Part shown: piece after piece, positions 1 through 11,759 of the stretch
How positions within the stretch are numbered: the stretch's first letter is position 1
How the letters are laid out: each line of letters opens with the position of its first letter
Position numbers and translations under genes: made by a program
DNA from: a virus
DNA length: 11,759 nucleotides
Strand: one strand, 5' to 3'
UHGV virus genome: UHGV-1580179
The notes under the pieces: model-generated
Databases searched by the model: none
Told to the model about the DNA's origin: nothing
What the model saw: only the letters and a program-made list of their open reading frames with translations

Positions 1-43
1 ATATTCACCGCCCTGGTGAGTAGTGCGTCCTGCTGATGTGTTT

Positions 44-106
44 AGTATCACCGCCAGTGGTATTTATGTCAACACCGCCAGAGATAATTTATCACCGCAG
101 ATGGTT
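44..106 (-). promoter_or_regulatory. pL promoter with OL1-OL2-OL3 operators (lambda-type)
   Basis: OL1 tatcaccgccagtggta 46-62, OL2 caacaccgccagagata 70-86, OL3 tatcaccgcagatggtt 90-106 match the lambda operator 17-mers from memory. On the minus strand, -35 TTGACA (67-72) and -10 GATACT (44-49) are separated by 17 nt. Transcription would exit the window leftward. Confidence 0.9.
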
Positions 107-261
107 ATCTGTATGTTTTTTATATAGATTTATTTTTTTGCAGGGGTGTGTGGCTTGGGAGGTGATCGAGAGATCTGAATTGCGATGTTTAGTGAGTTGT
201 ATCTATTAATTTTCAAATAAATACAATTGGTTATGTGTTATTGGGTGAAGGGGATCGTGAG

Positions 262-291
262 GCAAAGAAAACCCGGCACTGGGGCCGGGTT
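262..291 (-). terminator. Intrinsic terminator downstream of the ParA-like gene (position analogous to lambda t-imm)
   Basis: On the minus strand an 8-bp GC-rich stem (270-277 pairs with 284-291, core cccggc/gccggg, 6-nt loop) is followed by a U-tract (plus-strand caaagaaaa 262-270). It lies directly 3' of the gene ending at 299. Confidence 0.6.
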
Positions 292-298
292 GGTTGAT

Positions 299-1321
299 TT
301 ATAGTTTAACCACCATCCTATCAATGGCTTCTAAGCAAGATTGTTTATATGGGGCATTAACTTTTACCCTTCTGTTCATAACTCGTACACTACCTGTTGG
401 TAGGATCGAAAATGGACATCCTTTAGCAAAGGCAACAACACCAGTTGTCTGAAAATCTTTAATATTTACCACTCCCTCTTCAATATTTTCGAAGTCGAAA
501 ATTTCAGGGTTACTTAGTAATAGTTGCTGAATATCATTATCGATTGATTTTAGAACTGCGGCATAGGCTGATGCAGGCCCCATATACTGTGTAAGACGGT
601 TTTTTGCGATCATATGAACTTTGGGTAGTGGTCTGCTCACCGCGGTAAGTTTGTTTGCAAATGCGTAGGATGCATAAATATCAGATGGCAACTTTAATCC
701 ATAAATCAAAGAGAAAGCATTTTGAATGGCGCGACGAGAGGAATCATCAGCCATAACTGGCAAGATGAGCTTTTCTACAGCAGCTAATGCTATTTGAGTA
801 TAAATTGAAAAACTAGGATTACAGTCAATAAATAAAACATCGTACTCATCATTTAGATCTTTAATAAGATCATTAATCCAATCAATGATGCTTACCCATG
901 CATTTGTTCCTGGAATCTGCTGATTAGCAAGAGTGTTGATGGCGTTTGCTTGAAGCTCAAGAAGCGGGTCACCGCATACCAACGATATATTGGCTGGAAT
1001 ATGTTCGTTGAATTTTTTTGGGTGTGTCAAATAATCGTGGGCATCAACAATGGGTTTTTGATAAGGCGTCGGGAGGCGCATTTGGAAGTAGCCACCCAAA
1101 GTACATCTATTATTTATATCATGCCTAGTCAATAAGTTTATGCTTCCATTACCTATTAACCCCCCAAGAAAAAGCTCTGACAAGTTTGCCTGTGGGCACA
1201 CATCAATAACCAACACGCGCTCAAGCGGGTGAATTTCTGCATATCTGCAAATAGCTTGAAATGACAGGCTTGTTTTCCCTGTTCCTCCCTTGTTGTTCCA
1301 TATAGCATATTTCTTCATCAT
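299..1321 (-). CDS. Orphan ParA/MinD-family P-loop ATPase (340 aa) with ~90-aa C-terminal extension of unknown function
   Basis: Deviant Walker A KGGTGKTS near the N-terminus (MMKKYAIWNNKGGTGKT); ParA-type RVLVIDVCPQANLS motif; Walker B-like YDVLFIDCNPS. Start chosen at ATG 1321 (tandem ATG at 1318) with AGGAG 7 nt upstream; the ORF-track start at 1393 is a GTG without an RBS. Occupies the cI-to-OL slot where lambda has rexA-rexB. AT-rich relative to neighbours. Confidence 0.8.
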   Translation of the reverse strand: MMKKYAIWNNKGGTGKTSLSFQAICRYAEIHPLERVLVIDVCPQANLSELFLGGLIGNGSINLLTRHDINNRCTLGGYFQMRLPTPYQKPIVDAHDYLTHPKKFNEHIPANISLVCGDPLLELQANAINTLANQQIPGTNAWVSIIDWINDLIKDLNDEYDVLFIDCNPSFSIYTQIALAAVEKLILPVMADDSSRRAIQNAFSLIYGLKLPSDIYASYAFANKLTAVSRPLPKVHMIAKNRLTQYMGPASAYAAVLKSIDNDIQQLLLSNPEIFDFENIEEGVVNIKDFQTTGVVAFAKGCPFSILPTGSVRVMNRRVKVNAPYKQSCLEAIDRMVVKL

Positions 1322-1357
1322 AAACTCCTGGTTAACGATGTCATTGCTGGTTAATGT

Positions 1358-1435
1358 TTTACCATTGGTAAAGTGGTGCACCAAGAGTGACACGGTAAAC
1401 CAAATAGATCAAGACTTATGGTAAACGATTTACCA
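1358..1435. repeat. Two perfect palindromes sharing half-site TGGTAAA, plus one extra half-site, in the cI-ParA intergenic region
   Basis: tttaccaTtggtaaa 1358-1372 and tggtaaaCGAtttacca 1419-1435, with a single GGTAAACC half-site at 1394-1401. Centres are about 62 bp apart, immediately upstream of the ParA-like start. Confidence 0.6.
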
Positions 1436-1489
1436 GTGGTGACATCGATAACCGAAAAAGACTGCATTTCTGCAGCCTGTTTCACACAA

Positions 1490-2206
<717 letters not shown>

Positions 2207-2209
2207 TTA

Positions 2210-2279
2210 AATCTATCACCGCAAGGGATAAATATCTAACACCGTGCGTGTTGACTATTTTACCTCTAGCGGTGATAAT
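2210..2279. promoter_or_regulatory. OR3-OR2-OR1 operators with divergent pRM (minus) and pR (plus) promoters
   Basis: OR3 tatcaccgcaagggata 2214-2230, OR2 taacaccgtgcgtgttg 2237-2253, OR1 tacctctagcggtgata 2261-2277. pR -35 TTGACT 2251-2256 and -10 GATAAT 2274-2279 (17-nt spacer). pRM on the minus strand: -10 TAGATT (plus 2210-2215) and -35 TAGATA (plus 2233-2238). Confidence 0.9.
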
Positions 2280-2294
2280 GGTTGCATGTACTAA

Positions 2295-2504
<210 letters not shown>

Positions 2505-2511
2505 GTAACAC

Positions 2512-2557
2512 CGCTATTTTCACAATGGACATTCGTCCTACGTCGCTGACAAAGCGA
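2512..2557 (+). promoter_or_regulatory. Putative nutR site: boxA-like element plus boxB hairpin with P22-type GACAA loop
   Basis: boxA-like cgctattttcacaa 2512-2525 (compare the CGCTCTTTAACAA family). boxB candidate tcgctGACAAagcga 2543-2557 has a 5-bp stem and a GACAA loop, resembling P22 boxB rather than lambda GCCCTGAAAAAGGGC. Position between cro and cII matches nutR. Confidence 0.4.
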
Positions 2558-2631
2558 GCCCCAAGATATCTGACCAACTAAGGCCATATGCGTTTCCACG
2601 CATACCTTTCAACTAACTATTCACTATTGGA

Positions 2632-2664
2632 AAATTAACAAATGACACAAGCAAGTTATAGCAA
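2632..2664 (-). promoter_or_regulatory. pRE-like promoter with CII-binding TTGC-N6-TTGC direct repeat
   Basis: Plus strand GCAAgttataGCAA (2651-2664) equals minus-strand TTGC-N6-TTGC, lying inside the first codons of the cII-like gene exactly as in lambda. A -10-like TAATTT sits 13 nt downstream on the minus strand (plus 2632-2637). Confidence 0.55.
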
Positions 2665-2941
2665 GCCAACACAGCGAGAAATTGATCGCGCAGAAACAGA
2701 TTTACTTATCAATCTGTCAGCTATTACCCAGCGCGGTCTGGCAAAGATGATTGGCTGTCATGAATCGAAGATAAGCAGAACGGACTGGAGATTTATTGCT
2801 TCGGTCTTGTGTGCTTTCGGAATGGCATCAGACATCAGTCCGATTAGCAGGGCTTTTAAGTATGCGCTTGATGGACTCACCAATAAAAAACGCCCGGTGT
2901 GCAAGACCGAGCGTTCTGAACAAATCCAGATGGAATTTTAA
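2642..2941 (+). CDS. cII: CII-like transcriptional activator (99 aa; divergent N-terminus, lambda-like C-terminus)
   Basis: C-terminal ...LTNKKRPVCKTERSEQIQMEF closely matches the lambda CII C-terminus (TNKKRP..TERSEQIQMEF). Position after cro/nutR; contains the pRE repeat at codons 3-8. Confidence 0.75.
   Translation: MTQASYSKPTQREIDRAETDLLINLSAITQRGLAKMIGCHESKISRTDWRFIASVLCAFGMASDISPISRAFKYALDGLTNKKRPVCKTERSEQIQMEF
2882..2913 (-). terminator. oop-like antisense RNA terminator overlapping the cII 3' end
   Basis: On the minus strand an 8-bp stem (cgcucggu/accgggcg, one G-U pair) is followed by UUUUUUAUUG (plus 2882-2890). Same location and shape as the lambda oop terminator; no convincing oop promoter was identified. 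Confidence 0.45.
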
Positions 2942-2963
2942 CAACATCCAGCGAGGTAATTAT

Positions 2964-3107
2964 ATGCGAAAAACGCAGGAAAATAAACGCGTTAATCACC
3001 GAAAAGATGTGCTACGTGACCAGTTTTATCAGGGGGTTAATCCAGCAATAGCTGTGCCACTGAGAGAAATACTTAACATGTACAAAACTTCGGAGAAGTC
3101 AAAATGA
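2964..3107 (+). CDS. Small basic hypothetical protein (47 aa), translationally coupled to the replication initiator
   Basis: ATG at 2964 with GAGGT RBS 6 nt upstream; stop overlaps the next start in ATGA at 3104-3107. Translation MRKTQENKRVNHRKDVLRDQFYQGVNPAIAVPLREILNMYKTSEKSK. No recognisable domain. Confidence 0.45.
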   Translation: MRKTQENKRVNHRKDVLRDQFYQGVNPAIAVPLREILNMYKTSEKSK

Positions 3108-3880
3108 GCATGAATCTTATGGCTAAGGCCATGAATATAAAGGTTGGCAACCCACTGAGAAAACTGGTTCTGATTAAACTTGCCGATAACGCCAATGATA
3201 ATGGCGAATGCTGGCCTTCATATCAACATGTCGCTGACCAGTGTGAGGTGAGCAGATCGACAGTAAAAAGTCACATTAGGGCACTGGAAGAGATGGGGCT
3301 TTTGAAAAGGGAATTCAGAAGAAAAGGAGAGCTTAACCAGTCAAACGTTTTTTATCTGACGCTGGATAATGCACAACAAATCCAGCCAGAATCAGGTGGG
3401 GCAGGAGCTGCCCGGGGTGGGGCAGGAGCTGCCCTAGGGGGTGGGGCAGGAACTGCCCCCAGAACCTATCACTCTTTTGAACCAGTCAATGAACCTAAAA
3501 ACATTATGTTCGAACATGTCCGAACGGAGTGTGAAAAAACTCCTGACCGTCACGAAGAAACCGACAAGGCATTCGAGGAAATATTCTGGTGTGCAGGCAT
3601 GCGGAAAGCCGGGAAGAAAAACGCAGCTTCGGCATTCAGAACACAGTTCAGGGAATGGCGTAAAACTACCAGGGGTACGGCAAGCGAGTTTGCCACGATG
3701 CTGGCAGAAGACATCGCATGCAGGAGTGGTAAGCAGTTCGGATTCGACAGGTTGTTACCATCGAGCTACCTGAACGGTCAACGCTGGAACGACGAGAAGC
3801 CAGAAACTATTCAACCGCAACCCAAACCATCATCCGCAATCACCGTATCGAAAACTGGCTACGTGTTTTTCGACAGGTGA
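3104..3880 (+). CDS. Putative replication initiator / origin-binding protein (258 aa; N-terminal winged-HTH, internal Gly/Ala linker encoded by iterons)
   Basis: N-terminal HTH-like segment (CWPSYQHVADQCEVSRSTVKSHIRALEEMGLLKRE). The ori-type iterons lie inside the ORF as in lambda O. Gene sits between cII and the primase-helicase. Confidence 0.6.
   Translation: MSMNLMAKAMNIKVGNPLRKLVLIKLADNANDNGECWPSYQHVADQCEVSRSTVKSHIRALEEMGLLKREFRRKGELNQSNVFYLTLDNAQQIQPESGGAGAARGGAGAALGGGAGTAPRTYHSFEPVNEPKNIMFEHVRTECEKTPDRHEETDKAFEEIFWCAGMRKAGKKNAASAFRTQFREWRKTTRGTASEFATMLAEDIACRSGKQFGFDRLLPSSYLNGQRWNDEKPETIQPQPKPSSAITVSKTGYVFFDR
3395..3458. repeat. Three 19-bp iterons with internal dyad symmetry (putative phage replication origin)
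   Basis: ggtggggcaggagctgccc at 3395-3413 and 3416-3434, and ggtggggcaggaactgccc at 3440-3458. Each contains the near-palindrome GGGCAG-N-CTGCCC. Followed by a moderately AT-rich stretch. Confidence 0.7.
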
Positions 3881-3990
3881 ACCATGAGATCCAGAATCAA
3901 ATCGTTACTTATCGCTGGCTATAACCATGGCTGGCTTAGTTCTGCATTCGTTGAGTTCTGGTTTAACCGTCTCGATCTGAGGTCAGCGTA

Positions 3991-5871
3991 ATGACTCCAA
4001 GTGAACTGAGCGACCTGCTTTGGGCGCAGGTTGACAGGGTGGCTCCGCACCTGTTGCCAAACGGCAAGAAAGAGGGGCATGAGTGGGTTGCCGGTAATGT
4101 CAACGGTGACAAGGGAAACAGCCTTAAGGTCAACCTTAGCGGCAAGAAAAAATGGGCTGATTTCGCCGAGGGAGACGGCGGTGACATGCTTGATTTGTGG
4201 ATGGCATGTCGTGGAATTAACCTGCATCAGGCTATGCAGGAAGCGAAAGCATTTCTCGGTATCAAGGATGACGATCACCATTTCGATGCCAGACGTGAGA
4301 AAAAATTCTCCAGACCTGATCGCAAGAAAATCGCCCGCTACGTTACCAGAACAGAATCCCATCTTGAGTACCTGCAATCGCGTGGCATATCGCCAGAAAT
4401 CGTAAAGCGCTACGAGGTTGTCAGCGGCAAGGTGTGGAATGGAGAGCGGGAACTGGATGCTCTGGTGATTCCGTACAAACGCGATGGTGAGTTGTTGCAG
4501 GTCAAGCGAATCAGCACTGAGCGCCCGGACGGGAAGAAAGTCATTATGGCAGAAGGTGATTGCGAACCTTGCCTGTTCGGATGGCAGGCTCTGGACGCTG
4601 GCGTGAGGGCGGTTGTACTTTGCGAAGGCGAAATTGATTGTATGAGCTATGCGCAATACGGCATCTCGGCGTTATCCGTACCGTTTGGTGGAGGGAAAGG
4701 CGCTAAGCAACAGTGGATTGAGTTTGAGTATCACAACCTCGACAGGTTTGAGGAAATATTCATCTCGATGGACGTTGATGATGTTGGTCGTGAAGCCGCA
4801 AGGGAAATCGCAAGCCGACTCGGTGAACATCGTTGCCGTCTTGTTACTCTGCCGTGCAAAGACATCAACGAATGCCTGATGAACGGTGTTACCGAGGATG
4901 AAATCTGGCAGTACATCGGCACGGCATCCTACTTCGATCCTGAAGAACTCTACAGCGCGCGAGAGTTTTACCAGGACACTATCAACGCTTTCTACGGCAA
5001 GCAGCAGTATCTGTTTAATCCACCGTGGGAATCTCTGGCAGATAAATTCCAGTTCCGTGAGGCAGAGTTGACGCTGGTCAATGGTGTGAACGGTCACGGA
5101 AAAACGGAGGTTGTCGGGCATATGGCACTTGAGGCAATGCGTCAGGGTGTGAAGACGTGCATCGCGTCACTTGAGCTGAAGCCTGGTATTCTCCTTAAGC
5201 GCCTTACCCGTCAGGCGACGTGCTGCAAGATGCCGCCAGTGCTGGAAATTGACTCTGCATTTAAATTTTATGACGAAAGACTTTGGGTGTTTGGCCTGAC
5301 CGGAACGGCGAAAGCCGACAGGCTGATCGAAATATTCGACTACGCTCGCCGCCGATACGGGATCCAGTTATTCATCATCGACAGCCTGATGAAATGTGGC
5401 ATAGGCGACGATGACTATAACGGGCAGAAGGCGTTTGTTGACTCGATTTGCGACTTCAAAAACAAAACAAACTCCCACGTCATTCTCGTTACTCACTCGC
5501 GAAAAGGAGACAGCGAAGAAAAACCAACCGGGAAAATGGACGTAAAAGGCTCTGGAGCGATAACAGACCTGACAGACAACCTTTTCATCATCTGGCGTAA
5601 CAAGGCTCGCGAGAGAGCGTTACAGAGAGTTCAGAGTGGTGAAAAGATGTCAGAGAAGGACGAACAGCTACTGGCATCTCCGGCATCTGTTTTGATGCTT
5701 GAAAAACAACGTAACGGCGAAGGTTGGGAAGGTGGTGTCCCGTTGTTCCTTGACGAGCAATCGCACCAGTTCCTGCAACTTGAATCAGGATCGCCATATA
5801 GCTACATCGCCAATATGCCGAAATCGGAATATGACGAGGCGTGGCGACAGGAAAACGTGACGGAGTATTAA
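3991..5871 (+). CDS. Bifunctional DNA primase / replicative helicase (626 aa; TOPRIM plus DnaB/SF4-like ATPase)
   Basis: TOPRIM-like acidic motif ...AVVLCEGEIDCMSYAQYGI...FISMDVDDVGREAA. Walker A LVNGVNGHGKTE and Walker B-like LFIIDSLMK in the C-terminal half. ATG 3991 is preceded by GAGG. Confidence 0.8.
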   Translation: MTPSELSDLLWAQVDRVAPHLLPNGKKEGHEWVAGNVNGDKGNSLKVNLSGKKKWADFAEGDGGDMLDLWMACRGINLHQAMQEAKAFLGIKDDDHHFDARREKKFSRPDRKKIARYVTRTESHLEYLQSRGISPEIVKRYEVVSGKVWNGERELDALVIPYKRDGELLQVKRISTERPDGKKVIMAEGDCEPCLFGWQALDAGVRAVVLCEGEIDCMSYAQYGISALSVPFGGGKGAKQQWIEFEYHNLDRFEEIFISMDVDDVGREAAREIASRLGEHRCRLVTLPCKDINECLMNGVTEDEIWQYIGTASYFDPEELYSAREFYQDTINAFYGKQQYLFNPPWESLADKFQFREAELTLVNGVNGHGKTEVVGHMALEAMRQGVKTCIASLELKPGILLKRLTRQATCCKMPPVLEIDSAFKFYDERLWVFGLTGTAKADRLIEIFDYARRRYGIQLFIIDSLMKCGIGDDDYNGQKAFVDSICDFKNKTNSHVILVTHSRKGDSEEKPTGKMDVKGSGAITDLTDNLFIIWRNKARERALQRVQSGEKMSEKDEQLLASPASVLMLEKQRNGEGWEGGVPLFLDEQSHQFLQLESGSPYSYIANMPKSEYDEAWRQENVTEY

Positions 5872-5902
5872 ATGACCATCTACATTACTGAGCTAATAAC
5901 AG

Positions 5903-5930
5903 GGGCTATTTACACAGTAGCCCTTTTTTA
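5903..5930 (+). terminator. Intrinsic terminator after the primase-helicase gene
   Basis: Stem gggcta (5903-5908) pairs with tagccc (5918-5923), followed by tttttt (5924-5929). Confidence 0.55.
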
Positions 5931-5956
5931 TTGGATTAAGAACGAGGGGGATCCTG

Positions 5957-6169
5957 ATGGACACCGTTAACGGAATGTGTTCAGACGCACCGCGTGCCAA
6001 GAAATGTAAATGCGGAAAATCACCGACAATATTCGACATGGAGAACGGGTGCCAAATCTACTGCGCTAACCACGCTGCTGTGGCGGCCGCGAATTATCGC
6101 AGTGCGGTAACGGAGTGGAATAACCTGAAATCTGTTAGAGAGGGAAGTCATGAAAAAACTAACCTTTGA
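5957..6169 (+). CDS. Small Cys-rich hypothetical protein (70 aa; possible zinc ribbon)
   Basis: GAGGGGG RBS upstream of ATG 5957. Cys pairs in MCSDAPRAKKCKCGKS...NGCQIYCANH. Overlaps the ninB start by about 20 nt. Confidence 0.5.
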   Translation: MDTVNGMCSDAPRAKKCKCGKSPTIFDMENGCQIYCANHAAVAAANYRSAVTEWNNLKSVREGSHEKTNL

Positions 6170-6566
6170 AATTCGATCCCCAGCACATCAGCAAAACGCT
6201 ATTCACGCAGTACAGCAAATCCTTCCAGACCCAACCAAGCCAATCGTAGTGATCATTCAGGAGCGCAACCGCAGCATTCGGCAAAATGCACGCCTTCACG
6301 CGATGCTATCTGAAATAAGTAAGAAGGCTACATATCATGGAAAAGCAAGAAATATTGAGTTTTGGAAGGGGTTATTCGTTTCTGGTTGGCAGATTGCAAC
6401 CAATCAGCACCCTGAGATTATATCAGGGTTAGAAGGTGAGCTAATAAACATCAGAGAGAGTACGGCGACTCTATCTGTAAAAAAAATATCCGAAATAATG
6501 GACTACATAGAAGCATATTGTGCCATGAACTCAATTCATCTTAGCGAATGGAGGAATTATGATTGA
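6150..6566 (+). CDS. ninB: NinB-family recombination protein (138 aa)
   Basis: The first ~36 aa (MKKLTFEIRSPAHQQNAIHAVQQILPDPTKPIVV.IQERNRS) match lambda NinB as I recall it; the remainder is divergent but collinear. GAGGGA RBS. Confidence 0.8.
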   Translation: MKKLTFEIRSPAHQQNAIHAVQQILPDPTKPIVVIIQERNRSIRQNARLHAMLSEISKKATYHGKARNIEFWKGLFVSGWQIATNQHPEIISGLEGELINIRESTATLSVKKISEIMDYIEAYCAMNSIHLSEWRNYD

Positions 6567-7161
6567 GGTTTGGGTAGATATCGAAGGGATTCCATTTTAT
6601 CAGGTTAGCAATAAAGGAAATTTTAGGTCTATTACGAGGGAAGTTACAGTAACATCAACCAGACAGAGGCCATATAAGAAAATAATTAATGGCACTAGTG
6701 TAAAACCATTCAAGTGCAAGTCGACAGGATATCTTCAAATAAAGGTATACGGTATGAAATACAGCGCCCACAGGATAGTTGCGAAAGCATTCTGTACAGG
6801 GTTCTGTGATGGCTTGGTAGTTAATCACAAAAATGGGCGAAGAGATGACAATAGGGCTGATAACCTTGAATGGGTATCACATTCTGAAAACTCAAAACAC
6901 GGATATAAACAAAATGGAAGAATACCTATATCGCTAGGTAAATTTAGTGGTGACCATCCTGCCAGTAAAGCTGTTATTTCTACTGACATGAAAACTGGGG
7001 AGGAGGTTTATTATGAAGCAGCTATGGATGCTGTCAGAGAAGGATTTGATAGTTCGTCAATTAGTCGTTGCTGTAATGGCGAAAGCTCATATCACAAAGG
7101 AAGATTCTGGCGATTTGCAAATGAAAAAATGAAAGCGAGATGGGGAGATCGGGCTGCATGA
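6559..7161 (+). CDS. HNH homing endonuclease (NUMOD4 plus HNH_3; 200 aa) inserted at the ninB 3' end
   Basis: NUMOD4-like WVDIEGIPFYQVSNKGNFRS; HNH motif LVVNHKNGRRDDNRADNLEWVSHSEN. AGGA RBS and ATG overlap the ninB stop. The last 9 residues (KARWGDRAA) equal the lambda NinB C-terminus as I recall it. AT-rich. Confidence 0.85.
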   Translation: MIEVWVDIEGIPFYQVSNKGNFRSITREVTVTSTRQRPYKKIINGTSVKPFKCKSTGYLQIKVYGMKYSAHRIVAKAFCTGFCDGLVVNHKNGRRDDNRADNLEWVSHSENSKHGYKQNGRIPISLGKFSGDHPASKAVISTDMKTGEEVYYEAAMDAVREGFDSSSISRCCNGESSYHKGRFWRFANEKMKARWGDRAA

Positions 7162-7685
7162 CTATCAAATCAAATACGCCAGCACACGACAAGGACTGCT
7201 GGCAAACGCCGCTTTGGCTTTTTGATGCACTGGATATTGAGTTTGGATTCTGGCTGGATTCGGCAGCGAGCGACAAAAATGCTCTGTGTGCTCACTGGCT
7301 AACTGAGGCCGACGACGCGCTCAATTCTGAGTGGCTAAGCCACGGTGCAATCTGGAATAACCCACCGTACAGCAATATCAGGCCGTGGGTGGAAAAAGCC
7401 GCTGAGCAGTGCATGCAACAGCGACAGACGGTAGTTATGCTTGTGCCAGAGGATATGTCAGTCGGATGGTTCAGCAAGGCTCTGGAGAGTGTCGACGAAG
7501 TTCGCATTATCACTGATGGACGGATTAATTTTATCGAACCATCGACAGGGCTGGAGAAGAATGGAAACAGCAAAGGTTCCATGCTGCTGATTTGGCGACC
7601 GTTCATCAGTCCTCGACGGATGTTTACTACCGTATCCAAAGCGGCATTGATGGCGATCGGGCAGGGCGTCAGGAGGGCGGCATGA
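7158..7685 (+). CDS. Phage Dam-family DNA N6-adenine methyltransferase (175 aa)
   Basis: NPPY catalytic motif ([10 protein letters not shown]) and N-terminal [25 protein letters not shown] typical of the phage Dam family (PF05869-like, from memory). ATGA overlap with the preceding stop. Confidence 0.8.
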
Positions 7686-7864
7686 GACGACAGCGACGAA
7701 GTATCACCGACATCATCTGCGAAAACTGCAAATACCTTCCAACGAAGCGCTCCAGAAATAAACGCAAGCCAACCCCAAAAGAATCTGACGTAAAAACCTT
7801 CAACTACACGGCTCACCTGTGGGATATCCGGTGGCTAAGACGTCGTGCGAGGAAAACAAGGTGA
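7682..7864 (+). CDS. ninE: NinE protein (60 aa)
   Basis: [60 protein letters not shown] matches lambda NinE from memory. ATGA overlap with the MTase stop. Confidence 0.85.
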
Positions 7865-7955
7865 TTGACGTGATGATTTATTCGGGGCTATATTCCTCAC
7901 GCGCCAGCAAAATCTGGCGTCGGGATTGGCGTCCTGGATAGAGACCGCGACAGAT

Positions 7956-7980
7956 ACACGCCGCGAGCGTGTTTTTTATT
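7956..7980 (+). terminator. Intrinsic terminator in the ninE-roi intergenic region
   Basis: Stem acacgc (7956-7961) pairs with gcgtgt (7967-7972) around a 5-nt loop, followed by tttttatt (7973-7980). Confidence 0.5.
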
Positions 7981-8138
7981 GTCGTATGCACGCGCACATC
8001 TGAATTATGGTGGGCTGTGTGGGGGCGGAGAGATCCGCGCCGGTCGGTTTCCCGGTTACGCCAACCCTGCACAGTTCACCACCAGACGATTGGCGTCGTC
8101 GGTGGTGAGTTATTAAGAAACCACTCGAGGGCGTCATT

Positions 8139-8822
8139 ATGACAACTCAAATCTCTGTTGAAACACTCTCCACGATTACTTACAAGCAGATCCCCGTTAT
8201 CACTACCGAACTTTTGGCGCACCTTTACGGCACAGAAGCTATTCGTATTCGCCAGAATCACCACGAAAACAAAGGTCGTTTCATTGAGGAAAAACACTTC
8301 TTCAAACTTGAAGGTGAAACTTTACGTGAGTTCAAGCACAGAGTAGCTTTTAACTACTCTGTGAAAATTGCCCGTAACGTTCGCTCCCTCATCCTCTGGA
8401 CAGAACGAGGCGCAGCCCGTCACGCAAAAATGCTCGAAACCGATCAGGCGTGGGAAGTGTTCGAAAAACTGGAAGACTGCTATTTCAGCCAGTGCGAGAA
8501 AAATACTGGCAAACAAGAGAAGAAGCTCAACGGGCTTTCCGCAAAAGAAACAGACAGCCTTGTATGGCTGTGGGATTATGCCAACCGCTCACAGGCATTG
8601 TTCCGTGAGTTGTATCCCGCATTAAAACTGATTCAGTCTGGCTATTCCGGCATATGCCACGACTACGGCTATGAGTTCTCGTATATCATCGGGAGGGCGA
8701 GGGGCGTTTTAATTAATCACACGCGGGATATAGATATTTATGAGCCTGACGGGCCGACGAACCTTCTGGCATGGGAAAGGCTTAAGAACAAAGAGTTGCC
8801 GCCTTCACTGCATCGCTACTGA
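8139..8822 (+). CDS. ORF6N-domain DNA-binding protein (Roi-like; 227 aa)
   Basis: N-terminal pattern [43 protein letters not shown] fits the ORF6N domain (as in HK022 Roi). GAGGG RBS 7 nt upstream. Confidence 0.7.
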
Positions 8823-8841
8823 CAATTGACAACTTAACAAA

Positions 8842-8866
8842 CCCAGCTTCGGCTGGGTTTTTTATT
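8842..8866 (+). terminator. Strong intrinsic terminator (TTCG tetraloop) between the roi-like and rha-like genes
   Basis: acccagc-ttcg-gctgggt hairpin (8842-8859) followed by ttttttatt. Confidence 0.75.
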
Positions 8867-8896
8867 GGTGAATTTTCAATATGAGAGGACATGACA

Positions 8897-9619
8897 ATGA
8901 ACGAGCTGATAAATAGCAACGTCATCAAAATGACTAGCATTGAAATCGCTGAGCTTACAGGTAAGCGTCATGACAATGTGAAACGTACCATCGAAACGCT
9001 GGCTAAAAATGGTGTTATCCGGCTTCCTCAAATTGAGGTTTCCGAAAGAATCAATAACTTAGGGTTCAATGTTCAGTACGAGCATTACGTCTTCGAAGGC
9101 GAACAAGGTAAGCGCGACAGCATTATTGTCGTCGCTCAGTTGTCGCCGGAATTCACCGCTCGTCTTGTTGACCGTTGGCGAGAGCTTGAAGACGCTGCGG
9201 TTAATATCCCCAAAACGCTACCAGAAGCGTTGCGCCTTGCTGCTGATCTTGCTGAGCAGAAAATGCAACTGGAAAACCAGCTCGCAATTGCCGCACCTAA
9301 AGTTGAGTTTGCCGATCGCGTTGGCGAGGCCAGCGGAATTTTGATTGGAAACTTTGCAAAGGTTGTTGGAATTGGTCCAAACAAACTGTTTGCGTGGATG
9401 CGCGATCACAAAATCCTTATTGCTTCAGGTTCCCGGCGCAATGTGCCAATGCAGGAATATATGGATCGCGGCTATTTCACAGTGAAAGAAACAGCGGTCA
9501 ACACAAATCACGGAATACAGATATCGTTCACCACAAAAATCACCGGGCGTGGTCAACAGTGGCTGACCAGAAAGCTGCTCGATAACGGAATGCTGAAAGT
9601 AACAGGGGAGGCTGCTTAA
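8897..9619 (+). CDS. Rha-family regulatory protein with C-terminal KilA-C/ANT domain (antirepressor-like; ~240 aa)
   Basis: Rha motif MTSIEIAELTGKRHDNVKRTIE. C-terminal ANT-like segment GNFAKVVGIGPNKLFAWMRDHKIL...QEYMDRGYFTVKE. Start is ATG 8897 (GAGAGGA RBS) or ATG 8891. Confidence 0.75.
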   Translation: MNELINSNVIKMTSIEIAELTGKRHDNVKRTIETLAKNGVIRLPQIEVSERINNLGFNVQYEHYVFEGEQGKRDSIIVVAQLSPEFTARLVDRWRELEDAAVNIPKTLPEALRLAADLAEQKMQLENQLAIAAPKVEFADRVGEASGILIGNFAKVVGIGPNKLFAWMRDHKILIASGSRRNVPMQEYMDRGYFTVKETAVNTNHGIQISFTTKITGRGQQWLTRKLLDNGMLKVTGEAA

Positions 9620-9909
9620 TGGCTAACCTACGCAAAGAAGCTCGCGGCAGAGAATGCCAGGTACGTATTTACGGTGTATGCAATGGAAATCCTGAAACTA
9701 CAGTTCTGGCACATTACCGGATGGCTGGAATTTGCGGAACTGGAATGAAGCCTGACGACCTGATCGGTGCATGGGCTTGTAGTGACTGCCACGCGGAGAT
9801 CGACCGACGCACAAGGATTCTCGACAACAAAGACGCCAGACTTTACCACCTCGAAGGTGTGATCAGGACGCAGGCGATACTGCTGAAGGAGGGGAAGATT
9901 AAGTCATGA
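9619..9909 (+). CDS. ybcO: YbcO-like (DUF1364) small Cys/His-rich protein (96 aa)
   Basis: 96 aa with a Cys/His cluster (CQVRIYGVCNG...ICGTG...CSDCHAEID). Position immediately upstream of rusA matches the DLP12 order ybcO-rusA-ylcG-Q. Sequence identity not verified. Confidence 0.5.
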   Translation: MANLRKEARGRECQVRIYGVCNGNPETTVLAHYRMAGICGTGMKPDDLIGAWACSDCHAEIDRRTRILDNKDARLYHLEGVIRTQAILLKEGKIKS

Positions 9910-10268
9910 ACGAATACCAGTTTGTGCTTCCATACCCACCGTCGCTGAACACCTACTGGCGAAGACGGGGAAGCCAATACTACATCAGCGATAAAGGCCA
10001 GAAATACCGAAAAGACGTTCAGCAAATCATCCGCCAACTTAAGTTAGACATTTTCACCAAATCACGACTCCGCATCAAAGTCATCGCAGACGTTCCAGAC
10101 TCCCGCCGCCGCGACCTCGACAACATCCTGAAAGGTTTACTCGACTCCCTTATCCACGCCGGATTTGCGGAAGACGACGAGCAATTCGATGACATTCGCG
10201 TAATTCGTGGTGTGAAAGTACCAGGCGGACGGCTTGGAATAAAAATCACCGAACTGGAGAACGTATGA
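9906..10268 (+). CDS. rusA: RusA Holliday junction resolvase (120 aa)
   Basis: Length and motifs (PDSRRRDLDNILKGLLDSLIHAGF, GGRLGIKITELENV) align with E. coli RusA (PDRRRRDLDNLQKAAFDAL..., GGRLELTITEM). ATGA overlap at both ends. Confidence 0.85.
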   Translation: MNEYQFVLPYPPSLNTYWRRRGSQYYISDKGQKYRKDVQQIIRQLKLDIFTKSRLRIKVIADVPDSRRRDLDNILKGLLDSLIHAGFAEDDEQFDDIRVIRGVKVPGGRLGIKITELENV

Positions 10269-10408
10269 ACAAAGCATTCGAACGATATATGCGCCAGCGT
10301 TATGGCAATCGCTATGACCTGACGCGAGATGTTGAAGGTTTCTACTGTAGTGAAATTGTGAAACGAATGTTTGAAGTTTGGTGTCATTGCAAAGGATGGG
10401 AGGTCTGA
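10265..10408 (+). CDS. ylcG: YlcG-like small protein (47 aa); below the ORF-track size cutoff
   Basis: ATG 10265 overlaps the rusA stop (ATGA). Translation MNKAFERYMRQRYGNRYDLTRDVEGFYCSEIVKRMFEVWCHCKGWEV. Stop TGA 10406-10408 overlaps the next ATG (TGATG). Same position and size as DLP12 ylcG. Confidence 0.5.
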   Translation: MNKAFERYMRQRYGNRYDLTRDVEGFYCSEIVKRMFEVWCHCKGWEV

Positions 10409-11022
10409 TGCGGCTAACTCCAGTATTCAGCATGGTTAACTTCATTAATGACGCGCACTTTCGCCGCGTATGGAGACACCCGAAGAAAACCATCAACTCT
10501 AGCCAGAAAGCATGGGTTCATTACATGTTACAGGTATGGGGCAAGGTTAATGCCGGAGATTGCTCTCCAGGTGGTGCAATTAACGTTATCGGTCGTCTGA
10601 TGATTCGCAGTCAGTGGAGCGATGACAAGGCTAAGCAGATAGAGTCTGTCGTCATGCGCCTGTACGAAGAAGATGGGCTGCGCGGAGATGTGCTATACAA
10701 GAAAGCTCGCGAACTGGTCATTCCTCAATCATCGTTTAGCCACATCATCACTCTCGCCAAAGAATCAGATGATGCGGCTTTCGTTGAACGTGTGATGGTC
10801 AAGACTTTTCACCGTGAAAGCCCCGTCCGCGATGTAGCTATTAAGCGATATTGCAATCGCAATTGCACGCAAGATATAGCCAGGATGATTTCTTATATAA
10901 CAGGTGCTGATATTCAATATTGTCGTAAGCGAGTGGTGTGGTGTGAGAAAGTGCTGGAGTCAGAAATGTTTTATGCAATGAAACGAGAATTGGAGAAAGA
11001 ATTTCCATTGATAGCGGCCTGA
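10408..11022 (+). CDS. Putative late-gene antiterminator Q (204 aa), assigned by position and Cys motifs
   Basis: ATG 10408 with GGGAGG RBS 4 nt upstream. Last gene before the late promoter/terminator and lysis cassette. Cys pairs (CNRNC, C-x6-C) are compatible with a zinc-binding Q. Sequence not recognised as a specific Q type. Confidence 0.5.
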   Translation: MRLTPVFSMVNFINDAHFRRVWRHPKKTINSSQKAWVHYMLQVWGKVNAGDCSPGGAINVIGRLMIRSQWSDDKAKQIESVVMRLYEEDGLRGDVLYKKARELVIPQSSFSHIITLAKESDDAAFVERVMVKTFHRESPVRDVAIKRYCNRNCTQDIARMISYITGADIQYCRKRVVWCEKVLESEMFYAMKRELEKEFPLIAA

Positions 11023-11179
11023 ACTGAAATAATTTTGTAAATGCGTTGCTTCCGAGAAATGAAAGTGGTATTTTTCGTATATGCTCGGAGCAAAAGCGAA
11101 CTGAGCAGCGAAATTGAAATCCTGATTTCCCCGGTTGCCGATAATATTTAGGGTCGACATACTGGCTAGATTAGGTAAG

Positions 11180-11210
11180 AGCCTCGGCATAAACGTCGGG
11201 GCTTTTTTGT
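11180..11210 (+). terminator. Intrinsic terminator downstream of Q (tR'-like)
   Basis: 9-bp stem agccucggc (11180-11188) pairs with gucggggcu (11195-11203), two G-U pairs, loop auaaac, followed by uuuuuu-g-uuu (11203-11212). The upstream late promoter could not be placed confidently. Confidence 0.65.
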
Positions 11211-11497
11211 TTGCACAACAGGTAAGTGCATTTGTAGAGTTCGACTCTCTACCGTGGGCTTTTTCCCGCGATGCGAGCCATAAGTGCTCTTTCCGTTGTG
11301 CTGAATTAAGCGAATGCCGGAAGCAGAACCGGATCACCAAATGCGTACAGGCGTCATCGCCGCCCAGCAACAGCACAACCCAAACTGAGCCGTAGCCACT
11401 GGCTATCCTGAACTCATCAGTGATAGTTACGCTGCGGCCTTCTTTCCCCCTTCCCAATATAAGAACTACGCAATCCGTTACTGGCGGAGGCGTTGCT

Positions 11498-11713
11498 ATG
11501 AAATCAATGGACAAAATCTCAACTGGCATTGCCTACGGAACATCCGCTGGTAGTGCGGGATACTGGTTTTTGCAGTGGTTGGATCAGGTCAGTCCATCAC
11601 AGTGGGCTGCGGTTGGAGTGCTTGGAAGCCTTGTGTTGGGCTTTCTCACCTATCTGACAAATCTGTACTTCAAAATCAGAGAAGACAGAAGAAAGGCTGC
11701 GAGAGGTGAATAA
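11498..11713 (+). CDS. S: Class II pinholin, phage-21 S type, with dual-start motif (71 aa; internal start at 11507 gives the 68-aa form)
   Basis: [71 protein letters not shown] matches the S21 pinholin from memory. GGCGGAGG RBS. Confidence 0.9.
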
Positions 11714-11759
11714 TGCCTCCATCATTACGAAAAGCCGTTGCTGCTGCTATTGGTGGCGG
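11713..11759 (+). CDS. R: SAR endolysin (phage-21 R type), 5' fragment truncated by the window end
   Basis: ATG 11713 overlaps the holin stop (TAATG). [15 protein letters not shown] matches the N-terminal signal-anchor-release region of the phage 21 lysozyme. Confidence 0.75.
   Translation, partial: MPPSLRKAVAAAIGG

What the first reader, a model, noticed from the sequence alone, without database searches (positions are those of the whole stretch)
299..1489. Orphan ParA/MinD-like ATPase with a novel C-terminal extension in the rexAB slot of a lambda-type immunity region
Between cI and OL/pL, where lambda carries the RexA-RexB exclusion system, this prophage has a single 340-aa gene on the cI strand. 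Its N-terminal ~250 aa are an unmistakable ParA/Soj-type ATPase (KGGTGKTS, VIDVCPQAN, YDVLFIDCNPS). There is no ParB, no N-terminal HTH, and a ~90-aa C-terminal extension I cannot assign. The gene is AT-rich and flanked by a terminator, like a horizontally acquired moron. The cI-adjacent slot is a known hotspot for lysogen-expressed exclusion genes, so the ATPase is a candidate single-gene exclusion or abortive-infection factor, or a host-physiology modulator acting as a MinD/ParA mimic. I do not recognise it as any named defence system.
Basis: partly seen in the sequence, partly recalled or inferred. Interest (0 to 1): 0.8.

Follow-up and report, generated by a model that had tools for sequence, protein, structure and literature searches.

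The report
ParA-like prophage defence gene beside cI
A lambda-type prophage carries, where lambda has rexAB, a single ParA-fold ATPase gene that is a distant full-length relative of GiPD474, a Salmonella prophage protein shown in 2025 to block phages, so it is probably a lysogen-borne anti-phage gene whose mechanism is still unknown.

Summary
The gene is real: 299-1318/1321 on the minus strand, 339/340 aa. It sits between a lambda-type cI (1490-2203) and OL/pL, on cI's strand. It is AT-rich and is followed by a terminator.

The protein is 32% identical over its full length (E 1e-52) to GiPD474. GiPD474 is a single-gene Gifsy-1 defence protein (AEM 2025) encoded in the same position after a prophage repressor. 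Relatives sit directly behind at least 16 different cI-type repressors in viral contigs. That supports the moron/defence reading. No activity is shown for this subfamily.

Two new points:
- The subfamily keeps 64-70% protein identity from Enterobacteria to Actinobacteria, despite GC3 running from 0.33 to 0.74.
- The gene travels with its own leader: a terminator plus palindromic or iterated repeats, GTCCA-N3-TGGAC around the promoter in other clades. This suggests autoregulation by sequence-specific DNA binding.

Verdict: a divergent new member of a recently described kind.

The parts
299..1321 (-). ParA/Soj-fold deviant Walker A ATPase gene. It encodes 340 aa from ATG 1321, or more probably 339 aa from ATG 1318. 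The stop is TAA at 299-301. Key residues: signature Lys K11, Walker A K16/T17, Walker A' D40, Walker B D166.
1322..1489 (-). Leader that travels with the gene as part of the cassette. It is absent from lambda, HK97, mEp234 and ev099, and present behind other repressors.
   Evidence: Breakpoints. Alignment of leaders from 12 cassettes behind different repressors. The same leader occurs in Rahnella outside a repressor context. RNA fold z = -4.7.
1455..1478 (-). Terminator-like hairpin directly after the cI stop: AGGCTGCA-GAAA-TGCAGTCT followed by TTTTT. It is conserved in the cassette family, with consensus GAGGTCGCAGAAATGCGGCCTTTTTTT.
1330..1453 (-). Array of repeats:
- GGTTATCGATGTCACCA (1453-1437);
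- palindrome TGGTAAATCGTTTACCA (1435-1419);
- a second, degenerate copy of both (1401-1385 and 1383-1366);
- TTTACCAATGGTAAA (1372-1358);
- an inverted copy ATGACATCGTTAACC (1344-1330) that abuts the Shine-Dalgarno AGGAG (1329-1325).
It is a candidate operator or cis site.
   Evidence: the repeat finder I1 reports 36-nt arms that are 81% complementary. Motif columns are the conserved ones in the 12-cassette alignment. The motifs occur nowhere else in the window.
270..291 (-). Intrinsic terminator after the gene (AACCCGGCCCCAGTGCCGGGTT followed by TTCTTT). It lies in the flank shared with lambda-immunity phages, so it belongs to the slot and not to the cargo.
1490..2203 (-). cI repressor gene of lambda immunity type (237 aa).
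30..100 (-). OL operators and the pL promoter (TTGACA-17-GATACT at 72..44).
2304..2504 (+). cro gene. With cI it defines the immunity region.

Best explanation
The gene is the cargo of a small mobile cassette: terminator, repeat-rich leader, and one gene. The cassette has been dropped into the cI-to-OL 'moron' slot of a lambda-immunity prophage.

Its product is a 'long' ParA/Soj-fold ATPase. It has the full deviant Walker A machinery for an ATP-sandwich dimer, and about 90 residues of family-specific insertions. It has no partner protein.

It most likely acts as a single-protein anti-phage defence of the GiPD474 type, carried by the lysogen. In this reading an ATP-dependent dimer interferes with a post-adsorption step of some incoming phages.

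I further infer that the dimer binds DNA sequence-specifically. It would recognise the palindromic or iterated repeats in its own leader and so autoregulate its expression.

Shown here: the fold, the catalytic motifs, the orphan status, the slot, the mobility, homology to GiPD474, and the co-travelling repeats.

Inferred: anti-phage activity of this subfamily, DNA binding by the ATPase, autoregulation, and the step of infection that is blocked.
For: 1. Homology. The window protein is 32% identical to P0138 over residues 4-339 versus 21-359, E 1e-52. P0138 is gipd474: the paper's knockout primer arms match its gene at 941-980 with 0 mismatches and at 1980-2019 with 1 mismatch. GGVGKT lies at residues 29-34 and the length is 361 aa, as published.

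2. Activity of GiPD474. Expressed alone, it protects Salmonella and E. coli against FO1, Alf5 and T4 (PMC12724215).

3. Same position in unrelated phages. Relatives lie directly downstream of the repressor, on the same strand, in:
- the window;
- Salmonella phage S.Inf 5-2, behind a different repressor;
- Pseudomonas phage phi297;
- Klebsiella phage ST11-VIM1phi8.2;
- the gipd474 contig.
In IMG/VR, 26 of 75 loci have a cI-like upstream gene. All 26 are on the same strand, and they fall into 16 repressor clusters.

4. Slot. Other lambda-immunity phages carry rexAB, hicAB, a NYN gene or gp48/49 there.

5. No conserved neighbour in any context. The gene sits at the edges of integrative elements and in prophage remnants.

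6. Selection. Protein identity is 64-70% between Enterobacteria, Xanthomonadaceae and Actinobacteria, while GC3 runs from 0.33 to 0.74. The gene is AT-richer than its flanks in every host compared except Hafnia, where gene and flank GC are equal (0.398 vs 0.395).

7. Cis elements.
- The window-type leader repeats are conserved behind different repressors, and in Rahnella.
- In the clade at 60-76% identity, GTCCA-N3-TGGAC palindromes bracket a TTGACA-N17-TATAAT-like promoter. This holds in Hafnia, Stenotrophomonas, Streptomyces, Nocardia and Mycolicibacterium.
- The palindrome occurs in 14 of 20 loci, a 53-fold enrichment.
- Some loci carry tandem arrays of the half-site, up to about 74 units of 9 nt.
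- The ATPase is the only protein that co-travels with these sites.
Against: - No experiment exists for this subfamily. At 32% identity the function may have diverged.
- PADLOC has no model for it.
- There is no effector domain. Longer relatives carry no recognisable extra Pfam domain, so the way infection would be stopped is unknown.
- The conserved terminator between cI and the gene, together with the lack of a convincing sigma-70 promoter in the window's leader, leaves expression in the lysogen unproven. The scan found 4 promoter-like sites against 5.9 expected.
- Very high cross-phylum conservation is unusual for defence proteins.
- The GiPD474, Klebsiella and phi297 clades lack both repeat motifs. 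Specific DNA binding may therefore not be a family-wide property.
- The repeats could act at the RNA level instead (z = -4.7).
- ParA proteins without an HTH are not known to read specific sequences (established knowledge).
Confidence: 0.55

Rival explanations
1. It is a minimal DNA-positioning or maintenance module for mobile elements. A ParA-type motor uses the adjacent repeat array as its own centromere-like site, without a ParB. This would stabilise excised or replicating copies of the element rather than fight phages.
For: - Iterated and palindromic repeats lie immediately upstream, as in type Ib/II partition loci. Arrays reach about 74 units.
- Actinobacterial copies lie in small integrative elements that carry an integrase and a Prim-Pol replicase.
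Against: - No centromere-binding partner exists in any context.
- The hosts here are integrating lambdoid phages, and the gene sits in the immunity region rather than a replication or partition module.
- The homologue GiPD474 confers phage resistance when cloned alone.
- NCBIfam partition models score far below their cutoffs: 35 versus 180, and 40.5 versus 348.
Confidence: 0.15
2. It is a lysogeny or host-physiology modulator. Either it acts as a MinD/ParA mimic on cell division or the nucleoid, or it is a DNA-binding regulator that tunes prophage or host genes. Any phage resistance would be a side effect.
For: - It sits beside cI.
- It has operator-like palindromes.
- Very high sequence conservation suggests a conserved cellular or DNA target.
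- Weak similarity to MinD, MipZ and BcsQ models.
Against: - MinD, MipZ and BcsQ models score far below their cutoffs.
- The repeat motifs occur nowhere else in the 11.7-kb window.
- The family moves between phyla whose division machinery and regulators differ.
- GiPD474 works in a heterologous host.
Confidence: 0.12
3. It is an inert hitch-hiker: a decaying partition gene left in a recombination hotspot, with no current function.
For: It is orphaned from any ParB. The slot is a known site of cassette exchange.
Against: - The ORF is intact and all catalytic residues are invariant.
- Thousands of full-length homologues share 64-70% protein identity, while nucleotide identity is only 61-68% and GC3 shifts strongly. 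That pattern indicates purifying selection.
Confidence: 0.03

Closest known systems
GiPD474 (STM474_RS13505), the Gifsy-1/Gifsy-3 prophage defence protein of Salmonella Typhimurium 4/74 (Bosma, Noireaux and Bowden, AEM 2025, PMC12724215)
   Same: - Single gene with a ParA/AAA_31 fold.
- The same 'long' architecture, alignable end to end.
- Encoded directly downstream of a prophage repressor on the same strand.
- AT-rich (GC 0.41).
- Carried by prophages across Enterobacteria.
   Different: - Only 32% identical.
- GiPD474 has a 17-20-residue N-terminal tail.
- The window protein lies outside the paper's three clades, to judge from the identities.
- The GiPD474 leader lacks the repeat motifs.
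- The window subfamily extends to Actinobacteria and Xanthomonadaceae.
- Activity is shown only for GiPD474.
Chromosomal and plasmid ParA/Soj/McdA ATPases (PDB 8RAY, 2BEK, 6NOO)
   Same: - The deviant Walker A with its signature lysine, plus the Walker A' and Walker B aspartates.
   Different: - About 90 residues of insertions.
- Family-specific motifs WNNKGG, CPQxNxSE and DCNPSF.
- No ParB or other partner gene.
- Not in a partition locus.
- Curated partition models are not met.
DIP2308 of Corynebacterium diphtheriae (PDB 3PG5), an uncharacterised structural-genomics protein
   Same: - Best sequence match among solved structures, E 3e-11.
- Collinear over residues 1-202, including the insertion region and an FNNKGGVGKT motif.
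- 361 aa long.
   Different: - No function is known for it.
- The sequence match does not extend past residue about 200.
RexAB of phage lambda, and other cargo of the cI-OL slot (hicAB in mEp234/HK106, gp48/49 in HK97, a NYN gene in ev099)
   Same: - The same insertion slot with the same flanks.
- Genes carried there are lysogen-associated accessory genes.
   Different: - No sequence relationship.
- One gene rather than two.
- In lambda no terminator separates cI from rexA (established knowledge, not tested here); here a terminator-like hairpin does.
Type Ia ParA proteins (P1 ParA, F SopA) acting as autorepressors of their own operon
   Same: A ParA ATPase that would also bind operator repeats at its own promoter. 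This is an inference drawn.
   Different: - Type Ia proteins use an N-terminal HTH domain and act together with ParB (established knowledge).
- This protein has no N-terminal domain and no ParB.

Membership tests
ParA/MinD (SIMIBI, deviant Walker A) ATPase superfamily | Deviant Walker A KGGxGK[ST] with the signature lysine | tested here: met
   NNKGGTGKTS is present. K11 and K16 are invariant in 22 and in 28 aligned homologues.
ParA/MinD (SIMIBI, deviant Walker A) ATPase superfamily | Walker A' and Walker B aspartates, and the ParA fold | tested here: met
   [not shown]
Canonical type I partition system (ParA-ParB-parS) | An adjacent gene for a centromere-binding protein (ParB, ParG or similar) | tested here: not met
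   No ORF fits between cI and pL other than this gene. Pfam finds no ParB in the window. No neighbour is conserved in Hafnia, Stenotrophomonas, Streptomyces, Mycolicibacterium, Nocardia or Rahnella.
Canonical type I partition system (ParA-ParB-parS) | A cis-acting centromere made of repeats | tested here: inconclusive
   Repeats do exist upstream. Nothing shows that they act as a centromere.
Canonical type I partition system (ParA-ParB-parS) | Reaches the curated equivalog score for partition ParA/RepA/SopA | tested here: not met
   NF041546 scores 35 against 180. TIGR03453 scores 40.5 against 348. NF010259 scores 12 against 725.
GiPD474-type prophage defence ATPase | Full-length homology to GiPD474 | tested here: met
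   32% identity with 99% of the query aligned, E 1e-52. The identity of P0138 was verified with the published primers.
GiPD474-type prophage defence ATPase | A single gene in the prophage immunity region next to the repressor | tested here: met
GiPD474-type prophage defence ATPase | Confers resistance to phages when expressed alone | not testable with these tools
   Shown only for GiPD474 itself.
GiPD474-type prophage defence ATPase | Falls within the three published clades of GiPD474 homologues | tested here: inconclusive
   Enterobacterial relatives of the Klebsiella and GiPD474 proteins are 74-100% identical to each other. The window protein is 32% identical, so it probably lies outside. 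The published tree itself could not be read.
MinD cell-division ATPase | Reaches the MinD family score | tested here: not met
   TIGR01969 scores 19 against 201.75. Pfam MipZ and BcsQ are below their cutoffs. The terminal helix 323-339 is modelled as part of the fold.
Known defence systems in PADLOC-DB v2.0.0 | A match to any defence protein model | tested here: not met
   0 families at E <= 1.

The most novel reading that the evidence does not exclude
The family is a self-contained, one-protein DNA-recognition device. A ParA-fold ATPase uses its insertions to read specific palindromic or iterated DNA sites as an ATP-dependent dimer or filament. It represses its own promoter through those sites. 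It uses the same activity to coat, trap or silence incoming phage or other foreign DNA. It has spread as a promoter-operator-gene unit on mobile elements from Enterobacteria to Actinobacteria. That would be a ParB-independent, sequence-specific ParA, and a new defence mechanism.
Probability: 0.2. Interest if true: 0.8.

Novelty: new member of a known kind. Interest (0 to 1): 0.55.

Why it matters
If the subfamily is active, ParA-like single-gene defence would extend well beyond one Gifsy protein in Enterobacteriaceae. It would be a family with thousands of members on prophages and integrative elements in several phyla.

It would also add a defined cargo to the classic lambda rexAB slot.

The co-travelling promoter-operator repeats give a concrete experimental handle: does a ParA without an HTH or a ParB read specific DNA? 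The mechanism of this kind of defence is so far entirely unknown.

Practically, the gene is common in Salmonella Infantis and other serovars. It could therefore affect phage-based biocontrol, as GiPD474 does for Felix O1.

Tried and rejected
- PADLOC scan: no hit.
- NCBIfam: only sub-threshold partition, MinD and BcsQ hits.
- Megablast of the gene against 5426 complete E. coli genomes and 50,697 phage records: only the flanks match. The gene was found in one phage record, and only by tblastn.
- Search for informative domain fusions among ten longer homologues: nothing beyond AAA_31 and CbiA.
- Search for a conserved neighbouring gene: none. One look-up found no record.
- Sigma-70 promoter scan of 1-2400: 4 sites against 5.9 expected. 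The one site near the gene overlaps the start codon, so I do not count it. By eye I could find only a weak candidate, TTGATC-N17-CACTCT, in the leader.
It was rerun with 28 admissible rows.
- Literature searches for ParA-like proteins together with anti-phage terms found only the GiPD474 paper.
- I considered and rejected a separate C-terminal domain.
- I considered whether the leader repeats are RNA structure or DNA operators. The fold is significantly stable, but palindromes bracketing the -10 element in the sister clade favour DNA sites. This is not resolved for the window.

Full report
**What is there**

On the minus strand the window reads: cI (1490-2203), a 168-nt spacer, one ORF, a hairpin terminator (291..270), then the lambda OL/pL sequence.
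- The ORF list extends the frame to a GTG at 1393. The Shine-Dalgarno AGGAG at 1325-1329 points instead to ATG 1321 or, with better spacing, ATG 1318. That gives 340 or 339 aa, and homologues are 339 aa.
- cI, cro and the flanks are 96-99.5% identical in DNA to lambda, HK97, mEp234 and HK106.
- Those phages match the window only at 1-~293/308 and from 1489/1494 onward. In between they carry rexAB, gp48/49, hicAB plus an ORF, or a NYN-domain gene.
- So the gene is one more cargo of a known exchange slot.
- Its GC is 0.39, against 0.475 for the rest of the window.

**What the protein is**

- Pfam AAA_31 (1.1e-16) and CbiA are above threshold. PHROG_164 'ParA-like partition protein' scores 7e-39. 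Curated partition, MinD and BcsQ models are far below their cutoffs. PADLOC finds nothing.
- An AlphaFold model built from 28 sequences has pLDDT 85 and pTM 0.89.
- Foldseek alignments run over 333-344 columns of the 340-residue query.
- Profile alignments to Soj pair query 5-64 with Soj 10-66, and query 156-191 with Soj 109-144.
- So the whole protein is one ParA fold. It has about 50 extra residues between switch I and Walker B, and about 36 more after Walker B. There is no separate C-terminal domain.
- All catalytic residues (K11, K16, T17, D40, D166) are invariant.
- The family has its own motifs: WNNKGG, CPQxNxSE..LGG, DCNPSF and NRxT.

**Relatives and the key precedent**

- The word-indexed search found 5338 homologues. 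The exhaustive search of 50%-identity representatives found 2022 at E <= 1e-3.
- The window's own 90% cluster is almost entirely Salmonella enterica: Infantis, Kentucky, Typhimurium and others.
- A literature search found PMC12724215. GiPD474 is a 361-aa ParA/AAA_31-like protein, encoded as a single gene in the immunity region of Gifsy-1 of S. Typhimurium 4/74.
- Deleting gipd474 restores plating of Felix O1. Expressed alone, it restricts FO1 and lowers plating of T4 by about 5 logs and of Alf5 by about 5.5 logs, in Salmonella or E. coli. Six other phages are unaffected. The mechanism is unknown.
- I identified its sequence as P0138. The length matches, GGVGKT lies at residues 29-34, and both published knockout homology arms match the gene with 0 and 1 mismatch.
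- The window protein aligns with it end to end at 32% identity, E 1e-52.
- The gipd474 gene also lies just downstream of a CI-type repressor on the same strand.

**The slot association recurs independently**

- The same cassette (93% DNA identity over window 251-1513) sits behind a different 250-aa repressor in Salmonella phage S.Inf 5-2.
- More distant relatives (31-36% identity) occupy the same position in Pseudomonas phage phi297 and Klebsiella phage ST11-VIM1phi8.2.
- A scan of IMG/VR found 152 viral contigs with a relative.
- In 75 loci with an upstream ORF, 55 of those ORFs are on the same strand. 26 are S24/HTH cI-like repressors, all 26 on the same strand, and they fall into 16 clusters at 90% identity.
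- Nearly all copies that are 88% or more identical to the window protein sit behind such a repressor.
- Outside phages the gene stands alone at the edge of integrative elements or in prophage remnants. No neighbour is conserved.
- Ten longer homologues carry no recognisable added domain.

**Unusual conservation**

- The subfamily keeps 64-70% protein identity between the window and Streptomyces, Micromonospora, Mycolicibacterium, Nocardia, Xanthomonas and Stenotrophomonas.
- Nucleotide identity over the same genes is only 61-68%, and GC3 runs from 0.33 to 0.74.
- In every host compared except Hafnia, where gene and flank GC are equal (0.398 vs 0.395), the gene is AT-richer than its flanks.
- This points to old, repeated transfer under strong purifying selection, not to recent spread.

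**A leader that travels with the gene**

Leaders from 12 cassettes behind different repressors were aligned. The alignment shows three conserved elements:
- a terminator hairpin right after the repressor stop (window 1478..1459 plus a T run);
- repeats of GGTTAACGATGTCACC, two direct copies and one inverted copy abutting the Shine-Dalgarno sequence;
- 8-1-8 palindromes of the form TGGTAAAC-N-GTTTACCA.

Further observations on the window-type leader:
- The window's copies are partly degenerate, but they still form a 36-nt inverted repeat.
- The motifs occur nowhere else in the window.
- The same leader accompanies an 86%-identical gene in Rahnella that is not behind a repressor.

In the sister clade (60-76% identity) the leader is different but analogous:
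- A TTGACA-N17-TATAAT-like promoter is bracketed by GTCCA-N3-TGGAC palindromes. The consensus is ATGTCCATAATGGACGCTAnAATGTCCACAATGGACA.
- This arrangement is conserved from Hafnia and Stenotrophomonas to Streptomyces, Nocardia and Mycolicibacterium.
- 14 of 20 non-redundant loci carry the palindrome within 150 nt upstream. That is a 53-fold enrichment over the rest of the loci, nominal Poisson P 8e-24. The loci are related, so this is not a true probability.
- Some viral contigs carry tandem arrays of the half-site: 7-10 units of 9 nt, and about 74 units in L043.

The ATPase is the only protein that co-travels with these sites. The simplest reading is therefore that it binds them and autoregulates. 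This is an inference.

Caveats on that inference:
- The GiPD474, Klebsiella and phi297 clades lack both motifs.
- The window leader also folds stably as RNA, z = -4.7.
- I could not find a convincing promoter in the window's leader.

**Verdict**

- The defence interpretation is plausible and now has an experimentally validated, if distant, homologue. It remains untested for this subfamily.
- Partition is unlikely. There is no ParB in any context, the hosts are integrating lambdoid phages, and the rest of the window encodes cII, a replication initiator, a primase-helicase, NinB, an HNH endonuclease, Dam, two antirepressors, YbcO and RusA.
- I file it as a divergent new member of the GiPD474 kind.
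- Two features are worth following up: the cross-phylum conservation and the self-contained repeat-bearing leader.

Noticed in passing
window 1330-1478 (minus strand): The spacer between cI and the ATPase gene holds a terminator-like hairpin and an array of palindromic and inverted repeats. These are conserved in cassettes behind at least 10 different repressors. As RNA the spacer folds with z = -4.7. The motifs occur nowhere else in the window.
   Followed up: yes
L004 7930-7985; L010 7940-7975; L009 7914-7990; L101 6940-6990; L099 6920-6980: Homologues at 64-74% identity in Hafnia, Stenotrophomonas, Streptomyces, Nocardia and Mycolicibacterium share GTCCA-N3-TGGAC palindromes. The palindromes bracket a sigma-70-like promoter just upstream of the gene. 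A promoter-operator unit therefore appears to be conserved across phyla.
   Followed up: partly
L043 2313-2978; L044 2907-2987; L045 2597-2722: Tandem arrays of a 9-nt unit (GTCCACGAT or GTCCACGGC) containing the operator half-site lie directly upstream of 74%-identical homologues in viral contigs. L043 has about 74 units. This could be centromere-like, a binding-site sponge, or slippage. It is unexplained.
   Followed up: partly
L001 5801-5825 versus window 1490-1513: In Salmonella phage S.Inf 5-2 the cassette still carries the last 24 nt of a lambda-type cI. They sit as non-coding DNA 36 nt after the stop of its own, unrelated repressor. This is a footprint of transfer of the cassette out of a lambda-immunity context.
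   Followed up: partly
L009 7273-14381: In Streptomyces sp. DK15 the homologue lies with two tyrosine recombinase genes (800 and 415 aa) between two fragments of an NAD-dependent DNA ligase gene. One fragment carries HHH/BRCT, the other the adenylation and OB domains. It looks like a three-gene element inserted into ligA.
   Followed up: no
L099 7001-14431: In Mycolicibacterium mageritense the homologue sits at the very edge of a small integrative element, next to tig. The element carries an integrase, a resolvase and a Prim-Pol/AAA_25 replicase.
   Followed up: no
window 1318-1329: The Shine-Dalgarno AGGAG is only 3 nt from the first ATG (1321) and 6 nt from the second (1318). The product is therefore probably 339 aa, like its homologues. 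The 364-aa frame from GTG 1393 overlaps the repeats and is unlikely to be used.
   Followed up: partly
window 6559-7161: A NUMOD4/HNH_3 homing-endonuclease-like gene is wedged between ninB (6150-6566) and a Dam methyltransferase gene (7140-7685). The region is AT-rich, with GC about 0.38-0.41.
   Followed up: no
window 3104-5871: The replication module is not lambda O/P. It consists of an HTH_36 initiator-like protein and a 626-aa Toprim plus DnaB-like primase-helicase.
   Followed up: no
window 8139-9619: Two adjacent antirepressor-type genes lie in the nin region: one ORF6N/P22_AR_C, the other Rha/ANT-KilAC.
   Followed up: no
L003 4895-4925; L019 800-836 and 868-890: The GiPD474-type genes are also preceded by hairpin-plus-T-run elements close to the start codon. 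In the Klebsiella phage this is GACCGGATAATTTTCTGGTC followed by GCTTTTTT, about 30 nt before the ATG. Insulation from the repressor transcript may be a general feature of these cassettes.
   Followed up: no

What the first reader, a model, noticed from the sequence alone, without database searches (positions are those of the whole stretch)
1358..1435. Two perfect palindromes sharing half-site TGGTAAA, candidate operator or centromere-like sites upstream of the ParA-like gene
The 168-bp spacer between cI and the ParA-like gene carries tttaccaTtggtaaa (15 bp) and tggtaaaCGAtttacca (17 bp), both perfect inverted repeats of the same 7-mer, plus a third isolated half-site between them. Two perfect palindromes built from one half-site, ~62 bp apart, are unlikely by chance and look like binding sites for a dimeric DNA-binding protein. 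They overlap a weak promoter-like element (TTGGTG-17-TAAAAC on the minus strand), suggesting the ATPase gene has its own regulated promoter in addition to read-through from pRM/pRE. They could instead be sites the ParA-like protein or a partner acts on.
Basis: seen in the sequence. Interest (0 to 1): 0.5.

Follow-up and report, generated by a model that had tools for sequence, protein, structure and literature searches.

The report
Operator array of a stand-alone ParA-like gene
The two palindromes are real and belong to a conserved cluster of binding sites around the private promoter of a lone ParA-like ATPase gene that replaces rexAB in a lambda-immunity prophage; homologous sites precede this gene in many phyla, so the ATPase probably binds them and represses itself.

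Summary
TTTACCAtTGGTAAA (1358-1372) and TGGTAAAcgaTTTACCA (1419-1435) are exact, and no shuffle out of 10000 reproduced two palindromes sharing a half-site.

They are part of a larger 125-bp array (1330-1453):
- three copies of a 15-bp box, GGTTAACGATGTCAC;
- three to four TGGTAAA-N3-TTTACCA dyads;
- an embedded promoter, TTGATC-17-TGT-CACTCT.

An intrinsic terminator between cI and the array insulates it from cI transcription.

All 22 distinct upstream variants of close homologues (88-100% protein identity) keep this layout, with conserved arms and free spacers. The 17-bp palindrome is the canonical dyad. The 15-bp palindrome is the junction of two adjacent dyads.

The dyad core GTAAA-N3-TTTAC is the local form of a family-wide dyad, GTCCA-N3-TGGAC or GTACA-N3-TGTAC. 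This dyad occurs upstream of 89 of 110 non-redundant homologues from many phyla, often exactly between the -35 and -10 elements. The gene has no conserved neighbour.

The best reading is that the ParA-like ATPase, which has no HTH domain, binds the sites itself and represses its own promoter. This is inferred, not shown.

The protein is a 32%-identical, full-length relative of GiPD474, a validated single-gene prophage defence ATPase.

Verdict: a new variant of a known kind, of moderate to high interest.

The parts
270..291 (.). Bidirectional intrinsic terminator downstream of the ParA-like gene; equivalent to lambda's terminator distal to rexB
   Evidence: 8-bp stem, 6 G-C pairs. One search aligns it with lambda 35.7 kb; lambda homology ends just after it.
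299..1318 (-). Stand-alone ParA-like ATPase gene, 339 aa, deviant Walker A KGGTGKT at residues 10-16. It replaces rexA-rexB.
1325..1329 (-). Shine-Dalgarno AGGAG, 6 nt before the ATG at 1318
   Evidence: Homologues start MKKYAIWNNKGG.
1330..1344 (-). Inverted copy of the 15-bp box (coding strand ATGACATCGTTAACC), about +34 to +48 from the predicted start
   Evidence: an inverted box ends 24-30 nt before the ATG in 20 of 22 variants.
1348..1364 (.). Proximal dyad 2, imperfect 7-3-7 (coding strand TGGTAAA-aca-TTAACCA)
   Evidence: one arm mismatch; conserved at -44 to -47 from the ATG in close relatives.
1358..1372 (.).
   Evidence: kept with at most 2 mismatches at -52 to -56 in 13 of 22 variants (the 'long' form).
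1366..1383 (.). Proximal dyad 1, decayed (coding strand TGGTGCA-ccac-TTTACCA). Contains the 10-bp palindrome TGGTGCACCA (1374-1383) and spans the predicted start near 1377.
   Evidence: aligns with the intact TGGTAAAccgTTTACCA of L122 and L120.
1384..1392 (-). Predicted extended -10 (TGT + CACTCT); predicted transcription start near 1377
   Evidence: TGn plus a hexamer with A2 and T6, at a 17-nt spacing, in 19 of 22 variants. This is inferred, not measured.
1387..1401 (-). Proximal box (coding strand GGTTTACCGTGTCAC) filling the promoter spacer and -10.
1407..1412 (-). Predicted -35 TTGATC
   Evidence: TTGAYC lies 5 nt upstream of the proximal box in nearly all variants.
1419..1435 (.).
   Evidence: a perfect or near-perfect copy at this place in every variant.
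1439..1453 (-). Distal box (coding strand GGTTATCGATGTCAC)
1455..1478 (-). Intrinsic-terminator-like hairpin AGGCUGCAGAAAUGCAGUCU plus U-run, directly after the cI stop; insulates the cassette
   Evidence: -11.5 kcal/mol, z = -2.5. GGTCGCAGAnATGCGGCC-T6-8 in most variants.
1490..2203 (-). Lambda cI repressor gene (context only, not part of the cassette)

Best explanation
The palindromes are operators. Region 1330-1453 is a dense array of half-sites (TGGTAAA-N3-TTTACCA dyads and GGTTAACGATGTCAC boxes) placed upstream of, inside and downstream of a private sigma-70 promoter. That promoter (-35 at 1412-1407, extended -10 at 1392-1384, start near 1377) drives a stand-alone ParA-like ATPase gene. 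A terminator just after cI isolates the cassette from pRM transcription.

The protein most likely to occupy the sites is the ParA-like ATPase itself. It would bind as a two-fold symmetric dimer or higher oligomer and shut down its own promoter (negative autoregulation). A C-terminal beta-hairpin (residues 309-320) is the candidate DNA-reading element.

Shown here: the sites exist, are conserved, have the signature of protein-binding sites, travel with the gene, and sit in the promoter in distant relatives. Inferred: the exact promoter, the direction of regulation, and the identity of the binding protein.
For: 1. Chance is excluded: no shuffle out of 10000 gave two palindromes sharing a half-site.
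2. All 22 distinct upstream variants of homologues with 88-100% protein identity keep at least 2 dyads, except L123, whose copies are more degenerate. Arm positions 2, 3, 4, 6 and 12, 14, 15, 16 are nearly invariant and the 3-nt spacer is free. Each variant also keeps 2-3 boxes.
3. Changes in the two arms, or in the direct and inverted boxes, are not compensatory. Each site drifts around a consensus, as protein sites do and hairpins do not.
4. In 283 kb of these loci the dyad occurs only upstream of this gene, with one exception.
5. The cassette sits behind at least 8 unrelated repressor types, or none. In Yersinia it is convergent with the repressor gene. So the sites go with the ATPase gene, not with cI.
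6. The core GTAAA-N3-TTTAC is homologous in form to GTCCA-N3-TGGAC and GTACA-N3-TGTAC. Such a dyad is found upstream of 89 of 110 non-redundant homologues, against about 11 in shuffles and 10 in coding controls. In 34 of 68 distant loci it lies exactly between a -35 and a -10 element.
7. The same GTCCA dyad accompanies the gene in Actinobacteria, Cyanobacteria, Proteobacteria, Acidobacteria, Verrucomicrobia and archaeal MAGs. No neighbouring gene family is shared by more than 4 of 92 loci. The only conserved candidate binder is therefore the gene's own product.
8. Of 339 protein alignment columns, the three that best track the central dinucleotide of the dyad are 310, 312 and 311, which are contiguous in the confidently modelled C-terminal beta-hairpin.
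9. An unbiased promoter scan picks TTGAYC-17-TGn-NANNNT at the same place in 19 of 22 variants.
Against: - No binding experiment exists.
- No residue cleanly separates the GTCC from the GTAC operator classes.
- The hairpin signal is confounded by phylogeny, because the GTAAA class is a single clade.
- The window's -10 (CACTCT) is weak, and the start site is predicted, not mapped.
- In this clade the promoter spacer holds the box rather than a dyad, so the geometry differs from the distant clades.
- A distal dyad centred near -50 could also fit activation.
- The related GiPD474-type genes lack this array.
Confidence: 0.6

Rival explanations
1. The sites are operators, but a different protein binds them: a host transcription factor (for example a GntR/FadR-type regulator, whose sites resemble TGGT-N9-ACCA) or another prophage factor. 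The ATPase would then be a regulated target rather than its own regulator.
For: The ATPase has no canonical DNA-binding domain. No residue cleanly tracks GTCC against GTAC operators. The resemblance of TGGTAAAnnnTTTACCA to GntR-family operator patterns is from my own knowledge and was not tested.
Against: The dyad follows the gene across at least 6 phyla and an archaeal MAG, with the same GTCCA core. It follows the cassette behind at least 8 different repressors or none. No conserved neighbour exists. A host factor of identical specificity in all these hosts is implausible.
Confidence: 0.2
2. The array is mainly a centromere-like or nucleation site for the biological action of the ParA-like ATPase (loading, positioning, or marking its own DNA), and transcriptional control is only a by-product.
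For: The array has many half-sites at 9-10 bp spacing. Sister-clade genes carry 4-10 tandem GATGTCCAC repeats. This resembles the iterated centromeres of type Ib and type II partition loci, such as the omega heptads and R1 parC (own knowledge; PMC9178275 cites the omega heptads). The protein has a true ParA fold.
Against: There is no ParB/ParG-like adaptor gene in the window or in 92 loci. An integrated prophage needs no partition. In half of the distant loci a single dyad sits precisely in the promoter spacer, which is a regulatory position. No other dyads occur elsewhere in the prophage DNA sampled.
Confidence: 0.13
3. The inverted repeats act at the RNA level, as 5'-UTR hairpins or a long stem between the outer boxes that controls termination, stability or translation.
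For: There is a 36-nt imperfect inverted repeat. Each 7-3-7 dyad could form a small hairpin.
Against: The predicted 5'-UTR folds no better than shuffles (z = -1.35). There is no Rfam match. Differences between the paired boxes and between dyad arms are additive, not compensatory. In distant clades the dyad lies between -35 and -10 and is not transcribed. The distal arm lies upstream of the predicted start.
Confidence: 0.04
4. The sites are accessory operators for lambda cI or relics of the recombination that inserted the cassette, with no present function.
For: TACCAGTGG (1432-1440) resembles a lambda operator half-site, as read from the sequence. The cassette replaces rexAB exactly between the cI stop and the terminator.
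Against: No full 17-bp lambda operator is present. The same array accompanies the gene next to unrelated repressors. It shows site-specific conservation across 22 variants.
Confidence: 0.03

Closest known systems
Type Ia ParA autorepressors (P1 ParA, F SopA)
   Same: A Walker-type ParA ATPase binds inverted-repeat operators at its own promoter and represses it, and the nucleotide state modulates binding (PMC9178275). This is the closest analogy for the mechanism proposed here.
   Different: Type Ia proteins use an N-terminal HTH domain and are encoded with a parB gene and a centromere. The window protein has its Walker A at residues 10-16, no HTH and no partner gene.
GiPD474, the Gifsy-1 (S. 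Typhimurium 4/74) single-gene phage-defence ATPase (PMC12724215)
   Same: It is a single ParA/MinD/Soj-like AAA_31 ATPase gene placed beside the repressor in the immunity region of a lambdoid prophage, and it is expressed in the lysogen. It aligns over its full length with the window protein, including the C-terminal extension: 32% identity, E = 1e-52 against cluster P0138/P0252, which carries GGVGKT at residues 29-34 as described for GiPD474.
   Different: It belongs to a different subfamily: 361 aa with an extra N-terminal segment. Its upstream region has no GTxxA-N3-TxxAC array. Defence activity of the window protein was not tested. PADLOC gives no hit.
Type Ib/II partition operators made of iterated short repeats (pSM19035 omega heptads, TP228 ParG sites, R1 parC)
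   Same: Multiple short half-sites in direct and inverted orientation flank and overlap the promoter of a small ParA-type gene.
   Different: In those systems a separate small ribbon-helix-helix or ParR protein, encoded downstream, binds the repeats. No such gene exists here.
Lambda rexAB and other immunity-region morons; remAIN (STM14_3218-3220) in Gifsy-1
   Same: All occupy the same genomic slot between cI and oL/N, which in other lambdoid phages holds exclusion or defence genes. remAIN also contains a ParA-like ATPase (PMC9879122, PMC12724215).
   Different: rexAB is co-transcribed with cI from pRM, with no intervening terminator. remAIN is a three-gene system with a 279-aa ATPase. The window cassette is a single gene with its own insulated, operator-rich promoter.
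ParI, an orphan ParA on a Pseudomonas putida genomic island
   Same: It is a stand-alone ParA on a mobile element that acts against other mobile elements by destabilising IncP-7 plasmids (PMC9178275).
   Different: No sequence relationship was tested, and no cognate operator array is described.

Membership tests
Type Ia ParA autorepressor | N-terminal helix-turn-helix DNA-binding domain ahead of the Walker A motif | tested here: not met
Type Ia ParA autorepressor | Co-transcribed parB gene and a parS centromere | tested here: not met
   No downstream gene lies before the terminator at 270-291. No neighbour family is conserved in 92 loci.
Type Ia ParA autorepressor | Inverted-repeat operator overlapping its own promoter | tested here: met
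   Dyads and boxes flank and overlap the conserved promoter. In 34 of 68 distant loci the dyad lies inside the promoter spacer. Binding by the protein was not tested.
ParA/MinD (SIMIBI) ATPase fold | Deviant Walker A with signature lysine and a ParA-like fold | tested here: met
Type Ib partition cassette (ParF/ParG, delta/omega) | Small centromere-binding protein gene downstream of parA | tested here: not met
GiPD474-type prophage defence ATPase | Single AAA_31/ParA-fold gene adjacent to the prophage repressor module | tested here: met
   The same synteny is seen in Klebsiella phage ST11-VIM1phi8.2 and Pseudomonas phage phi297.
GiPD474-type prophage defence ATPase | Sequence membership (the authors used at least 70% identity and 70% coverage) | tested here: not met
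   Identity to the GiPD474-type cluster is 32%. The two are homologous over their full length but belong to different subfamilies.
GiPD474-type prophage defence ATPase | Reduces plating of phages when expressed | not testable with these tools
   Needs efficiency-of-plating assays.
Phage moron | Autonomous transcription unit (own promoter and terminator) inserted between backbone genes and found in varied contexts | tested here: met
   Terminators lie on both sides. A conserved promoter is present. Lambda flanks are intact. Contexts differ among relatives. The promoter is predicted, not mapped.
Lambda cI operator | 17-bp TATCACCGC-type dyad; co-occurrence with lambda cI | tested here: not met
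   No full operator match in 1322-1489. The array occurs with unrelated repressors.
Structured RNA element | Stable fold with compensatory changes, or an Rfam match | tested here: not met

The most novel reading that the evidence does not exclude
A very large, phylum-spanning family of stand-alone ParA-type ATPases (more than 5700 proteins, 339 aa, 56-70% identical across phyla) consists of sequence-specific DNA-binding proteins without any HTH or RHH domain. An ATP-dependent dimer would read a GTxxA-N3-TxxAC dyad through a C-terminal beta-hairpin (residues 310-312 setting the central dinucleotide) and switch off its own promoter. In prophages, this self-regulated switch would be the front end of a GiPD474-like single-gene anti-phage defence.
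Probability: 0.4. Interest if true: 0.78.

Novelty: new variant of a known kind. Interest (0 to 1): 0.6.

Why it matters
ParA/MinD ATPases of this small type are regarded as non-specific DNA binders that need an adaptor protein. Only the large type Ia proteins, which carry an added HTH domain, are known to repress their own genes.

Here the gene travels alone through many phyla and always carries the same kind of dyad in its promoter. If the ATPase reads that dyad itself, it would be a new mode of sequence recognition in this superfamily. It would also be a compact ATP-gated autoregulatory switch.

The protein is a full-length relative of GiPD474, a recently validated single-gene prophage defence, and sits in the classical rexAB slot. 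The array therefore gives a concrete handle on how such defence ATPases are kept in check in a lysogen: defined sites, candidate residues 310-312, and natural specificity variants GTCCA, GTACA and GTAAA.

If the binder turns out to be an ordinary host factor, the finding reduces to a well-documented moron promoter.

Tried and rejected
- Exact-dyad scan of viral contigs. The output was limited to 120 rows. Only 2 hits lay next to the gene; the rest were in AT-rich metagenomic contigs (median GC 37%) and look like chance. The scan says nothing about a host regulon.
- E. coli complete genomes. The cassette is absent from all 5426, so no E. coli context could be used.
- PADLOC gave no hit. NCBIfam gave only sub-threshold partition-ATPase hits.
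- Simple class-discriminating residues between GTCC and GTAC operator types: none found. The mutual-information ranking points to residues 310-312 but is phylogenetically confounded.
- RNA explanations were rejected: Rfam, 5'-UTR fold.
- The scan tool's best promoter, ATGACA-16-TATGAT (1344-1317), overlaps the start codon and is not conserved. Rejected.
Rejected.
- STM14_3218, the Gifsy-1 remAIN ATPase, is 279 aa in a three-gene system, so it is a different protein.
- The 39%-identical homologues on small ColE1-type plasmids and the GiPD474-type genes do not show the same array.
- Several literature searches found no description of this family's dyads or of DNA binding by it.

Full report
CONTEXT

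The window is a lambda-immunity lambdoid prophage region. The layout is:
- oL at 1-120;
- a terminator at 270-291;
- a 339-aa ParA-like gene on the minus strand (299-1318);
- a 168-bp spacer (1322-1489);
- cI (1490-2203, minus strand);
- oR and cro.

Alignment with phage lambda shows that both flanks are lambda. Homology runs from oL to the terminator distal to rexB and resumes at the cI stop codon. rexA, rexB and the 112-bp cI-rexA spacer have been replaced by the cassette. The same protein occurs in many prophages that have lambda cI and cro but different replication and recombination modules. It is absent from 5426 complete E. coli genomes.

THE OBSERVATION

Both palindromes are exact: TTTACCA-t-TGGTAAA at 1358-1372 and TGGTAAA-cga-TTTACCA at 1419-1435.
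- The heptamer occurs 8 times in the window against 1.57 expected.
- No dinucleotide-preserving shuffle of the spacer out of 10000 gave two 7-nt-arm palindromes sharing a half-site.
- The 'third half-site' is CGGTAAA (1393-1399), a 6/7 match.

- a 36-nt imperfect inverted repeat, 1330-1365 against 1418-1453;
- a further imperfect dyad at 1348-1364;
- the palindrome TGGTGCACCA at 1374-1383;
- a terminator-like hairpin with a U-run immediately after cI (1459-1478; -11.5 kcal/mol, z = -2.5).

ANATOMY FROM CLOSE RELATIVES

Viral and genomic searches gave 22 distinct upstream sequences for homologues with 88-100% protein identity, including Salmonella phage S.Inf 5-2, Pectobacterium and Rahnella.

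All share one layout, read here on the coding strand:
1. a terminator, GGTCGCAGAnATGCGGCC followed by a T-run (present in most);
2. a 15-bp box, GGTTAACGATGTCAC;
3. a dyad, TGGTAAA-N3-TTTACCA;
4. TTGAYC;
5. 5 nt;
6. a second box;
7. one dyad ('short' form), or two dyads separated by 1 bp ('long' form);
8. an inverted box;
9. the Shine-Dalgarno sequence and the ATG.

In 47 dyad instances, arm positions 2, 3, 4, 6 and 12, 14, 15, 16 are nearly invariant, while the three spacer bases vary freely. Differences between the two arms of a dyad, and between direct and inverted boxes, add up rather than compensate. This is the signature of protein-binding sites, not of a hairpin.

In the window:
- The 17-bp palindrome is the canonical distal dyad.
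- The 15-bp palindrome is the junction between the two proximal dyads. One of these has decayed to TGGTGCA-ccac-TTTACCA (1383-1366). The other is TGGTAAA-aca-TTAACCA (1364-1348).
- The junction palindrome is retained with at most 2 mismatches in 13 of 22 variants.

In 283 kb of these loci the dyad occurs only in front of this gene, with one exception.

THE PROMOTER

An unbiased scan for TTGNNN, then 16-18 nt, then NANNNT, with a bonus for an extended-minus-10 TG, picks the same place in 19 of 22 variants: TTGAYC, 17 nt, TGT, CAYCAT.

In the window this is TTGATC (1412-1407), TGT (1392-1390) and CACTCT (1389-1384). It predicts a transcription start near 1377. Relative to that start:
- the distal box and dyad lie at about -76 to -42;
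- the proximal box fills the spacer and the -10;
- the proximal dyads lie at about -6 to +30;
- the inverted box lies at +34 to +48.

This is a repressor-type arrangement.

Two other candidate promoters were rejected. The scan tool's ATGACA-16-TATGAT overlaps the start codon.

Need for a private promoter is independently indicated in three ways:
- the terminator after cI;
- a Yersinia prophage in which the gene is convergent with the repressor gene;
- relatives located at prophage ends or next to dinI.

THE GENE FAMILY AND ITS DYAD

It belongs to a very large family: more than 5700 proteins at E below 1e-10, almost all 338-340 aa, and 56-70% identical between Enterobacteria, Streptomyces, cyanobacteria, Acidobacteria, Verrucomicrobia, Firmicutes and archaeal MAGs.

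No neighbouring gene family is shared by more than 4 of 92 distant loci. It is a true stand-alone gene.

Its upstream DNA is nevertheless not free.
- 89 of 110 non-redundant upstream regions carry a dyad of the form GTxxx-N3-xxxAC, with at most one arm mismatch.
- The corresponding figures are about 11 in shuffles (maximum 22) and 10 in coding-sequence controls.
- The arms are mostly GTCCA (44 instances), then GTAAA, GTTAA and GTACA.
- In 34 of 68 distant loci the dyad sits exactly inside a sigma-70 spacer. An example is TTGACA-t-GTCCATTTTGGAC-gg-TATAAT.

The window's dyad core, GTAAA-cga-TTTAC, has the same 5-3-5 form with the same 9-bp spacing. The sister clade in Serratia, Yersinia and Hafnia (74-76% protein identity) has GTCCATAATGGAC plus 3-10 tandem GATGTCCAC repeats. 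The window's box, GATGTCAC, looks like a relic of these repeats.

WHO BINDS

The same GTCCA dyad accompanies the gene in at least six phyla. In the close clade, the array follows the gene behind at least eight different repressor types or none. The cassette encodes one protein only. The most economical inference is that the ParA-like ATPase recognises the dyads itself, as a two-fold symmetric ATP-sandwich dimer, and represses its own promoter.

One further piece of evidence supports this weakly. Among 339 alignment columns, the three with the highest mutual information with the central dinucleotide of the dyad (CC, AC or AA) are 310, 312 and 311, which are contiguous in the first strand of the C-terminal hairpin. 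The states are K or R / R / S at 310, T or D / D or N / R at 312, and L or Q / L or H / V at 311. This signal is confounded by phylogeny, and no single residue separates GTCC from GTAC loci.

Against the inference, no ParA of this small type is known to bind DNA specifically. Only type Ia proteins do so, through an N-terminal HTH (PMC9178275).

RIVAL EXPLANATIONS
- A host factor: disfavoured by the cross-phylum distribution of the dyad.
- A centromere or nucleation role: there is no adaptor gene, and the position in the promoter spacer is regulatory. This role could nevertheless coexist with regulation.
- RNA structure: no Rfam hit, a 5'-UTR fold with z = -1.35, and no compensatory changes.
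- Lambda cI binding or a recombination scar: the array occurs with unrelated repressors and is conserved site by site.

WHAT THE GENE MAY DO

A 2025 study showed that GiPD474 confers broad phage resistance and works in E. coli (PMC12724215). GiPD474 is a single ParA/MinD/Soj-like AAA_31 ATPase of 361 aa, encoded beside the repressor of Gifsy-1 in S. Typhimurium 4/74.

A cluster of 361-aa E. coli and S. Typhimurium proteins carries GGVGKT at residues 29-34, exactly as described for GiPD474. It aligns with the window protein over the full length at 32% identity, E = 1e-52.

Similar genes follow cI in Klebsiella phage ST11-VIM1phi8.2 and Pseudomonas phage phi297.

The window gene is therefore plausibly a defence or exclusion gene in the rexAB slot. 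This rests on distant homology and synteny only. PADLOC has no match. The GiPD474-type genes lack the dyad array, so the array is a feature of the 339-aa family.

VERDICT

The operator interpretation is supported by comparative evidence. The promoter assignment and the read-through idea need correction.

The mechanism I commit to is negative autoregulation of an insulated moron promoter by the ParA-like ATPase binding a dyad-and-box array. My confidence levels are:
- about 0.9 that these are functional protein-binding sites of this gene's control region;
- about 0.75 that they regulate transcription;
- about 0.55-0.6 that the ATPase itself is the binder.

Noticed in passing
window 2268 (OR1, 2262-2278): OR1 reads TACCTCTAGCGGTGATA, a G-to-A change from the lambda reference TACCTCTGGCGGTGATA. 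The rest of oR, pRM and pR is identical to lambda apart from one base in cI. This could alter repressor or Cro affinity at OR1.
   Followed up: partly
L098:2880-2990 (Serratia fonticola prophage); L100:2940-2985 (Yersinia mollaretii); L091 (Hafnia): Sister-clade orthologues (74-76% identity) carry one GTCCATAATGGAC dyad after a TTGACY -35. Between the promoter and the start codon they then have 3-10 perfect tandem copies of the 9-mer GATGTCCAC. The copy number varies between species.
   Followed up: partly
L146 (CP148862.1) and 16 similar PLSDB records: Seventeen Salmonella Infantis records of a 5.87-kb circular 'plasmid' consist only of a prophage immunity region (cII, cro, repressor, the ParA-like gene at 98.5% identity, and an antiterminator). 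No replication gene is annotated. They may be assembly artefacts or excised circles.
   Followed up: no
L268:2453-3529 (Klebsiella phage ST11-VIM1phi8.2); L269:2459-3511 (Pseudomonas phage phi297): Distantly related ParA-like genes (31% and 35.5% identity) sit immediately downstream of the cI-like repressor in phages of other genera. A ParA-like ATPase in the rexAB slot is therefore a recurrent theme.
   Followed up: partly
L147:2282-3340 (Enterobacter cloacae ColRNAI plasmid) and about 130 other plasmid records: Homologues at about 39-40% identity, 352 aa, are carried as cargo on small mobilizable ColE1-type plasmids of E. coli, Klebsiella and Salmonella. Such plasmids need no partition system. 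Their upstream DNA lacks the GTxxA dyads.
   Followed up: partly
L268:2428-2445 and L098:2985-3000: The leader ACGGTAAACTTAGG, just before the start codon, is shared between a GiPD474-type gene (Klebsiella phage) and a 339-aa-family gene (Serratia). This suggests exchange of 5' regions between the two subfamilies.
   Followed up: no
L270:2345-2375: Upstream of the E. coli GiPD474-type gene lies GGTCCATAAAAATGGAT, a TCCAT-N4-ATGGA palindrome that resembles the GTCCA dyad but has different spacing. AAAGATAA/TTATCTTT inverted repeats are also present.
   Followed up: no
window 3104-5871: The replication module is not lambda O/P. It is an HTH_36 protein (258 aa) followed by a 626-aa Toprim/AAA_25 primase-helicase-like protein. 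Sibling prophages with the identical cI-ParA cassette carry O/P or O/DnaB modules instead.
   Followed up: no

Follow-up and report, generated by a model that had tools for sequence, protein, structure and literature searches.

Closest described systems

The phage-encoded nicking homing endonucleases of the HNH/N type include I-HmuI (phage SPO1; PDB 1U3E), I-HmuII, I-BasI and I-TwoI. In I-HmuI, which lies inside a group I intron of a DNA polymerase gene, a helix-turn-helix-like DNA-binding module comes C-terminal to the catalytic HNH core and ends in HKG..W/FR(F/Y). The free-standing homing genes of T-even phages (Seg and Mob) encode GIY-YIG or HNH endonucleases, belong to virulent T4-like phages and are usually intergenic. 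In Staphylococcus, Listeria and Enterococcus phages, DUF968 Orf-HNH fusions join an Orf-family DNA-binding protein to a zinc-finger HNH nuclease within one polypeptide, encoded in the recombination/replication region (PMC4118853, PMC2034487).

The locus described here lies in the window, a stretch of 11,759 nt from the virus genome UHGV-1580179, and contains the following features:

6150..6566, plus strand: chimeric ninB/orf gene, 138 aa (open reading frame list; Pfam NinB)
6150..6275, plus strand: conserved 5' third of ninB up to and including the ERNRS motif, forming the left homology arm and the left boundary of the mosaic
6276..7131, plus strand: low-GC cassette of 856 nt, made up of the 3' two-thirds of the AT-type ninB and HNH codons 1-191 (alignment with HK97, lambda and Stx2c_5044; GC profile)
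6550..6566, plus strand: ninB/HNH junction, with the Shine-Dalgarno (SD) sequence GGAGG at 6550-6554, the HNH ATG at 6559 and the ninB stop TGA at 6564-6566, giving an 8-nt overlap
6559..7161, plus strand: 200-aa NUMOD4-HNH_3-(NUMOD-like HTH) endonuclease ORF (Pfam, PHROG, PDB)
6565-6747, plus strand: NUMOD4 (Pfam, 51.2 bits, cutoff 23.4)
6763-6894, plus strand: HNH_3, residues 69-112 (Pfam, 43.5 bits, cutoff 24.8)
6991-7101, plus strand: I-HmuI NUMOD-like region (Pfam, 19.2 bits, below the cutoff of 27)
7132..7161, plus strand: lambda-type ninB remnant, the last nine codons (KARWGDRAA) and stop, forming the C-terminal tail of the HNH ORF
7158..7685, plus strand: phage dam, N6-adenine methyltransferase (Pfam Dam, 219.5 bits)

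Like I-HmuI, the ORF product is phage-encoded and has a catalytic HNH core followed by a C-terminal DNA-binding module with the same type of ending. Unlike I-HmuI, it is not associated with an intron and has its own SD and ATG, and it carries an extra N-terminal NUMOD4 module and an Asn in place of the Asp before the catalytic His. It resembles the T-even Seg and Mob genes in being an endonuclease gene that stands by itself between or within conserved genes and occurs sporadically among relatives, for which co-conversion of flanking markers is expected, with a linked resistant neighbour allele travelling along. Unlike those genes, it is carried by a temperate lambdoid phage, its start and its end both lie in overlapping start/stop junctions, and its last nine codons come from the host gene that was displaced. 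The gene before it clearly belongs to the lambda NinB/Orf family (PF05772; PDB 1PC6), but its product is without the end of helix alpha5. As in the DUF968 fusions, an Orf-family protein is linked to an HNH nuclease in the recombination/replication region; here, however, there are two ORFs in different frames and the nuclease is of the I-HmuI type. In the literature on ninB with HNH or homing endonucleases and on free-standing endonucleases of lambdoid phages, this arrangement was not found described.

The reading favoured here, with moderate confidence, is that the ORF probably encodes a free-standing I-HmuI-like homing endonuclease that travels with a linked ninB allele, and whose tail preserves the signals of dam.

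HNH endonuclease

The HNH protein matched PHROG 59 'HNH endonuclease' (3.6e-38) and I-HmuI (PDB 1U3E, E=1.9e-13), the latter over HNH residues 55-186, through the HNH core and the DNA-binding module; NCBIfam contained no model matching it. Residues H90, N92, N98, N102, E110 and N111 are invariant across six HNH homologues, and GGAGG(A) is found ahead of the HNH ATG, at 6550-6555. The assignment of the product as an I-HmuI-like NUMOD4/HNH endonuclease is supported, its activity being predicted. The residue before the catalytic His is Asn in all six homologues (VVNHKNG) versus Asp in I-HmuI (VVDHKDG), and since this Asp helps bind the metal ion in I-HmuI, activity of the HNH protein cannot be assumed.

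Between HNH homologues, dN ranges from 0.14 to 0.42, with saturation at synonymous sites (pS > 0.75 for almost every pair, for which reason only dN and pS are given, and no dN/dS), which indicates that the HNH ORF has been kept functional. Long-term purifying selection on the HNH gene and its place within the early/delayed-early operon also speak for a competition or exclusion nuclease, in which the HNH protein would nick the DNA of rival lambdoid phages, like the I-HmuI-like NixI of PLE against ICP1, with gene conversion as a by-product. This reading, which is in line with I-HmuI-like nickases being able to act as anti-phage effectors (PMC9410903), is considered highly unlikely; exclusion and homing are indistinguishable in these data because both predict cleavage of HNH-less relatives.

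Two other gene organizations were rejected. For a group I intron or intein, no Rfam match was found at E<=1 over positions 5800-7800, and the ORF fills the extra DNA. The distance from TGG (ending at 6551) to AAA (starting at 7132) is 580 nt, a length not divisible by 3. Between the junction proposed in the first-pass annotation and the HNH ATG there are only 7 nt, and after ORF codon 191 there are none. For a NinB-HNH frameshift fusion, the two genes are read in different frames, and GGAGGAATTATGATTGA shows no slippery sequence, as judged by reading the sequence only.

Chimeric ninB gene

The core domain of NinB is present, with a Pfam NinB score of 136.2 bits (residues 3-130 against profile positions 2-129 of 131) and a match to PDB 1PC6 at E=2.3e-33 in which residues 1-130 pair with lambda 1-126; the region of the R41/N46/W-or-H core motif is also retained. 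Codons 1-42 are the near-universal lambdoid 5' segment; from codon 43 to codon 138 the gene is a 'short' NinB allele, divergent and AT-rich, which ends in ...SEWRNYD*. Identity to lambda NinB is 48% over the whole protein, with the first 42 residues nearly identical; beyond residue 42, identity to lambda-type NinB is only about 25-30%. The 280 nt before the junction have no megablast match and about 25% amino acid identity to P22 NinB.

By BLASTP and phmmer, phage NinB residues 130-133 align with lambda residues 126-129, so that the S-E-W of the window corresponds to lambda S128-D129-E130 and not to L135-E136-W137. The phage NinB stops at lambda-equivalent residue 134 and the end of helix alpha5 (W137, R140, W141) is absent; the codons for lambda K138-A146 are translated only within the HNH ORF, in another frame than ninB. 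Carriers consequently make a NinB that lacks this C-terminal helix end. Helix alpha5 of lambda Orf makes a modest contribution to DNA binding (PMC4118853).

As first annotated, ninB ends in SEW-RNYD-stop (GAA TGG AGG AAT TAT GAT TGA) on sequence that supplies the ribosome-binding site and ATG of the 200-aa NUMOD4/HNH ORF, which was borne out by the sequence and by Pfam. The literal form of that annotation is a recent insertion of the HNH ORF alone into a lambda-type ninB between E136-W137 and K138, with nine residues lost and RNYD added. The lambda-type nucleotide sequence of the tail agrees with it, as does the hexamer GAATGG, which stands before the HNH junction here and before AAAGCG in HK97. 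It is contradicted by the alignment of SEW with lambda 128-130 and by the divergence of ninB from codon 43, as the 280 nt before the junction are not of the lambda type. Nor can RNYD be taken simply as newly added sequence: W-R-x-Y-D/E* endings recur in NinB homologues at 55-86% identity, SEWRNYE/D is found in SEN22 and in clade members without a lambda tail, and S-E-W/E-D-W is native to this NinB clade, being found in relatives without any lambda tail. Moreover, among the records of the phage and E. coli collections the AT-type allele never occurs without HNH. An insertion of the ORF alone is therefore given only a very slight chance of being correct.

Cassette boundaries and retained ninB tail

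HK97, Stx2c_5044 and many other HNH-less phages have flanks 96-98% identical to those of this locus. Against HK97 and Stx2c_5044, the difference starts at ninB codon 43; in the alignment, lambda, HK97, Stx2c_5044 and SEN22 are near-identical up to column 136 and then diverge. Three different NinB N-termini join the same cassette at RNRS|IRQNARLH. The HNH gene had been described as AT-rich, and the region is indeed so (GC 0.34-0.46, with flanks at about 0.5), but the stretch of low GC starts near 6300, inside ninB, and not at the HNH start. Alignment with lambda and HK97, which had been proposed for locating the exact junction and the empty target site, gave the cassette bounds 6276-7131; these enclose 856 nt where the lambda-type ninB has 285 nt, which adds 571 nt net, and thus not a site that differs by the HNH gene alone.

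At the right end, positions 7132-7161 (AAAGCGAGATGGGGAGATCGGGCTGCATGA) match the 3' ends of lambda and HK97 ninB, the first 17 nt being those of lambda and the last 17 nt those of HK97, and this 30-nt match goes far beyond chance. The claim that the HNH ORF ends in the lambda NinB C-terminus, KARWGDRAA, agrees with the NinB ends of both lambda and HK97. Likewise, the reported ATGA overlap with the downstream methyltransferase gene is kept, the HNH stop TGA (7159-7161) overlapping the dam ATG (7158-7160), and the dam SD GGAG (7144-7147) lies within the ninB remnant. The gene directly after the tail differs among carriers (dam, ninC-like, ninD-like or ninE), and the 3' half of the tail changes with the identity of that gene. 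SEN22 has the cassette up to the same ATG and then only GCCGCATGA of a P22-type ninB end; this switch at the same ATG marks a fixed right end of the cassette.

Distribution and linkage

The cassette was found in 77 of 5426 E. coli genomes and in about 65 of the 340 phage records with the same flanks. The carriers differ in their replication modules and are of several types (Sepvirinae Stx phages, a P22-like Salmonella phage and siphoviral lambdoids). The AT-type ninB and the HNH gene occur together in all 77 of these E. coli genomes, as detected with one spanning query, and the phage collection has 63+2 records for the AT-type ninB versus 63+2 for HNH. The cassette is 98-100% identical among carriers with diverse flanks, and the ninB 5' segment only 81-98.5%. 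That the HNH ORF is a presence/absence polymorphism among lambdoid phages is supported, and the unit present or absent is the compound cassette at 6276-7131 and not the HNH gene alone.

No AT-type ninB without HNH was found in phages (blastn distant mode, tblastn) or in E. coli complete genomes, and a search of 5.8 billion proteins and of IMG/VR loci gave no empty AT-type ninB allele closer than about 54-66% identity. The nearest HNH-less NinB in the phage collection has about 44% identity over the divergent part. Of the typical free-standing homing footprint claimed in the first-pass annotation, the I-HmuI-like domains, the lack of an intron and the presence/absence among near-identical flanks stood; a precise empty site differing by the HNH gene alone was not found in the phage and E. 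coli collections.

Proposed homing cassette

The HNH protein, encoded at the 3' end of ninB/orf, a gene for a recombination mediator, is probably of the nicking type, and members of the I-HmuI family are site-specific nicking HNH/N homing endonucleases (PMC3428280, PMC9410903). It would move as an 856-nt cassette that includes the 3' two-thirds of a short AT-rich ninB allele of its own, and in this phage the cassette has taken the place of codons 43-137 in a ninB of the lambda/HK97 type. At the left, the join lies in the conserved ERNRS region, homology common to all ninB alleles; the right join, sharp and non-homologous, lies immediately 5' of the nine final codons of the resident gene. As the HNH ORF has no stop of its own, it reads in frame through these nine codons to the old ninB stop, which keeps the downstream SD and ATGA, and the operon thus stays translationally coupled. 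The enzyme would nick or cut the HNH-less lambda-type ninB of co-infecting or resident lambdoid phages, and the break would be repaired from the cassette-bearing genome. Conversion would have to reach leftwards to the first homology, in the ninB 5' third, and would thereby drag along the divergent ninB allele, presumably the cleavage-resistant form. Ordinary shuffling of lambdoid modules at conserved boundary sequences, with no endonuclease involved, could give the same mosaic pattern.

If homing is true, the locus would be a clear case in temperate phages of a free-standing endonuclease gene dragging along a resistant allele of its target gene, and would show how such a gene can settle in a tightly coupled operon without cost, by taking over the last codons, ribosome-binding site and stop of the gene it displaced. 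It would also explain in concrete terms how one sharp mosaic boundary arises in Stx-converting and other lambdoid phages, and would offer a candidate for a site-specific nickase whose natural target region, the lambda-type ninB, is defined. On the whole, this would be a tidy but fairly ordinary selfish phage gene, which does not overturn current understanding.

NinB-HNH pairs in distant relatives

NinB-HNH pairs with the same overlapping junction were found in Yersinia, Pantoea, Serratia, a MAG labelled as Acinetobacter and many lambdoid contigs of IMG/VR, and the 8-nt overlap is kept in SEN22, Yersinia, L012 and loci with other HNH families. Along these pairs the identities of the two proteins fall in parallel (0.86, 0.72, 0.61 and 0.68 for NinB versus 0.78, 0.66, 0.53 and 0.64 for HNH). 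The pairing of a short NinB with HNH is old, and its two genes diverged in step, both under purifying selection, which exceeds the needs of a purely selfish, short-lived element. The first-pass annotation had named two findings that would speak against it, a different end of lambda NinB and an HNH ORF ancestral to the region; lambda NinB does end in KARWGDRAA, but the HNH gene is a long-standing neighbour of this NinB clade in distant relatives.

In the same broad clade, most NinBs without HNH end in ...[ED]R[WF]AA* or ...W.ARWG..., and HNH-linked NinBs are without that C-terminal segment, the W...AA* tails being carried by the HNH ORFs, which is in line with the homing reading. Close HNH relatives stand behind three deeply divergent Orf subfamilies, one of which is YbcN/PRK09741 (181 bits), and the 8-nt overlap recurs there; two other HNH families (HNH_3+AP2) hold the same position behind short NinBs, some of them with NinB-like tails.

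A rival reading is a functional partnership, in which the short NinB and HNH would form a conserved two-gene module for the initiation of recombination, an ordinary lambdoid accessory and not a selfish one. The nuclease would nick or break DNA and Orf would load RecA or Red-beta, as a split counterpart of the DUF968 Orf-HNH fusions of Gram-positive phages. The pairs in distant genera, with parallel identities and saturated synonymous sites, the recurrence of HNH relatives behind three Orf subfamilies and the other HNH families at the same position all favour it, as do the NinB+HNH fusions already reported and the proposal that NinB collaborates with nucleases (PMC2034487, PMC4118853). Several observations stand against it. 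The pair is rare among lambdoid phages, as the E. coli count indicates, and the HNH protein has the modular architecture of a sequence-reading homing nickase and not that of the small zinc-finger HNH of DUF968, for which neither protein gave a Pfam match at E<=0.01. The exchange of HNH families at the same site, together with the existence of a 60-aa remnant, fits the turnover of selfish genes, and close HNH homologues are also found behind an unrelated DUF1367 gene. In addition, one prophage retains an HNH gene broken by IS5, so HNH is dispensable at least in a lysogen. A partnership is accordingly judged unlikely, and if true it would bear on how recombination starts in lambdoid phages.

A broader version, also rather unlikely, would have the Orf mediators of Enterobacterales (the AT-type short NinB, a lambda-like clade ending in ...RWTQKDNWGGRY, and YbcN/PRK09741) paired with interchangeable HNH nucleases by way of the overlapping junction, which is conserved. 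In this version, the C-terminal DNA-binding helix segment of NinB (W...R[WF]G...AA) would have been taken over by the nuclease, and the pair would act as a split Orf-HNH break-and-load initiator equivalent to the DUF968 fusions.

The HNH gene is already annotated in many Stx phages, and public records label its product 'HNH endonuclease' or 'NUMOD4 domain-containing protein'.

Gene content of the region

The window corresponds to the early-right region of a lambdoid phage, with the following genes in map order.

Genes of the window (coordinates, strand where noted, and assignment)
1490-2203, minus strand: cI, lambda-like
next after cI: cro and cII
after cII: HTH replication-initiator-like gene
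3991-5871: Toprim/DnaB-type primase-helicase
5957-6169: 70-aa ORF
6150-6566: ninB (Pfam NinB)
6559-7161: 200-aa HNH ORF (Pfam NUMOD4, HNH_3 and a sub-threshold I-HmuI NUMOD-like match)
7158-7685: dam (Pfam Dam)
7682-7864: ninE
after ninE, in this order: two antirepressor-like genes, ybcO, rusA, holin

A 364-aa ParA/AAA_31-type ATPase gene (299-1393, minus strand) lies just past cI, at about the place of rexAB in lambda, and may be an accessory or defence gene expressed in the prophage. The ybcO putative nuclease gene (9619-9909) is just 5' of rusA, and a 214-aa ORF (10378-11022) between rusA and the holin gene, with no Pfam match at E<=0.001, occupies the expected position of the late antiterminator.

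Junctions of the HNH gene and divergence of the upstream ninB

The ninB gene ends as GAA TGG AGG AAT TAT GAT TGA (E W R N Y D stop), with GGAGG at 6550-6554 ahead of the HNH ATG at 6559 and an overlap of 8 nt between the two ORFs, and the HNH stop TGA overlaps the ATG of dam. The last nine HNH codons and the stop (7132-7161, KARWGDRAA; here called the tail) match the 3' ends of lambda and HK97 ninB, which share this C-terminal end, at the nucleotide level. Given these junctions, the Pfam domains and the match of the tail, all the features described in the first-pass annotation exist and are not a chance likeness.

The insertion site proposed there, between the EW and KARWGDRAA codons of a lambda-type ninB, does not hold, because the upstream ninB is not of lambda type. 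In an alignment with lambda, HK97 and a Stx2c phage that has no HNH gene and shares 96-98% flank identity with the window, identity to the HNH-less phages is limited to ninB nt 1-126 (window 6150-6275, up to the ERNRS codons) and resumes only at 7132. Between these points the window has 856 nt versus 285 nt in the HNH-less phages, and the net difference of 571 nt equals the length gap between the BLAST places. A low-GC block (0.34-0.46) spans the same interval, 6276-7131, starting within ninB. Over its whole length, the window NinB shares 48% identity with that of lambda, with the first 42 residues almost identical and the remainder highly divergent (25.6% identity to the lambda-like NinB of P22). 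Both BLASTP and phmmer against 1PC6 place its residues 130-133 opposite lambda 126-129, so that S-E-W corresponds to lambda S128-D129-E130 and not to L135-E136-W137, and the protein stops at lambda-equivalent residue 134; the common "EW" is a coincidence. A literal insertion of the HNH gene into lambda ninB is contradicted by the divergent upstream ninB and by this S-E-W alignment. An intron or intein was excluded, with no Rfam match over window 5800-7800 at E<=1.

Within ninB there is an A8 homopolymer (6479-6486), at which NinB is frameshifted (...LSVKKYPK) in the IMG/VR loci L128 and L130, and also in L037 and L042; either an error of sequencing or genuine inactivation could explain this.

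A ninB-HNH cassette in phages and prophages

The AT-type ninB allele goes together with the HNH gene as a single unit, here called the cassette (6276-7131). Within the phage collection, 63 E. coli-type records and Salmonella phage SEN22 (present twice) contain the AT-type ninB segment, and the HNH gene gave the same counts; of 5426 complete E. coli genomes, 77 matched a query spanning both, which was wholly covered in every one of them. No HNH-less relative of the AT-type segment closer than 44% identity was found among phages by tblastn. The cassette is 98-100% identical among carriers, versus 81 to 98.5% for the 5' part of ninB, and it is preceded by NinB N-termini of at least three unrelated kinds, with the join at RNRS/IRQNARLH. 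After the HNH/AAAGCG junction come dam, ninC-like, ninD-like or ninE genes, depending on the carrier, and the final bases of the tail vary with whichever gene comes next. Among the carriers are Stx phages of the Sepvirinae, siphoviral lambdoids, and prophages whose replication genes are of either DnaB or Toprim type.

The P22-like SEN22 also has the cassette, with a nucleotide identity of about 73-80%, and its similarity to the window stops at the same ATG (codon 191); the cassette thus has a fixed right end. The HNH ORF of SEN22 finishes with GCC GCA TGA, the terminal two sense codons plus the stop codon from a P22-type ninB, in an overlap with ninD; the resident ninB tail left behind is thus nine codons in the window and two in SEN22. 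The window tail shows no difference from the lambda-type ninB of E. coli, from which the cassette has diverged strongly; the source of the tail must therefore be the resident gene that was replaced, or else a later recombination event inside the tail, and is not the cassette's own ancestral ninB.

The tail holds GGAG (7144-7147), 10 nt 5' of the dam ATG, as well as the ATGA overlap, and the cassette's own last codons in the window (AAT GAA AAA ATG) are without an SD-like sequence, so its retention would keep the initiation region of the downstream gene intact. In SEN22, almost without a tail, the equivalent codons GAT GAG AGG ATG give AGGA 7 nt before the ninD ATG.

The C-terminus of dam (...RRAA) lies in a GCGGCATGA junction with ninE, a style that appears general to the operon. 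This end reads GGCGGCATGA overlapping ninE (7667-7685), and is mirrored by the ninB tail/dam junction, ...DRAA, GCTGCATGA (7143-7161); the short boundary motif GCNGCATGA, shared by both, could mediate module exchange. In carriers without dam, the tail/ninE junction reads ...GGGCGGCATGAGACGAC (L045).

Deeper relatives of the NinB-HNH pair

NinB homologues at 55-86% identity in a large protein search have 137-139 aa and end in W/G-R-x-Y-D/E. In Yersinia kristensenii, an Acinetobacter-labelled MAG and metagenomic phages, context look-ups found a NUMOD4-HNH gene after such NinBs, again overlapping by 8 nt; in Pantoea the overlap is 32 nt. NinBs of the same broad clade without an HNH neighbour mostly end, at 136-147 aa, in ...[ED]R[WF]AA, ...DAWA or ...KKWSARWGA. 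Identities to the window are 0.86, 0.72, 0.61 and 0.68 for the NinB segment and 0.78, 0.66, 0.53 and 0.64 for the HNH protein of the same genomes, with synonymous sites saturated and dN of 0.08-0.31 and 0.14-0.42, respectively. The general idea of an HNH gene placed just ahead of the final few codons of ninB, and reading through its severed tail, does hold at the family level, but as an old event after which the pair has diverged together.

In a survey of 85 loci encoding HNH relatives, most of those above 200 bits are directly 3' of an Orf-family gene of one of three divergent subfamilies: AT-type, a clade ending ...RWTQKDNWGGRY, and YbcN-like, the latter matching PRK09741 at 181 bits (cutoff 164). 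Close NUMOD4-HNH relatives follow YbcN-like proteins (NCBIfam PRK09741) with the same 8-nt overlap in L020, L058, L061, L064, L066 and L067, where the HNH ORFs end in ...WRFEGERNE, without a NinB-like tail. A minority follow a DUF1367-like gene instead. In Enterobacter phage vB_Ecl_MII_001 (L018, 1792-2833), L053, L055 and L056, the HNH homologue starts 7 nt past a 149-aa DUF1367-like gene and ends in FADERMAA, like SEN22; this neighbour matches only the first 70 or so of 198 profile positions, and may also be truncated or divergent.

Other HNH genes at the Orf 3' junction

The same overlapping position behind a short NinB is taken up by two further HNH families (HNH_3+AP2) in L009 (3410-3958), L131 (about 2405-2961) and L133 (about 2411-2871), and in L014 (2913-3095) a short NinB is followed by only a 60-aa remnant starting MIDWRYY. 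Many HNH ORFs finish with NinB-C-terminus-like segments, each then followed by GCNGCATGA overlapping the next gene.

NinB-like tails of HNH ORFs
L009 (HNH_3+AP2 type): ...AIDWARRFGETKRAA
L131 (HNH_3+AP2 type): ...AIEWASRFGDKQRAAA
L010 (Pantoea): ...EIKQWIGYSGDKNRSAA
L012: ...VMRWAQQHNRSSAA
L068 (RWTQKDNWGGRY-type clade): ...PEQWEAAA

From these sequences, HNH genes seem to land or turn over repeatedly at the Orf 3' junction. An IS5-type insertion (326-aa transposase ORF) splits the HNH gene in the IMG/VR locus 2713896798_000010 (L052, 1133-2965), and the phage record LC616041.1 likewise has the HNH match in two places, so the gene is dispensable in some lysogens.

Proposed homing and alternatives

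A functional partnership of NinB and the HNH protein, the main alternative to homing, would fit the depth of their association and the Orf-HNH fusions known in Gram-positive phages (PMC4118853, PMC2034487); however, the pair is rare, the HNH families are swapped, remnant and IS5-disrupted copies occur, and other copies are located after DUF1367, making this reading unlikely. A role as an exclusion nuclease is improbable, the same data fitting homing equally well.

Under homing, the predicted nuclease would target HNH-less lambda-type ninB, and repair from a cassette donor would have its left crossover in the conserved 5' third of ninB and its right one in the tail or downstream gene. With the crossovers forced into these places, the divergent ninB allele, presumably without the target, would always be co-converted.

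The Asp preceding the catalytic His of I-HmuI binds a metal ion, and is Asn in all HNH homologues compared. Enzymes of the I-HmuI family are site-specific nicking homing endonucleases, some of which cut intron-containing and intronless alleles alike (PMC3428280, PMC9410903).

Many Stx phages and O157:H7 genomes contain identical or near-identical genes, which carry the annotation "HNH endonuclease" or "NUMOD4 domain-containing protein", and the literature search found no paper describing the ninB-HNH cassette arrangement. The gene is a well-delimited case of a known kind, namely the free-standing HNH homing endonuclease genes of phages; the useful details are that the cassette is compound, that the tail is borrowed from ninB and that the Orf 3' junction is repeatedly occupied by different HNH families. 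In related prophages (L016, 3649-3842; L013, 2306-3043; also L040, L041, L043, L048 and L050), an additional HNH or NUMOD4 gene, distinct from the first, is located at another place within the nin region; in E. coli MS 115-1, for instance, it follows ninF.
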